Source: Phycisphaerae bacterium
Lineage (GTDB): Bacteria; Planctomycetota; Phycisphaerae; UBA1845; Fen-1342
Direction: 5' to 3'
Assembly (NCBI GenBank): GCA_963675745.2
Contig: CAXXWX010000026.1
Coordinates: 224,001-288,000, forward strand
Length of the DNA stretch: 64,000 nt
A model generated the notes under the pieces. It was not told where the DNA came from and did not search any database. It was given only the letters and a program-made list of their open reading frames with translations. Below, one piece after another: positions 1 through 64,000 of this stretch. The position numbers were made by a program, and so were the translations under genes. Numbering within the stretch: the stretch's first letter is position 1; each line of letters opens with the position of its first letter.

Positions 1-85
1 GCTCCTTCGCCCGCCGCAGGTCGTTGGGTACGACCACTTCGGTCAAAACCGCCTCGTCAACACCGAAGTCTTTGGGCAACACCAT
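1..85 (-). CDS. 5' end of a gene running off the window; possibly RsbW/SpoIIAB-like anti-sigma factor (HATPase_c_2)
   Basis: ATG at 85 opens MVLPKDFGVDEAVLTEVVVPNDLRRAKE..., open to the window edge. It lies just downstream of a STAS anti-anti-sigma gene. Only 28 codons are visible. Confidence 0.4.
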   Translation of the reverse strand, partial: MVLPKDFGVDEAVLTEVVVPNDLRRAKE

Positions 86-136
86 CGCTCGACCATGACG
101 CGAAAGCCCGTGTGACCCTCAGCCCGCGCTGGTCGC

Positions 137-502
137 TCAGGCTTCGCCGAATTCCGTCAGCGCCTGCGCCTGAGTGTCGTGGATGTCGAAGACGCGGTTC
201 AAGCGCGTGATCTTGAAGACCTCGAAGATCTGGCGGTTGATGTCGGAAAGCCGCAGGGCCCCGCTCTGCTCTTTCACCTTCTTATTGAGGTTTATGAGCA
301 TGCCGAGGGCGGCGCTTGAAAGGTGGTCGACGTTCTGGAAATTGAGCAGCATGCGAATGCCCGGCTCCGCCGCGACGATGCGCTGCAATTCGTCGCCGAT
401 TTCCTGAATCGACAACTCCTCAAGGATCTTGCGGTCTGCGAATTCGACGAGCGCGACACCGCCTGTACGTTTCACTTTCAGGTGGGTTGACGGCTGATCC
501 AT
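137..502 (-). CDS. STAS-domain anti-sigma factor antagonist
   Basis: LLNFQNVDHLSSAALGMLI phosphoacceptor-Ser motif and VFKITRL C-terminal motif; 121 aa; AGGAGG upstream. Confidence 0.92.
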   Translation of the reverse strand: MDQPSTHLKVKRTGGVALVEFADRKILEELSIQEIGDELQRIVAAEPGIRMLLNFQNVDHLSSAALGMLINLNKKVKEQSGALRLSDINRQIFEVFKITRLNRVFDIHDTQAQALTEFGEA

Positions 503-587
503 GGGTGGTGAGGCCTCCTGCTCGACGCCCAGGCCCTCGTCATCAAGGTGGCCTGCCGCACGGCGGTTCGGAACACAATAACACCGT

Positions 588-616
588 ATTCTTTATCGCA
601 TAGTGGCGGATGTCAA
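588..616 (-). promoter_or_regulatory. Putative sigma70-type promoter for the STAS gene
   Basis: Minus strand reads TTGACA (616-611), 17-nt spacer, AAGAAT (593-588). Confidence 0.45.
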
Positions 617-1051
617 CTCGGCTGGGAGCTTCGCGCGACGACTTCAGGCGGGACCCGCAGGCCCCCGGGTCGCGGTGGCGTGCCACAACGCTGACGGACT
701 GCCCGGGAGGCTGCGATTGTGAACGCTCAATCCGCCCTCAGCCGATCCGGCGATCGCCAGGACGATAGCTCCAAAACGGCATTGGGCACGCCCCGCCAAA
801 GACGGCCCCGGCCCGCTTTTTCGCACGACGGCTTTGGCACAATCATGACCACTTGGTACACTTTGGGGCTGATCGGGGGATGGTATGATACACGCGCCGT
901 GCTGATCAGGCGCGGGCGGGTACTGCGCTCCGGCGGGTTGCCGCCGGGCGCTTGCGATTTGGCGGCAATCCGCAGACCCTGGTTCGGCCCATCCGCGTGT
1001 TTGGTGTGGCCCGGTTGAATCGTGGTCAATCAGCCACGGGAGATGTGAGCT

Positions 1052-1666
1052 TTGGAGCACACGGCGGTTCAGCGCTTTTACCGTTATCACGCATACATTT
1101 ATGATCTGACGCGCTGGACCATTCTGCACGGTCGCCGTCGGGCGGTCGAAAAGCTGTGCCTCCGGCCCGATGGAGACGTGCTCGAAATCGGCTGCGGCAC
1201 CGGCCTGAACTTCGATCACCTCCAGAACCGGCTCGATCCCGGCCGGGGACATCTTGTTGGACTCGACTTCTCACAGGATATGCTCATCCGCGCGCAGCGA
1301 CGCATCGACGCGCGGGGTTGGGGAAATGTGGAGCTGGTCCAGGCCGACGCCGCCCAGATGGACCTTGGCCGGCAGTTCGACGCCATACTGTTCGCCTACG
1401 CCCTGACGATGATCCCGGATTGGGAGGGAGCCCTGAAACGCGCCGCCCAACATGTCAAGCCGGGCGGCCGCGTGGTCGTGCTCGACTTCTGCACATTCGA
1501 TGGCTGGGGACCGCTGGCACCGGTCATGCGAACCTGGTTGCGGCTTAGCCACGTGTTGACCCGCCGCCCATACGTTGACGGCATGCGCAAGGTCTTCGGC
1601 GAGGTGCAGGTCGATCGCTGGCTTGGGGGTTATAACTTCACCGCTGTCGGACGGAGAGTCGACTGA
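1052..1666 (+). CDS. btaB: BtaB-like SAM-dependent N-methyltransferase (betaine lipid synthesis)
   Basis: N-terminal FYRYHAYIYDLTR motif, VLEIGCGTG SAM motif, and a 1-nt overlap with the btaA-like gene. The TTG start is uncertain. Confidence 0.75.
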   Translation: MEHTAVQRFYRYHAYIYDLTRWTILHGRRRAVEKLCLRPDGDVLEIGCGTGLNFDHLQNRLDPGRGHLVGLDFSQDMLIRAQRRIDARGWGNVELVQADAAQMDLGRQFDAILFAYALTMIPDWEGALKRAAQHVKPGGRVVVLDFCTFDGWGPLAPVMRTWLRLSHVLTRRPYVDGMRKVFGEVQVDRWLGGYNFTAVGRRVD

Positions 1667-2928
1667 TGGTCTCTGTGATTGACATGCCGACCCCCAGCCC
1701 GCCGCGCAAAGGCCTCCTGAACCGTCTGGTGTTCCGCGGCGAATCGTCGTGGGATGCCCTGCTCGAGCGCGCCATCTTCAACGGCATCGTGTTCAACATG
1801 TCCTGGGAAGATCCGGAGATGGACCGCCGGGCGCTGCGCACCGGGCCCGGAGACACGGTGATCTCGATCAGCTCGGCGGGCTGCAATCCGCTGAACTTTC
1901 TGTGCCAGAGCCCCGATCGGCTGCTCACCATCGATGGCAACCCGGCACAGAACGCCGTTGTCGAGCTGAAACTGGCCGGCATCCAGGCTCTTGATCATGG
2001 GACCTTCTTCGATATCTTCGCCGCCCGCAATCCCGCGGTTGCCAGCAAGGTCTATCGACCGCGGCTCCGGCCGCTGCTGTCGCCGCGCTCGTGCGAATTC
2101 TGGGACAAGAAGCTGTGGATGGCTCATCGCGGGTTGTACGAATTCGGCAAGATGGGCATGGCCGCGCGCATCGTGCGGTTTCTGTTCCCGCTGCTCGGCA
2201 TCAGCCGGTACCACATCGATCGGTTCTTTGAATCGACAACACTCGCGGAGCAACGCGCCCGCTATGCCCGGCACGTCGCCCCGCACCTCTGGGGACCGGT
2301 GGTCGAGCGGCTCTGCAAATCACGCTGGTTCATGTACCTCTGTGGCGTCCATCCCCGCCAACTCGACCTGATCGACGAACGCCATGGGATTTATGAGTAC
2401 ATCAAAGAGCGCATCGAATACGCCCTCACCCAGGTGCCGATCCACGACAACTACTTTCTGAGTGTTACGGCGACGGGCCGATTTCGCGGCAACCATGTGC
2501 CGCCCTACCTGCTCGCCGAGAACTTCCCGATACTGCGCCGCAACCTCGATCGCGTCACCGTCATCAATGGCCTGCTCGGCCCGTATCTCGATACGCTGCC
2601 GGCGGGTTCGATCAACAAGTTCAACCTGCTCGACATATTCGACTGGATGACCCCGGAGCTGTTTGAGAGCACACTGAAAAGCGTGCTTCGCGCCGCGGCC
2701 CCCGGCGCGCGTCTGATCTATCGCTCGGGCAGCTACGAATTGCCCCCGCCGAAATCGATCCAGCGGCATCTCGTCGAACACGCCGAACTCTCGCGTGAGC
2801 TGCTGGCGATCGACCGCTCGGCGACATATGGCAGCTTCTACGTATTCTCCGTGAAAACCGACGGCTTCAACGGCCAGCGACAAACCACCCCCAGCACCGC
2901 AAACGCCGAGACCCCCGCGGCCGTCTAG
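1666..2928 (+). CDS. btaA: BtaA / DUF3419 SAM:diacylglycerol 3-amino-3-carboxypropyltransferase
   Basis: FNMSWEDPEMD, ISSAGCNPL, IDGNPAQNAVVELK, DNYF, LLDIFDWM and DRSATYGSF motifs typical of BtaA. Confidence 0.88.
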   Translation: MVSVIDMPTPSPPRKGLLNRLVFRGESSWDALLERAIFNGIVFNMSWEDPEMDRRALRTGPGDTVISISSAGCNPLNFLCQSPDRLLTIDGNPAQNAVVELKLAGIQALDHGTFFDIFAARNPAVASKVYRPRLRPLLSPRSCEFWDKKLWMAHRGLYEFGKMGMAARIVRFLFPLLGISRYHIDRFFESTTLAEQRARYARHVAPHLWGPVVERLCKSRWFMYLCGVHPRQLDLIDERHGIYEYIKERIEYALTQVPIHDNYFLSVTATGRFRGNHVPPYLLAENFPILRRNLDRVTVINGLLGPYLDTLPAGSINKFNLLDIFDWMTPELFESTLKSVLRAAAPGARLIYRSGSYELPPPKSIQRHLVEHAELSRELLAIDRSATYGSFYVFSVKTDGFNGQRQTTPSTANAETPAAV

Positions 2929-2944
2929 GCAGCTTCAATCCAAC

Positions 2945-3077
2945 TGTGGCGTCGGGCCTCTGCGCCCGACGAGGCCTGTAGCGCCCGACGAGGCCTGTAG
3001 CGCCCGACGAGGCCTGTAGCGGCCTGCGCCTCGCAGGCCGTCGGCGCGCGAGCGTGCATCCTACGGCCGGCCGCTAC
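2945..3077. repeat. Composite REP-like cluster: GTGG palindrome, 3x19-nt tandem repeat, GTAG-type REP doublet
   Basis: GCGCCCGACGAGGCCTGTA x3 (2962-3018), then GTAG-CGGCCTGCG-CCT-CGCAGGCCG (3016-3040) and an inverted end CGGCCGCTAC (to 3077). Lies between convergent genes. Confidence 0.85.
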
Positions 3078-5164
3078 GCCGCATCGATAAATCGCAGCTT
3101 CTCCCCAAACACGCGCTTCAACGCGGCGAGCAGGCGGCGATGCTCCGGCCGCTGAAGTGCCGGGTCTTCCGCCACGATTCCAAAAGCATCCTGACGGGCC
3201 TGCTCGACAATCGCGAAATCCTCGACCAGGTTCGCCACACGCAATTCAGGCAACCCGTGTTGGCGCGCGCCGAGCATTTCGCCGGGACCGCGCTGGCGCA
3301 GATCAGCTTCTGCGACGCGAAACCCGTCGGTCGTGTCAACCAGCACTTTCAGACGCTCGTCAGCGCGCTTGCCGTCGCCATACGCGATCAGGATGCACTC
3401 GCTATCCGCTTGGCCGCGTCCCACGCGCCCGCGCAGTTGGTGCAGTTGCGAGAGCCCGAAGCGGTCGGCGTGCTCGACAACCATGATCGTCGCGTTGGGA
3501 ACATCGATGCCAACCTCGACGACCGTGGTGGCGATGACCGCGCTGAGTCGCCCGTCGGCAAACGCGCCGGTCACGGCCTGCTTTTCTTCCGATGACATGG
3601 CACCGTGCAGCAACCCAAGTTCGAGACCACGCCAGGGGCCGGAGACCAGCCGCTGATACTCCGCGTTCACGGACGTGAGCTGGCGCGACTGGTCACCAAC
3701 CGCGTCGGTAGCCTCTGCTCCGATGGCCGGACAGACGACGAACGCCTGTTCACCCGCCACGAGCCGCCGGCGCAAATCGGTCATCACCGCGAGCCAATCG
3801 CGTTCACCCGCGACGCGTGTCCTGATCTTGCCGCGCCCGGGCGGCGCGCTGTCAATGACGGAAACGTCCAGATCGCCGAATACGGTCATGGCCAGCGTAC
3901 GTGGTATCGGCGTGGCGGTCATGACCAGGTAATGCGGCATTACCCCCTTGGTCCGCGCATCCGCGCGCTGGGCGACACCGAACTTGTGCTGTTCGTCGAT
4001 GACAACCAACCCCAGGTCGTTAAAGGCCACGTCCGGCTGAAGGAGCGCGTGCGTTCCGACCACCAGCTCGACCGCGCCGGACGCCAGCGCCTGCAGCGCG
4101 CTTTCCCGATCCTGCCTGCCAAGTCCGCCACGCAGCAACAACCGGCGCACACGACTGCCGGCCAGGTAGCGCTCGATATTGGCGAAGTGCTGCTGTGCCA
4201 GGACTTCAGTCGGAGCCATTATCGCCGCCTGATGTCCATTCGCGATCGCCATCAGGCACGCGTACAGCGCGACGACGGTCTTACCGCTCCCGACGTCGCC
4301 TTGCAGGAGCCGGCCCATCGGACGCCCGCTCATCAGGTCACGGGCAATCTCGCGCAAAGCACGATCCTGCGCCTCCGTCAGCGCAAAGGGAAAACGGGCC
4401 CGGATACGTTGGTCTATTTCCGGCGTCAGGGCCAGCTTGTGGCCACGGTGACGACCGAGCAGGTGCTGCCGGCGGAGCGCGACCGCCAACTCCATCAACA
4501 GCAGCTCCTCGTAGGCCAGGCGCGCGTGGGCACGGGCATGCGCCTCCACGCTGCCGGGCAGATGCACCTCGCGCAGGGCATCCGCACGCGTGGGCAGGCT
4601 GCGCTTGATGCGCAATGCCGACGGCAGCACTTCCGCTACCGGCAACCGCGGTTGTTCGAGCAGGGTCAGCACGGCCTTGCGGATGACCGCAGACGTCAGC
4701 CGTTCGGTGCCCCGATATACACCAATCTGCTTTGGCCCGCTCTGTGTCGGCGGCAAGTCCTTGTCGGACGCAAAGACCTGCACGCGCGGGTGGACGATTT
4801 CCAGCCGATCGCGATACTCCTGTGCCTTGCCCGTTGCGACCACAAACGCGCCGACGTAGATTCCCTGCCCACGGTAGCGCTGGTTAAACCAGCGCAACCA
4901 GCACATCCCGGTTCCATCGGTGACCTCGGCGGAGAACGTCGGCCAGCGGCCGCGCACGCGGCGAACCTCGCCACGAATTGTGGCGACCATGTCTGGCGCG
5001 AGATCAGCAATCTCAATCTCCCCCTGCTCGGATTCATAGCGAAACGGAAGGTGTTCAAGCAGATCGCCGACCGTGTGCAGGTTCACTTGCGCAAACCAGC
5101 CCGCGCGCGCCGGCCCAACGCCGCGAAGATACTGGATCGGACTGTCGGCTTCGAGCTCTCTCAT
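3074..5164 (-). CDS. recG: ATP-dependent DNA helicase RecG
   Basis: LLQGDVGSGKT, DEQH, MTATPIPRTL, QLHQLRGRVGRG and DGFRVAEADLRQRGPGE motifs. Start placed at ATG 5164; the ORF extends to 5203. Confidence 0.97.
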   Translation of the reverse strand: MRELEADSPIQYLRGVGPARAGWFAQVNLHTVGDLLEHLPFRYESEQGEIEIADLAPDMVATIRGEVRRVRGRWPTFSAEVTDGTGMCWLRWFNQRYRGQGIYVGAFVVATGKAQEYRDRLEIVHPRVQVFASDKDLPPTQSGPKQIGVYRGTERLTSAVIRKAVLTLLEQPRLPVAEVLPSALRIKRSLPTRADALREVHLPGSVEAHARAHARLAYEELLLMELAVALRRQHLLGRHRGHKLALTPEIDQRIRARFPFALTEAQDRALREIARDLMSGRPMGRLLQGDVGSGKTVVALYACLMAIANGHQAAIMAPTEVLAQQHFANIERYLAGSRVRRLLLRGGLGRQDRESALQALASGAVELVVGTHALLQPDVAFNDLGLVVIDEQHKFGVAQRADARTKGVMPHYLVMTATPIPRTLAMTVFGDLDVSVIDSAPPGRGKIRTRVAGERDWLAVMTDLRRRLVAGEQAFVVCPAIGAEATDAVGDQSRQLTSVNAEYQRLVSGPWRGLELGLLHGAMSSEEKQAVTGAFADGRLSAVIATTVVEVGIDVPNATIMVVEHADRFGLSQLHQLRGRVGRGQADSECILIAYGDGKRADERLKVLVDTTDGFRVAEADLRQRGPGEMLGARQHGLPELRVANLVEDFAIVEQARQDAFGIVAEDPALQRPEHRRLLAALKRVFGEKLRFIDAA

Positions 5165-5301
5165 CTGATGCGACACTCTCGAGCCGTCGCCACCGGCGCC
5201 CACAGAGCGGCGTAACGCTGACGCGCGTCAAGAGGCAGATGCCAGAGTCCAGTTCTCAGGAAAGGGCCACAGCCAAACCGGCCGGCACCCGCCGCCCCCC
5301 G

Positions 5302-5330
5302 TTCCTGTTCCCTGTTCCCTGTTCCCTGCC
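5302..5330. repeat. Heptamer tandem repeat (CCCTGTT)n
   Basis: TTCCTGTTCCCTGTTCCCTGTTCCCTGCC; same family as 8989-9016 and 12764-12796. Confidence 0.75.
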
Positions 5331-5382
5331 TCTCCTGAACTCCGACCTTCGCTGTAGCGCCCAGACGTCACCGGGCACGGCG

Positions 5383-5829
5383 TCACGGAACAATCAGCTT
5401 CATGCCGATGGAGAGCTTGTCCGGGTTGCTCAACCGACCTCGATTGGCTTCGTAAATGTCGCGCCACCTCGATTGGTCGCCGTAGTATTCGCGCGCGAGC
5501 CCGTACAGCGAGTCACCTTTGCGAACGACATGGGTTCGAGCGACGTTGACGTGCTCGGTGGGTCGCAGCACCTCGTCGTGGGATGTGTCGACGGTAACGC
5601 GCTCACGCGGCGCCGGCTGGGGCGGCACCGTGTACACCGGCTCGGGAGCCGGTTCCGGGGCGCGTTGTTCAGCCACATATTCCGGGGGCGCTTCGCGCTC
5701 GGCGGCTTCCATAGCTTCCAGCGGAACGAACGGTTCAGCCTGGCGTGCCTCATACTTCTCGTTAGGGTTCTGGCAGCCCGGCATCACGCAAATCGCCAAG
5801 CCCAGCATGATCGGCACATATCGGCGCAT
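5383..5829 (-). CDS. LysM-domain lipoprotein
   Basis: Signal peptide ending MPGC, Pro/Glu-rich linker, C-terminal LysM (HVVRKGDSLYGLAREYYG...WRDIYEANR...LSIGMKLIVP). Confidence 0.9.
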   Translation of the reverse strand: MRRYVPIMLGLAICVMPGCQNPNEKYEARQAEPFVPLEAMEAAEREAPPEYVAEQRAPEPAPEPVYTVPPQPAPRERVTVDTSHDEVLRPTEHVNVARTHVVRKGDSLYGLAREYYGDQSRWRDIYEANRGRLSNPDKLSIGMKLIVP

Positions 5830-6180
5830 TTCATCACTCCTGTCCGCGGCCCCGCGAGTCTCACCGTGATCGTCCTATCAAACCCGAACCGCCGCCGATT
5901 GTAAAGCCGGGCGAATACCCGCGAGTTCGCGGCGCCGGCTGAGATCGACCTACACACTGCAAGCGCCATGTCGCCCGGTGTTCAGACCGGCTCATCTCGC
6001 GCCGAAGCCGCACGGGCACGCCGCCGTAGTTACGGCCGCAGGGGCCACACGCAAAGCGACAAAAGCTTACATCGGGCACATCGCATCGCGACGTGCGGCG
6101 CAATAGAATCGCCAAGAGGAAACCTTGCGCGGGTTTCACACGTACACGTCGAATTCGCGACCCAGACTGGAGGATAGCGG

Positions 6181-8925
6181 ATGCGCAGAAGTACACTGAT
6201 CTGGATTGTCACCCCCCTGACTGCCGTCGTCGGGCTCACCCTGGCGACCGCATGGGCGGCCCCCCCCGGCGACGCGGTCGCCGCCCCCGGTGCCCCACAT
6301 GCGGGCAAGGACGTCAAGGCCGACAAGGAGCCACCCAAGCGCTTCAAAGATGTCGGCGATGTCACCGAAGATATGGAGTCGATCGACGGGCTGTTCACCC
6401 TCTACCGCTACAAGCGTTCGGACAAAAACCGCGATCCCGAGGCCCTGCTCGCCAAGATCCCCGCCAAGCTGCTCGACGAGGATCTCCTGTTTGCCACCAG
6501 CCTCTCCAGTGGCGGCCCGTACACGGGCTACATGTGGAATGACTACCTGATCCGCTGGGAGGTTGTCGGCAAGTACCTCAAGCTGGTCACCCCCGATGTG
6601 CGCTACGTGCAGGATCAGGATGAACCGATCAGCGACGTTATCAAACGCACTCATACGCCACGCTATATCGCCGCGGTCCCCATCGAAGCCATGACTTCCG
6701 GCGGTGACGTCGTAATCGACCTGAACGCGCTGCTGAAGAGCAACATCGCCGACGTGTCCTTCCTGGGCGGCAATGTGCGTTCCGATCTGTCAACGTGGTC
6801 AAAGGTGAAGAACTTCCCCGACAACATTCTCCTGGAGGCACAGCTCGCCCTCCAGCACGGCAGCGGCGGGTCCACTGTCGGCGTGTCATATGCCTTCCGC
6901 CGACTGCCCAAGCTCGGCAGTTTCAAGCCGCGCACGGCGGATTCGCGCGTGGGTTATTTCCTGACGGCGCGCATGGACTGGAGCAAACCGACCAACGAAC
7001 GCGACACATTTGATCGCTACATCAACCGCTGGAAGCTGGAGAAGCGTGACGCCGAGCTCGAGCTTTCACCGCCCAAAGAGCCGATCGTCTTCATCATCGA
7101 GGACACGGTGCCGGTCAAGTGGCGCCGCTGGGTCCGCGAGGGCATCGAGGATTGGAACAGGGCGTTTGAGAAGATCGGCTTCGACCAGGCGATCGTTGTC
7201 CACCAGCAGACCAAGGACAACGAATACAGCAACTACGACCCCGAGGACGCCCGCTACAACTTCTTCCGCTGGATCGTCTCGGGCCGCGCTTTTGCGATGG
7301 GGCCGTCACGGGTCGATCCCCGCACCGGCCAGGTGCTGGATGCCGACATCATCTTCGATGACTCGATGGTCCGCGGTTGGATGCAGGATTTCGACATGTT
7401 TGCGCCGTCGGCGATGACCGCCTTCTACGGCCCCGGCTTTGCCGACTGGCTCGATGAGCAAGCCGACGTCGTCCCCGATTTTCTGAAAAGCGCCATCGAG
7501 CACGAGCGCGCCACCGCCCCGCCCGACCAGCTACTCTGGGATCGCGTCAATGCGCACATGCACGAACAGGGCCGCTGCACCTGCGGGTTTGCTGCGGGGA
7601 TGATGCAGCAGGTCGCCTTCGGGCGGCAGGCGCTGATCGCCACCGGCCTCGGAGACAAGAAGATCCCCGAGCGGTTCATCGGTGAGGTCATCAAGCACAT
7701 CGTCACCCACGAAGTCGGCCACACGCTCGGCCTGCGCCACAATTTCAAGGGCTCGAGTTGGCTGTCGCTGGAAGAAATTCGACGACGACGCCTCGAAACC
7801 GATGAGCCCACGACGGCGTCGGTAATGGACTACACGCCGGTGATGTTCTTCGCCGATGACGAGATGGAGAAAGTGCGGCACTTTACCTCACCCCAGCTCG
7901 GCCCGTACGACCACTGGGCGATTGAGTATGGCTACGCGGTGGCCAAGGGCGGCAAGGATGACGAGCTGCTCAAGGAAATCACGAGCCGCTGCGCCGAGCG
8001 CGCGTTGCAATACAACACCGACGAGGACACCTCGTGGGTCTACTCGCCCGACCCGCTCACCAACCGCTGGGATCACAGCGCCGACCCGATGGACTGGGCG
8101 CGCAGCCGGGTCGAACTGGCTGACAAGCTGCTGGCCAATATCGAGGAGTGGGCTCTCCAGGACGGTGAACCCTACCACCATCTAACGCGCGCCTTCATCG
8201 TGCTGGCCTGGGAGCGTTCGAGCTACTTCCAATATGTCGGACGCCTGATCGGCGGCCAGTATTTCCACCGCTACGTCAAGGGCGACCCCGACGCCCAGCC
8301 ACCCCTCGTGCTTGTCGATCCGCAGTTGCAGCGCGACGCGTTGAACTACCTGGGCGAGACGATATTCAACGAGGCGTTTTTCGACTTTGACCCTGATCTG
8401 CTCAACAAGTTGCCGACTTCACGCTGGCAGCACTGGGGCAACCGCGTCGAGTCGCGCATCGACTTTCCGATTCACGATCGGCTGCGCTGGATGCAGCTTT
8501 TCGCACTGCTGAACATCACCGCCCCACCGGTCTTGCAGCGTATCTACGATGCGGAGCTGAAGTCGGACGCGGATGACAAGTTCACGACGGTGGAGTTGCT
8601 CCAGACCTTACGTGATCAGATCTGGGTACAGCTCGACAAGGTCAAGGGGCCGTACACGGACGCGCAGCCGTTCCTGAGTTCGATCGCGCGCAACCTGCAA
8701 CGCGAGCATCTAAACATCATGCTTTTGCAGGCGCAGGCGCGGCCGCACACCACGATGTCGGCGGATATCCAGTCATTGATCCGCTATTCGTTGTTCGAGT
8801 TGAGTGAAAGAATCGGCGCTGTGCTCGACGGCAACACGAAGATTGACTTTGCTTCGCGGGCCCACCTCGTGGAGTGCAAGTCACGCATCGACCGCACGCT
8901 GGAAGCAAAATTCGACGCGCGGTAG
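6181..8925 (+). CDS. Secreted zinc-dependent metalloprotease (EcxA/DUF4953-DUF5117 type)
   Basis: Signal peptide; DSRVGYF, YINRWKLEK, WNRAFEKIGF; HEVGHTLGLRHNF metzincin motif; SVMDY Met-turn; GPYDHWAIEYGY. Confidence 0.92.
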   Translation: MRRSTLIWIVTPLTAVVGLTLATAWAAPPGDAVAAPGAPHAGKDVKADKEPPKRFKDVGDVTEDMESIDGLFTLYRYKRSDKNRDPEALLAKIPAKLLDEDLLFATSLSSGGPYTGYMWNDYLIRWEVVGKYLKLVTPDVRYVQDQDEPISDVIKRTHTPRYIAAVPIEAMTSGGDVVIDLNALLKSNIADVSFLGGNVRSDLSTWSKVKNFPDNILLEAQLALQHGSGGSTVGVSYAFRRLPKLGSFKPRTADSRVGYFLTARMDWSKPTNERDTFDRYINRWKLEKRDAELELSPPKEPIVFIIEDTVPVKWRRWVREGIEDWNRAFEKIGFDQAIVVHQQTKDNEYSNYDPEDARYNFFRWIVSGRAFAMGPSRVDPRTGQVLDADIIFDDSMVRGWMQDFDMFAPSAMTAFYGPGFADWLDEQADVVPDFLKSAIEHERATAPPDQLLWDRVNAHMHEQGRCTCGFAAGMMQQVAFGRQALIATGLGDKKIPERFIGEVIKHIVTHEVGHTLGLRHNFKGSSWLSLEEIRRRRLETDEPTTASVMDYTPVMFFADDEMEKVRHFTSPQLGPYDHWAIEYGYAVAKGGKDDELLKEITSRCAERALQYNTDEDTSWVYSPDPLTNRWDHSADPMDWARSRVELADKLLANIEEWALQDGEPYHHLTRAFIVLAWERSSYFQYVGRLIGGQYFHRYVKGDPDAQPPLVLVDPQLQRDALNYLGETIFNEAFFDFDPDLLNKLPTSRWQHWGNRVESRIDFPIHDRLRWMQLFALLNITAPPVLQRIYDAELKSDADDKFTTVELLQTLRDQIWVQLDKVKGPYTDAQPFLSSIARNLQREHLNIMLLQAQARPHTTMSADIQSLIRYSLFELSERIGAVLDGNTKIDFASRAHLVECKSRIDRTLEAKFDAR

Positions 8926-8938
8926 CAGTGGTGTGATG

Positions 8939-9016
8939 CAGGGATTAAGGGAATGAGGGAATGAGGGATTAAGGCCAGTACTGGCCATCCCTCTGTTCCC
9001 CGTTCCCCGTTCCCTC
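8939..9016. repeat. Inverted heptamer arrays around a palindrome
   Basis: (AGGGAAT/AGGGATT)n, then GGCCAGTACTGGCC, then (CCCGTTC)n, between convergent genes. Confidence 0.75.
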
Positions 9017-10145
9017 AATCCGCAAACCCATAGAAAAACTCCCGTCGCAAGCCGCGCTCGGCCGGCGTCTCACCTGCCAATACGCCACGCAGGTCATCCA
9101 GCACGCGCGGGCTACGGCTGTAGTAAACGTGTCCAACCGGCCCCCGGTCCTGGCTGGTGGCATTGATCACATCGATGCGGCTGGTCAACAGATCCAAATC
9201 CACCTGCCGCAGCGATCCCTGCCCGAGCCGCGAGTACAGGTGCAGCCGTTGCGTGCCACCCAGCGCCCAGTCCGCCGATGAAACGTAAATCGTCACCCGC
9301 CGCGCTGCGGTGGCCATGTGCCGCGCGTAATCGCGCTCGAAAATCTGCGCATCCATGTCAGCCGCCGCGAGGATAATCTGGTCGAAGACGGCACCATCGC
9401 CGCCATCACCCGCCACCGGTGAGGATGCGCCGGCGCGGCGCGCCAGATAGTCCTTCACGGCGCGCGTCAGAACACGCGTGCCCATGCTGTGAGCCATCAG
9501 GTGGATATGTTCTGCGCCCGATTCGTTCACCAGCTCATCGAGAAACTGGGCCAGGTAATACGCCGACCATTCCGCGTTGGTCGTATCAACCAGGTAGCTG
9601 AGCAACCAGCCGCGTGAGGGCCAGCTATACAATACCGCGGGCCCATCGAACCGGATGTCATGGGCAATCTGCGCCGTACGTCGCGCCGCGTTCTCAAACG
9701 TCATCGCAAAGCCGTGTACAAACACAAAGACCTCACGACGCCGAGACTGGGCCACGGACGCGCGCAAGGATTGAAAGAACTCGCTGTGTTCTTGTGGGGC
9801 GCTCACATCGACCAGCGCCACGTGCCGCGTGGGTTCGTGCGGCGAGCCGACAAGCGGCGCTTCAAGGCGCCCCCGGCAGTGCCCCGGCGGGATGCTCACC
9901 TGGCCTGACCCGAGTTTGAGCGAATCAGAGCGATCATTGCCAAACAGCTCGGTCAGCAGTTCGGACTTGGTCTGGTTGCGGTCAGTCGCGTAATACACAC
10001 GGATCAGGGCATAGGCATCCGCGTGCAACTCGCCGAGGGCCGGCGTGGCGCGCGGCTCGCAGTGAATACGCGGGTAATCCGCACAGCCGGCGACAAACAC
10101 CGCCAGCAACAACACAAGCGCCACACGGCTGTTGCGTAACCTCAT
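9015..10145 (-). CDS. Alpha/beta hydrolase lipoprotein (DUF900-like)
   Basis: Lipobox VAGC; YYATDR, FVHGF, YSWPS, AHSMG nucleophile, AADMD, and a C-terminal GH.YY motif. Start placed at ATG 10145. Confidence 0.9.
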   Translation of the reverse strand: MRLRNSRVALVLLLAVFVAGCADYPRIHCEPRATPALGELHADAYALIRVYYATDRNQTKSELLTELFGNDRSDSLKLGSGQVSIPPGHCRGRLEAPLVGSPHEPTRHVALVDVSAPQEHSEFFQSLRASVAQSRRREVFVFVHGFAMTFENAARRTAQIAHDIRFDGPAVLYSWPSRGWLLSYLVDTTNAEWSAYYLAQFLDELVNESGAEHIHLMAHSMGTRVLTRAVKDYLARRAGASSPVAGDGGDGAVFDQIILAAADMDAQIFERDYARHMATAARRVTIYVSSADWALGGTQRLHLYSRLGQGSLRQVDLDLLTSRIDVINATSQDRGPVGHVYYSRSPRVLDDLRGVLAGETPAERGLRREFFYGFAD

Positions 10146-10219
10146 TGACACCCCTGATTTTGCCGGCCGCACTGTCGTCGCCGCCGAGTGCGCGTGTCGG
10201 CCTCAGAACCACTCATGCC

Positions 10220-10253
10220 GGACCTCGTCGGGCACCGAGACCCGACGCCATAC
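10220..10253. repeat. REP-like palindrome related to 2946-2977
   Basis: Reverse complement TGGCGTCGGGTCTCGGTGCCCGACGAGG versus TGGCGTCGGGCCTCTGCGCCCGACGAGG at 2947. Confidence 0.7.
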
Positions 10254-10269
10254 TTGCTGCAAGTCGGCC

Positions 10270-10722
10270 CTAGCACGCGATCGGCGCAACGATCGGCTCG
10301 GCCACTATCTCCCAGTCCTCACGGCGCAGCTTGATTGACTCGGTGTGCGTGCCACACTGCATGATCAGGTATTCGTCTTCCTCGAGTTGTGAATCCATCA
10401 CGGTGCGCATGTCGAACAAATATCCCACCGGCGGCTCGGCTCCCAACTCACAGTCGGGAAACAGGTCCGCCATCTCCTCTTCCGTCGCCAGCCTGACGCT
10501 GGGCTCGTTCAGCACCTCGGCCACGCGCGACAGCTCAACGTGCCGCGGCGCGGGTACCACGCACATGGCAAACCCCTGCATACCTCTGACGATCACCGGC
10601 TTGGCGATCATGTAACCGGTGACATGCTCAGCATCCGCCAGTCCCTGCGATGTGTACGTCACGCCGTGCGTATGCTTCTCGTAACCAATGCCCCGCTGTT
10701 GCAGCAGTTCCTCGAGTTTCAT
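10270..10722 (-). CDS. YbaK/EbsC-family aminoacyl-tRNA deacylase
   Basis: IAKPVIV, RLATEEEM, FPDCELGAEPPVG and GTHTESI motifs; CAGGAG RBS before ATG 10722. Confidence 0.9.
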   Translation of the reverse strand: MKLEELLQQRGIGYEKHTHGVTYTSQGLADAEHVTGYMIAKPVIVRGMQGFAMCVVPAPRHVELSRVAEVLNEPSVRLATEEEMADLFPDCELGAEPPVGYLFDMRTVMDSQLEEDEYLIMQCGTHTESIKLRREDWEIVAEPIVAPIAC

Positions 10723-11054
10723 GACACAAGCTCCTGTCAGCAGCCGCTGGTGGCCCTGTCCCACGATACCAACGAGATCACGCAAAACCCGACGCCAGAC
10801 GGCGACACACCACCTGGCCGCACTTCCATTGGGGTCTACCCCACGAACTGGGGCGCTGGTTGGCAGTATCTGTCACTCATCGGTTGCAACCGGCGCCGCA
10901 GGTGTTGCGGGATAGCCACCTGTAAGTATGGCCGCGTTTTTCCGTTCCTGCACGTTAACAGGTGGAAAATCGCCGTTTATCGAAGTGCCGGTAAGTATCG
11001 CCGTCCACCGGGGAGTGCCGGCTGACGATCGGGCCCGCAGCGGCAAACACCCAC

Positions 11055-11134
11055 GTAACGGCCTGCGCCTCGCAGGCCGTCGGCGTTGAACAGCGTCTCC
11101 CGTGTTCGGCGGCCGGCGGGCCGCCGGCCGTTAC
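11055..11134. repeat. REP doublet (GTAA variant of the GTAG family)
   Basis: GTAA-CGGCCTGCGCCTCGCAGGCCG ... CGGCCGGCGGGCCGCCGGCCG-TTAC; same family as 3016-3077 and 58286-58365. Confidence 0.85.
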
Positions 11135-11200
11135 ATTGCCGCTCGCGTGGGTAGCTTCCGCGAGCGCCGCGGATCAGCAGCGCAGCGTGCGAGAGCCGCT

Positions 11201-12514
11201 TTATCTGAGGTATTCGTTCAACGCGCTTTCCAGCATTTCCTGACGCCCGCTGGCGATCTCCGGCTCACCGTTGGCCAGCGTGTACGCCTCGAGCGCCTCG
11301 AACCCCATCTCGCCGGCCTCGATCTTCGCGCCCAGCGCGTCATCCCAGCCGGCATAGCGTTCCTTCACGATCCGCTCGAAGTAACCGTCCTCTATCATCC
11401 GCGCGGCAATCTTCAATCCGCGAGCAAACGCGTCCATGCCGCCGATGTGAGCATGGAAAAGGTCGAGCGGGTCAATCGACTGCCGCCGCAGCTTGGCATC
11501 GAAGTTCAGCCCGCCGGTCGTGAAACCCCCGCCGCGCAGAATCGTGTACATGGCGAGCGTCGTGTCGTAGATATTGGTGGGGAACTGATCCGTATCCCAG
11601 CCCAACAGCAGATCGCCGCGGTTGGCATCAACCGACCCGAGCAGGTCATTCGCCACGCAGTATTGCAGCTCGTGAATAAACGAGTGGCCGGCGAGCGTGG
11701 CGTGATTGGCCTCGATGTTCAGCTTGAAGTGATCGGCCAGCCCGTATCTTTGCAGAAACGCGTGGCAATTGCCGGCGTCATAATCGTATTGGTGCTTGGT
11801 CGGCTCCTTGGGCTTCGGTTCGATGTAGAGCTGGCCCGGGAAGCCGATCGCCTGCTTGTGTGCAACTGCCAGGTGCATGAAACGGCCCAGATTGTCAAGC
11901 TCGCGCTTCAGGTCGGTGTTGAGCAGCGTGTCGTAGCCCTCGCGACCGCCCCAAAACACATAGCCCGCGCCACCCAGCTCGTGGGTAACTTCCAGCGCCT
12001 TCTTCACCTGGCTGGCCGCATAGGCAAACACGGCCGGAGAGGGGTTCGTGGCGGCGCCGGCCATGAACCGCCGGTGCGAGAACATGTTGGTCGTGCCCCA
12101 CAGCAGCCTGATGCCGGTATCGTCCTGGAGCTTCTTGGCCAGCGCGACGATTGTGTCCAAACGCCGGTTGGTCTCCGCCAGATTGTCCGCCTCAGGGGCG
12201 ATGTCACGGTCGTGAAAGCACCAGAACCCGACGCCCAGCTTTGTGAAGAACTCGAAGGCCGCCGCCAACGTCTGCTCGGCGATCTTCATCTCATCGCCGC
12301 CGGCGTTGTAGTTGCGGATAAAAGTGCCGGGCCCGAACGGGTCGCCGCCGAGACCCTTGAACGTGTGCCAATAGCACACCGCGAAACGCAGGTGCTCGGC
12401 CATGGATTTGCCGGCAATCCGCTCGTCGGCGTTGTAATGCTTGAACGCCAGCGGCTCTTGCGATTCCGGCCCCTCATACTTGATTCTGCCGACGCCGGGA
12501 AAATACTCAGTCAC
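11201..12514 (-). CDS. xylA: Xylose isomerase (class II)
   Basis: [63 protein letters not shown] start at 12514 follows GGAGGT. Confidence 0.98.
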
Positions 12515-12626
12515 CGTGACACCTCCGATCCGCAAGCCGACTCCGCGCGCTGTCCGATACGCGAGAGTCCGAGCAGCATCAATCCGTAAACACAGCCTCG
12601 CAAGTGCAAGCCGCGTAGCACGTCAT

Positions 12627-12650
12627 TGTGGCACAGGTTCGTAACCTGTC
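12627..12650. repeat. GTGG-type REP-like palindrome (ACAGGTT..AACCTGT); second copy at 23743-23763
   Basis: TGTGGCACAGGTTCGTAACCTGTC versus GACAGGTTGCAACCTGTCACA. Confidence 0.6.
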
Positions 12651-12763
12651 ACTCCCACCATTCAAAACTGGTGCCGCATTGCCGCCAACGATCTCGCGCT
12701 CACTCTCTCTGCTGCGGCCACAAGACGAGATCACCGGCGCCGGTGAACGCGCCGCACCGATCT

Positions 12764-12796
12764 CCCTGTTCCCAGTTCCCCGTTCCCTGTTCCCTT
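12764..12796. repeat. Heptamer tandem repeat (CCCnGTT)n
   Basis: CCCTGTTCCCAGTTCCCCGTTCCCTGTTCCC just downstream of the LolA-like gene. Confidence 0.75.
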
Positions 12797-12803
12797 CTCG
12801 CCC

Positions 12804-13529
12804 CTACGGCATCCCCGCCGTCATATCCATCACGGTCACGCCTTCCGGAGCTTCAAACTTGAAACGCTCCGGCTTGATCGCGACGTCCACCTTGATATTC
12901 GTGTGGGTCATGGTTGTCATCGGCTTGCCGTCGGGCGTGTTCATCACCATCTTCAGCATCATCCCACCCGTCTTGGCGAAGCACATGGTCATCTTGCCCA
13001 TCGCCGCGGGGTTCTTGGGTGTGCCCTCGATCACATATGCGTCGTGTCCGTCGATCGTCTCGTCGGCGAGCAGCTTCAGGTCATAGTCCTTTTTCATCTG
13101 CTCGAACATGCCCTTGTTGACCATCTGCTGGTTCTTGGGATCGAGCTTGGTCTTCATTGCGGTCTTGGTGCCGGACTCCTCGGTCAACACATAGGAGTGT
13201 TCGCCGTCGGTGATCATCAGCGACTGTGACTCTTTCTTCTGCTCCGTGCCGCCCATGTTCATGTCGGTGGTAGTCTTGTGCTCCATGCGCGACAACATTT
13301 TGCCGCCCTGACGCATGACTTCCATCGTGCCCTTCACCGACATCTTCATGCTCATGGCTTCGTTCTTGATGTTCGTCTCTGACGACACGTCGGCGGTATA
13401 CGACTTCACCTTCTCAGCTTCCGCAATAATCTTCGCGGACACGTCGTCGACGGCATCGGCCTGCGCCGGCAACACTGTCATCGCCAGCAACACAATCGTC
13501 CCAAGCACACACTGCGTGATCTTCATCAT
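12804..13529 (-). CDS. Secreted LolA-fold protein (lipoprotein carrier-like), Met-rich
   Basis: Signal peptide ending AQA; DETIDGHDAYVIEGTPK and C-terminal FKFEAPEGVTVMD typical of LolA-like proteins; AAGGAG RBS. Confidence 0.8.
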   Translation of the reverse strand: MMKITQCVLGTIVLLAMTVLPAQADAVDDVSAKIIAEAEKVKSYTADVSSETNIKNEAMSMKMSVKGTMEVMRQGGKMLSRMEHKTTTDMNMGGTEQKKESQSLMITDGEHSYVLTEESGTKTAMKTKLDPKNQQMVNKGMFEQMKKDYDLKLLADETIDGHDAYVIEGTPKNPAAMGKMTMCFAKTGGMMLKMVMNTPDGKPMTTMTHTNIKVDVAIKPERFKFEAPEGVTVMDMTAGMP

Positions 13530-13647
13530 CTCGATATCTCCTTTGGTTTTTGAACGCACGATCGCCATTCGCTCGACCCGCGCACATTGTAGGCGCTGGC
13601 ATCAGCCCCGTTAAGCCACGCAGCGCTAGGTGTTTGTGCCGAGAAAC

Positions 13648-14919
13648 TCAGACGTGTTTCAGCGTGTGACCCATCTTCTGACGCTTGGTCTCGAGGTAGC
13701 GGCGGTTGTGCTCATTTGGGGGGAACTCGAGCGCGAGCTGCTCCACAACCTCCAGGCCGTAAACCTCCAGCCGGCGGACTTTCTTGGGGTTGTTGGTCAA
13801 TACGCGCAGCTTCGATACGCCCAGGTCCAGCAGTATCTGGGCCCCGATGCCGTAGTCGCGCCGGTCAGGCGGCAAGCCCAGGGCCACGTTGGCTTCGACC
13901 GTGTCAAGGCCCCCGTCCTGCAAACGGTAGGCGTGCAGCTTGTTGAGCAAGCCAATCCCACGCCCCTCCTGGCGCAGATATACAATCACGCCACGGCCTT
14001 CCTGCGCAATCATCTCCATCGCGGCAGTGAGCTGCTGGCCGCAGTCACACCGTAGCGACCCAAACACGTCGCCGGTGAGACACTCGGAATGAACGCGCAC
14101 CAGAACCGGCTCATCGGTGCTCGCGACGTTGCCGGCTTCGTCAACGGCGCCCACGCCACCACGGCAAAAGGCCACGTGCGTCGCATGATCGGCCGGCGAG
14201 CGATAGGCGATCAGCTCCCAGGCGCCGAACTCGTTGATCAACGGAATCGTCTCGACGCGTTCGACCAGCCGTTCGCGCCGGATGCGATGCTCGATCAGTT
14301 CGGCGACGGTACACATCTTCAGCCCGTGTTTGCGCGAAAACTCGGTGAGCTGCGGCACGCGAGCCATGCTGCCATCTGGGTTGAGAATCTCGATCAGCGC
14401 GGCTCCCGGCATCAGGCCGGCCAACCGGCAGAGATCGACCGAGCCTTCGGTCTGCCCCGATCGGACAAGCACACCCCCCTCGCGCGCGATCAACGGATTA
14501 ACGTGGCCGGGACGCACGAAGTCCGCCGGAACGGCCTCCTCGGCGACGGTGTGCCGGATGGTCGTGGCCCGGTCGGATGACGACACGCCCGTGGTTACGC
14601 CCAGGCGCGGGGCGGCGTCGATTGTCACGGTGAAGGCGGTCCCCAGGCGCGTCGTGTTCACCGGCACCTGGGGGTGGAGATTCAAGCGGTCGCAGCGTGC
14701 CCCGCTGAGCGCCACGCACAACGTGCCGCGGCCTTCGCGGAGCATGAAGTTGACTTTCTCCGGCGTGATCTGCTGGGCGGCGCAGACAAGGTCGCCCTCA
14801 TTCTCGCGATCCTCGTCATCGACCAGGATGATCAGGTTGCCGCGGCGCAGCTCCTCCAGGGCCTCTTCTATCGTGCAGAAAACGCCCTCGCGCTTACGGT
14901 CGTCCGAATGTGCACACAT
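13648..14919 (-). CDS. ribBA: Bifunctional DHBP synthase / GTP cyclohydrolase II
   Basis: VDDEDRENEGD, TAFTVTID, RVHSECLTGDVFGSLRCDCG, QEGRGIGL, TNNPKK. Confidence 0.97.
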   Translation of the reverse strand: MCAHSDDRKREGVFCTIEEALEELRRGNLIILVDDEDRENEGDLVCAAQQITPEKVNFMLREGRGTLCVALSGARCDRLNLHPQVPVNTTRLGTAFTVTIDAAPRLGVTTGVSSSDRATTIRHTVAEEAVPADFVRPGHVNPLIAREGGVLVRSGQTEGSVDLCRLAGLMPGAALIEILNPDGSMARVPQLTEFSRKHGLKMCTVAELIEHRIRRERLVERVETIPLINEFGAWELIAYRSPADHATHVAFCRGGVGAVDEAGNVASTDEPVLVRVHSECLTGDVFGSLRCDCGQQLTAAMEMIAQEGRGVIVYLRQEGRGIGLLNKLHAYRLQDGGLDTVEANVALGLPPDRRDYGIGAQILLDLGVSKLRVLTNNPKKVRRLEVYGLEVVEQLALEFPPNEHNRRYLETKRQKMGHTLKHV

Positions 14920-15127
14920 ATTCGAATAGCTCCCAGCTTACGAGCGGGTCTCTTGCGCCAAACGTCGATTCTAGCGGTTCCCGTCAGCCATGCACAGCCG
15001 CACGCGGCTGGATTGGCGCTGGTGCCGGACCGCATACGCGGGCGAGCCGGCCGCCATGGGGCATGCAATGATGGGCGTATTCGATTACCATCAAGGCAGT
15101 GGGTTCTGTCCTGTGGAGTTCTGCGTC

Positions 15128-15457
15128 ATGGCTGCTTTGCCCGATACGGCGACGAGGCCGGCCACCCACCACCGGCCACGTCAGACACCACGCTATAACG
15201 TCGTGCTGCTCGACGACAACGAGCACACCTACGCCTACGTCATCGGGATGCTCCAGTGCCTGTTTCACTTCACCCGCGAAAACGCTTATCGTATGGCCTG
15301 TGAGGTCGACACCGTCGGGCGCGTGGTCCTGATGACGACCGTGCTGGAGCAAGCCGAATTCAAGCGTGACCAGATCCACGCGTTCGGCGCTGACTGGCGC
15401 ATCGTGACCTCGCAGGGTTCGATGAGCGCGGTCATCGAGCCGGCTCCCGGTGCGTGA
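15128..15457 (+). CDS. clpS: ATP-dependent Clp protease adaptor ClpS
   Basis: YNVVLLDDNEHTYAYVIGML and EVDTVGR motifs; ATG 15128 follows GGAG. Confidence 0.92.
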   Translation: MAALPDTATRPATHHRPRQTPRYNVVLLDDNEHTYAYVIGMLQCLFHFTRENAYRMACEVDTVGRVVLMTTVLEQAEFKRDQIHAFGADWRIVTSQGSMSAVIEPAPGA

Positions 15458-15585
15458 CAGCGGTTCCGCGTGCTAATCGCCAACGACGTTGCTTGATGTG
15501 GCGGCGGAGTCTCGCCCCCGATTGAGACCGGGTGCCACGTGCCCGTTGGCGGACGGGCCGCCGAATTCGGGTGGAGGTGTGCTGG

Positions 15586-18009
15586 ATGTCCATCCCGCGA
15601 GTGGCGCGGACTGTGAACCTGGGACTGTTGCTGGGGCTGGCACTCACGGTCCCGTGCGTGGACGCGCGCGTACCGTCGCGCACCACCGGTCAATGGTTGC
15701 TCGATCTGGCCCGCGATCAGGGCCTGCGGGCGCGCACCGCGCCGACCGAGGCCGATCTGCTTTACATCGAAACTCTGCTGCGCGCCGCCATCCGCGTGCA
15801 ACCCGATCTGTTCGAAGCTCACTATCTGCGTTTTGAATTGGCCGAGCTGCGCGGCGACCATGAGATCGCGCGCCAGGAGCTGGAGCGCCTGTTCCTGCTT
15901 GACCCGGGCCACGACGGTGTCGCAGCGCGGCACATGCGCATGGGCCTGGCCGGCCAGCAGACCACCGAAAGACGCGAGCGGTTTCTGTTGGGCATCATTG
16001 GCGATACGGCGCAGTCAGCGCATACCAAGGCGCTGGCGTGCGTGCATTTGGCGGATATTGCCGCCAGACGCTTTGAAAGCGAGCGCGTCGAGGAATGGCT
16101 GTCGCGCGCCACGGAGCTCGAGCCCGACAGCCCGGACGCCGCCATGAGCCGCTTCGAATCGCTCGCCGAGACCGCCACCCCCGAGCAACGTGCCGCGACG
16201 GCCTTGGCGTTGCTGCGACTGAACCCACTGCACGTTGAAGCTGCCTGGGAAGTCGGATTGGTTTGTGATCGGGCGGGGCTCGTCGATGCGGCCGGCGAGT
16301 TCTTCACATACGCGCTCGAGGTGTTTCGGGCCGGCAACCCCCGCGCACAGGTCCCCAGCGGCAACCTGCTCGATCTGGCCCACAACCTCATCGCCCGCGG
16401 GCTTATCGAAGATGCGACCGGTGCCATCCAACAGGCCGTCGCCGCTGACCCCGAGCGCGTGGAGGCCGCCCTGCTGTTGCACTGGCTGTTTACCAAGCAG
16501 AATCGTGTCGAGGCGGCGTCGGCATTGCGCGAGACGCTCAGCACCCGCTTTGCCAAACTGCACGATCCAACGCGTTGGCCGATCAATGAGGTGGCCCAGG
16601 CCGCCTGGTACTACTGCCACCTCGACCCCCAACCCCACCGCGCCCTGGCCCTGGCTGAGGCGGCGGCCACCCGCGCTCCGCGCGACCCGTTCGTGCAACG
16701 CGTACTCGGTTGGGCCCAGGCAGCCAATCTCGACGCGCCCGCCGCACTGACCACACTCGAACCCCTGTCCGGTGATGACCCCTACGCGGCGTACCAGGTA
16801 GTGAAGCTGCTGCGCGCGGCCGGCGAGGAGAGCCGGGCCGAAGCCGTGCTCCGGGAGTATGACGGCCGGCGTATCATTGGCCCGGCGTTGGATCTTCTAA
16901 ACGAGCTTCGGTTTGGTGCCACCACGACAATGCCCACGACGGCGCCAACGACGCTGCCCACCACACAGGCGACGACCGCGCCTTCACCCTCGCCTGAAGA
17001 GGTACCGACGACGGCGCCTGCATCTCCATCGGCAGCCGCGCTTAACAAGCTGCTGGCACGCTTCGACCGCAATGTACTCGAGTTTCACCGCAATCCATCT
17101 CGTTTTCTCCAGGCCGCCGTGCGCATCGATCCCCCCAGTTTGCGCCCGGGTGAGCCGTGGTGGGTCGAGATTGCCCTGAAGAACCGCGCGACCTTTCCAA
17201 TCACGCTGGGGCCCGACTGGGCTGTCAACCCGGTCTTTGTCCTCTCCTTCAAAGTCGAGGGTGATCGGCAGCGCGAATATCCGGATCTGCTCACTGTAAC
17301 GCTCGAGCGCAAGGCGGTGCTCAAACCGGGAGAGTCGATGCGCCTACGGCAGACCATCGACATTGGTCCGCTGCGCAGGATCGCTCGCTACACGCCGCAA
17401 CAATTGCAGAACTTCACCGTAAGCGCGATGCTGGCACCAATACGGACGCCGGACGGCCGCTGGCAGCCGGACGTGGGCGGCCAGGTGCTGAAGCCGGCGT
17501 ATTTCAATCGCCGGCCGCAGCCCACGAGTGTTGATGCTTTGAACGCCATCTTCGGCGCGCTGTCGGATACCGACAACCCATCACGTTTTCGAGCGGTTGC
17601 GGTAGTCGCCGAATTGCTCGGCGAGCGTCAGCGTGCCGCGCGCGGCAAGTTAAACTACACCCCCGAGCGCATCCCCTTTGCTCGCATGCGTCGCATGTTG
17701 ATCGGCGCGCTTCAGTCGGAATCATGGGAGTTGCGCGCCCGATCGCTGGATGCGTTGCACGTAATGGGGCTCGACGCCCAACTGCTCCATGTGGCGGAAG
17801 AGAACCTCAGTCATGAGCACTGGCTGGTGCGCTTGATGGCGATGCGGCTGCTTGCCCGACAGGGGGCGGGCTTTTCGAACGGCGCCGCCAAACTGGTCGC
17901 CGATGATGAGGATGAGCTCGTCCGGGATCTGGCACGCAGCTATCTTGCGCGGTGGCGTGAAGCGGCGCCCGCTGACAAAGAACCCGGTGCCACAACACCG
18001 CAGCCGTAA
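15586..18009 (+). CDS. Secreted TPR-repeat protein with Thr/Pro linker, beta domain and C-terminal HEAT-like repeats
   Basis: Signal-like N-terminus, helical TPR-like repeats, TTTMPTTAPTTLPTTQ linker, HEHWLVRLMA / DEDELVRDLA HEAT-like motifs; GGAGGT before ATG 15586. Confidence 0.75.
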   Translation: MSIPRVARTVNLGLLLGLALTVPCVDARVPSRTTGQWLLDLARDQGLRARTAPTEADLLYIETLLRAAIRVQPDLFEAHYLRFELAELRGDHEIARQELERLFLLDPGHDGVAARHMRMGLAGQQTTERRERFLLGIIGDTAQSAHTKALACVHLADIAARRFESERVEEWLSRATELEPDSPDAAMSRFESLAETATPEQRAATALALLRLNPLHVEAAWEVGLVCDRAGLVDAAGEFFTYALEVFRAGNPRAQVPSGNLLDLAHNLIARGLIEDATGAIQQAVAADPERVEAALLLHWLFTKQNRVEAASALRETLSTRFAKLHDPTRWPINEVAQAAWYYCHLDPQPHRALALAEAAATRAPRDPFVQRVLGWAQAANLDAPAALTTLEPLSGDDPYAAYQVVKLLRAAGEESRAEAVLREYDGRRIIGPALDLLNELRFGATTTMPTTAPTTLPTTQATTAPSPSPEEVPTTAPASPSAAALNKLLARFDRNVLEFHRNPSRFLQAAVRIDPPSLRPGEPWWVEIALKNRATFPITLGPDWAVNPVFVLSFKVEGDRQREYPDLLTVTLERKAVLKPGESMRLRQTIDIGPLRRIARYTPQQLQNFTVSAMLAPIRTPDGRWQPDVGGQVLKPAYFNRRPQPTSVDALNAIFGALSDTDNPSRFRAVAVVAELLGERQRAARGKLNYTPERIPFARMRRMLIGALQSESWELRARSLDALHVMGLDAQLLHVAEENLSHEHWLVRLMAMRLLARQGAGFSNGAAKLVADDEDELVRDLARSYLARWREAAPADKEPGATTPQP

Positions 18010-18167
18010 CTCCCGGGTCGGGTCTCCGCCGGGCGCGATTCAAGCGAGGCCGTCGAACATCCGATAAAACATGCAGGCGAAACCACTGCGCCCGCTGAGC
18101 CTGGTTGGTTGGCGTTTCGTCACGCTCGGTGGTAAAAAGACGCATTCGCGCGCGGCCGCGTTCAACA

Positions 18168-18249
18168 CGCGGGTGCCATGCCGACGGCCGTTCGCGTCGG
18201 CATGTACTTCGGCGCGGGTGCCATGCCGACGGCCGTTCGCGTCGGCATG
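18168..18249. repeat. Two direct copies (45-nt period) of a 37-nt palindromic REP-like unit
   Basis: CGCGGGTGCCATGCCGACGGCCGTTCGCGTCGGCATG at 18168 and 18213; a third, inverted copy lies at 56989-57022. Confidence 0.9.
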
Positions 18250-18317
18250 CTCTTCGGCCAACGGGAACGTCGGCCGCTACGAAAACTGGACAGCCATTTG
18301 AACGCCGGGAGTTGCCT

Positions 18318-19313
18318 GTGTTTTGCACGTTGAGAAGAGTCGGGGCTGGCACGATGCTCGCACTGTTGCTGCTGGCTGTCGGCGGTTGCCAGATGATGGC
18401 CAAGAGCCACATCAAGCGCGGCGAGCAAGCCGCCGCGATGGCTGACATGGGCGCCGCGTTGGCCGAGTACCAGCGCGCCGTCGAGGCCGACCCGTTCTAT
18501 GCTCCTGGACACCGGCGTCTCGCGTCCGCATATCGACAGGTCGGCCGCCTCGATGAAGCCGCCGAGTCGCTCCAACAGGCGGTGGAGCTCGAACCAAACC
18601 ACCAGGATTGGGTGCTCGAACTAGGCGAGATCTACCGGCTGCTGAACAAGATGACGCAGGCGATCAGGGCATACGTGCTCGCGTGCGAGTTGGATCCCAA
18701 GAGCTTCGACGCCCATTTCCGCCTTGCGGCCTGCTATCACCAGGCGGGCGATCTGGACCTGGCCATAGACGGCTACCAGAAAGCACTGGCCCTGGAAAGC
18801 GACCACGCCCTGGCCTGGAGTAATCTGGGCGCCGTGTTCGATCACCAGAAGCGTTACTACGAAGCCATCAACGCCTACAAGCACTCGCTGGAGTGCAATG
18901 ACTCACAGCCGATCGTGCTGGTAAACCTGGCCACGGTGTACCTCAATCAGCAGCGCTGGCTGACCGCGCAGCGCGCCCTGCAAGCGGCCATCCGCCTTGA
19001 CCCGGACATCTCGGTCGCCCACGAGCGCATGGGTTACTGCCATTGGCGCTTGGAGTCGTACGAAGAGGCCGCCGAGCGCTATCAGCGGGCGATTGATCTG
19101 GATGCCAAGAACGCCGCGGCGTATGCCGGCCTGGGCGTCGTCCGCATGACGCAATTCCTGGATGCTCCCGGCAAGTTCGGCTATCGCGACGAAGCGATCG
19201 AGGCCTGGCACACCAGCCTGGAGCTGAATCCCAATCAGCCCAAGCTGCGCCCGTTGCTGGAGAAGTACCGCGTCAAAACCAGTGAACCGGTCCTATCAAT
19301 CGACGGCGGCTGA
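18318..19313 (+). CDS. TPR-repeat lipoprotein
   Basis: Lipobox VGGC and multiple canonical TPRs (AWSNLGAVF, AAAYAGLG). GTG 18318 follows GGGAG; the upstream part of the ORF is REP-derived. Confidence 0.88.
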   Translation: MFCTLRRVGAGTMLALLLLAVGGCQMMAKSHIKRGEQAAAMADMGAALAEYQRAVEADPFYAPGHRRLASAYRQVGRLDEAAESLQQAVELEPNHQDWVLELGEIYRLLNKMTQAIRAYVLACELDPKSFDAHFRLAACYHQAGDLDLAIDGYQKALALESDHALAWSNLGAVFDHQKRYYEAINAYKHSLECNDSQPIVLVNLATVYLNQQRWLTAQRALQAAIRLDPDISVAHERMGYCHWRLESYEEAAERYQRAIDLDAKNAAAYAGLGVVRMTQFLDAPGKFGYRDEAIEAWHTSLELNPNQPKLRPLLEKYRVKTSEPVLSIDGG

Positions 19314-19328
19314 CCGCAGCGAAGTAGC

Positions 19329-19351
19329 GTGCCACGGCTCTGTGAGCAGTG
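19329..19351. repeat. REP-like half element; inverted partner at 22021-22041
   Basis: GTGCCACGGCTC (19329-19340) is the reverse complement of GAGCCGTGGCAC (22030-22041). Confidence 0.65.
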
Positions 19352-19459
19352 TTTCTTGACGCGGGCACCGCCGAAAAAAGCACGCCTCGCAGACGGCAAC
19401 TCGGTGCGACAAGGCGCCCCATGCGCAGGGCCCGTGACACAACCGGCGGATGGTAGCGG

Positions 19460-19646
19460 TGCCGTCCCGCAGGGACGCAATGAACTTAGCCCAGTACGAA
19501 GTGCTGGGGCAATCGTGGCCACGTGAAGACCCAGTCCCACCGGGACGGCTGAGCTTTCAGTCGTCCCGTACGGGACTTGGCGGCCGGGTGCGCGATCCAG
19601 ACCCAGCACTGCGTGCTGGGCTATGTTCAGATGCCCCTACGGGGCG
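19460..19646. mobile_element. Nested palindromic MITE/REP-like element without coding capacity
   Basis: Symmetric arrangement of hairpins: GTCCCGCAGGGAC, AGCCCAGTACGAAGTGCTGGG, GTCCCACCGGGACGGCTGA | TCAGTCGTCCCGTACGGGAC, CCCAGCACTGCGTGCTGGGCT, GCCCCTACGGGGC. Confidence 0.7.
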
Positions 19647-19888
19647 AACAACTCGAAAACCACCGGCGCGGAATTCCCGCCGCAAGTGTCACGGCCCCCC
19701 GTGCGCATCGCGCGAAACACCACGCTGGACACAGCAACCACCCAATTGCTATCCTGCGAATAGCAACATCAACGCGGCTCATCTGAGCCGCCGGACGCTG
19801 CGATACTCACCCGCCGTTGACATTTCGCTTCCGTAGCGGCGGGCAGCGCGTAGCATGCGGATCAAGCAGCGACAAGGGAGGACGGGCG

Positions 19889-22003
19889 ATGAAGCATCTA
19901 TCTTTGGTTGTCGGTTTGATCGTCTACACCGCAACGGCATGGGCGGACACGGTCCTGGTAGAACCGGTCGGTCAAATCGGCGGATTGAGCTTATCCGTCG
20001 CAGCCTCGGGCGATATTGCCTGCGTGGGGACCGGACCACGCCTGACGATTCTGGATGTGTCGGATCGGTCCAACCCGAGATTTCTGGGACAGTCTGGCAT
20101 ACTGCCACGAGTAGTGTCAGGCGTAGTCATCTCGGGTGATCACGCATATGTAACCGATGGGTCCGCGAACATCACGGTGATAAACATCGCGAACCCAGAC
20201 TCCCCCTTCCAGGAAATCGCGTACGAGACCAACCTTAGGCTGATTGACAATCTGGTGGTCTACGGCAATTACGCGTACGTGGTGGGTATCTCGGGCGGTA
20301 TCTCAGGCGGCGTTCAGGTGGTCGACATCTCGGTGCCGGCCAATCCGTTGTCGGTGAGTGAATACCCCACGAGTGGGAGGGCTTGGGACGTGGCGGTTTC
20401 CGGAAACTACGCTTACGTTGCAGACTCGGAAGATGGTCTCGTAGTACTCGACATCTCGAACCCGGCCGCACCGGTCCAAGTAAGCACGTATAATACGGGC
20501 GCGTCTGCCCACGGCGTTGCGATCTCGGGTGATTACGCTTATGTAGTAACGGACGAAGGCCTTCAGATCGTCAACATCGCGGACCCAAACGCCCCGAACG
20601 GCGCCGGTGTATATCCTACGACGACTGTCCATGCCACAACGATTTTGGGCGACTATGCCTACCTCGCGCGCTACCACTCCGGCCTCCAGGTTGTCAATAT
20701 CCAGGATCCGAACGATCCCCGCTGGGTGAGCGACTACGACACGAACGGAAGGGCCGTCGATGTCAGTGTTTCAGGCGACTACGCATATGTCGCAGATGCG
20801 GAAGACGGTCTTCTGGTGCTCGATATCTCGGACCCGGCCGCACCCGACCCGGAGGGCGCGTACGACCAGAGCGGCGAACCCATGGACGTAGCGGTCTCGG
20901 GCAACTATGCCTACGTGACGGATTTCCATGCCGGCCTCTTTGTAATCAACATTTCCGATCCGAACGTACCGGTACTGGAAGCCGCGCATGATACGGCCGG
21001 CGATTTCGCTTGGGGCGTCGCGGTATCGGGTGACTATGCCTACGTAGCGGTTCACGACGCTGGTCTTGAGATAATCGACGCCTCGTTTCCACCTGCCCCC
21101 GAGTGGGCCAGTACGTGTGACACGAGTGGGTCGGCCAGCAGCATAGCGGTCTCGGGCGACTACGCCTTTGTCGCGGATGGCCAAGGCGGCTTTCAGGTAT
21201 GCAATGTCTCCGACCCTGCCGCACCGCACCTGGGAAGTACGCTGCCTACGAGCGGTTATGCCCGTGGCGTCGCGATCTTCGATGACTACGCCTACGTGGC
21301 GGATGGCGACGCTGGCCTTCAGGTAATCGACATTTGGGATCCGAACAATCCGGGCTGGGCGGGTGACTACAACACGAGTGGGCAGGCCTACGCTGTAGCG
21401 ATCTCGGGTGACCACGCCTACCTCGCGGACGGCACCGCCGGCCTTCAGGTGATCAACATCTCGGCCCCGTCCAATCCGGCTTGGGAGGGTGAATGCATCA
21501 CGACCGGAGACGCCCGTGGTGTGGCCGTCTTAGGCGACTACGCCTACGTGGCGGATGCGGGGGCCGGTTTGCACGTGATTGATGTTGCCGATCCGAGCGC
21601 ACCGTCTCGAAAGGGTGGATACGACACGAGCGGGTACGCCTACGGCGTAGCGGTCTCGGGCGACTACGCCTACGTCGGCGATGGGGATGGCGGCCTTGTC
21701 ATTCTGCACGTAACCCCCGACTGCAACGAAAACGGCGTCGCCGACAGCGACGAGATTACCGCCGGTACGAGTATGGACCTCAACGGAAACGGCATCCCCG
21801 ACGAGTGTGAGGCGCTCGGCGATATGAACTGCGATGGCTGGGCCAACAACGGCGACATCGACGCGTTTGTCTTCGCCATGTCGTATCCCGAGCAGTACCC
21901 CGGTGAGTATCCCGATTGCGACATCATGAACGGCGACGTCAACGGTGACGGGTGGGTCAATAACGGCGATATCGACGCGTTTGTGGAGCTGCTCACGCGG
22001 TGA
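19889..22003 (+). CDS. Secreted LVIVD-repeat beta-propeller protein with C-terminal dockerin-like domain
   Basis: Signal peptide; many VAVSGDYAYVADG..GL.VIDISDP repeats; DCNENG..DLNGNGIPDECE motif; GDMNCDG..NNGDIDAFV duplicated Ca-binding motif. Confidence 0.92.
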   Translation: MKHLSLVVGLIVYTATAWADTVLVEPVGQIGGLSLSVAASGDIACVGTGPRLTILDVSDRSNPRFLGQSGILPRVVSGVVISGDHAYVTDGSANITVINIANPDSPFQEIAYETNLRLIDNLVVYGNYAYVVGISGGISGGVQVVDISVPANPLSVSEYPTSGRAWDVAVSGNYAYVADSEDGLVVLDISNPAAPVQVSTYNTGASAHGVAISGDYAYVVTDEGLQIVNIADPNAPNGAGVYPTTTVHATTILGDYAYLARYHSGLQVVNIQDPNDPRWVSDYDTNGRAVDVSVSGDYAYVADAEDGLLVLDISDPAAPDPEGAYDQSGEPMDVAVSGNYAYVTDFHAGLFVINISDPNVPVLEAAHDTAGDFAWGVAVSGDYAYVAVHDAGLEIIDASFPPAPEWASTCDTSGSASSIAVSGDYAFVADGQGGFQVCNVSDPAAPHLGSTLPTSGYARGVAIFDDYAYVADGDAGLQVIDIWDPNNPGWAGDYNTSGQAYAVAISGDHAYLADGTAGLQVINISAPSNPAWEGECITTGDARGVAVLGDYAYVADAGAGLHVIDVADPSAPSRKGGYDTSGYAYGVAVSGDYAYVGDGDGGLVILHVTPDCNENGVADSDEITAGTSMDLNGNGIPDECEALGDMNCDGWANNGDIDAFVFAMSYPEQYPGEYPDCDIMNGDVNGDGWVNNGDIDAFVELLTR

Positions 22004-22086
22004 GCAGGTGCGGCGAGCCGCACGCTACGGAGCCGTGGCACACACTTGTTTGAACTGGCGACGCGCAGCCGCGTATTAACCTGCAT

Positions 22087-23232
22087 ATGAGCGGCTTGAA
22101 TATTATGGCCGGCGCTGCGGCCGTCTTGGTGGCAGCCGTCGCGGCCGTGGTGTGGACATTGAGCTTACGGGGTGGCCCGGCGCGGCTGACAATCACGCGC
22201 TTGGGCTTCACCGCAATTACAACCGGCGGAACAGCGGCCATTACCTGCCTCCTGCTGGCGCTGCTCGTCGCCGGCGCTGGTGGGCGCGGCTGGGCGCTGC
22301 GCGTCGTGTTCTGGTCGCTCATGCTGGCCCCCGCCGTTGTCGGCGTCTGCGTACTGGTCCAGGCCCTGCGTCGATCGCGTGGTTTTGCGCGCGGCTTTGC
22401 CATCACGGGGGCGCTGCTCGGACTGCTGGCCCTCCCCATCGGACTCTACGCCACGCTCATCGAGCCCTATTGGCTGGATGTCAGGAGAGTTGACGTACCC
22501 ATCGCCGGTTGGCCGCCCGACGCGCCGCCCATCCGCGTCGCCGTCCTGGCCGACATCCAGACCGATCAGGTCGGCCCGTACGAGCGCGGCTGGATCGCCG
22601 CGACGCTGGCCGAGAAACCCGACCTCATCATCATGCCCGGCGACTTTTTCCATTGCTGGGGTACGTTGTTCGCCGATCGCCGTCCCGAGTTTGTCGCGCT
22701 GCTGCGGCAACTCGAAGCACCGCTGGGAGTCTATGCCTGTCGCGGCAACATCGATCCCCCGGAGCGCACTCAGCAGTTGTTCCGCGAGACCGGCATCAGA
22801 CTCCTGCGTGACGATGTGTGCGTCGTAAACGCCCCCGGCGTGCGATTGGCGGTGGGCGGGTCCGACTACCGTTACTGGAACAGCAGCGATCCGCCCTTCC
22901 TGCACCAAATGCGCGACGTCGATGCCGATGCCCGCCTGTTAATGTCCCATAAGCCCGACGCCGTGCTGGGCGCACGTTCCGGCGACATGGTGGATCTGAT
23001 CGTTTCGGGACACACGCACGGGGGCCAGGTCGTGATTCCCGGGTTCGGCCCGCCGTTCACAGCGTCGCGTGTACCGCGTGCCGTGGCCGCGGGCGGTGTA
23101 CACCAGGTCGAGGGACAACAGATCTACGTCAGCCGGGGGATCGGCATGGAGCGCATCGGCGTGCCGCCACTGAGGTTCTTCTGCCGCCCGGAACTGACGA
23201 TCCTGACGCTGCGCCCGCCGGCGGGGCACTGA
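22087..23232 (+). CDS. Membrane-anchored metallophosphoesterase (YkuE-like)
   Basis: Four N-terminal hydrophobic helices; ADIQ, PGDF, RGNID, SHKPD, SGHTHGGQ, YVSRGIG, RPELTIL. Confidence 0.88.
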   Translation: MSGLNIMAGAAAVLVAAVAAVVWTLSLRGGPARLTITRLGFTAITTGGTAAITCLLLALLVAGAGGRGWALRVVFWSLMLAPAVVGVCVLVQALRRSRGFARGFAITGALLGLLALPIGLYATLIEPYWLDVRRVDVPIAGWPPDAPPIRVAVLADIQTDQVGPYERGWIAATLAEKPDLIIMPGDFFHCWGTLFADRRPEFVALLRQLEAPLGVYACRGNIDPPERTQQLFRETGIRLLRDDVCVVNAPGVRLAVGGSDYRYWNSSDPPFLHQMRDVDADARLLMSHKPDAVLGARSGDMVDLIVSGHTHGGQVVIPGFGPPFTASRVPRAVAAGGVHQVEGQQIYVSRGIGMERIGVPPLRFFCRPELTILTLRPPAGH

Positions 23233-23318
23233 AACGGGCGGTGTTTGGGGGGACTCCCGCTTGCGCATATTGCATGCTTCATTGGAGGTCCACTCTTTCG
23301 TATCAGGAGTAATCGGAC

Positions 23319-23711
23319 GTGGCCGGAAGACAGATCGCATGCACGCCTATCGCCCGGCCTGTGATCACAGCGCAGACAAACGCGATGCCCCCCACACCGC
23401 GCCCGGCGTACCCGATCGAGCCGCCACGCGCGCAACTGGACGGGCTGTCCGTCGCTTCGGCCGTGTGCGGCTTTACGGCGATCATCCCGGTGATCTCTCA
23501 AGTCGCGGGGCTCGCGCTGGGTATCGCGGGGTTGCTGCGGATCAGACGTGCGCGCCGCGCGGGACGCGTGTTAACCGGCCGCGGGTGGGCGTGGGCCGGC
23601 ATCGTCAGCAGCACGTGCATGTTGTTTGTCTGGCTCATTGTCGTCACGCTGTTGACCATCATCGCCGGCGCATTCCTGCAAATCGGCAACGCGCTGCCGA
23701 TGACCGGCTGA
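23319..23711 (+). CDS. DUF4190-like small membrane protein
   Basis: LSVASAVCG, LGIAGLLRIRR and LTGRGWAWAGIV pattern; CAGGAG before GTG 23319 (alternative ATG 23385). Confidence 0.75.
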   Translation: MAGRQIACTPIARPVITAQTNAMPPTPRPAYPIEPPRAQLDGLSVASAVCGFTAIIPVISQVAGLALGIAGLLRIRRARRAGRVLTGRGWAWAGIVSSTCMLFVWLIVVTLLTIIAGAFLQIGNALPMTG

Positions 23712-24033
23712 ACACCCAAGCACCGGCGTCACTCCTCATCCCGACAGGTTGCAACCTGTCACAATCAGCAATCAGCTTGACACGGCACCAAACTCGTGGA
23801 AGAGTTCTATAAGAGGTGAGTGCGGTGTGAGCGCATAGGCTATCATCGATTCTCATCATCAAGATACATCATCACCTCCACCCACCTGCCTCCCGACAAA
23901 AAACGCCGCAGACAACCCGCAAACGGCTGACGCCGCGCGCTCGTGCCGTGGCGACGGTCGTCAGGTGGCGGCTGTACGCCGCACGCGGCCACCGCTGCGC
24001 CCGGCGCACACCCGCAGCACAGGAGGACTGCTG

Positions 24034-25689
24034 ATGAACCCGCCACGCCGGTCATGGTGCGCACGCGGTTTTTCGTGGTGGCTGCGGCGTAACCCAATGT
24101 ATCTGCTCAGTGCCGGCTGCATGGCGGTCGGCGCACGCCTCTATCTGGTGAGCCCCTCGGCACGCGCCGGCGACCTCGGCCTGATACTGCTGACGATGGG
24201 CGCGCTGCAACTATACGAGTGGCTGGTGCTGGCAATCCTCGTCGCCCTGCGCCGTTTTCGGCGTTCCCCGGAAGACGCGCCCTCGCTCATGCTGGTCGTG
24301 GCTGTGTTCTGGACCGGACCGCTGGCGGCGACCGCCGAAATGGGAGCGCGCGATGCACATCAGGGCTTGATTTTCTCGATCGCCGTCGGGCTGTTTGCAC
24401 TGCTCGAGCTCCTCCTGACACCGCGCGCCCTGACACTGCGCTTCAGCGCGGCCGTCCGCTTCCAGGCGCTGGCGGCCGTTGCCCTGCTGGTCGTCACGCC
24501 ACGCGTGCTCCACGTATACGACGACAGCGGCACAAACGAGCTGTTCCTGTACAGCGTGTGGTGGTGCCTGGCCGCGCTGGCCCTGTTTGCAATCGCGAGC
24601 CTGCGCGCGTCAGCTCGCCACACAGACGGCCACGTGGAGCCGCTCTTCAGTCTGCTGCTGGTCGCCGCGGTTGTAACGCATCTGTACGGCATGAACTACG
24701 CGTTCCTGGGCCATGCGCGCCTGTTTTACGTCGCACCACTGCTGATCGCGTTGTCGGCGGTCGCGTGCGAGTACCTCGGGCAGCGCGGCACACAACCCGC
24801 ATGGCGACATTGCGTCGTAGTCTTGCTGCCGGTTGCCGCGATCGCCGTTTCCTGCCAGCACTTTCACGCGGACTTCCCGGTCAGAGCGATACCGTTCTGG
24901 CTGCGCGACCCGCTGTCAACCGCGCTCATCGGCGCCGCGCTCGCGTGGTGGTTCGGCGCGCAGCGCCTGCGGTCTATCACGCTTGCTCACCTGGGCAGCG
25001 GCGCGCTGGTTGTGGGCCTGCTGCGCGCGACCGGCCGGCTGGTGCCCCAACCGGGGTCCCCGGTTGTAACACCGCTGCCGGGATTGGATGTGCGCGCGGC
25101 CCTCGCCCTGCTGCTTGGCGTCTTGACTGCGTACTTGCTGGTGACCGCTATCCTACGACGCTCACGCGCGGAAGCGCTGCTGGGCCTGATTGCGCTCCAG
25201 CCGGCCATCGGCGCACACTTCTGGGGGCATGAACATCTGCTGTTGGCCCTCGGACTGGTTGGATCGTGGAGCATCCTGCTCGGCCAACATCTGCAATCGC
25301 GCCGACCACGCGCGGCGGCGCTGCTGACTTCGATTGCACTGATGCTGGCAATCTCGTGGATCCACGACCACGACGAGACCGTCTGCTGGCAGGTGCGCGC
25401 CAACATGGCGGCGCTGGTCATGACGCTTTTTGCGGTTGGACATATCTGGCCGGCCACGCGCTACCGCAGCGTCGCCGGCGGCGTTGTGGCCGCCAACGGA
25501 CTCCACGCGACGGCGCGAATCATCGCCGGCGGGCCGCAGCCGGTTGCAACGCTCGTGATTGTGGCGGCGTTTGCCCTGTTGCTCGCGGGGGCCGCGATCA
25601 GTTGGTGTAAACGAGCGCTGCTGGCGCTGACGCACGCGCCCGGCACAACTGAGCCGACGCGTCCACCAACAGCGGACTGCGAGCCATGA
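24034..25689 (+). CDS. Polytopic membrane protein of unknown function
   Basis: Many hydrophobic segments; NPMYLLSA N-terminal motif; AGGAGG before ATG 24034. Confidence 0.8.
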   Translation: MNPPRRSWCARGFSWWLRRNPMYLLSAGCMAVGARLYLVSPSARAGDLGLILLTMGALQLYEWLVLAILVALRRFRRSPEDAPSLMLVVAVFWTGPLAATAEMGARDAHQGLIFSIAVGLFALLELLLTPRALTLRFSAAVRFQALAAVALLVVTPRVLHVYDDSGTNELFLYSVWWCLAALALFAIASLRASARHTDGHVEPLFSLLLVAAVVTHLYGMNYAFLGHARLFYVAPLLIALSAVACEYLGQRGTQPAWRHCVVVLLPVAAIAVSCQHFHADFPVRAIPFWLRDPLSTALIGAALAWWFGAQRLRSITLAHLGSGALVVGLLRATGRLVPQPGSPVVTPLPGLDVRAALALLLGVLTAYLLVTAILRRSRAEALLGLIALQPAIGAHFWGHEHLLLALGLVGSWSILLGQHLQSRRPRAAALLTSIALMLAISWIHDHDETVCWQVRANMAALVMTLFAVGHIWPATRYRSVAGGVVAANGLHATARIIAGGPQPVATLVIVAAFALLLAGAAISWCKRALLALTHAPGTTEPTRPPTADCEP

Positions 25690-25692
25690 TGG

Positions 25693-26205
25693 TCAGCACG
25701 ATTGGCGCAGGTTCAGCAGAAGCTCAACCTCGCCCAGCGGCATATCGAGCGCCTGCGCGATCTGGATTGGTGAGCGCCCGTCATCCGCCAGGCTGCGCAC
25801 CTGCTGGAACTGCTCGGTGTCCGGCACGGTGAATGACGTGTCCTCATCAGCAGCTTGTTGCCCGGGTTCGGCAACAGCGCCGCCGCTCGCGAGCGAGCGC
25901 AGCTTGTTGATGCGCTGGTCGGCGTCGCGGATAAGACACTCCAGCTTGGCCGACTTGGTGTCCAGTTGCGCATTCAGACGCCGCGTGAACTCCTCCAGTC
26001 CGATCATGAGCGTGTCCATCGAGTTACGGACCTCGCGCTCTTCACGCACCTGCTCGAGCATACGCCGCGCCGGATCACCCCGCTGCCGCGCATCGCGGCG
26101 TCCGCGCCGAACGGTCCACAGCCCGATCGCGGCGGCGACAATGACCATGAGAGCCGGAACAAATGAGCTACCCGACCATCCCTCTGCCAAGTGCAGCATC
26201 AGCAC
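25693..26205 (-). CDS. Membrane-anchored coiled-coil protein with C-terminal HTH-like motif (DUF2802/DUF6115-like)
   Basis: N-terminal TM helix, coiled coil, LADDGRSPIQIAQALDMPLGEVELLLNLR. Confidence 0.75.
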   Translation of the reverse strand: MLMLHLAEGWSGSSFVPALMVIVAAAIGLWTVRRGRRDARQRGDPARRMLEQVREEREVRNSMDTLMIGLEEFTRRLNAQLDTKSAKLECLIRDADQRINKLRSLASGGAVAEPGQQAADEDTSFTVPDTEQFQQVRSLADDGRSPIQIAQALDMPLGEVELLLNLRQSC

Positions 26206-26253
26206 GCGCCTCGACCAGGCCGCTCGACCCGGCGGTGGTCGAACAGCGGTGAC

Positions 26254-27441
26254 CTATGACTTGTCCAGCCGGCGCCAGGCGGCCAGCGCGGTCTGCTGGA
26301 CTTCGCTCAGCGTTACGCCATGCGCTCGGGCCTGTGCCGCGCAGTCCTCGTACTCGGGCCAGGCCTTGGTCGTATCCTCGCCGCGGCACGCAACCTTGAC
26401 ATGCACCGTCCCATATGGGGTTTCGACCGCGACACGCCTGCGACTGAGCTTTGTGCGGCGACTCTCCCGCCGACGGACGCCCAATGTCGGCGTATGCGCA
26501 AATATGGCGCTCTCGAGCACCGCCACATCGGCCTGGCGACACAGCACGGTCAGCAACTGTCCGGGCCGACCCTTCTTCATGATTATCGGCACGATGAATG
26601 CATCGAGTGCACCAGCTTCGAAAACCTGCTCCAGCGCGAATGCTAGCGCCTGCCCGGTCGCGTCGTCGACCTGGGCCTCCAGGACCGTGACGACATCCTG
26701 CTCGCAGGCATCGTCGGCCGCCGGGATGCCGAGTATCACGCGCAGGATGTTCGCCCGCGTATCGCCCTCACGCGTGCCCGCGCCGTAGCCAACCCGATCA
26801 ATTGTGATCGGAGGCGGGGCCGTGAAGTCGGTGGCGAGCGTGGTGAGGATCGCGGCGCCGGTAGGCGTGGTCAGTTCACCCGGTTCATCACACGCTGCCA
26901 GCGGCACGCCGCGGAGCAGCTCCGCGGTCGCCGGCGCCGGGACGGGCATCACACCATGCTCACACGTCAGCGTGCCGGAACCGACCGGGATCGGCGAACA
27001 CAGAACGTGCGCGACTTCCAGCGCGTGCAAACCGGCGCACGCGCCGACAATGTCGACGATCGCGTCGGCGGCGCCCACCTCGTGGAAGTGGATCCGCTCG
27101 ACTGTGGTGCCGTGTACCACCGCCTCGGCTTCGGCCAGCCGCCGGAATATGAGCGTGGCCCGCTCGGACACCCAGCCGGGCAGCTCCGCGCCGGCGATCA
27201 TCTCAAGAATCTGCGGAAGGTGGCGATGGTGCCGCCGGGCCTGATCGCCGATCTCGACTCGCGCGCGCAGCGCGGCGATGCCGTGTCGCTTGACCCGCTC
27301 AGTCTCCAGCGAAACCCCTTCGAGCCCGAGCCGCGCGACCGTGTCGCGCAAAACTTCGATCGGGCAGCCGGCATCAACCAACGCCGCCAGGATCATATCC
27401 CCCGCCGCCCCACTGAAGCAGTCAAAGTATATGCACCGCAC
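26254..27441 (-). CDS. larC: Nickel pincer cofactor biosynthesis protein LarC
   Basis: YFDCFSGAAGDM, HFHEVGAADAIVDIVG, HGVMPVPAPAT, ELTTPTGAA, MKKGRPG, PEYED. Confidence 0.96.
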   Translation of the reverse strand: MRCIYFDCFSGAAGDMILAALVDAGCPIEVLRDTVARLGLEGVSLETERVKRHGIAALRARVEIGDQARRHHRHLPQILEMIAGAELPGWVSERATLIFRRLAEAEAVVHGTTVERIHFHEVGAADAIVDIVGACAGLHALEVAHVLCSPIPVGSGTLTCEHGVMPVPAPATAELLRGVPLAACDEPGELTTPTGAAILTTLATDFTAPPPITIDRVGYGAGTREGDTRANILRVILGIPAADDACEQDVVTVLEAQVDDATGQALAFALEQVFEAGALDAFIVPIIMKKGRPGQLLTVLCRQADVAVLESAIFAHTPTLGVRRRESRRTKLSRRRVAVETPYGTVHVKVACRGEDTTKAWPEYEDCAAQARAHGVTLSEVQQTALAAWRRLDKS

Positions 27442-27495
27442 GTGTCATCCTCCGGGTTACCCCCTCGGCGAAGATTGTAGGGCAAAGAGGGAGAT

Positions 27496-27579
27496 GTCAG
27501 AAGTAAGAAACGCGCTGGCGCAAGCAAACCGCCACTCGATCGCGCGTTTCTTACTTCTGACTTCTGACTTGTGACTTCC
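27496..27579. repeat. Perfect 20-bp inverted repeat extended by a (CTTCTGA)n heptamer array
   Basis: GTCAGAAGTAAGAAACGCGC (27496-27515) pairs with GCGCGTTTCTTACTTCTGAC (27542-27561). The array overlaps the stop codon of the upstream gene. Confidence 0.85.
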
Positions 27580-28453
27580 CGTCTACAGCTCGAATCATCG
27601 CCTGCGTGCCCTTCTCACCACCGCCGGGCTCTGCCTCGACGGCGCGGAAGAGCTCTTGTGCGAGCGTGGTGCCGCGCAGCGTCAGGCCGGCTCGCTGAGC
27701 AGCCTCCTGGACTATGCGGAGGTCCTTCTGGATGAGCTTGATCATGAAGGCCGGTGCGAGATCGTCGGCGGCGATCTTGGGGCCGAGATTGCTCCAGGCC
27801 CACGAGCCCCCCGCACCCCCGGCCAGTGTTCTGAGCGTGACGTCGGCGTCGAGGCCATTGCGCTTGGCGAGCGTCAGGGCCTCGCAGACACCGATCATAT
27901 TGGCGGCGCAGAGAATCTGGTTGCAGGCCTTGAGCATCTGGCCGCTGCCGCTGGGGCCGACGTGCACCACGTGCTTACCAAGCAGCGTCAGCAGTGGCAG
28001 AACGCGCTCGAAGGCGGCCTTGTCACCGCCAACCATGATGGTCAGTGTCGCGTTGCGCGCCCCGACGTCGCCGCCGGTAACCGGGGCGTCGAGCAGTGTT
28101 ACGCCGCCCTCCGCCAATCGGCTGGCGAGTTCGCGTGTGCGCTGCGGGCTGATGGTGCTGAAGTCAACGACGCAGGCACCGCCCGCCAACGTCGCGGCCG
28201 CCCCGTTAGCACCGTACAGGACGGCTTCAACATCGGGGGTGTCGGTCACGTTGGTGAACAGAACGCGGCACCGACTGCCCACGTCGGCGGGACTTTCACA
28301 CCACGTAGCACCGGCGTCGATAAGTCCGTTGGCTTTCGTTTTGGTGCGGTTATAGACGAACAGCGAGTGCCCGGCGCGAAGCAGGTGCTCCGCCATGGGA
28401 GCCCCCATGATGCCGGTGCCGATGAAGCCGATCGACCAAGTTGCCTTTGACAT
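27551..28453 (-). CDS. NAD(P)-dependent oxidoreductase, 3-hydroxyisobutyrate dehydrogenase family
   Basis: IGFIGTGIMG, YNRT, DFSTISP, LDAPVTGG, LKACNQ, KDL. Confidence 0.93.
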   Translation of the reverse strand: MSKATWSIGFIGTGIMGAPMAEHLLRAGHSLFVYNRTKTKANGLIDAGATWCESPADVGSRCRVLFTNVTDTPDVEAVLYGANGAAATLAGGACVVDFSTISPQRTRELASRLAEGGVTLLDAPVTGGDVGARNATLTIMVGGDKAAFERVLPLLTLLGKHVVHVGPSGSGQMLKACNQILCAANMIGVCEALTLAKRNGLDADVTLRTLAGGAGGSWAWSNLGPKIAADDLAPAFMIKLIQKDLRIVQEAAQRAGLTLRGTTLAQELFRAVEAEPGGGEKGTQAMIRAVDGKSQVRSQK

Positions 28454-28578
28454 GGACAATCACCGTGACGCGGGATGTCATCGCCCGGACGCCAAAGGCC
28501 ACGAGCGGGACAACACCATCGCACACCGATCGGCGCAATCCGGCGCGCTTCTTAGCTTCCCACTTCGTCCATCCGGCG

Positions 28579-29220
28579 TCATTCGGCCGGCGGAGGCTCT
28601 GCCGAACCCTCAGGCGCCCGGGCCGGGACAGGTTCCTTGACTGGCGCCGTCGCGCTGGTCTCAGCTTTGGCGGCGGCGGCCTCACCCGCCTCTTCCGGTT
28701 CCACAGCCACATCGTCGAACGCATTCGGCACCGGCGTCAGAACCGTCACCATGTGGCGGCCGTCCATGCTCGGGTGCCGCTCGATTTTGACCTTCTCGCC
28801 GAACTCGCTGAGGATGCTTCTGAAAATCTCAAATGCAATCTCGCGATGGAAACGCTCGCGGCCGCGAAACTGCATCGTGAACTGCACCTTGTGGCCCTGC
28901 TTGAAGAATTTGATCGCCCGATTGAGCTTGATCTTGCGATCATTGGTATCCGTCTTCGGCCGCAGACGGACCTCCTTGAGCTGCTGCTCGTGGTGCTTCT
29001 TCTGGTTCTTCTTCTGGCGGTACTTCCATTTGCCGTAGTCCATGATACGGCAGACCGGGGGGCGCGCGCTTGGCGCGACCTCAACGAGGTCCATCCCGGC
29101 TTCACGAGCACGCCGCATCGCCTCGAACGTCTCGACGATGCCGATTTGCTCGTCATTGGCACCGATGAGCCGCACTGGTGATAGACGGATCTGCTCGTTG
29201 GTACGGAGATTCTGGTTGAT
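28579..29220 (-). CDS. infC: Translation initiation factor IF-3
   Basis: NEQIR, DLVEVAP, PPVCRIMDYGKWKY, KEVRLRP, FRGRE; follows thrS. Probable ATC start at 29220 (alternative GTG 29229). Confidence 0.96.
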   Translation of the reverse strand: MNQNLRTNEQIRLSPVRLIGANDEQIGIVETFEAMRRAREAGMDLVEVAPSARPPVCRIMDYGKWKYRQKKNQKKHHEQQLKEVRLRPKTDTNDRKIKLNRAIKFFKQGHKVQFTMQFRGRERFHREIAFEIFRSILSEFGEKVKIERHPSMDGRHMVTVLTPVPNAFDDVAVEPEEAGEAAAAKAETSATAPVKEPVPARAPEGSAEPPPAE

Positions 29221-29239
29221 GGGCGTCACCTTCCTTTCG

Positions 29240-31408
29240 TCACGACAGAGTGGCAACCTCCTCGTCGACGGGCGCACTCTCAACACCACGCCGCGAGATC
29301 TCCAACGCACACGCGTGCAAAAAGTCGACCAGTTTCGCCGAACCGAGCTGCTTGCCCTCGCGCGTACGGACGTTTACACAATTTTCGGCGGCTTCCTGTT
29401 CCCCCAGCACGAGAATATAGGGCACCTTTTCCATGGTCGCGCGCCGAATCTTCGCCCCGATGCGATCGCTGCTGTCGTCCAGTTCGACACGCAGACCGGC
29501 CGCCTGACAGGCTGCAAAGACCTTGTTCGCGTATTCCTGCGACTTCTCGCTCACCGAGCAGACAACAACCTGTACCGGGGCCAGCCACATCGGAAACGCG
29601 CCGGCAAAATGCTCTATCAGAATGCCCACGAAACGCTCAAAGCTGCCCAGCGGCGCGCGGTGTACCATGATGGGTCGATGCTCGGCGTTGTCGTCGCCGA
29701 TGTAAGTCAACCCGAAGCGCTCCGGTAGATTGTAGTCGACCTGAATGGTGCCAAGCTGCCACTCGCGCTCCAGACAGTCCTTGACGATGAAATCTATCTT
29801 GGGGCCGTAGAAGGCCGCCTCGCCTTGCTCCTCGGTGTAGTGCAGACCGGCCTGACGCACGATGGCCCGCAGCGCGTCTTCGGCCTTGGCCCAGTTGGCA
29901 TCGCTGCCGATGTACTTCTCGCCGCCCGCCCCGCGCAGCCCGACGCGCACCCGGTAATCATCCAACTGCACCATCTTGAGCACGTGTTGCGCCATCTCGA
30001 CACAGCCGCGGATTTCGTCGGCGAGCTGATCAGCCGTGCAGAAGATGTGAGCGTCGTCCTGCGTAAAGCCGCGCACGCGGGTCAAGCCGTGTACCTCGCC
30101 GGACTGCTCAAAACGGTACACATGGCCGAATTCGGCCAGGCGCACCGGCAGGTCGCGGTAACTCCGCTTTTCGGACGCATAGATGCGTACGTGGTGCGGG
30201 CAGTTCATCGGCCGCAACAGATACCCATCCTCGGCTTGCAGCCAGGTGCGAATCCGTTTGAGCCGCTCCTCAACCGGAGCATTCGCCGGATAGCCGGCAT
30301 CCTTGAGATACTCGTGCTGCTCGGCCAGTTCATGAAACAACGCCAGCTCTTTGTCTGAAGCGGTCTCGCCGCCGGCCTCCAGCGCCACCTCCCACAATTC
30401 GTTGAGCCGCTCGGCGCGCTTCGACTCAAACAACGGCGGATATTGGCTGTCCTTGTAATAGGGGTAGTGGCCGCTGGTGCGATAGAGATCAAGCTTGCCA
30501 ATCTGTGGCGTATAGACCGGCTGGTAGCCGCGGCGCAAGAGCTCGCCGCGGATTTCCTCTTCGAGCGCGTGACGCAAAACGGCGCCACGTGGCTTCCAGA
30601 GCGCCAGCCCCGGGCCGACGGTCGAATCGAGCACAAAGAGGCCCAGTTCCTGGCCAATCTTGCGATGATCGCGCTTCTTCGCCTCTTCGAGTTTCCGCAG
30701 ATACTCGTTGAGCGCCTTCTTGTCGGGCCAGGTGGTGCCGTACACGCGCTGGAGCATCTGCCGGCCGGCGTCGCCGTGCCAATAGGCGCCGGCGACACTC
30801 ATGACCTTGAACGCCCCCACGTGTTTGGTGGTTGGCACATGCGGACCGCGACAGAGATCCTCGAAACACCCGCTGTTCGGTTCGCCGGTCACGTAAAAGC
30901 TGAGCACGTCGCCATCGGCGCGTTCAGCATTGTCGATCTTGTATTCGTTGCCTTCAGCGCGCAGCTTGGGCATGGCCTCATCGCGGCGCATCTCGTAGCG
31001 CGTAAACGGGCGGGCCTCCTTCACGATCTCCTTCATCTTGGCTTCGATGCGTTTGAAGTCGTCCGGCGTCAGGCTGTGTTCGAGATCGATGTCGTAGTAG
31101 AACCCGTTCTCGACCGGCGGGCCGTAGACAAGCTTGGCTTCGGGCCACAGCGCGCAGATGGCCTCGGCCATCACGTGGGCGCAGCTATGCCTGGCGACCT
31201 CGAGCCCTTCCTCGTCGCTGAGCGTCAGAGCGCGAAACTCGACCTCGGGTTCGGTGATCAGGTCGCCCATTTCCACTAGCCGACCGTTGGCCTTGGCCGC
31301 CACGGTCTGGCGCGCCAGCCCCTCGCTGATCGTGCCGACCACGTCGCGCGCGGCCACGCCGTTGTCAAACTTCAGCGACTTACCATCGGGGAGATGAATC
31401 TTTACCAT
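29240..31408 (-). CDS. thrS: Threonine--tRNA ligase
   Basis: TGS domain, RHSCAHVMAEA, DLCRGPH, DHRKIG, RPMNCPHH, RVRGFTQDDAH, FYGPKID, HRAPLGSFERF. Confidence 0.98.
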   Translation of the reverse strand: MVKIHLPDGKSLKFDNGVAARDVVGTISEGLARQTVAAKANGRLVEMGDLITEPEVEFRALTLSDEEGLEVARHSCAHVMAEAICALWPEAKLVYGPPVENGFYYDIDLEHSLTPDDFKRIEAKMKEIVKEARPFTRYEMRRDEAMPKLRAEGNEYKIDNAERADGDVLSFYVTGEPNSGCFEDLCRGPHVPTTKHVGAFKVMSVAGAYWHGDAGRQMLQRVYGTTWPDKKALNEYLRKLEEAKKRDHRKIGQELGLFVLDSTVGPGLALWKPRGAVLRHALEEEIRGELLRRGYQPVYTPQIGKLDLYRTSGHYPYYKDSQYPPLFESKRAERLNELWEVALEAGGETASDKELALFHELAEQHEYLKDAGYPANAPVEERLKRIRTWLQAEDGYLLRPMNCPHHVRIYASEKRSYRDLPVRLAEFGHVYRFEQSGEVHGLTRVRGFTQDDAHIFCTADQLADEIRGCVEMAQHVLKMVQLDDYRVRVGLRGAGGEKYIGSDANWAKAEDALRAIVRQAGLHYTEEQGEAAFYGPKIDFIVKDCLEREWQLGTIQVDYNLPERFGLTYIGDDNAEHRPIMVHRAPLGSFERFVGILIEHFAGAFPMWLAPVQVVVCSVSEKSQEYANKVFAACQAAGLRVELDDSSDRIGAKIRRATMEKVPYILVLGEQEAAENCVNVRTREGKQLGSAKLVDFLHACALEISRRGVESAPVDEEVATLS

Positions 31409-31549
31409 GCTTGGCTGTTCCTCATGAGAGCAACGAGGCCCCAGCCGCCGGCACTTGATTCGATGTGATGGTCGGTGGAAACGCGAAACACGCTGGAACC
31501 TCGATGATCAACTGCATAGACACACTGCCGCCCGTGGCGGGCCTCCGAC

Positions 31550-31582
31550 TCATGCTGGTGTTGTCTGTGTCAGTCGCATCAT
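31550..31582 (-). CDS. Putative Thr-rich leader peptide (MMRLTQTTPA) of thrS
   Basis: GAAGGAA SD, then ATG ATG CGA CTG ACA CAG ACA ACA CCA GCA TGA, located between a predicted promoter and thrS. Confidence 0.65.
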   Translation of the reverse strand: MMRLTQTTPA

Positions 31583-31631
31583 CTGATTCCTTCTGCTGCC
31601 GAGCGTCCCGGACAGGACGCGCTCACCGTTA

Positions 31632-31660
31632 ATAATGAGCCCATTTCGGGGGTAAGTCAA
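31632..31660 (-). promoter_or_regulatory. Putative sigma70-type promoter of the thrS leader
   Basis: Minus strand reads TTGACT (31660-31655), 17-nt spacer, CATTAT (31637-31632). Confidence 0.6.
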
Positions 31661-31754
31661 CCCGAACCCGTACTGGCGGCACACTAATTATCGGCAGCCA
31701 ATGCACACCAACCTAACCGCAGGTCCTGCCCGACGTGTTGAGTATATCAGCGTA

Positions 31755-31860
31755 CAGAGGTCAGAGGTCAGAGGTCAGCTCTCAGCCTGAGGCTGGCCGC
31801 CGACGGCGCACAGCCGTTTCTGTGATGTTCCTGATCACTGAAAACTGAACACTGAAAACT
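31755..31860. repeat. Inverted heptamer arrays (TCAGAGG)n ... (ACTGAAn)n
   Basis: CAGAGGTCAGAGGTCAGAGGTCAGCTCTCAG ... CTGATCACTGAAAACTGAACACTGAAAACT. Confidence 0.75.
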
Positions 31861-31909
31861 ACCCCCCCCGCCACCAGCCCGACCCGCGACGCCATGGGCA
31901 ACCGCCCGC

Positions 31910-32512
31910 TCAGACGCCGCTGATGGTATCTCCCTGCTGGTGCATGGACTGATGCGAATACGCCGTTGCCACGAGGGCCGCCAGCAACGCGGGCACAAGC
32001 AATGACCAGTCCGAGGCCCAACTGACGAACGTGTACCCCAGGCTGGGCGCAAAAGTGGCCGTGAATCCGGCGACGCCAAGCACCATCAAAACCGCGCCCT
32101 GCAACGTGGTAAGCACCAGCGTCATGGAGCGTTGGCATACCCAGGCGAACAACAGGCCCAGGCCGCCACACAATACCGCGGCACCAAACTGCCAGACGGC
32201 GTCGAGCCTGGCCTGATCGGCAAGGTATATCCCCAAAACACCCCAGACCGCCGCGGACGCCAGGGCCATCGAGGCCCGTTGGAAACGGAAGGCGGTTATC
32301 CCGCCGGCCAGCGACGCCAAGGCCGCGAGAAGTTCGGGCGACATGTCGGCGTTGATCGCAATCACCGCGCCGATCAGCCAACCGACGCCGGCGCACGTGA
32401 GGGCCAGCAGGGGCTTAAAGAACCGAAAACCATAAAACGCGTACACCATTCCGATAGCGAGGGTCAGGAATCCGACCGTACCGGATTGACTGGTGATCCA
32501 GTCCAGAAGCAT
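31910..32512 (-). CDS. DUF4203/TMEM198-like membrane protein
   Basis: GMVYAFYGFRFFKPLLAL..G.GWLIG motif; about 7 TM helices; LTTLQGAVL. ATG start at 32512. Confidence 0.78.
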   Translation of the reverse strand: MLLDWITSQSGTVGFLTLAIGMVYAFYGFRFFKPLLALTCAGVGWLIGAVIAINADMSPELLAALASLAGGITAFRFQRASMALASAAVWGVLGIYLADQARLDAVWQFGAAVLCGGLGLLFAWVCQRSMTLVLTTLQGAVLMVLGVAGFTATFAPSLGYTFVSWASDWSLLVPALLAALVATAYSHQSMHQQGDTISGV

Positions 32513-32713
32513 ATCTTGATGACCGTTCAACAAAGAACTCCGTTGGCGAGGCGCTGTTCTGGCCACTCTCATAATGGCAATGATGCAGGCGCATCAGCAA
32601 CCTGAGGCGTGGAGAAATCGCGCGTGGGCCGTGCGTATTTGAAGAACGCCTGATAACAAACGCGTGGACGATGGGTAATCGCGATAGGGTCTCAAGCGCC
32701 GTGCGCCCGATCT

Positions 32714-33541
32714 TCAGCCGGCGACGGGCTTGGCCGCGGCCCCGGCGGGCGCGTCAGACGAATCCGCAGCGCTCGTTTTGCGCGATGTGCCGCGGTCACG
32801 GCGGCGCTGGTCAAGCAGATTGTACAGGACTGAAAACAGCCAGATGCCTCCGGTGACACCCCACGTCCACGAGCCAAGCTGAGCGGCTTGCTCGTGCAGG
32901 CCCAGCAGGTGCAGCAGCCCGTAAACGCCCGCAAGAAGTGTCAGTGTGCCAAGGGTGGCGGCCGCGACCGCCCGCGCGATCGCCGGCAACATCAGGCCAA
33001 ACACGAGCCCAGCCAGCCCGGTCGAGATCGCGATCGCCAACAGGCTCATCTCGAGGTGGGGAACATGCGCTTGAAGATAGTCCCACTCAACACGCTGCAT
33101 CCACCCGCCAAACACGGCCGGCGATTCTCCAGCGTCAAGCAGAGTTACGTCGACGCCCTCGCCGGCGCGGTAGCGCCATATGGCTGGATCGAGAACCTTG
33201 GCGTAGTAGAGGCCCAGCGAACCACAGGTTGCGAACAGGGCAAACAGCGCCGCCAGCCAGATACGTGCCAGAAAAACGCCCAGTAGTAACAGGGCGACTG
33301 AGGCAATCAGTGTTGTCGGCAAGTGAGGCAAGCCGGCTTGTCGCGCGACGAGCGCCCCCGCCCCGGCCCCGACCCCGGCGAAAACTATCGAGATCAGGAA
33401 CGTCGTCAGCCGCGCACCCTTCAGCAGCAAGACCGCCGCCGCCAGCAACACGCCGATCGTGACGACCCAAGGTGTCCACTCGTAGCCGCCGGCCAGATGT
33501 TGGCGGGTTGTCTCGATCAGATTGTCGGCCAACTCATACAT
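32714..33541 (-). CDS. Polytopic membrane protein, possible divergent DUF4203 paralog with a soluble insertion
   Basis: LLLKGARLTTFLISIVFAGVG and AAATLGTLTLLAG echo the neighbouring gene; multiple TM helices. Confidence 0.65.
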   Translation of the reverse strand: MYELADNLIETTRQHLAGGYEWTPWVVTIGVLLAAAVLLLKGARLTTFLISIVFAGVGAGAGALVARQAGLPHLPTTLIASVALLLLGVFLARIWLAALFALFATCGSLGLYYAKVLDPAIWRYRAGEGVDVTLLDAGESPAVFGGWMQRVEWDYLQAHVPHLEMSLLAIAISTGLAGLVFGLMLPAIARAVAAATLGTLTLLAGVYGLLHLLGLHEQAAQLGSWTWGVTGGIWLFSVLYNLLDQRRRDRGTSRKTSAADSSDAPAGAAAKPVAG

Positions 33542-33587
33542 CTCTAGTGCTCTCGTCGCTGTGTCCCGCGTCTATCAGGCAAGTGGC

Positions 33588-34493
33588 CTAGGGCGTCGCG
33601 GGTTGGAACCAGATCTCGCCTTTAGGTCGCAAATCGTAGACGCCCGCGGGGGGAAGTTCTCCGCCGGAGCCAAACTGCTCGCGCAACCGGTCCAGCTTTT
33701 CCGCGGCGAGCGCTTCCGTCTCAAACTCCTTGCCCGGCGCGCGTCCCCAGATGATATTCACATCCGGGCTGATGGTTTTGATACGCAGTACGCCCGTCGT
33801 CGAGTCAGCATAGCCGGAGACATCGACGGCTTTCAAGACATTTCGGTGTGGCAGACGCCCATCGACACCGGCTCGGTTGAGCAGACTGACAAGCGCCAGG
33901 CCCCCTTCCCGGTCGATACCCGGCCACAGATTACCCTGCCCGGGCGGAGCGTGGTGCAACCCGTCGATCGGCAGCCAGCGCGGATCGACTCGCTCCCGCG
34001 CGATGGCAGGCCAAAGCTGATACCCCGCGTGGTCCAGCAGGTATGCGTTATTACCACGGAGGGCGTAAGTCAGCGGCTTGCGGAATTCAGCCGTAACACG
34101 GACGACATTATCGGCCCGCTTGGTGACGCGGTACACGTCGGCGATCCAGGGCGATGACGCCGCCCGGCTGTGTACCCATTCGCACAGGCCTTCGTAGTGC
34201 GGGTCGGCGTCTGCCGCCAGGCCGATCCGATCCTCTATCTCCGTCAGCACCTCGGCGTAGCGCTCATCGGCGAGCCACGCCGGCAGGTTCGTCCACTCTA
34301 TACGCGTCGGGTACGTCGAAGGTTCGCCATAAGCCGACAGCGCATACGGCTCGATCGCATTAAGACCGTAGGCCAGCGCCGCGAAAGTCGCCAACCAGCC
34401 AACCCCCAGGCCTACGCGCCGTACAGCGGTGACCGTGAGCAGCGGCCCGCGTTTCTTGGTCTTGCGGCGTTTTGTCGGAGCTTTACGCGCCAC
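33588..34493 (-). CDS. ftsQ: FtsQ/DivIB-like cell division protein (divergent)
   Basis: Basic N-tail, single TM helix, SPWIADVYRVTK...VRVTAEFRKP...YLLDHAG POTRA/beta-domain pattern; overlaps the end of ddl. Confidence 0.7.
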   Translation of the reverse strand: MARKAPTKRRKTKKRGPLLTVTAVRRVGLGVGWLATFAALAYGLNAIEPYALSAYGEPSTYPTRIEWTNLPAWLADERYAEVLTEIEDRIGLAADADPHYEGLCEWVHSRAASSPWIADVYRVTKRADNVVRVTAEFRKPLTYALRGNNAYLLDHAGYQLWPAIARERVDPRWLPIDGLHHAPPGQGNLWPGIDREGGLALVSLLNRAGVDGRLPHRNVLKAVDVSGYADSTTGVLRIKTISPDVNIIWGRAPGKEFETEALAAEKLDRLREQFGSGGELPPAGVYDLRPKGEIWFQPATP

Positions 34494-35412
34494 GCGCGTC
34501 CTCCAATGCCATCAGCACCAGCCGTTCCACCAGCGCGTCAAAACCAAGGCCCTGGGCGGCGGCGGCTTTGGGCACAAGCGAATGACTGGTGAACCCGGGG
34601 AGGGTGTTCACCTCAAGAAACCACGGTTTTCCAGCGCGGTCCACGATCCAGTCAAGGCGCGCCAGATGTCGGCAACCCAACCGCTCGAATATCTGCTCAC
34701 TGCGGGTGCGCAGCTCACGCAGCAACTCGTCGGGTTGCCCCGTCTCAAACACGTATTCGGTCGAGTCGTCGACGTATTTCGCCTTGTAGTCATAAAACCC
34801 GCCCTGGGGTCGCACGCAAACCGGCGCCAGAGCCGACTTTTCGAGGATGCCGACGGTCAGCTCGTCACCGTCGATGAACTGCTCGACCATCGCGCGGCCA
34901 TACGCCGATGTTACGTCGCGGATCGCCCGGTCAAACTCATCTCGGGCATGGATCGCGCACGTGTGTACGCTGCTGCCCTGGTCCACGGGCTTGACCACGG
35001 CCGGTAGCGGCAGCGCGGTGGTGTCAACGTCGCCGTCTTCAGCGCCAACGATCACGTGTGCGGCCACGTTGATTCCAAGCGGCGTCACGGCCTGCTTGGT
35101 GAGCTCCTTGTCCATCGCAACGGCCGACGCGCGGGAACCTGAGCCGACGAAGCAAAGTCCGCGATCCTCCATGATTCGCTGCAACTGGCCGTCCTCACCA
35201 AACGTCCCGTGCAAGGCTGGGAAGATGACGTCGGCAGGGTGCTCGAGCGCGGCGAGATTCTCCTGGTCGATGTCAGCCAGGAACACCTCGTGCCCGCGAT
35301 TGCGCAGAGCCTGGGCAATCGCCGCGCCGGATTGCAGGCTGACCTCGCGCTCGGCGCTGGGGCCACCGGCAAGAACAGTGACGCGCAGGTTGTGGGGGTT
35401 GGGGGACGTCAT
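34483..35412 (-). CDS. ddl: D-alanine--D-alanine ligase
   Basis: GGPSAEREVSLQSG, ALHGTFGEDG, FYDYKAKY, LEVNTLPGFT. Confidence 0.97.
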   Translation of the reverse strand: MTSPNPHNLRVTVLAGGPSAEREVSLQSGAAIAQALRNRGHEVFLADIDQENLAALEHPADVIFPALHGTFGEDGQLQRIMEDRGLCFVGSGSRASAVAMDKELTKQAVTPLGINVAAHVIVGAEDGDVDTTALPLPAVVKPVDQGSSVHTCAIHARDEFDRAIRDVTSAYGRAMVEQFIDGDELTVGILEKSALAPVCVRPQGGFYDYKAKYVDDSTEYVFETGQPDELLRELRTRSEQIFERLGCRHLARLDWIVDRAGKPWFLEVNTLPGFTSHSLVPKAAAAQGLGFDALVERLVLMALEDARGA

Positions 35413-35437
35413 GCCGGCCGATCCTCGGCAAATCCGT

Positions 35438-36319
35438 TCACCAGACTTCGACCTCGAGCTCCAGCTCGATACCGTGTGCTTCGCGTACGCGATCCTTCGC
35501 GAGCGCGACTAATTCTAACACATCGCGTGCCGTCGCGCCAGCGTGCGCCAGGATGAAATTCGCGTGGCGCTTGCTGATCTCGGCGTTTCCGCGGCGCTGC
35601 CCCTTCATACCGGCCTGGTCGAGCAACATACCGGCCGAGTTGCCGGGCGGGTTCTTGAATATGCAGCCGGCGCTGCGCGCGCCGAGCGGCGGCTGGTCGG
35701 CGCTTTTCTCAAGCCACACGCGCCGATGCTCGGCAAGCAAGTCGTCGCTGCTACCCGGTGCCAGCACGAACGTGGCATCGAGCACGATTGCACCGCGTAA
35801 ATCGGTATGGCGGTAACTGAAAGCCACGTCACGCCCCGCGACCTCGGCGATCGTACCGTCGGCTTGAAGCAGGCGCAGCTTCTCAATCCTGTCGGCCACC
35901 ATTCCGTACTTCCCGCCGGCGTTCATGCGCACGATTCCGCCGACCGTACCCGGAATACCCGCCAGCCCCTCCAACCCGGCCAGACCGCGCGCGCAGGCTT
36001 CTTTGACAAGTTGGGTGAAGTCGGTGCCGGCACCGGCACGCACGCGCGGCGGAGTCCACGTCACCTCCTGCCACGCCGCGCCGCTCAGCATGATCACGGC
36101 GGCATCAACACCCTCGTCGCGGACGAGCACATTCGCGCCGCGCCCCAGCACGCGCCAACTGACATCCGCCATGCGGCAGCGCGCCAGCAATTCGACAAGC
36201 TCGTCTTCATCGGAGGGTGTGAAAAGCCAGCGTGCCGCCCCGCCCAGTCGATACCACGTCAGGTCGGACAACGGGGCTTCAGGCCGGCAACTGGCCTCCA
36301 AGCCTCTGTACCAAGTCAT
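35438..36319 (-). CDS. murB: UDP-N-acetylmuramate dehydrogenase
   Basis: LGRGANVLV, GIPGTVGG..MNAG, SAGCIFKNP, HANFI, LELEV. Confidence 0.97.
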   Translation of the reverse strand: MTWYRGLEASCRPEAPLSDLTWYRLGGAARWLFTPSDEDELVELLARCRMADVSWRVLGRGANVLVRDEGVDAAVIMLSGAAWQEVTWTPPRVRAGAGTDFTQLVKEACARGLAGLEGLAGIPGTVGGIVRMNAGGKYGMVADRIEKLRLLQADGTIAEVAGRDVAFSYRHTDLRGAIVLDATFVLAPGSSDDLLAEHRRVWLEKSADQPPLGARSAGCIFKNPPGNSAGMLLDQAGMKGQRRGNAEISKRHANFILAHAGATARDVLELVALAKDRVREAHGIELELEVEVW

Positions 36320-37715
36320 CGGCCACTTTCCAGATCGTGCCGGCCCCCATGGTCATGACCACATCACCCGGGGCCAGATCGCGTTGCACGCGGTCCACGA
36401 TCGCTTTGAAGTCGGGTATGTACTCGGCGCTGCCGCCGCGCTCTTTGATGCGCTTGACCAGATCCTCGGCGCAGACGGCTTCTCGATCCCGTGCGCTGTC
36501 GCGTACGAAATATATGTCCGGCACGATCACGCGATCGGCGCGCGAGAGGCTGGTGGAAAAATCGTCGAGCAGAAAACGTGTGCGTGAATGCTGATGCGGC
36601 TGAAAGATGCACCACAAGCGTGTCGGCTGAAAACGTTCCCTGGCGGTGGCCAGCGTGGCACGAATCTCGGTGGGATGATGTGCGTAATCATCGACAATCG
36701 TGACGCCATCGATCGCCGCCCGCACCTCGAGACGCCGACTGACGCCCTCGTAGCTGCTGAGCGCCTGCGCGATGACTTCAAACGTCACGCCTGCATCGTT
36801 CGCCAGCGCGATCACGGCCAGCGCGTTGAGCACGTTGTGTCGGCCGGCCAGACCCAGCGTGAAGCACCCTCGCTGAGCGCCGTTGTGGCACAAGTTGAAG
36901 CTGTAACGCCCCTCCTCGGCGGTGAGCTGCGTGGCACGCCAGGTGTTTCCCTCGCCGAAACCGAACGTCTCGACGCGTGACTTACCACCGCTTCGCAGCT
37001 CGGAGCACGCGTCGTCATCCCCGTTGACCACGAGCAATCCGCTCCGCGGTAAGCGCTCGGCGAAGCTCGCGAATGCGCCCTGGATCGCGCCCAGGTCGGC
37101 GTAGTAATCGAGGTGGTCTTCCTCGATGTTCAGCACGGCCGCCGCGCCAGGATTGAGGTTGAGGAACGAGCGATCGTACTCGCAGGCCTCGGCCACGAAG
37201 TGCGGGCCGCTGCCGGCGGCGCTGGCGCCGGAGAGTTGCCGACTGACCGCGCCGACCACGAAACTCGGGTCAAGCCCGGCCAGGCGCAGCGCATAGGCCA
37301 CCCACGCGCTCGTGGTGCTCTTGCCGTGTGTCCCGCTGATCGCGACGCCGTCGTAACGCTGCATCAGCGCGCCCAGAAGCTGGGCGTAGCGCATCATCGG
37401 GATGCCGCGGCTTTGCGCGGCGAGCATCTCCGGATGCGTCGGCTTGACGGCGGCCGACGAGACCAGGAGCTGAGCCCCCGCCGGCAGCATGACGGATGAT
37501 TGCTCGAGCTGGATTTCCGCGCCCTGGTCGCGCAGCGACGCAATGATCGGCGACGGACATGCATCCGTGCCCGTCACGATCGCGCCATGGCGCAGCAGCA
37601 ACGCGGCCAGGCCAGACATGCCGCTGCCGCCGATGCCGACCATGTGGACGTGATACCCCGCCAGCTTGCACGGCAGGAGCGACGGCGTGGAGCTCGTGGT
37701 GGGATTAGCACTCAT
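36279..37715 (-). CDS. murC: UDP-N-acetylmuramate--L-alanine ligase
   Basis: VGIGGSGMSGLA, SGTHGKSTTS, EACEYDRSF, DDYAHHPTEI, FQPH, MGAG. ATG start at 37715. Confidence 0.97.
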   Translation of the reverse strand: MSANPTTSSTPSLLPCKLAGYHVHMVGIGGSGMSGLAALLLRHGAIVTGTDACPSPIIASLRDQGAEIQLEQSSVMLPAGAQLLVSSAAVKPTHPEMLAAQSRGIPMMRYAQLLGALMQRYDGVAISGTHGKSTTSAWVAYALRLAGLDPSFVVGAVSRQLSGASAAGSGPHFVAEACEYDRSFLNLNPGAAAVLNIEEDHLDYYADLGAIQGAFASFAERLPRSGLLVVNGDDDACSELRSGGKSRVETFGFGEGNTWRATQLTAEEGRYSFNLCHNGAQRGCFTLGLAGRHNVLNALAVIALANDAGVTFEVIAQALSSYEGVSRRLEVRAAIDGVTIVDDYAHHPTEIRATLATARERFQPTRLWCIFQPHQHSRTRFLLDDFSTSLSRADRVIVPDIYFVRDSARDREAVCAEDLVKRIKERGGSAEYIPDFKAIVDRVQRDLAPGDVVMTMGAGTIWKVADDLVQRLGGQLPA

Positions 37716-37773
37716 GACCTGGAGAGTATCGGCAAACCCGGCTTGCCTCAACATGGAGAGCAGGGAACACCGA

Positions 37774-37905
37774 GAGCCGTCAGCTTCCAGCGATCAGCCA
37801 TCAGCTATCAGCTACAACAACTGACTGCGCCCGACGAGACGCTGTTTCTGTGGCTGACCGCTGAGAGCTGATCGCTGACCGCTGACCGCTGAATACTGAC
37901 GGCTC
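37774..37905. repeat. Inverted heptamer arrays (TCAGCnn)n ... (GCTGAnn)n forming a long hairpin
   Basis: Ends GAGCCGTCAG / CTGACGGCTC; internal ATCAGCC ATCAGCT ATCAGCT and GCTGACC GCTGAGA GCTGATC GCTGACC GCTGACC. Confidence 0.85.
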
Positions 37906-38001
37906 CTTTGCACTTTGCGGGCATACGTGGTAGTTAACGGGCCGCCGGGTGAGCCAAAGCCCGCGGTTGGCCGGCCCGCGAGCACATGGACAGAGGGTTC
38001 G

Positions 38002-40869
38002 ATGAACGACCCTGCGGTCAGTCCTGTCTCTTCAGATCGTGACGCGCGTTTACGCCTGGCTATCTCGCGCGCCGCGGGGATCGCCACGCTGCTGCTGCTT
38101 GTCGGCACGATGTTCCTGAGCAGCCCGCGGCCCGATCAAACCTATCCCGGCCAGCTTCCTTGGTCTGAGTATTCTGTTCTGCGCGGGCTGATCTGGGTCA
38201 CGACCCTGGGCTGGTCCGTGGAAACCGCGCGCGGCGTCGAGATCAAGGATCTGGTGTTCCATGGGGCCGCGGTGCTGGGACTGCTGCTGCTCGCCGCGCG
38301 TACCCTGCTGTCGCGCCAGCCGGTACGTATCCGAGACTGCGTCAAACAGCCCTGGCTGGCGGCGCAATTCCTGCTACTGGCGTGGGTGGCACTCTCGCTG
38401 GCCAGCGCGCTGTGGTCTGGTGATGCGGCGCTGTCAATCGGGCAGGGGGTGCTGTATGCGCTGGCGCTGGCCTGGGCCATCAGCCTGGCCTGGACGCTCG
38501 AACGCCGGGATCTGCCCTGGATACTCGGGGGTGTGGTCGCGATCTCTAGTCTGTGCGCGCTCACAACCATCTGGTACTACATTGAACGCAACCCTCATCA
38601 CCGGCCCGGCTTCCCGATCGGAAACCCGAACTCGCTGGCCGCGTGCCTGCTTCCGGCGATCGTGATTGCGCTCAGCGTGGCCGGCTCTACGCTGCGCCGG
38701 CGCTGGCGGGAAGGCGGCTGGCACGACGTCCGCCAGGCCGCCTGGTGTTGTGTCGCGCTGCTGCCGCTGCTCATCGGCTTCTGGCTCGCCGGATCGCTGG
38801 CCGCAAAGATCGGAGTCGTAGCCGGTATCGGGACGCTGGTGTTCCTTCAGGTCGGGCCGCGCCGGCGTTGGTGGGTGATGCTGGCCGCGCTGTTGATCGT
38901 GGCGTCCGCGGTCACGTACCGCTTCAGCGGCGTCGGCGGTCTCTCGATGGGTCGCGGGGCGAGCGCGCGCTTTCGCCTGTACGCCTGGCGTTACGCATCA
39001 ACGCTGTGGCAAACGCATCCCTGGTTCGGCGCGGGGGCCGGCGCCTATCCGCGCCTAGCCAACGGCCTGTCAATCGAAGACGAGATGCTCGACCCGGCGG
39101 CGTTCATGGCCCCGATGCGCGGACATGCCCACAACGAGCTGTTCGAAATACTGGCCGAGGTCGGCTTGATCGGCGGCACGGTGTATGTGGCGGGCTATCT
39201 GGCCACGCTGGCGGGCGGATGGGTGCTGTTGCGCCGCCGCCAGACCGGCACGTCGCGTCTGCTGCTGCTGGGAGTGCTGGCTTCCGTGGTTGCACTCATG
39301 GCCGACGGAGGGGGAAGCGTGGGCATGCGACTGCCGGGCGTGCCGGTGCTGTTTTACACGATGATTGGTGTCATCTGGGCGTTGGGACGCTGCGACGCGC
39401 GTGGGGATGGCGTCGCCGAGGCGATCGCGGCGATTGTCGACCCGCGCGCCGCACAACGTCCACGCGCCTATCTGCCGCGGGTGGCGGGCGCGGCGGTGTG
39501 CCTGGCGGCCGCCTGCGGCGCCGGTTATTTCACGACCAGCAATTGGATCGGCGTCATACGCGAGCGACAAGGGCCGGCACTCTCCGCTGCCGGTGATCTC
39601 GCCGGCGCACTCCGCGCAACGCTGGATGCCGAGTCGCGCCTGTTGGATCCGGTTCGACGTCTGGGAGCCGACGAACGCGTTGTGCGCTACCGTTTCGCGA
39701 TCGCCGTACGTGCGTTTTATGCACTAGGTGGCGAAGACACGGACGAAGCCGCCCGGCAGGCTCATCGGGCGCAAGCGGCAAGGCTGCTCGTCGAGGCCTA
39801 TGAGGCAGCCGTGTATTTCGACCAGCGTATCCCCAATCTCGGCGACACCCCCACTATCGGCGCGCGTTGCGCGGAAATGCTCGCCCGCCTGGCGGACAAT
39901 GATCGGCCGGACGAAGCACGCCAGTGGCGCCGTCTGGCCGCGCAGGCCTGGGCCTGGCAGAGACGGCACAACCGCTATCACGTTGACGCGCTGCTGGCGC
40001 TGTCGCAGCCGCTGTATGGCGCGACGCTGCCGGTGCGCGTGACATTTCTGCGCGACGCCTTGCGGCTCGGTCGCGCCAGCGATGAGCGTTGGATGCGCTC
40101 CCTGCGTTGGTTAGCGCGCGAGCCGGGCTTTGAGGCCGCGCTGACCCGGGTTGTCCAGGCCGCCGGCCCGATCGACCCCAGGACGAGTGTGGACGCGATT
40201 GTGGCCTCCATGGCGCCGGAGGCCTATCGGCTCTCGGCGGCGTGGCGCTCGTTGCGTGGGGAGCACGCTGTCGCGGCTGAACAGGCCGCGCGCGCCGCGG
40301 CGCTTTACGAGCCGCTGCACGCGCGGTTCCCGACGCTGCGATCGGTAGCGCTCAGCGAGCAGGCCGAGTGCCTGTTTCGCGCGTCACCCCGGGAGACGAC
40401 ACCAGCAGCCGCGTTGGTGCGTCAGGCGTATGATGCCTTGCCAAACATCCAGCCACAGCAATTCGACGCCCTGGCTCGACCCTATTACCTGCAGATCGTG
40501 GGCTATGAACTGCTGGCCCCCGGGCGCGAAGATGAGGCGCGCCAGGCGTTCATCGACCAGGGTTTGGAACCGGTCGCCGCGCTGGCCGACGCCTACGTTG
40601 ATCTGGCAAGAGCATTCATCCACGCGCCGCTGACCTCGCGACCTGCGACGGTGGGCGTCTGGCTGACACGGGCAATCCAACTTGAGCCCACGCACGTCGA
40701 GGCCTGGCAGTACGGGGCGTGGCTCGCGGCCGAGACGGGCCGAGGTGAGGCCGTCGCCGGCGTGCTGGCGGACGCGCGGAAGGCGGGACTGACCGATACC
40801 GATATCGCGCGTATCCGCGCGCTATTGGCTGCGGAGTTTATCGCCCCAGGCGGCGGCGCGCGGCCGTGA
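38002..40869 (+). CDS. O-antigen ligase / O-oligosaccharyltransferase-like membrane protein with C-terminal helical (TPR-like) domain
   Basis: GNPNSLA, R...W...PWFGAGAGAY and HAHNELFEILAEVGLIG (Wzy_C-type) motifs; many TM helices; Ala-rich helical C-terminal half. Confidence 0.85.
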   Translation: MNDPAVSPVSSDRDARLRLAISRAAGIATLLLLVGTMFLSSPRPDQTYPGQLPWSEYSVLRGLIWVTTLGWSVETARGVEIKDLVFHGAAVLGLLLLAARTLLSRQPVRIRDCVKQPWLAAQFLLLAWVALSLASALWSGDAALSIGQGVLYALALAWAISLAWTLERRDLPWILGGVVAISSLCALTTIWYYIERNPHHRPGFPIGNPNSLAACLLPAIVIALSVAGSTLRRRWREGGWHDVRQAAWCCVALLPLLIGFWLAGSLAAKIGVVAGIGTLVFLQVGPRRRWWVMLAALLIVASAVTYRFSGVGGLSMGRGASARFRLYAWRYASTLWQTHPWFGAGAGAYPRLANGLSIEDEMLDPAAFMAPMRGHAHNELFEILAEVGLIGGTVYVAGYLATLAGGWVLLRRRQTGTSRLLLLGVLASVVALMADGGGSVGMRLPGVPVLFYTMIGVIWALGRCDARGDGVAEAIAAIVDPRAAQRPRAYLPRVAGAAVCLAAACGAGYFTTSNWIGVIRERQGPALSAAGDLAGALRATLDAESRLLDPVRRLGADERVVRYRFAIAVRAFYALGGEDTDEAARQAHRAQAARLLVEAYEAAVYFDQRIPNLGDTPTIGARCAEMLARLADNDRPDEARQWRRLAAQAWAWQRRHNRYHVDALLALSQPLYGATLPVRVTFLRDALRLGRASDERWMRSLRWLAREPGFEAALTRVVQAAGPIDPRTSVDAIVASMAPEAYRLSAAWRSLRGEHAVAAEQAARAAALYEPLHARFPTLRSVALSEQAECLFRASPRETTPAAALVRQAYDALPNIQPQQFDALARPYYLQIVGYELLAPGREDEARQAFIDQGLEPVAALADAYVDLARAFIHAPLTSRPATVGVWLTRAIQLEPTHVEAWQYGAWLAAETGRGEAVAGVLADARKAGLTDTDIARIRALLAAEFIAPGGGARP

Positions 40870-40922
40870 TATTCGAAGCCAAGTGCCGGAAAGCCGGCAC
40901 CCACGCACCAGGAGCAAGCGCA

Positions 40923-42092
40923 ATGACCATCGGATCTTCGAGCCTGGCTCAACTGGCCCGTATTCGAGACTTCAAGTCCCGCCGCACAAGCAGCTATGAC
41001 CGCAGCGGCGGCAACTTCGACTGGGTCGAGGTCGCGCCGGGGAAGCGGCACGTGCTCGCAGACGTTGACGGACCGGCGTGCATCAAGCACATCTGGTGTA
41101 CGCACAGCCTGGCACACCAGCGCGAGGCCAATCGCAGCATCGTCTTGCGCATGTGGTGGGACGCCGAGCGCACCCCCAGCGTCGAGGTGCCCATCGCCGA
41201 CTTCTTCGGCGGCGGGTTCGGCATCTGCAAGGATTTCTGGTCGTTGCCACTTCAGATGAACCCGGATCGCGGGAGAGCGATGAACTGCTGGTTTCCCATG
41301 CCGTTTGAAAAACACGGGCGCATCGAGATACACAACGAGTGTCACGAACCGCTCAACTTCTACTACTACGTGGACTACGAGGCGTACCGGGCCTGGGAAG
41401 GCGATCTGGCGTATTTCCACGCGCAATGGCGCCGCGAGAACCCGACGGCCGGATGGGGGCGCAAGGACATCAAGGGCCCACAGAATCGTGATGAGTTGCG
41501 CAAGGCCTGGAAAACGCCCAACACCACCGGCGTGGAAAACTACGTCATTCTCGATGCGACCGGCAGCGGGCAATACGCCGGCTGCCACCTGGACGTCGAT
41601 TGCTTTCAGCGGGAAAAGAACGACTGGTACGGCGAGGGCGACGACATGATCTTCGTCGATGGCGAGCCGTGGCCGCCGAGCCTGCACGGCACGGGCACCG
41701 AGGATTACTTCTCAACCGCCTATTGTCCGCGGACGGTCTATAACTCGCCGTATTGCGGGATCACGCAGTACAACGGAACGGACTGGGGGCCGGAGGGGGA
41801 ATGCTGGCCGTTTCGCGGAAAGAACTCGCTATACCGCTTTCACGTTGAGGACCCGATTCGATTCGAAAAGTCGATTCGCGTAACGATCGAACACGGTCAC
41901 AACAACAAGCTGAGTAACGACTACAGCAGCACGGCTTACTGGTATCAGTTCGAGCCGCACAAGCGGTTTCCAAAGCTGCCGCCGGCCAAGGCACGCATCG
42001 CTCGTCCGGACTTTCCGACGTTTACGGCGGCGTCCGGCACACCGGCCGGTCCGCCGCCGTCGGCGCGCAGCTCTCGTCGCCGGCGCCGCTAG
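40923..42092 (+). CDS. DUF2961 / glycoside hydrolase family 172 protein
   Basis: SSYDRSGGNFD, GPACIKHIW, PSVEVPIADFF, PMPF, YGEGDDMIFVDG, GTGTEDYF, YRFHVEDPIRF, IEHG; CAGGAG RBS. Confidence 0.92.
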   Translation: MTIGSSSLAQLARIRDFKSRRTSSYDRSGGNFDWVEVAPGKRHVLADVDGPACIKHIWCTHSLAHQREANRSIVLRMWWDAERTPSVEVPIADFFGGGFGICKDFWSLPLQMNPDRGRAMNCWFPMPFEKHGRIEIHNECHEPLNFYYYVDYEAYRAWEGDLAYFHAQWRRENPTAGWGRKDIKGPQNRDELRKAWKTPNTTGVENYVILDATGSGQYAGCHLDVDCFQREKNDWYGEGDDMIFVDGEPWPPSLHGTGTEDYFSTAYCPRTVYNSPYCGITQYNGTDWGPEGECWPFRGKNSLYRFHVEDPIRFEKSIRVTIEHGHNNKLSNDYSSTAYWYQFEPHKRFPKLPPAKARIARPDFPTFTAASGTPAGPPPSARSSRRRRR

Positions 42093-42511
42093 TCATCGTA
42101 GTAGATTCGCACGCCGGCGCGTCCACTACGGTAGCGTGGCGTTGTGTAGACCCGATCGCGGTGGCGTACATAACCGCTGCTGCGATAGTGCGGGGTGCTG
42201 TAGGCGTGGGCGCGCGTGTAGGTGCTGTACGAGCGGGGGCCGTAATGCACGTAGGCTGGGCGGTAGCGGCTTCGCTCATACACGACCACGGGGGCCGAGC
42301 GATAGACGCGCGTGGGGCCATAGTAATACGATGAGCCGTAGTAAACCGGCCGCGATCTGTAAGTGTGCACGCGATAGGCCGGTCGGCTGTAGCAACGGCC
42401 GCCGTTGCTGTAGCCCAGACTGATGTGGAAGTCACTCGCGCCGGCCGGGGCGGCCATCAATGCGGCGAACGCGGCCGCCGCGGTCCCGAAAACAAGCTTA
42501 CGAACCGACAT
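42089..42511 (-). CDS. Small secreted Tyr/Arg-rich low-complexity protein
   Basis: CAGGAG RBS; signal peptide ending AGA; mature part dominated by Y, R, S, V. Confidence 0.8.
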   Translation of the reverse strand: MSVRKLVFGTAAAAFAALMAAPAGASDFHISLGYSNGGRCYSRPAYRVHTYRSRPVYYGSSYYYGPTRVYRSAPVVVYERSRYRPAYVHYGPRSYSTYTRAHAYSTPHYRSSGYVRHRDRVYTTPRYRSGRAGVRIYYDD

Positions 42512-42905
42512 GTTGATCTCCTGGTTCAGAGCACATCAGATGTCGCGCTCTCAGAGTCATGATATCACACCGGCGGGCCGCAGATCCGCATCGTCGCGGC
42601 GGCCGGCCCGCGCTCCTCGATGGCGGTTTAGACACATGGCGGCGCGCGTGGTTAGGAAAACTGCCGATGGTCTGGTAGGGGAATGCGACGGTGGGCGTGC
42701 CGGATGCGCGCGACAGGCAGGCTGCGCCAGTCGGCCAGCCTGACCCCCGTTGGACGTAACTGCCTTTTTGGACGATGGTTATGTCGCATCACCGCTCTCC
42801 CGATGCCAACGCTGGGTCGTGATTCGGGCCGCGGGATGGCTATTGTGGCCGATGGCGCCAAACCCTACGATGGAGTGCCAACCCCGTTGTCAGGAGGACT
42901 GTGCC

Positions 42906-43751
42906 GTGAAGACGATTTTCAGATTCGAGCGCGCTCTGGCGCTGTGCGTTTGGGCCGGCTGGGTAGCCATCGCGACGGCCCAGTCGGTGAGCTATCTGAC
43001 GCCCGGCCACTACACCGCCCGCGTCGGCGATACGCTGCCCGTGCGCATAACTCAAGGTGCCGCGGCGCGGGCCACGCCGGTCGCCTGGCCGGCGGCTGAT
43101 CTCAAGTGGTTCATGATCCGTGGCGGAGACACGCAGCAGAATCACCATGCGGTCAACCCGTCGCCGAGTGACCCACAGGTAGTCAATGTGCCGCTCCAAC
43201 ATGCGGGCGTCACGCTGATCGCACTGGATGCCGACCGTGTGGAGACCGCGGTTGATTCCAACGCGCTGCAACAGTTCATCGCGGACCACATCGCCCCCGC
43301 GCAGATCCCCGCCGAGTTCAAACACGTAACGGCGTCCGATCTGCCGCGTATCCGCCGGGTGGTGTCGAGCAAGACGCTGGTGCGCGTGAGCTCAGCCGAC
43401 GGTGAGTCTGGCCCGCCATCCGAAATGGCCATCGCCAAGACCGGACAGCGCGCCGAAATCCGGCTGATGATCGATCCCACGTATACGAAGGTCGGCAGCG
43501 ATATCCCGATCAAGGCGTATATCGACGCCGGCGGCGCTGGCAAGGTTCAGTTCCAGGCCACGCACGTACCGACCGGAAAGACCCAGACATTCATCGCCAA
43601 CCAGGGCGGTGCCGGCTACTTTCGAATGTCCGACGCCGGGGAATGGCGTGTGGAGTTTCATGACATCCGGCCTGCCCGCAAAGACCCCGACGCGGACTGG
43701 CTGCTGTCCAGCGCGACGCTGACGTTCGAAGCACAGGAGGCGAAGAAGTGA
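42906..43751 (+). CDS. Secreted protein, DUF4198-like
   Basis: AGGAGG then GTG 42906; signal peptide; SKTLVRV, GQRAEI..DP, GEWRV, SATLTFE resemble DUF4198. Confidence 0.65.
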   Translation: MKTIFRFERALALCVWAGWVAIATAQSVSYLTPGHYTARVGDTLPVRITQGAAARATPVAWPAADLKWFMIRGGDTQQNHHAVNPSPSDPQVVNVPLQHAGVTLIALDADRVETAVDSNALQQFIADHIAPAQIPAEFKHVTASDLPRIRRVVSSKTLVRVSSADGESGPPSEMAIAKTGQRAEIRLMIDPTYTKVGSDIPIKAYIDAGGAGKVQFQATHVPTGKTQTFIANQGGAGYFRMSDAGEWRVEFHDIRPARKDPDADWLLSSATLTFEAQEAKK

Positions 43752-46057
43752 AGAGCTTGACGATTCGCCAGACGATGATGCGGGCGCGGTCCGCGGCGCT
43801 GCTGGCAGTGGTTGGTATTGGCATCTCGGCCGCAACCGCCACCGGGGGCGGCTGGACCGAGTTGGGACCGGCCCCAATCACCGCCGGCTTCACCGGGCGC
43901 GTGTCCGCGATTGTGTGCAGCCCCACTGACCCGGATACGTTCTATGTCGCCGGCGCCGACAGCGGCGTCTGGCGTACGACGACCGGCGGGGCGGCATACC
44001 AGTGGCAGGCGCTGACCGGTGACATGCCGACCACCGCGATCGGCGCGCTGGCGCTCGACCCGACAAACGAGAGCATCATCTACGCCGGCACCGGTGAGTC
44101 CAACTACGCCAATCACAGCCGTTACGGGCTGGGGCTGTACAAATCGACGGACGGCGGCGCAAGCTGGCTGCAACTCGCGGAGAGCACGTTCGCCGGCCGC
44201 TGCTTCTCGCGTATCCTGGTTGACCCGTCGAACACGCAGACCGTCTACGCCGCTATCACGCGCGCCGGCGGCTTCCCGGAAATGGCCGCCGCCAAAGGCC
44301 ATCCGCAGGCGGCCGGGCCGGTGGGCGTCTTTCGTTCAGATGACGGCGGCGTCACCTGGACACATTTGACCAACGGCCTGCCGGCGCTTTCCGCCACCGA
44401 CCTGACCATGGACCCGGTGGACCCCCAGGTGCTTTACGCCGGCATCGGACGCATTTTCGGCGACGCAAGCAATGGCATCTACGTGACGACTGACGGCGGC
44501 GCGTCGTGGACCAAGCTGGGCGGCGGGTTGCCGACGACCAATGTCGGACGCGTCAGTGTGTACGTTGCGCCCAGCATGCGCCAGCGCCTTTACGCCCTGA
44601 TCACAGAGGCCTGCGATGCGGCCGGCGGCGACGCCGAGATGGAAGGTGCCTATCGCAGCGACGACAGCGGGGCCACGTGGGTTTCGCTCCCGCTGACCAA
44701 CCCCCAGGCAACCTACGGATGGTACCTGTCTACCATCACCGTCCAGCCCACGAACCCGGACGTCGTGTTCATGGGCGGTGTGAGCCTCTGGCGTTCGACC
44801 AACGCGGGGCAGAACTGGGGCACCGTCACACCTCAGCACGTCGATATACACGCCACCGTGTGGAACGCGGATGAAAATCTCGTGTGCGGCAATGATGGCG
44901 GCGTACATGTCTCCGACGATCTCGGCTCGTCGTGGACGGGCGTTAACACCGGCCTGGGGACTATCCAGTTCTACGCCGGCTTGTCCATAGATCCGCTCTA
45001 CTCCAATCGCATCCTCGGCGGAACGCAGGATAACGGCACCAACATGAACCACGCCGTGTGGCAGTGGAATCACTTCCTCGGTGGAGATGGCGGCTGGACA
45101 CAAATCGACCAGGCCGAACCCAGACGTCTGTTCGGCGAGCTCCAGGGCACGGGGCAACTCTATCGCTCAACCGACTGGGGCGAAACGATGGTTGGTTCGG
45201 CAAACGGGATCGTGGGCGCCGATCGCAATTGCTTCCTGCCGCCCTACCTGATCGACCCGACCGACTCAAACAAGATGATCTACGCGACCCATCGCCTATA
45301 CCGGAGCAGTGACGGCGGATCGTCGTGGACGCCGGTGAGCGGAGACTTGACCACCGGCTCGGGCGCGATCCGGGCGCTGGCGATGGCCCCCTCAAACCCG
45401 GACGTGATTTACGCGGCAACCAACGACGGCAACATCCAGCGATCGGATGATGGCGGCCAGACGTTCACGTTGATTGACAGCGGCGTGACGGGTTGGCCGC
45501 GTGTCACGCGCGAGCTGTTTGTCGATCCAACCGATCCCAACACCGTGTACCACGCCATCGCCACTTTCGGGCAAACGCAAATCCGCCGCACATACGACGG
45601 CGGCCAGAGCTGGGAGGCGCTGGATGCCAGCTTCCCCGACGTACCGGTCAATGTCGTGATTGCGGATGTGCGCGGCGTGCGTCCGGTGATTTACGCCGGG
45701 GCCGACAACGGCATTTACTGGTCGCTCGACGAGGGCGGCACGTGGACGCGGTTTGGCACGGGGCTGCCAAACGCGCCGGCTATCGATCTCGTCTTCGATT
45801 TCCCCCGCAATCGGATGATCGCCGCCACACAAGGCCGTGGCGCCTGGCTGATCACCATCGGCACCATCGGCGACATGAACTGTGACGGAACGGTCAACAA
45901 CGGCGACATCGACGCCTTTGTGATGGCGCTGACCGACGAAGCAGCCTACGCCGGTTCGTACCCGAATTGTCACCTGGAGTTGGCGGACTGCAACGGCGAC
46001 GGGTGGGTAACAAACGGCGATATCGACCCGTTTGTGGATTTGCTGGCCGAACGCTAG
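43748..46057 (+). CDS. Secreted BNR/Asp-box (VPS10/GH74-like) beta-propeller protein with C-terminal dockerin-like domain
   Basis: WTELGP, GRVSAI, YAGTGE, repeated S.DGG.TW Asp boxes, GGTQDNGT, GGDG, AATQGRGAW; dockerin-like tail. Confidence 0.9.
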   Translation: MKSLTIRQTMMRARSAALLAVVGIGISAATATGGGWTELGPAPITAGFTGRVSAIVCSPTDPDTFYVAGADSGVWRTTTGGAAYQWQALTGDMPTTAIGALALDPTNESIIYAGTGESNYANHSRYGLGLYKSTDGGASWLQLAESTFAGRCFSRILVDPSNTQTVYAAITRAGGFPEMAAAKGHPQAAGPVGVFRSDDGGVTWTHLTNGLPALSATDLTMDPVDPQVLYAGIGRIFGDASNGIYVTTDGGASWTKLGGGLPTTNVGRVSVYVAPSMRQRLYALITEACDAAGGDAEMEGAYRSDDSGATWVSLPLTNPQATYGWYLSTITVQPTNPDVVFMGGVSLWRSTNAGQNWGTVTPQHVDIHATVWNADENLVCGNDGGVHVSDDLGSSWTGVNTGLGTIQFYAGLSIDPLYSNRILGGTQDNGTNMNHAVWQWNHFLGGDGGWTQIDQAEPRRLFGELQGTGQLYRSTDWGETMVGSANGIVGADRNCFLPPYLIDPTDSNKMIYATHRLYRSSDGGSSWTPVSGDLTTGSGAIRALAMAPSNPDVIYAATNDGNIQRSDDGGQTFTLIDSGVTGWPRVTRELFVDPTDPNTVYHAIATFGQTQIRRTYDGGQSWEALDASFPDVPVNVVIADVRGVRPVIYAGADNGIYWSLDEGGTWTRFGTGLPNAPAIDLVFDFPRNRMIAATQGRGAWLITIGTIGDMNCDGTVNNGDIDAFVMALTDEAAYAGSYPNCHLELADCNGDGWVTNGDIDPFVDLLAER

Positions 46058-46114
46058 GGCGAAACACCGGCATCCGTCCCCCACGGCAAGCCGTGGGGCA
46101 CCCTGCACGAGATA

Positions 46115-46151
46115 GAGGCCCGGCACCTGTGTCAAACCGGTGCCGGGCCTC
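46115..46151. terminator. Hairpin between convergent genes (possible bidirectional terminator)
   Basis: 13-bp perfect stem GAGGCCCGGCACC / GGTGCCGGGCCTC; no strong U-tract. Confidence 0.6.
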
Positions 46152-46162
46152 GGTTGTCGTGC

Positions 46163-48514
46163 TTACTTGCTGAGCAACGCCACAAAAGCGTCGATATCCG
46201 CGTTGTTCAGCAGGCTATCCTGATTGCAGTCGGCCAGGTTGATGTCGCAGCCGGGATAGGTGACGCCGTACACACCCGGATCGGTGATCGCGAGCAGGAA
46301 CGCGTCGATGTCGCCGTTGTTCAGGAGTCCGTCGCAATTAATGTCGCCCAGAGCATACCCGCTCTGCGCCTGCACACCCCAGATCTCCACGTCGTCGATG
46401 TTCCAACCACAATAGCGCCACGATCCGTCGGTGGTGCCCATGGTCCAGCGGATGTACAGGTTCGGCGCGCCGTCGGCCTGTGCGGAGATGTCATACTCCA
46501 CGAGCTGCCAGGTCGAGTCCTCGACGTAATCGCTGTTCTCCCACACGGTCGTGAAGGTGGTGCCATTGGTGCTCACGGCCAGATAGGCGTGATCGTACGC
46601 AGGCCTTTCCACGCCCAGGTAGCGACGGAATCGCAGCGTGACTTGGCTCAGATCCGTGCAGTCGATCGCGGTGGTCGTCAGATGCTCCTGCCCGAGATTG
46701 TTGGCGTAGTCACCGGCGAGGTTGTAGCCGTAGACGTAAAGCCCGGTATAGCCGCTGGTCGGGTCGCTGGAGCCATACTCGCCGCCATCGCCTGTCGGCT
46801 GGCCGAACGCCCATTGTCCCTGCGTGGTCCAGCTCGGGTCGGTGTCCATCGGGAAGCTGTAGATCAGCGTCGGTGTGCCGACAGTCAGGCTGACGTCGCG
46901 CGTCGTGTCACCGTCCCCGTCCGCCAGATTCTGGAACATCAGCGTGTCTGAGTAATCGCCGTTGGGCAGACCATCGGCGGTGGCATTGATGGATGCCGTC
47001 ACCAACTGCGAGGCGCCGCCCCCGAGATAACCGGTTGCGTTTGTCAGCGTCAGCCAGCCGGCGGTCTTGCTGACGCTGTAGTTGAAGCCGGTCGTACCGA
47101 GGTTTTCGACCGTGTACACGATGCTGGCGGGCGCGAACGGGCCGCCGTTGGGGCCTTCGGACGCGAATCCCGTGCTGGGCGTGACCTTCATACCGGTCAG
47201 CGGCGTCCCCCCATACGCATCCAGCGCCGTCTGTCCGGTACTGAGCGGGTCAAGCCAGTCACTGAGCCGGGTTGACGAAGTCCCGCCGCCGCTCCACGAG
47301 CGTGAGAACCTTCCGTACCAGTCGGATGAGTCGTTGCCGCAAGCCGCGTAGCCGCCGTGCAACTGCCCGACCACGCGCTGATTCTGGTCGAACAGCGGCG
47401 AGCCGGACGAGCCGGGCTCGGTCGTACCCAGATCCCAGTCGATCACGCGGATGTGCGTGCCATCGCCGGGCGTGCTGGTGCCCAGATAGCTGGTTGTCGT
47501 ACAGGCGTCATACTCGAAGCTGATCGATTTCTCGTCAGTGCTCGGATGGTGGATCGCGACGGCGCTGGTCGGGTTCGAAGTGCTGCGGTCCCAGCCGGCG
47601 TAGACGACGTCAAACGCCTCGTCGGGCAATTCATCGAGTTCGACAAGCGTGAAGTCCGAAGTGCTGTAGGTCGCGCGGAAGTATGAGCCAGTCTGGTTCT
47701 GCGCGAGTGACCCACCACCCTGCTGACCGCAGGTCGGGCTCTCGAAGTTCCAATAGACAACCAGCGAGGCGGCGTTGCCCGAGTTGATGCCGCAGTGATT
47801 GGCGGTCATGAAGTACGGCGTGCCGTCCTGGGCCGTGTTGTTGACCATGAAGCCGGTGCAGAACGTTGAGCCACCGGTGGAAATCACGCCGACGGACTTG
47901 ATCTGATCGCGCCAGCCATCGCCCTCGGGGCAGACGACGTCAATGTTGCACGAACCGGATTTGTCGGCGAGGATTTCACCAAAATAGCGGTAACCGACGT
48001 TGATGGCGGTCAACTCCAGTTCGAGCTGATCCACCAGATCGCGCGCCAGCGTAACCTCAACGACGATGTCATCCGACAAGACGACCGGCGTCCAGAGCTC
48101 TCCGTGTGCCTCGTTGTCGGCATCGCTGAACGTCTGAAGGCGGTAGCTGCCATCAGCGGCGTAGATGAACAGCTTGCCGCCCGGCGGCATCATGTAGCGC
48201 GTGAAGCCCAGGTTGAGTGACAGCGCGCCGGGGGATGTTATATGCAAACGCCACAGGCGCGTGTTCTCGTCGAGATCCTCCCAGGTCCCGTCGAGCGCCG
48301 GCACGAGCAGCGTCTCGTGCGGCACGGCAAAGCGCGGCGGTAGTCCCTCGCTCTCACGCAGGTCGTCTTCGGCACGCACGTCTTCGAGGATGAGTGCGGG
48401 AAGGTTAACGCTGCTGACCGCTTCGAGCGGCTGGCGCGCCGCAGCCGATGACACGGTGAGCGTGAGTAGAAACAGACAGATGATGGCACAGGTACAACGA
48501 CGGTTTCCGAGCAT
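46163..48514 (-). CDS. Secreted trypsin-like serine protease (lysyl endopeptidase-like) with accessory beta domains and C-terminal dockerin-like domain
   Basis: Propeptide; SGSCNIDVVCP, TANHC (His), SDFTLVEL (Asp), TEPGSSGSPLF (Ser), GQLHGG; AAGGAGG RBS. Confidence 0.92.
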   Translation of the reverse strand: MLGNRRCTCAIICLFLLTLTVSSAAARQPLEAVSSVNLPALILEDVRAEDDLRESEGLPPRFAVPHETLLVPALDGTWEDLDENTRLWRLHITSPGALSLNLGFTRYMMPPGGKLFIYAADGSYRLQTFSDADNEAHGELWTPVVLSDDIVVEVTLARDLVDQLELELTAINVGYRYFGEILADKSGSCNIDVVCPEGDGWRDQIKSVGVISTGGSTFCTGFMVNNTAQDGTPYFMTANHCGINSGNAASLVVYWNFESPTCGQQGGGSLAQNQTGSYFRATYSTSDFTLVELDELPDEAFDVVYAGWDRSTSNPTSAVAIHHPSTDEKSISFEYDACTTTSYLGTSTPGDGTHIRVIDWDLGTTEPGSSGSPLFDQNQRVVGQLHGGYAACGNDSSDWYGRFSRSWSGGGTSSTRLSDWLDPLSTGQTALDAYGGTPLTGMKVTPSTGFASEGPNGGPFAPASIVYTVENLGTTGFNYSVSKTAGWLTLTNATGYLGGGASQLVTASINATADGLPNGDYSDTLMFQNLADGDGDTTRDVSLTVGTPTLIYSFPMDTDPSWTTQGQWAFGQPTGDGGEYGSSDPTSGYTGLYVYGYNLAGDYANNLGQEHLTTTAIDCTDLSQVTLRFRRYLGVERPAYDHAYLAVSTNGTTFTTVWENSDYVEDSTWQLVEYDISAQADGAPNLYIRWTMGTTDGSWRYCGWNIDDVEIWGVQAQSGYALGDINCDGLLNNGDIDAFLLAITDPGVYGVTYPGCDINLADCNQDSLLNNADIDAFVALLSK

Positions 48515-48799
48515 TTGGTTTGCCCTCCTTTAGTGCGTCCGTTAAGTGCCCAACGTTTGACCCGTTTGATCACAGATTGTCGGGGCCGTCTCGTGCAGAG
48601 ATACGGCGAATTGCGTCGACGACCACCGGCCGAACCTCCGCGCGGCATCCGCCGGCTACGAGATTAGCGCATAAAGACAGCGCGCGGCCACAAGCAATTG
48701 TATGGCCTGCGACGCCGGAACCCAAAGCGAATCTTCAGATGCCAGTGTTGCCGGGCAATCCGCAGTCGCATGAGCACTCCGCGTGACGGACGCGCGCAC

Positions 48800-48835
48800 A
48801 AAAAACCCGATCCGCCGGCGGCGGGGCGGATCGGG
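48800..48835 (-). terminator. Rho-independent terminator
   Basis: Minus strand CCCGATCCGCC-loop-GGCGGATCGGG followed by TTTTTT. Confidence 0.85.
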
Positions 48836-48890
48836 CACGTCAAGAGAGAAGGAGGAGGGTAGGTTCTCAGGGACGCCGGCGCGGCCGGCG

Positions 48891-49076
48891 CTAACCCGTT
48901 TCATCCTGCTTTGGTGGCCGGCGCACGGCCGGCGGCTCCGCTTCAACAATCGCCATGCGCGGGCGATAGGGGAATACCCCCAGTTCGCGACGGATTCGGC
49001 CCGTGCGCGTCGCAGGCCGTGGCAACTTGGCAGCAAGGCCGTTGCTGATCAGGATTCTGCTGACGCGGCGGATCAT
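48891..49076 (-). CDS. Putative small basic protein (61 aa)
   Basis: GGGAG then ATG 49076; MIRRVSRILISNGLAAKLPRP...; followed by a strong terminator. Confidence 0.4.
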   Translation of the reverse strand: MIRRVSRILISNGLAAKLPRPATRTGRIRRELGVFPYRPRMAIVEAEPPAVRRPPKQDETG

Positions 49077-49296
49077 TGGTCTTACTCCCGGTTTGCTTCG
49101 CAACTACCAATCGCCGACTTCACTCGGCCGGCCTACCAACTGTTAGCGCGATTGACGGCGGATCTGACACAGATTCGCCAAATAGCATGACGGCGCGCTA
49201 AGGTATTTCCCCGATGCCGAGGATTCCCCCCTGGCAGCGCGCGATCGGCTTGCCGTGGACGATCAGTGCTCAGAGTGTTCGCGGTGGGCGATTCTA

Positions 49297-49334
49297 CAAC
49301 AAAGCGGAGCATCGCCCGGTTGACGATGCCCCGC
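49297..49334 (-). terminator. Putative terminator downstream of the 103-aa gene
   Basis: Minus strand GCGGGGCATCGTC-loop-GGCGATGCTCCGC then TTTGTT. Confidence 0.6.
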
Positions 49335-49375
49335 TGCCGTGCAGTTACTATTGAAAGGTGGTCCGCTAGTGGTCG

Positions 49376-49687
49376 TTAGCTTGTCGGCGTGACCTTTACC
49401 CACCTCGTGACGCTTTCGAGATCGCGGATCACATCCAGCGTGGCGCGGACGTTGTACTGCGTGCCCGCACTCAGATCCACGTTGGGACGCGAGCGCATCT
49501 GGTGATGCCACCAGCGACCGCCTCGGATCTTCTCCTGCCACGACGGGCGTTTGTCCTTCATCACGCGGTGAGATTTCGCCACGACCGGGTCCTTACGGCA
49601 GACCCGAAAGAGCGTTTTTTCCGCCGCCGCCTTGCGCGGTGTCGTCGTTATCTCGATGCGGACCATGCTGCCGGGTGTAATATCCAT
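49376..49687 (-). CDS. Small basic hypothetical protein (103 aa)
   Basis: GGGAG RBS, ATG 49687, coding-like codon usage, own terminator. Confidence 0.78.
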   Translation of the reverse strand: MDITPGSMVRIEITTTPRKAAAEKTLFRVCRKDPVVAKSHRVMKDKRPSWQEKIRGGRWWHHQMRSRPNVDLSAGTQYNVRATLDVIRDLESVTRWVKVTPTS

Positions 49688-49789
49688 CAGGGTACTCCCA
49701 CAATGACGAATTACAGAGCACCGCAGTATATCGACCCGCCCGCGCGCTGCCAAGGCCCCGCTCCGCAAATCTGCCCGGCGCCGGTGGCC

Positions 49790-50845
49790 TCAGCCGTAGC
49801 GTCGAACCGCTTCCAGGAAAGCGACGATGTTCTCGCGCGGGATGTCCGGCTCGTCAATATCGTAGGCCGGGCACAGCACCAGCCCCGCCCGCCCCAAGGT
49901 CTCAATGCGTAATCGGACCTCCCGGCGGATTGAGTCCGGCGTATCCAAGCTGAACGTGGTCTGGCGACCGATCGTGCCCCACAGCGCCAGATTCGGCCCA
50001 TGCTTTCTCCGCACCGCTTGAGCGTCCATGTGCTCGGGCTGCAACGGATTCAAGGCGTTCACGCCGATTTCGACCAAATCCTCGATGATCGGCGTAATCG
50101 TGCCGTCGCTATGGTAGACCACGCACAGGTCCGGTTTTACGGCGCGGGCGTCACGAATGATCCCGGCCATCCTCGGCTTGAAGAACCTGCGCCACAGGTC
50201 GGGACTGATGAACATCGTACCCGGGATGCCCACATCGTCATCCAGCGCCAGCAAGTCCACGCCGGCAGCCGCCAGCGCCACGGCGTTTCGCCGCGCCAGG
50301 CCCGCCAGCCTATCGAGCAGGAAATCAGCCCAATCGGGGCGTTTGACCAGGTCGAGCAGGAACGCCGACAGGCCGCGCAGACGCCACGCCGACTCGAACA
50401 GCTCGCCGCCCAGATGGGGAAGGTTGCCCCCCACAGCCAGGCCGCGGGCGTGCCAGGCTGCAACTTTCTCGCTCAAATCGTCAACACGATAGGGACGACT
50501 CGTGTCCGGAAAGGGATACGCGCGCAAGTCGTCCAGTGTGCGGGCGTGTGCCAGGGGGTTGCGATCGTCCAGCGACTCGGGGTGATAGTCACAGCGCTCG
50601 TACGTTAGGACCTGCCCCGGCGTGCCCAGGCGCGTGTCGAACGGCAGACGTTCAACCCGCTCCGCCAGCGCCCGCTCCTCTGGCGACATGGGCGTCCGGA
50701 TGAAGTGTATATCTACCAGCTCATCCCACTGCGCGCCCCGCGGCGCGGGGTGCGCAAGATCGACATGGTAGAAGCCCAGCGCACATGGAACACGGTCCGG
50801 CGTGCCGCCACGCAAAGCGGTCAGGAGTCGCTCACGCGAGTTCAT
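49790..50845 (-). CDS. Uroporphyrinogen decarboxylase-family protein (MtaA/CmuA-like)
   Basis: MNSRER..G.PDRVP, AWRLRG, DDDVG, YHSDG, LNPLQPE, LWGTI motifs of the URO-D superfamily. Confidence 0.9.
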   Translation of the reverse strand: MNSRERLLTALRGGTPDRVPCALGFYHVDLAHPAPRGAQWDELVDIHFIRTPMSPEERALAERVERLPFDTRLGTPGQVLTYERCDYHPESLDDRNPLAHARTLDDLRAYPFPDTSRPYRVDDLSEKVAAWHARGLAVGGNLPHLGGELFESAWRLRGLSAFLLDLVKRPDWADFLLDRLAGLARRNAVALAAAGVDLLALDDDVGIPGTMFISPDLWRRFFKPRMAGIIRDARAVKPDLCVVYHSDGTITPIIEDLVEIGVNALNPLQPEHMDAQAVRRKHGPNLALWGTIGRQTTFSLDTPDSIRREVRLRIETLGRAGLVLCPAYDIDEPDIPRENIVAFLEAVRRYG

Positions 50846-50924
50846 CAGGCTCCTCGCCGGCCGACTGTCTGGTGCGGGAGGTTGCGGATGGGCAACCTCC
50901 TCCGGCGGGTTCTGCGCCCCGCCG

Positions 50925-53021
50925 CTATTCCTGCTTCAGCCGACGGATCTTGATATTGCGATACGCAACGCGATCGCCGTGGTCTTGCAGGGCGATGTGA
51001 CCCGTTTTCTCCCGGCCGTAGTCGGGCATGCTTTTGAACTTGCTCGCATCGTAGCGCTTTTGCCAATCGGCGCTGAACAGCTCGTATTCGAGGAGCTTCT
51101 TGCCGTTGAGCCAGTGCTCGATGTGGTTGCCGTCGGCCACCAGTCGTGCCTGGTTCCACAGGCCCACCGGTTCGGTCACATCCTCACACGGTGCATGGAG
51201 CGCGTAATTCGACCCGGCGGAGGTCAGCGCATTACGGCCGTCGGCGTGCTCGGTGTTGTCAAGCACCTGCATCTCGGGGCCGGTCCGCCAAACCGCGTCG
51301 TACTCTTCGCTGACGCGGAAGAATATGCCGCTATTGCCGGCGGCGCAGATGCGCCAATCGATCCGCAGCTCAAAGTTATCGAACTGCTCAACAGTGACAA
51401 TGTCGCCGCCCGAGCTCAGACGAGTCAGACATCCGTTGTGAACCTGCCAGCCGTCGGGCATGTCCGGCTTGCGGAATCCGCGCCAGCCGGCGGTGGTCCG
51501 CCCGTCAAACAGCAACTCCCAACCCGCGGCGCGCTCCTCGTCCGTCAGCACATTCTGCGGCGGTTGAGGCGGCTGCGGCAGCGTTTCGCCGGCGCGTTCC
51601 CGCGGGAGCTTGTGCAGCGTGTACCAGGCTTCGGTACTCAGCGGCGGTTCGCCATCCTCCGAAATGCACGGTGGCAGCAGACGCACATAAACCACGTGTC
51701 CGGGCTTCAGCTCATCGACGGCTAGAAACACACGCCGCCGATCCGCTGAGACGCCGGCCGACCTTACAGGCGTTCGCGTTCCGTCGCGCGCCGGGCGCTG
51801 TCCGGTGGTGATGTCGAATGGCCACTGCTCGACGAGATATGATTCGGGGTCCCAGCCGACGCGCGGATCGAGCGGCCTGGTGAACTCGATCTCGAGGCCG
51901 TTGGTCATCATGCGCACGCCGGCGATTTCAAACACTGTCTTGCCGGTCGCTTGCAGACGTTGCCATTGCGGCGTACCGGCCGGTCCCGGTCGTTCAACGT
52001 AGATTTCGCCATCTTTGCCCATGAGGATTGAGCGAACACCACCCTCCTGTGGGCCGGCGAAACGCAGGACGCAACCCGCGGCCCGCTCAGAGTACTCGTC
52101 GGCGAATACGCGCCAGATGCCACCGTTGACAAGATCACCGACGAGTGTTTGCCCGGCGAACGGCCCCTCGGAGACCACGCGCACGGCGCTCTGCATGACC
52201 GCGCCAACCTCAGCGGGCAGCCAGGCATAGACCGGCACTTCCGGCAAACTGTTGCGGTTCATCGTGGGAAAACGGCGGGTGCTGTGGGCGGGCGTCGTTT
52301 CGGTGGCCAGCTCGGCGCGGCCGGCGAACACGTCATACCCCGGGTGCATGCCCTCCAGCGGCGAACCGTCACCAGGACGGCCCCGCCGTAGCGGTGTGAC
52401 AAACCGTTTCCGGCCCGGCGCAGTTTCGCGTGAAGCCGCGGCGTCATGTTTGAGCTGCCGCGCGGGCACCAGCGAGAACTCGCCCGCCTTGGCGGACGGC
52501 GGCTGCCACTCGAGCAGCAGACGTTCGCCACCCCCCATCTCAAAGTGCCGGATGAGTAACGTGTGCAGCCCGCTCGCCAGCGTGATGGCTCCGTCCTTGG
52601 GCGTAGCGCCGTGTGGGCCATCGTGGTCGACCACCAGCTTGTCGTCGATCCACAGCTTTGAGCCGTCATCGCTGATCAGCCGGAATACATAGTCGCCCGC
52701 CGTCTCGATCTCGACATATCCGGCGACGGTGGTCAGGAAGTTGTCTTTGAAGTCGCCGAACCCGCCACTACCATCACCGAAGTCGATCGTCGTGCGGACC
52801 TCGGCCAGGTTGGGCAGTTGGCCCGGCACGAGATCGGGCAAGGCGTAGACCGCCTGCTGAATATCATAAAGTTCGAGCAGTACGCCCGGGGCGGTTTCCG
52901 GCACAGTGACGGGTTCGAGCGGCAGGTCGCGCTGAGCTCGACCTACCCGACTTGGTTGTGCCGTAAGCGGGGTGGTGGCGAAGAGTGCCAGCAGGCAGAA
53001 CGCAGTTGTTTGTCGCAGCAT
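50925..53021 (-). CDS. Secreted PA14-domain protein with C-terminal DUF1080 (3-keto-disaccharide hydrolase-like) domain
   Basis: Signal peptide; YVFRLISDDGSKLWID..DHDGPH (PA14); GWELLFDG, NSGIFF, GPEMQVLD, GHIALQDHG..YRNIKIR (DUF1080). ATG start at 53021. Confidence 0.9.
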   Translation of the reverse strand: MLRQTTAFCLLALFATTPLTAQPSRVGRAQRDLPLEPVTVPETAPGVLLELYDIQQAVYALPDLVPGQLPNLAEVRTTIDFGDGSGGFGDFKDNFLTTVAGYVEIETAGDYVFRLISDDGSKLWIDDKLVVDHDGPHGATPKDGAITLASGLHTLLIRHFEMGGGERLLLEWQPPSAKAGEFSLVPARQLKHDAAASRETAPGRKRFVTPLRRGRPGDGSPLEGMHPGYDVFAGRAELATETTPAHSTRRFPTMNRNSLPEVPVYAWLPAEVGAVMQSAVRVVSEGPFAGQTLVGDLVNGGIWRVFADEYSERAAGCVLRFAGPQEGGVRSILMGKDGEIYVERPGPAGTPQWQRLQATGKTVFEIAGVRMMTNGLEIEFTRPLDPRVGWDPESYLVEQWPFDITTGQRPARDGTRTPVRSAGVSADRRRVFLAVDELKPGHVVYVRLLPPCISEDGEPPLSTEAWYTLHKLPRERAGETLPQPPQPPQNVLTDEERAAGWELLFDGRTTAGWRGFRKPDMPDGWQVHNGCLTRLSSGGDIVTVEQFDNFELRIDWRICAAGNSGIFFRVSEEYDAVWRTGPEMQVLDNTEHADGRNALTSAGSNYALHAPCEDVTEPVGLWNQARLVADGNHIEHWLNGKKLLEYELFSADWQKRYDASKFKSMPDYGREKTGHIALQDHGDRVAYRNIKIRRLKQE

Positions 53022-53235
53022 GTGGAGCGTCCTTTGTGATCGGGTGTTCGACTTGTACTGAACATCGACAGCATATCGCGGCGGCACAAAAGGCGAAACT
53101 CCACGCCGACACGCAAGCCACCAGGCCGGCGTCGCCGTGCTCGACGGCCCTTGCGAACCGGGGGTATCATTGCGACGGCAATATGCCGTTGAAAATCCAC
53201 CAGGCGCTCGACATTCCACCAGGAGTACAGCCACG

Positions 53236-56178
53236 ATGAACTTCGGTGCCCGCATCGCCGACTTCTGCGTACGCAAATACGGGCTGGTAACCGCGGCCAT
53301 GCTGATCGTGACGCTGGTCATCGCCGCCGCAGCCGCCCTGCCGTCCATCTGGCCGACCGCCTTCCCGTTTCTGAGCGGCGTAACCGTCGACACCGATCCC
53401 GAGAACATGTTGTCGCACGATGAACCCGTGCGCGTCTTCCACGACCAGATGAAGAAAGAGCTCACGCTGCACGAGATCGTCGTGGTGGGCGTGGTGAACG
53501 AAGACCATCCCAACGGCGTCTTTAATGCGCAGTCGCTGAAACGCGTGTATGAGCTGACTGAGTTCGCCAAGACGCTTCAGTGGGAGGAGGACGGCGAGAC
53601 CGTCGGCGTGGTCACCGCCGATCTGATCGCGCCTTCGACCGTGGACAACATCGAACAGGGCGGATTGGGCACGGTGAAGTTCGAGTGGTTGATGCCCGAA
53701 CCGCCGGACACCGACGAGGCGGCCGAGGCGGTGCGCACCAAGGCACAACGGCTGCCGTTTCTGGATGGAACCCTGGTCTCTGAAGACGGCAAGGCGGTTT
53801 GCCTGTATCTGCCGTTGACCAGCAAGACGCTCAGTTATCGCGTATACAGCGAGCTTAAGAAGAAGATCGCGACTTTTGAGGGCGACGAACGTTATTACAT
53901 CACCGGACTGCCGGTGGCGGAGGATACTTTCGGCGTCGAGATGTTCATTCAGATGGCGGTGTCGGCGCCGGCCGCAATGCTGGTGATTTTCCTGCTGATG
54001 CTGCTGTTCTTCCGCCGGCTGGTGCTGGTCATCTCGCCGATGATCATCGCCATGGTCTCGGTGATCTTCACCATGGGGCTGCTGATCATCTGCGGATTCC
54101 CCGTACACATAATGAGCAGCATGATCCCGATTTTCATCATGCCGATCGCCGTGCTCGACGCGGTACACATCCTCAGCGAGTTCTTTGAGCGTTACCAGGC
54201 GACGCGCGACCGCCACCAGACCATCGTCACGGTCATCGACGAGTTGTTCATGCCGATGCTGTACACGTCGCTGACGTCGGCGGCGGGGTTCGCATCGCTG
54301 GCGTTGACACCGATCCCGCCCGTGCAGGTCTTCGGCGTGTTCGTGGCCGTGGGGATACTGGCGGCGTGGGTTTTGACGATCGTGTTTATGCCGGCGTATG
54401 TCATGTTCATCTCGCCGCGGGCGCTGGAATCGTTCGGGGCGGCACACGATGCGGCTACCGGCACGGCCGCGGCCGACACCTGGCTGGCGCGGCTGATGAA
54501 CTGGACGGCACGCGTGACATACGTGCGGGCCAAGCTGATTCTGGCGCTGTCGCTCGTCGTGCTGCTCGTCGCCGGCTACGGTATCAGCCGGATCGTAATC
54601 AACGACAACCCTGTGAAGTGGTTTGAGAAATCTCATGACATTCGTGTCGCCGACCGCGTTCTGAACGAGCACTTCGGCGGCACGTACATGGCGTATTTGG
54701 CACTGGAGGCTGCTGAGCAAGCGTTCAACGCCGGCGGCGACGCCGCCGATTTTGGCGCGCTGGCGGTGGCACGCGCAGACGAATTGAAGGCGGAACTGCC
54801 GAATGCCCCAACCGTTTTCGCCGAACTTAGCACGCTGGCGGCGGAGCTCTCAACCCAGGCGAACACGCGTGCCGCGTGGCTCGGCCGGTTGGCCGAAAGC
54901 GTCATGGCGCGCGCTGATGCGGCTGACGATGAGCTCGCATTCGCCTGGGAGGAAGCGGGCCTGTTCGTTGACGAGCAACGCCAACGCGCCGAAGTCTTCA
55001 AGGATCCCGAGGTGCTGCGCTACATGGCTGAGCTGCAGGACGTGATGCACGCCAGCGCGGTTGTCGGCAAGTCGAACTCGTTGGCGGATATCGTGAAGAC
55101 CGTACACCGCGCGCTGCTCGAAGGCGAGCAGAGCCAGTTTCGCATTCCCGAAAACCGGCGCATGGTCGCCGAATGCCTGATGCAGTTTCAGAACGGTCAC
55201 CGCCCCGACGATCTATGGCACTTCGTCACGCCCGACTATCGCACGTCGAGCCTGTGGGTACAGCTCACCAGCGGCGACAACCGCGACATGCGCAAGGTGG
55301 CCGACACGATCGACGCTTACGTGGCCGAGCATCCGCCGCCGGCGGGCATCACCCACCGTTGGTTCGGTCTGACGTACATCAATATTGAGTGGCAGCAGAA
55401 GATGGTGGGCGGCATGCTTCAGGCGTTCGCCGGCAGCTTCCTGGTGGTGTTCATCCTGATGGCGATCCTGTTCCGCTCGGCGCTGTGGGGCCTGCTGTCC
55501 ATGATCCCGCTGACGGTCACGATCGTGGCCATCTACGGCGCGGTGGGTCTGGTCGGCAAGTCGTACGACATGCCGGTGGCGGTGCTGTCGTCGCTGTCAC
55601 TCGGTCTGGCCGTCGACTTCGCCATCCACTTCCTGGCGCGCAGCCGTCGATATCACGAGGAGCACGGCACGTGGGAGCGCACCGTGCCGGTCGTCTTTGG
55701 CGAGCCGGCGCGGGCGATTATGCGTAACATCATCGTGATCGCCACCGGCTTCACGCCACTGCTGCTGGCGCCGCTCATGCCGTATAAGACGGTGGGCGTG
55801 CTGCTGGCCATCATCCTGCTGGTGTCAGGCGTGGCAACACTGCTGATTCTGCCGGCGGCGATCCGTGTGCTGGAAAGCCGGCTGTTCGTGACGAAAGGGA
55901 CCGATCGGCCCGGCCTGCAATTGTGTAACCTGTCTGGTGATCTCGCTCGCCGCGGTCTTGCTGATCGCCATTACGCTGCATCAGGCCGGCTTCAGTTACA
56001 GCCTGCTGACCTGGGCCGGCATCGTGGCCATACCGCTGATGGCCCTGACCTGTGGAGCGCTTTCACGCCGATCGGCGTGCCGGATGCTTGCGCCCGCGAA
56101 AGGAGAGTCAACATGAGCACGAACCTTGCTTCGCATCACGTTGATCACGGTGTGGCTGGCGACCGCGGTCTGCGCTGA
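53236..56178 (+). CDS. MMPL/RND-superfamily transporter with an apparent +1 frameshift near 55897 (corrected stop 56116)
   Basis: DTDPENML, IAVLDAVHILSEF, TSLTSAAGFASL, GLAVDFAIHFLAR; two TM bundles; AGGAG before ATG 53236. Confidence 0.9.
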   Translation: MNFGARIADFCVRKYGLVTAAMLIVTLVIAAAAALPSIWPTAFPFLSGVTVDTDPENMLSHDEPVRVFHDQMKKELTLHEIVVVGVVNEDHPNGVFNAQSLKRVYELTEFAKTLQWEEDGETVGVVTADLIAPSTVDNIEQGGLGTVKFEWLMPEPPDTDEAAEAVRTKAQRLPFLDGTLVSEDGKAVCLYLPLTSKTLSYRVYSELKKKIATFEGDERYYITGLPVAEDTFGVEMFIQMAVSAPAAMLVIFLLMLLFFRRLVLVISPMIIAMVSVIFTMGLLIICGFPVHIMSSMIPIFIMPIAVLDAVHILSEFFERYQATRDRHQTIVTVIDELFMPMLYTSLTSAAGFASLALTPIPPVQVFGVFVAVGILAAWVLTIVFMPAYVMFISPRALESFGAAHDAATGTAAADTWLARLMNWTARVTYVRAKLILALSLVVLLVAGYGISRIVINDNPVKWFEKSHDIRVADRVLNEHFGGTYMAYLALEAAEQAFNAGGDAADFGALAVARADELKAELPNAPTVFAELSTLAAELSTQANTRAAWLGRLAESVMARADAADDELAFAWEEAGLFVDEQRQRAEVFKDPEVLRYMAELQDVMHASAVVGKSNSLADIVKTVHRALLEGEQSQFRIPENRRMVAECLMQFQNGHRPDDLWHFVTPDYRTSSLWVQLTSGDNRDMRKVADTIDAYVAEHPPPAGITHRWFGLTYINIEWQQKMVGGMLQAFAGSFLVVFILMAILFRSALWGLLSMIPLTVTIVAIYGAVGLVGKSYDMPVAVLSSLSLGLAVDFAIHFLARSRRYHEEHGTWERTVPVVFGEPARAIMRNIIVIATGFTPLLLAPLMPYKTVGVLLAIILLVSGVATLLILPAAIRVLESRLFVTKGTDRPGLQLCNLSGDLARRGLADRHYAASGRLQLQPADLGRHRGHTADGPDLWSAFTPIGVPDACARERRVNMSTNLASHHVDHGVAGDRGLR

Positions 56179-56968
56179 CGAGCCGGCCACTGCCGAGCTG
56201 ACCGTGGACGAGATTGTCGCCAAGACCAACCGCGTTTCGTACTACCAGGGCGCCGACGGCCGCGCGCAGGTCGCGATGAAAATCGTTGACGCCCAGGGCC
56301 GTGAGCGCAACAGGGAATTCACGATCCTCAGATGGGACGAGCCGAAGGAAGGAACCACTGGCGACGAACACTGCGGCGACCAGCGCATGTACGTTTACTT
56401 CCATAAACCGGCCGACGTGAACAAGATGTCGTTTCTCGTCTGGAAGCACCTGGACAAGGACGACGACCGCTGGTTGTATCTGCCCGCGCTGGATTTGGTA
56501 AAGCGGATATCCGCCGCCGACAAGCGGACCAGCTTCGTCGGCTCTCACTTCTTCTATGAAGACGTCTCGGGCCGGCATATCGATGACGATCACCACGAGC
56601 TGGTCGAGACAACGAAGAACTACTACGTGCTCAAGAACACCCCCAAGGATCCCAAGCCCGTGGAGTTCAAGTACTTCAAGATGTGGATTGCGAAGGGCTC
56701 ATTCGTCGTCGTCCGTACGCGGTTCTTCGACAAGGACCCCGAAGCGGACGGCAGCGATCCACCGCCTTACCGCACTTACGAAGTGCCCGCGGACGGCTTC
56801 AAGATGATCCAGGGATATCCCACGATCGTGAAATCAACCATGACCGACCACCGCACAGGCGGGCACACCGATCTGGAATACAAAGATGTCAGCTACGATA
56901 TCGGCCTGCCGGACGAGATCTTCAGCGAGCGGTATCTGCGCAAGCCGCCGCGGAAATACCTGCGCTGA
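56126..56968 (+). CDS. Outer-membrane lipoprotein-sorting (LolA-like/DUF1329) protein; the true start is probably ATG 56113 across a 1-nt indel
   Basis: F.KPADV..MSFLVW, DDDRWLYLPALDLVKRI, SFVGSHFFYED, IFSERYL; typical partner of MMPL genes. Confidence 0.9.
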   Translation: MLRITLITVWLATAVCADEPATAELTVDEIVAKTNRVSYYQGADGRAQVAMKIVDAQGRERNREFTILRWDEPKEGTTGDEHCGDQRMYVYFHKPADVNKMSFLVWKHLDKDDDRWLYLPALDLVKRISAADKRTSFVGSHFFYEDVSGRHIDDDHHELVETTKNYYVLKNTPKDPKPVEFKYFKMWIAKGSFVVVRTRFFDKDPEADGSDPPPYRTYEVPADGFKMIQGYPTIVKSTMTDHRTGGHTDLEYKDVSYDIGLPDEIFSERYLRKPPRKYLR

Positions 56969-56988
56969 CCGCATCGTCGCGGAAGCCA

Positions 56989-57022
56989 CATGCCGACGCG
57001 AACAGTCGTCGGCATGCCACCC
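56989..57022. repeat. REP-like palindrome, inverted copy of the 18168/18213 unit
   Basis: Reverse complement GGGTGGCATGCCGACGACTGTTCGCGTCGGCATG has 3 mismatches over 34 nt to the copy at 18171. Confidence 0.85.
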
Positions 57023-58164
57023 TACAGGGCGTTTTCAATCAGCTCGCAGACGCGGCGGCTGGCGCTGGTGTCTTCCAGCGGGCGCACCACCTCGTCAATC
57101 TGACGGACCATCAGCTCGCGCCATGGCTGGTCGCCCAGAAGCTGGCCGGCAACGTCGGCGATGGGTCTCAGGTCGCGAATAAACGGCATGAATTCGGGCA
57201 CCACTCGCCGCTGTCCGAGAATATTCACCAGCGACAAGTGCGGGAGATTGATCATCAAACGCCCCGCCACGCGGTAGGGCCAATACAACAGCCGACCGGC
57301 ATCGTACATGACAATCATCGGCTTGCGGTAATGCGCCACATGCAACGTGGCGGTTCCCGAGGCGGTCAATACCAGGTCGGCGGCGGTGAGAAGACTGGCG
57401 TTGTCCGCCACGACGACTTCCGCCGCCACATCCTCCTCATGCAGACACACGCGAATCTGCTCCTCGCGATCGGGGGCCACACACGAGACAATCGGCCTGA
57501 TGTCATGTCCCATAGCGCTCAGGCGGCGAATAATCCCAAGCTGCAACGGCAACATGGTGGCGATCACGTGCCGACGGGAGCCCGGCAGCAGTGCGACAAT
57601 CGGCCGCGCGGCCGCACGCCAGTCGGCGATGCGCCGCTCATCGGGCTGTTCGTCACGCAGCGTCTCGAACAGCGGGTGGCCGACAAACTCGGCGCGAATG
57701 TTGTGCCCGCGAAAGTACGCCTCTTCGAAGGGCAGAATGCAGGCCACCTGGTCCACGTACTTGCGAAGCTGGGTGTTGCGCCACGGCCGCGAGGCCCAGG
57801 TCTGCGGCGCTATGTAATAGAGAACCTTGAGACCGAGGCGATGAGCGCGCTTGGCCATGCGCAGATGGAGAGCCGACGAGTCCATCACGACCACGACGTC
57901 CGGGCGTCGTCGCCGCCATGCCTCTTCCGCCGCACGCAGCGCTCGGCGGGCCGTGCCGACAAGTTTGACCACTCCGGCCAGCATGGCGGCGTGTTGCGCG
58001 AAATCAAAGACCGTTTCGGCGCCGGCGTCGCGCATGCGCGGCCCGGTCAAGCCTTGAAACCGCCAGTCGGCGTGCAGCTCGGCGGCCGTTCGCATCAGCC
58101 GCGCCGCGTGTACATCCGCGGAATCCTCGGCGACGGATATGAAGATGTGCGGGCCTTCAGGCAC
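57022..58164 (-). CDS. lpxB: Lipid-A-disaccharide synthase
   Basis: FISVAEDSAD, YYIAPQTWA, ILPFE, FVGHPL, LLPGSR, ASGTATL, SLVNIL..VVPE. GTG start at 58164 follows GGAGG. Confidence 0.93.
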   Translation of the reverse strand: MPEGPHIFISVAEDSADVHAARLMRTAAELHADWRFQGLTGPRMRDAGAETVFDFAQHAAMLAGVVKLVGTARRALRAAEEAWRRRRPDVVVVMDSSALHLRMAKRAHRLGLKVLYYIAPQTWASRPWRNTQLRKYVDQVACILPFEEAYFRGHNIRAEFVGHPLFETLRDEQPDERRIADWRAAARPIVALLPGSRRHVIATMLPLQLGIIRRLSAMGHDIRPIVSCVAPDREEQIRVCLHEEDVAAEVVVADNASLLTAADLVLTASGTATLHVAHYRKPMIVMYDAGRLLYWPYRVAGRLMINLPHLSLVNILGQRRVVPEFMPFIRDLRPIADVAGQLLGDQPWRELMVRQIDEVVRPLEDTSASRRVCELIENAL

Positions 58165-58246
58165 CGCCAATTCCTCCGTCGGTGTTTCCGCGTGGTGGGC
58201 GGCGGCCCGGTACACGAGGCCCGTGGTGTCCGGCGCCGCCGACGAA

Positions 58247-58365
58247 GCAGCCTGCGCCGCCAACGTAGCGGCCTGCGCCACCAATGTAGCGGCCTGCGCC
58301 TCGCAGGCCGTCGGTGTGAAGAGCCGCTTCCAACGCGCTACGGCCGGCGGGGCGCCGGCCGCTAC
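58247..58365. repeat. GTAG-type REP doublet preceded by two 21-nt tandem partial copies
   Basis: GCAGCCTGCGCCGCCAACGTA and GCGGCCTGCGCCACCAATGTA, then GTAG-CGGCCTGCGCCTCGCAGGCCG ... CGGCCGGCGGGGCGCCGGCCG-CTAC. Confidence 0.85.
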
Positions 58366-58424
58366 GCTGTTTGACCGCGTGTACCACACCGACGCCGAAT
58401 TGCCCGGGCGCGACCGGCGGCGTG

Positions 58425-59456
58425 CTACTCCTCGCCATCATCGGCGCCCGGCTTCGTGGGCTTGTCCGGTGCAACATCAACCTGCTCGCCACCACTGTCA
58501 ACGTTGGCCTTGGTGTAGATCCGGGTCGGCAGCGTGATGCGCCTGGGCACCTCCTTGCCGTTCAGGATATCCACGGCGACATCCAGCCCCTTCTCGCCAG
58601 GCGTCGGATAGGCAACCGTGGCGGCCAATTCGCCGGTCTTTACCCAGCGAATCCCCTCATCGGGCAGCGAATCTATGCCGACGATCTTGATTTCATTCTG
58701 GCGGTCGGCGGATTTGGCTGCCAGGTAAGCGCCATGGCCCATCGGGTCGTTGTGCGCATACACGACGTCAATGCGCTCGTGGGCCTTCAGGGCCGCCGCA
58801 AACAGCGTCTGGGCCACGTCTTTCTTCCAGTCGGCGTCAAGGCCGCCAAGAACCTCGATACCCTTCTCCTTATCGATGAGCTCGTGGAAGCCCGCGCGGC
58901 GTTCCTGGCCGGGGGTGGAAGCCAGCCCGCCACAGATTTCATAAACGACACCCTCGGCCTTTCCCGGACCGCCGAGCAGGTTGACGATGTACATGCCGGC
59001 GGCGCGGCCGATGACTTTGTTGTCACTGCCGACAAAGCAGTTGTAGCCCTTGAAATTGACGTCACGATCAAGCACGACAACGGGAATGCCTGCTTCGACG
59101 GCTTCCTTTACGACCCCGGTGAGTCCGGGGGCCTCTTTGGGGCTGACCAGGATGGCGTCAACGCCACGCCGAATGAAAGTGCGCATCTGGGCGACCTGCA
59201 CCTCGGTCTTGTCGTTGGCGTCGAGCACCTCGAGCCTGACGTCGGGGTGGTTCTTCTTTGCGTGATCCACCAGACGCCGATTGAACTCGACGCGCCACGG
59301 TTCCTTCACCGTACACTGCGAGAATCCGATGACGTAGCGCTCTTCGGCGAAGGCCCACCCCGGACCAATGCTGGCAAACGCCATCAGCGCCAGCGCGGCG
59401 CAGGGCATGACAAGTGAGCTGAGTTGTGACCTGTAGGCGTTTTTGCGCGATTTCAT
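58425..59456 (-). CDS. Sugar ABC transporter substrate-binding protein (RbsB-like)
   Basis: IGFSQ..EPWR, GIPVVVLDR, VGSDN..IG, YAHNDPMG, IVGID, YPTPG. Confidence 0.92.
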   Translation of the reverse strand: MKSRKNAYRSQLSSLVMPCAALALMAFASIGPGWAFAEERYVIGFSQCTVKEPWRVEFNRRLVDHAKKNHPDVRLEVLDANDKTEVQVAQMRTFIRRGVDAILVSPKEAPGLTGVVKEAVEAGIPVVVLDRDVNFKGYNCFVGSDNKVIGRAAGMYIVNLLGGPGKAEGVVYEICGGLASTPGQERRAGFHELIDKEKGIEVLGGLDADWKKDVAQTLFAAALKAHERIDVVYAHNDPMGHGAYLAAKSADRQNEIKIVGIDSLPDEGIRWVKTGELAATVAYPTPGEKGLDVAVDILNGKEVPRRITLPTRIYTKANVDSGGEQVDVAPDKPTKPGADDGEE

Positions 59457-59532
59457 ATAGTGCCCTCGTGAACAGCCGTGAGTCGTAGTCTGGCTCGGCC
59501 CACAGCGCGGCGAAGCAGCCGCCGCGCCCATT

Positions 59533-60891
59533 TCATGTACCGAGGCGTACAGTGCGGCGCATCGATGTCATCAAACCGCCCAGCCCTCCAGTCTGGATGG
59601 CGGCGGCGCCGACTATGATAATGCCCTTCAGGATTTCCTGAATCTCGCTTGAAACCGAACGCAGGTTCAGGATGTTGGTCAGGTAGCCGAAGATCATCAC
59701 ACCGACCAGCGTGCCGAAAATGCTGCCGCGCCCCCCCATCAAGCTCGTGCCGCCTATGACCACCGCGGCGATCGCGTCAAGTTCCATCATCTGGCCCGCG
59801 TCGGCCTTGCCCTGCATGTACTTGGCGCAGTAGAGCACGGCGGCCACGCCCGCCAGCATTCCGCTGGCCGTATAGACGAAAACCTTGATCTGTGCCGTGC
59901 GGATGCCCGAAAGCCGGGCGGCCTCCTCGTTTCCGCCGACGGCGTATATGTGCCGGCCGAGCGGCAGCTTGTGGAGCAGAAACGCGACCAGCAGCCAGCA
60001 CCCGATGAAGATCAGCCCGGGCAAGGGAATCAGCTTCACGCTGCGGACATTACCGCTGCGCTGCGTCACGGTCCCGACTTCGAGCAGCTTCAGGTTGCCA
60101 AGCCGTTCGAACGAGGGCGGCGCCCCGGCCACCTCGACCTCTCTGGTTTGCTCATTCTCGTACGCGGTGTAGATCGTGTGAATGCGACCGCCGTCTCCGG
60201 CGATCCACTTGGCCAGTCCGACCGCCAGAATCATCATGGCCAGTGTGACGATAAAGGGCTGGAGCCGGGTGCGCGCGATGATCAGCCCACTGGCCATACC
60301 CAGCAGCCCCCCAACCGGTGGAACGACCAGTGCCACGCCGAGCGTCGTGAATCCATCCGTCAGATAGCCGCGGGCAACCTGCACCACCAGACACGCCACG
60401 ATCACGGAGACCCCGACCGCGACAGTGACACCCAGCGGCGTCAACCGTGGCCGCCTCCCCAGCGCCCGCACCATCGGTGAGACAATCAGCCACGCGATTA
60501 GGCCGCCGAAGATCGCCAGCGCGGGCAACAGGATCAGGTGGGCGCGCGTAAACGTCCCGCCGAGAGCACCGTCGGCGTCAAAATCCGGCGGCATGATCAG
60601 CATGGCGCACACCACCGTGCAGAGCGAGAGCACGCTGCCAACCGACAGGTCAATCCCCGCGGTCAGGATGACGAGCGTCATGCCCACCGCCAGAATGCCG
60701 TTGATCGCCACGAACTCGAGCACATCACGTTGATTGTCGACGGTGAGAAACTGCGGGTGCAGAAAGACACCGGCGGCGAAGATGATCCCGAGCGCGATCA
60801 GCAACGTGAGCTGCCGGAGAAACACGCCGGGCCTGAACAAATGGCGCTTCGCCGACGAGGTATCCGCGATCTGTGGGCTTCCCGTGGGCAT
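59533..60891 (-). CDS. Sugar ABC transporter permease (RbsC-like), enlarged
   Basis: GMTLVILTAGIDLSVGS, PFIVTLAM, GRHIYAVGGNEEAARLSGI, ELDAIAAVVIGGTSL.GG.G. Confidence 0.92.
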   Translation of the reverse strand: MPTGSPQIADTSSAKRHLFRPGVFLRQLTLLIALGIIFAAGVFLHPQFLTVDNQRDVLEFVAINGILAVGMTLVILTAGIDLSVGSVLSLCTVVCAMLIMPPDFDADGALGGTFTRAHLILLPALAIFGGLIAWLIVSPMVRALGRRPRLTPLGVTVAVGVSVIVACLVVQVARGYLTDGFTTLGVALVVPPVGGLLGMASGLIIARTRLQPFIVTLAMMILAVGLAKWIAGDGGRIHTIYTAYENEQTREVEVAGAPPSFERLGNLKLLEVGTVTQRSGNVRSVKLIPLPGLIFIGCWLLVAFLLHKLPLGRHIYAVGGNEEAARLSGIRTAQIKVFVYTASGMLAGVAAVLYCAKYMQGKADAGQMMELDAIAAVVIGGTSLMGGRGSIFGTLVGVMIFGYLTNILNLRSVSSEIQEILKGIIIVGAAAIQTGGLGGLMTSMRRTVRLGT

Positions 60892-61025
60892 CGTCAGCGC
60901 GAGAGAGTAGCCGCAACTTCGGGCGGCGGCAACGCCGCGCCGGGCCGCCAATTGGACGGCGGGGCGCTAAACGCGTAAGTTGTCGAGGCGCGCTGTTGAC
61001 GAAGCTGCCGGTAGAGACAATCGCC

Positions 61026-61805
61026 ATGATCCACGAATGGAACCTGACCGAGACAAACCTGCATCGCATCTCGCAGCGGAAGTACGAAGTCGCCGTGCTG
61101 CCCGTCGGCGCGACCGAGGCGCACAACCGCCACCTGCCACAGGGTGAGGACGTGCTCGACGCCACGCACGTCGCCCGGCGCTGCTGTGAGTTGGCGTGGC
61201 CGGCGTGCGAGTCCGTCATCTGTTTGCCAACGCTGCCCTATGGCGTTGACTGCAACCTGATGGCGTTTCCCTTGTCGATCCATGTTTCGCAGGCAACACT
61301 CGACGCGATCGTGCGCGAGATCATCATCGCCCTGCACAAGCACGGCATTCGCAAGATTGTGATTGTCAACGCGCACGGCGGTAACAACTTCGGCCCCCTG
61401 GTGCGACAGATTCAGTGCGATCTGCCCGTACACGTGTTCCTCTGCAACTGGTGGCTGATCGGAAAGGACCAGTACGACGCCATCTTCGATACGCCCGACG
61501 ATCACGCGGGCCAATGGGAGACATCCATCGCGCTGGCGCTGCACCCGGAACTAGTCGAGACGGAAGTCGCGGGCGACGGCCACATGCCCCCGTTTCGTTT
61601 CGAGGCGCTGAAAAATGGCTGGGTCGTCACGAGTCGCGACTTCGCGCGGCTCAATGATCATTGCGCCGCCGGAAACCCGGCCGGTGCCTCGGCCGACAAG
61701 GGTCGGCGGTATCTCGACCTCGCCTGCAAGCGGCTCAGCGCGTTTCTGGTAGAGCTCGCCCAGACCCCCATCGACCAACACTTCCCACACATTCCCACAC
61801 CCTGA
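61026..61805 (+). CDS. Creatininase-family amidohydrolase
   Basis: LPVGATEAHNRHLP, VNAHGGN, DHAGQWETS, ASADKG. ATG start at 61026. Confidence 0.92.
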   Translation: MIHEWNLTETNLHRISQRKYEVAVLPVGATEAHNRHLPQGEDVLDATHVARRCCELAWPACESVICLPTLPYGVDCNLMAFPLSIHVSQATLDAIVREIIIALHKHGIRKIVIVNAHGGNNFGPLVRQIQCDLPVHVFLCNWWLIGKDQYDAIFDTPDDHAGQWETSIALALHPELVETEVAGDGHMPPFRFEALKNGWVVTSRDFARLNDHCAAGNPAGASADKGRRYLDLACKRLSAFLVELAQTPIDQHFPHIPTP

Positions 61806-61859
61806 GCAAACGTGCATGTGCACCGGCGCCGCAATGGCATCGCCGGCCCGCGTGCCCAG

Positions 61860-64000
61860 TCAGTGCCAGCCAGCCTGATCGATCCGCACGAAGCGATACC
61901 CCCGCATCGCCAATGCCCGCAGCAACGGGCCGACCTGCGTGTGCATCTTGTCCACCCGCTGTGAGCCCAGGTGCAGCAGCAGAATAAAGCCGTTGAGCCC
62001 GTTGTCGGCAGACTCCTCGAAGGCCAGGATGTCGTGCTGGATTTGCTCGGACGACACCCAACGCGCGTCCGTCTCCGGGATCCAATCGCGATTCGAGCCG
62101 CTGCCCGGCGTGAAGTTGAAGAGCGTCACACCCATCTCGCGCGACCAACGGACCTGATCCGCGTTGTACCACTCGTACGGCGGGATGAAAAACACGCGTT
62201 GCCCTGTCGGCAGGGCCCCAAGCCCGCGCAGTTGGCGAATGTTGCGCTCGAGGTCCGCAGCGAAATTCGCCCGCGTGACAAGCGTGTGTTCGCGATCTTC
62301 CCACGAGCAATACAGCGGATGCGCGTGGGAGTGCGGGCCGACGTAGTGCCCCTCAGCCGCCATGCGCCGGACAAGAGGTTGATACTCCTGTCGCGCGAGA
62401 TAATCACCGGTGACAAAGAACGCGGCCTTCGCGTTCAGCGCGCGGAGTGCGTCGAGAATCGGTTCGGTGCCTTCGCCGTGCTCGCCGCCGGTGAAGACAA
62501 GTGCAATCTGCTTCCGCGTGCTGTCTCCGCGAACCAGGGCCCCGTGATCATACGTATACGCCGGCCGCGCGGCGCACGCCGCCTCGTTCTCCCAAAGGTG
62601 CAAAAGCAGAAGCAGCGAGACCGTTCCGTCGATGATCGGCTCGTTGGTCGAAAAATCCTCGTAAACGTCGTGATAGACGGCGACGTCGGATTGAAACCGT
62701 GCTAGGCGGTCAGTGCCGAAGTCGGAGAATTTCAGTGAGTCATTGATATCCTTGTACACCGGGCCATCCACCAGACCACCGACCGGCAACAGGTCGGCCA
62801 GCTTGTGGCACAGGTGGTGCGGCCGGCTGGCAGCGACATCAGTGGTCGGTACGCCGATGACGAAGCTAATGCCCCACGGGTTTCGTCCGAAGATCCAGTC
62901 GCGCGCCTCGGTTGCCAACCCGCGATAGGTGCTGTCGCCCGTCATCTGCTCGTAGAGCACGGCCTGTGTCGCGAAGGCGATGACGTCGTTGGTCGAGCAC
63001 CACACCAGCGGCGTGCCCAGCCGATAGGGGTTTCGCTCGGCGCGGGCGCGGACGCGCTCCAGTCCCTTCCGATAGAACGCCGCCAGTTCCGCCTGCGTTT
63101 GGGGCTCGACCAGTTCATGGAGCCGCCAGTGCGCGAGGTTCACATAGGGGAAGAACTCGTAGTGCCCGTGGCGTTCCATTCCCATCCACTGGCTGGCCCC
63201 GGCCCGCCGCGCGTGGGCCACGGCCTCGCGCAGGTAGCGCGGGTCGTTCGTCGCGCGGTAAAGCTCCGTCGCCGCCCATTGCAGGTCATCGTGATAGGTG
63301 CTCTCGCCGTAGTAATACGGGGCGCGCACGGGCACCGACATGGCGCAACCGGGATGGGCCAGGCCAAGTTGGTACAGTGACTTCGCATGCTCGACATCAC
63401 CGTCCAGCGCAAGCGCCGCGGCACAGCGTCCCGCAAGGCTGGCGAGCCCGCTGGATGCGTTCTTGTGCTTGGGGCCCTCGGGCGCACCGGTCGCCCGCCA
63501 CGCCGAACGCGGCCCGCCCGGCCCCCAGCCGTAGTCGCTCTGATCCGTGTGCCAGAGTGTCTCCGGCGGCATATGGTCGCGGTCATCACCGATCTGCACA
63601 TAGAGCGTTTCGCTGTCGGGATGAATTCGCCGCAAAAGATCGGCGCCGTACGCCGCCTCGTCGGTCGCGCCGGCCAGCTTCAGCGCAGCCACACAGTACG
63701 ACGTGGTGATCATGTGTTTGAGGCGATCGGCGGCGTCGTGCCAGCCGCCGACGAGATTGACGTGTTTCTCCGTCTCTGTGTCGAGCGCATCCTGTTGATG
63801 GCACTTCTTGCCGGTAATGGGGTTGTCGCCGCAGCGCTGCAACCGCATGAAATAGAGCAGCTTCGCCGGAACCTGCGCATACGCGTCGGCGCCGATGTGA
63901 ATCTCGGGTGAGACGGTATCACCGACACGCAGCCGGTAGCTGCCGGGCGTGCGCAGCGCGCTGAAGTCGAGCCGGTAGTTGTGCGCAAACGGCCCCCACG
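61860..64000 (-). CDS. GH9 glycoside hydrolase fused to a polysaccharide deacetylase-like domain (5' end beyond the window)
   Basis: Frame open to the window edge (...RLDFSALRTPGSYRL Ig-like region); GGWHDAAD, WIFGRNPWG, TNEP (GH9); then ALVFTG, FFVTG, HSHAH, PPYE, LLLH (NodB-like). Confidence 0.88.
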   Translation of the reverse strand, partial: WGPFAHNYRLDFSALRTPGSYRLRVGDTVSPEIHIGADAYAQVPAKLLYFMRLQRCGDNPITGKKCHQQDALDTETEKHVNLVGGWHDAADRLKHMITTSYCVAALKLAGATDEAAYGADLLRRIHPDSETLYVQIGDDRDHMPPETLWHTDQSDYGWGPGGPRSAWRATGAPEGPKHKNASSGLASLAGRCAAALALDGDVEHAKSLYQLGLAHPGCAMSVPVRAPYYYGESTYHDDLQWAATELYRATNDPRYLREAVAHARRAGASQWMGMERHGHYEFFPYVNLAHWRLHELVEPQTQAELAAFYRKGLERVRARAERNPYRLGTPLVWCSTNDVIAFATQAVLYEQMTGDSTYRGLATEARDWIFGRNPWGISFVIGVPTTDVAASRPHHLCHKLADLLPVGGLVDGPVYKDINDSLKFSDFGTDRLARFQSDVAVYHDVYEDFSTNEPIIDGTVSLLLLLHLWENEAACAARPAYTYDHGALVRGDSTRKQIALVFTGGEHGEGTEPILDALRALNAKAAFFVTGDYLARQEYQPLVRRMAAEGHYVGPHSHAHPLYCSWEDREHTLVTRANFAADLERNIRQLRGLGALPTGQRVFFIPPYEWYNADQVRWSREMGVTLFNFTPGSGSNRDWIPETDARWVSSEQIQHDILAFEESADNGLNGFILLLHLGSQRVDKMHTQVGPLLRALAMRGYRFVRIDQAGWH

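Follow-up and report, generated by a model that had tools for sequence, protein, structure and literature searches.

How is the gene for threonyl-tRNA synthetase controlled at a planctomycete locus in which a short reading frame rich in threonine codons precedes it? The question arises from the minus strand of one window, the whole 64,000-nucleotide stretch of Phycisphaerae DNA that was analysed. The original prediction was a leader that senses Thr-tRNA by ribosome stalling and thereby attenuates thrS. The sensing and an output at the level of translation fit the conservation and folding described below; the two further ORFs that lie between sensor and gene were not part of it. Our best reading of the sequences is a Thr-tRNA stalling sensor with a termination-reinitiation relay, its output having apparently shifted to translation from termination. 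All coordinates are window positions on the minus strand. Negative positions are counted back from the A of the thrS ATG (31408), and for stops, +1 and +4 say how far past that A the first base lies.

The thrS gene (29240..31408) encodes a threonine-tRNA ligase of 722 residues (TIGR00418, 669.6 bits; cut-off 383.65). Its own Shine-Dalgarno (SD) sequence, AGGA at 31422-31419 (-14 to -11), has the spacing usual for the genome. The next gene is infC, encoding IF3 (28579..29220; TIGR00168, 168.6 bits), which likely starts with ATC behind AAGGAAGGTGA. In the window and in L001-L030 the infC start (29240-29218 region in the window) has a strong SD and is apparently ATC, with ATT in some relatives and ATG in a few; a non-standard infC start is expected from the self-control of IF3. 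The sigma-70-type promoter proposed for thrS, TTGACT-N17-CATTAT (31632..31660), is in its predicted place, with TTGACT at 31660-31655, a 17-nt spacer and CATTAT at 31637-31632, and transcription probably starts near 31626. Promoter-like sites number 2 in 901 nt versus 0.1 in shuffles, and TTGAC occurs at -300 to -180 in 66/69 family leaders, together with a second box resembling TA.A.T. Short tandem repeats of the CTGACCT and TTTTCAGTG types lie upstream of the promoter (31782-31755 and 31862-31835). Two tandem predicted membrane proteins without an NCBIfam match are encoded at 31910-33541, and the nearer of them is found upstream of thrS in many family loci too. The synthetase carries an insertion of ~65 residues in its catalytic region (residues ~327-392; window ~30230-30430), common to the family and some of the order, and distant relatives match in two pieces around it. 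One relative (L017, G017:C12) has a single in-frame TAG inside its thrS match.

The comparison rests on leaders collected from the window's family and beyond. The synthetase was found in 71 of the 72 family genomes; three genomes gave no usable leader (G001, with its 5' end cut; G063, with 24 nt upstream; G077, with no match). The family sample is 69 distinct leaders from 40 genera, in which kin are non-independent. Two contig runs that may be the source of this DNA carry the window's leader with no differences. Outside the family, 43 Phycisphaerae leaders were collected first and 104 later, plus 26 thrS leaders from other classes. The first upstream ORF, uORF1, was searched for among ATG, GTG and TTG ORFs of 3-20 codons with a stop at -170 to -110, a range set after the first 24 leaders had been seen. 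The null for Thr counts was 200 dinucleotide shuffles. In a quick ThrRS tree, 21 of whose 75 rows were less than half filled, the family forms one clade and the relay types described below are scattered.

In the window, uORF1 (31550..31582) encodes MMRLTQTTPA with three ACA codons, behind the SD-like GAAGGAA (31587..31593; the genome's 16S tail is CACCTCCTTTCT); both are as the original prediction placed them. It also expected ACA to be uncommon, and across 1744 long genomic ORFs ACA accounts for 11% of the Thr codons, against 39% for ACC. Thr-rich uORFs were to be sought upstream of thrS in relatives, and they are there. Thr fills 92 of the last-four-codon places in the 69 leaders versus 11.6 +/- 3.6 in shuffles (z 22); the next-best residues, Glu, Val, Gly and Arg, reach z 3.6-5.3. 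At least one Thr in the last four codons is found in 50/69 leaders (10.0 expected, shuffle maximum 18) and at least two in 31/69 (0.9 expected, shuffle maximum 4). Because a Thr-ending uORF is conserved in the family leaders, uORF1 goes beyond chance. The 92 codons are 64 ACA, 22 ACG, 4 ACC and 2 ACT, so that ACA and ACG make up 86 of them. Given this bias and the tRNA-Thr genes of the genome (UGU, GGU and CGU), the sensed species is likely the UGU tRNA, and the CGU tRNA with it. Besides the 72-nt tRNA-Thr(CGU) of the genome (G000), there are two 84-nt calls, perhaps false calls or unusual tRNAs. Taken together, uORF1 is very probably a Thr-tRNA sensor.

The sensor is patchy within the family and the class. 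By the search rule, 19/69 family leaders have no Thr-ending uORF, and some of these still have the overlap chain described below. In three leaders (L112, L113 and L124) the chain is intact and uORF1 has no Thr codon (MHEVAQ*, MARRIES*), the sensor being lost or changed. In five others (L136, L137, L138, L147 and L154) the promoter lies nearer thrS and there is no Thr uORF; the last ORF of the chain is kept in all, and an ORF resembling the middle one in 4/5. Among the 43 leaders from other Phycisphaerae families Thr is enriched too (54 versus 19.0); uORFs of the MTRTTA and MxxTTTTTTC types occur in other families. A Thr uORF is found in all five leaders of family f12, in f2, f6, f7 and f26 and in one leader of f16; it was not found in the examined leaders of f13 (4), f17 (3) and f22 (3). 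Outside the class, 4/26 thrS leaders have a weak two-Thr ORF and none has the pattern. A crude scan of 3544 ORFs for other leader peptides in the genome, which required an SD and ATG, dropped runs of R, A, G, P and S and was non-exhaustive, found only the thrS uORF convincing.

Two ORFs that were overlooked when the sequence was first read join uORF1 to the thrS start. ORF M (31422..31553; 43 codons, with a second in-frame ATG at 31517) opens on the uORF1 stop: uORF1 ends GCA TGA, giving an ATGA overlap with the M ATG at 31553. M in turn ends TCA TGA over the ATG of uORF2 (31425), again an ATGA overlap. uORF2 (31402..31425; MRNSQAW*) begins at -17 and is not preceded by its own SD; it contains the thrS SD and stops at +4, across the thrS start. 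At every junction the reading frame moves back by one, and after three junctions it is that of thrS again. In the family, leaders of type A have M starting on the uORF1 stop as in the window, and in type B leaders M mostly starts at -55, -58, -61 or -64.

Several features of the family suggest selection on this chain. The ATG before thrS is at -17 in 59/69 leaders, at -20 in one and at -26 in two, always in the same frame, and all 60 ATGs at -17 or -20 run to a stop at -2 (3), +1 (6) or +4 (51). Such an ATG at -17 is rare elsewhere (5/419 clear-start genes of the genome; 1/95 non-family thrS), while a stop at -2, +1 or +4 is by itself common (163/419 genes, 42/95 non-family thrS and 66/69 family leaders). 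The second codon of thrS is constrained accordingly: where it encodes Val it is GTG or GTA in 41/46 leaders, versus 46% for Val before A genome-wide, and where it encodes Leu it is CTG or TTG in 14/14. In each of the five leaders with GTC or GTT there, a different stop is present, at -2, -5 or -6. An ATG-started ORF ends within -6 to +7 in 67/69 family leaders versus 16.6 in shuffles and 22/95 in non-family thrS, and in the remaining two a GTG-started ORF does so. An ATG-started M ends at the ATGA in 45 of the 58 leaders that have it, versus 11.0 expected; in L137 and L138 the ATGA is lost and M stops at -23 instead.

The first junction behaves similarly. Thr uORFs end in ATGA or GTGA in 30/50 leaders, and the frame so opened is stop-free in 29 of these 30 (20 genera), versus 18 and 16 for the other frames and 14.5 in shuffles. 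There is one stop in the opened frame, versus 17 and 22 in the other two, and the sole closed case is L156. A path to the thrS start exists in 28/29 leaders, versus 15.5 in frame-randomised shuffles with a slightly different choice of uORF; non-family leaders mostly have no such path (4/14, null 2.7). Gap runs inside the relay ORFs come in multiples of three (6/6 and 2/2) versus 7/31 upstream of M. Within the window's genus three leaders could be used (the window, L004 and L007); each takes a different frame, and every one reaches the thrS start. Changes in M fall evenly on the three codon positions (48, 61 and 55; 22 synonymous and 43 nonsynonymous, in 13 close pairs), so the passage of ribosomes rather than the peptide seems to be selected, and the M peptide appears to be free of amino-acid selection. 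The conserved stop/start overlaps (-4, -1 or a few nt) are of the kind that marks termination-reinitiation coupling of the uPPE2 type. Two properties of these leaders bear on the counts: where GC is high, a frame frequently stays open by chance alone (in 29, 55 and 52 of 69 leaders, frame by frame), and a conserved CAUG...CAUG hairpin, which is not predicted in the window, could alone account for part of the -17 spacing. On balance, we think it probable that the relay ORFs are translated and coupled. Frameshifting was rejected in two forms. A shift from uORF1 into the uORF2 frame lacks a constant frame relation (uORF1 stop frames 27/11/12), and for a programmed shift into thrS the +1 frame is closed in 10/27 leaders.

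Folding predictions suggest how a ribosome on uORF1 could act at a distance. The uORF had been predicted to be complementary to a downstream segment, and in the fold ensemble it indeed pairs with 31525-31495 (p 0.76-1.0). The resulting helix H1 (31590-31558 with 31525-31495; 31495..31590) is predicted to conceal the SD, the start codon and the Thr codons of uORF1 as well as M's second in-frame ATG. Double changes are seen at 4/8 of its pairs in 18 type A family leaders, counted, as for all structures here, on the alignment from which the structure was read. With uORF1 free, a composite 3' helix (31382..31472; p 0.73-0.85) is predicted to mask the uORF2 start, the thrS SD and the thrS AUG. With a ribosome sitting on the Thr codons, and only then, helix H2 is predicted, pairing GAGGCCC (31545-31539) with GGGCCUC (31441-31435) (31435..31545; p 0.82-0.97); a 5' hairpin (31603..31620; p 0.90-0.97), similar by eye in some relatives, is also predicted to form when uORF1 is occupied. 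Folding the window leader with the uORF occupied and free, as had been proposed, predicts a two-state switch: a footprint on any of the three ACA codons turns H1 into H2 and breaks the composite helix, and one on the uORF1 stop returns the fold to the H1 state. By prediction, the leader thus has mutually exclusive helices that overlap the uORF.

The partners of the switch differ from those first proposed. A helix between 31503-31492 and 31445-31434 forms only if folding begins behind the uORF; when the whole leader is folded, both dominant states lack it. Among the 43 relatives that have both a Thr uORF and the -17 ATG, it pairs no better within a leader than across species (own -18.7 versus cross -19.4 kcal/mol). 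H2 gives the strongest own-versus-cross-species signal in these leaders (own -18.7, cross-species -15.0, shuffled -14.5 kcal/mol), and in these models the conserved switch partner is 31545-31539:31441-31435. The suggested pairing of CCUCGU with AUGAGG at the thrS SD has p 0.83 in the unoccupied window leader, but that hairpin is no family feature. No signal came from a pairing between the CAUG at -18 and the uORF1 stop (own -6.3 versus cross -5.9), which was rejected. RNAalifold gave no single consensus fold for the whole family on the mixed 43-row alignment.

The predicted effect on the thrS start depends on the type of leader. The start is harder to open than those of other SD genes (10.8 versus 8.5 kcal/mol; 59 versus 153 sequences), closed in most relatives by a CAUG-AGG/CC-CAUG hairpin and in the window by the longer composite helix. 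In the 26 leaders with an internal M start, a modelled stall makes the thrS start easier to open in 18 and harder in 5 (median -1.8 kcal/mol), and a modelled ribosome at the uORF1 stop makes it easier in 13 and harder in 8 (median -0.5 kcal/mol). The same stall closes the M start, harder in 14 and easier in 7 of the 26. The 17 leaders without an M start at -66 to -50, the window among them, show no trend (6 easier, 5 harder), and an earlier stall model over all 43 leaders gave 17 easier and 9 harder. For the window itself the stall lowers the modelled opening cost from 12.8 to 10.9 kcal/mol, while the unpaired probability of the SD barely shifts (0.25 to 0.26).

Other Phycisphaerae families have another form of this leader. 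In them a single long helix takes its 5' arm from the start and first codons of the uORF, and a U-tract lies behind its 3' arm. A U-tract accompanies 26 of the 47 leaders with a two-Thr uORF outside the family (104 examined) versus 4/50 inside it, and the window has no terminator-like site, in line with the U-tailed terminator having been reported missing there. In 21 non-family leaders, those that a seed motif retained out of 26 selected visually, 11/13 pairs of the terminator helix have double changes and 90.7% of cells pair. Its covariation score was reached by 0/500 shuffles, the structure being drawn from the same alignment. A ribosome paused at the Thr codons would directly block this terminator. 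H1 is its counterpart in the window's family, with the same layout and no U-run. The infC context was rejected as the cause of terminator loss, since infC follows thrS inside and outside the family. This compact, covarying attenuator, with the Thr uORF as the 5' arm of a U-tailed helix, is found in several families (L072, a subset of L077-L109, L157, L160, L163, L166, L221-L225 and L234); the members tested gave no Rfam match.

Combining conservation and models, we put at about 0.55 the probability that the thrS leader is a conserved Thr uORF chained to thrS that acts on translation as a Thr-tRNA attenuator. The finer logic, in which thrS has two routes of entry and is induced on Thr-tRNA shortage, has an even or marginally better chance of being correct. 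When Thr-tRNA is ample, the ribosome would leave uORF1 quickly, H1 would form and the thrS SD and AUG would remain paired. Synthetase would then be made only by ribosomes passed on through M and uORF2, at a basal level; these relay ribosomes would melt the masking helix, terminate at the thrS start, where the SD lies ready, and reinitiate. When Thr-tRNA(UGU/CGU) is scarce, the ribosome would linger on the ACA or ACG codons and block H1. H2 could then form and strip the masking helix, direct initiation would open and thrS translation would rise. The two routes, a basal relay and direct entry on stalling, are proposed since the modelled stall eases the thrS start in most type B leaders, shows no trend in the others and tends to close the M start. 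The relay could also respond to the level of IF3, which acts in reinitiation as well. The direction of regulation is the weakest step. Should the relay be the sole route, the opposite sign is possible, because a stall hardens the M start and blocks the overlap start. The fuller description, in which up to three termination-reinitiation steps across a 145-nt leader evolved from the one-helix terminator attenuator of sister families, is more tentative, at somewhat less than even odds.

The same data can be read as a relay through which all thrS translation passes, with one ribosome conveying the signal all the way to the gene. A pause at the Thr codons would then either keep the sole entrance open (uORF1, hidden by H1) or cut the flow, and the sign could reverse, with less synthetase, and perhaps less IF3, on shortage. 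Type A leaders, which have no fold switch at the thrS start, leave the relay as the only visible link, and in them H1 hides the overlap GTG. M and uORF2 persist where the Thr uORF is missing, as a positive landing pad would, and stall modelling shuts the M start. Strict dependence on a single relay ORF has a tested precedent in uPPE2, in the available part of that report (PMC11260477). However, thrS retains its own SD at the genome-usual spacing, 18/26 type B leaders open on a modelled stall, and less synthetase on shortage would be the opposite of other known thrS systems. We consider this reading unlikely.

Less probable still is Rho-dependent attenuation, in which the C-rich 3' half of the leader would load Rho, the relay ORFs or H2 would shield it, and control would be on transcription. 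The genome has rho (671 bits, over the cut-off, on C15), and the presence of rho together with the C-rich 3' half makes a transcription-level share possible within the attenuator that we favour. In the region from -75 to -20, C reaches 45% against 26% for G in 14 type A leaders, and 35-37% in the others, and the ancestral-looking form is itself a terminator. Yet Rho leaves unexplained the clustering of stops at -6 to +7 of the thrS ATG and the choice of codons 2 and 3. The predicted number of unpaired bases in -75 to -20 hardly moves on a stall (21.1 to 19.9), and shielding by the relay would vanish exactly when uORF1 stalls. A second rho-like gene is also present (G000:C26:802471-803553, L168), with 425 bits and under the family cut-off.

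Traffic through M and uORF2 might instead mainly block the thrS SD, so that a stall on uORF1 halts the traffic and frees the start; ATF4-like logic is the model for such an arrangement. Initiation at -17 necessarily places a ribosome over the SD (-14 to -11), and the predicted shutting of M on a stall matches the expected sign. Close upstream sites do repress by occlusion in S. meliloti, as the available part of one report describes (PMC13285730). We nevertheless judge occlusion very improbable: selection for a stop exactly at the thrS start suits a handing-on of ribosomes rather than a block, uORF2 lacks its own SD, and the chain is retained where the Thr uORF is missing. Finally, the idea that CAUG palindromes and open frames in GC-rich sequence gave rise to the relay ORFs as by-products, with a plain leader-peptide switch, an E. 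coli-type ThrRS operator or a T-box in control, gains something from the nearly invariant CAUG:CAUG pairing and the unconserved relay peptides, but is hardly credible against the frame-keeping shifts (-20 and -26; M starts at -55, -58, -61 and -64), the gaps in threes, the compensating stops, the C-to-G changes at -1 that break the hairpin pair (three of them creating TGATG), the lack of an Rfam T-box and xGU loops near expectation.

If the attenuator with a relay is correct, one bacterial class has retained a sensor and changed what it drives, from intrinsic termination to translation, with both forms extant. Leader-peptide control of thrS would by this prediction extend to Planctomycetota. 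The family also provides a natural set of about 70 variants in which stop/start junctions follow one another (ATGA, GTGA, TGATG, ATGnTGA and gaps of 2-3 nt), apparently selected for connection and not for the peptide, which makes the mode and efficiency of bacterial reinitiation directly testable. It is also a caution that such leaders can be fully translated though unannotated.

Among known systems, a 2010 comparative survey of attenuators of aminoacyl-tRNA synthetase genes reportedly predicted thrS among them. The Rfam T-box and Thr_leader models have no match in the window, where only mir-718 appeared (E 0.53), or in 12 related loci; the original prediction had named a T-box match as evidence against it. 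A T-box was rejected on this ground and on its GGTGG.ACC motif, present in 1/69 leaders. An operator of the E. coli ThrRS type was rejected because anticodon-like xGU loops number 28/66 versus 23.3 expected, a crude count on minimum-energy folds. A classical terminator-type transcription attenuator of the thrL or trpL kind was rejected on the 0 terminator sites of the window and the U-tract frequency in the family. A search of open-access literature gave no report of a planctomycete thrS attenuator and no amino-acid leader chained to its gene by overlapping ORFs; the leader-gene tables of PMC4833913, which include Planctomycetes, may list such ORFs. The available part of PMC2965389 mentions neither thrS nor Planctomycetes, and those of PMC10274678, PMC8092293 and PMC6614838 hold nothing specific.

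A close relative is a leader peptide with Thr codons ahead of thrS in S. lividans (SLIV_19412), for which regulation was inferred (PMC8079986). A thrS leader peptide is therefore not new in itself, although we found no report of one from Planctomycetota. Both are short Thr-codon ORFs before thrS without a U-tract; as far as the available text describes it, the S. lividans thrL is leaderless and has 18 codons, with its Thr codons mid-peptide and no mention of relay ORFs (PMC8079986). With E. coli thrL, trpL and hisL the leader shares cognate codons in the leader ORF, alternative helices and biased codon choice, the E. coli thr leader having eight ACC codons in the part of the source available (PMC1183508). 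The window's family uses ACA and ACG in place of ACC and mostly lacks an intrinsic terminator. In the other Phycisphaerae the leader ORF is itself the terminator 5' arm, whereas classical attenuators, of which pheM-pheST is another, use the 1:2/2:3/3:4 set. In translational attenuators such as ermC, cat and secM-secA, as predicted here, a stall exposes a masked ribosome-binding site; in the window some 130 nt separate that site from the stall, and coupled ORFs lead to it as well. Polycysteine uORFs reportedly belong to the translational attenuators too.

For the relay, a close parallel is uPPE2 in the ppe2 B12 riboswitch of M. tuberculosis, an AUGA-joined uORF that hands ribosomes on by termination-reinitiation; from the part of the report available, it is a single relay ORF behind a metabolite aptamer (PMC11260477). 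The window differs in having up to three junctions behind a codon-stalling sensor and a thrS that keeps its SD. Reinitiation from leader genes is described for bacteria including Planctomycetes in the available part of PMC4833913. MIRU ORFs and other ribosome-delivering uORFs are likewise short, peptide-indifferent and joined by -4 overlaps, but the available parts of their descriptions tie them to no amino-acid sensor and no family-wide conserved chain (PMC12548453, PMC4833913, PMC13285730). With its conserved short uORF rich in codons for the amino acid that the gene serves, the feature appears to work like a leader-peptide attenuator, and on sequence and models it lies outside the terminator-type thrL, T-box and ThrRS-operator families. 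Its known kind is the Thr leader peptide before thrS, and its new part is the relay chain.
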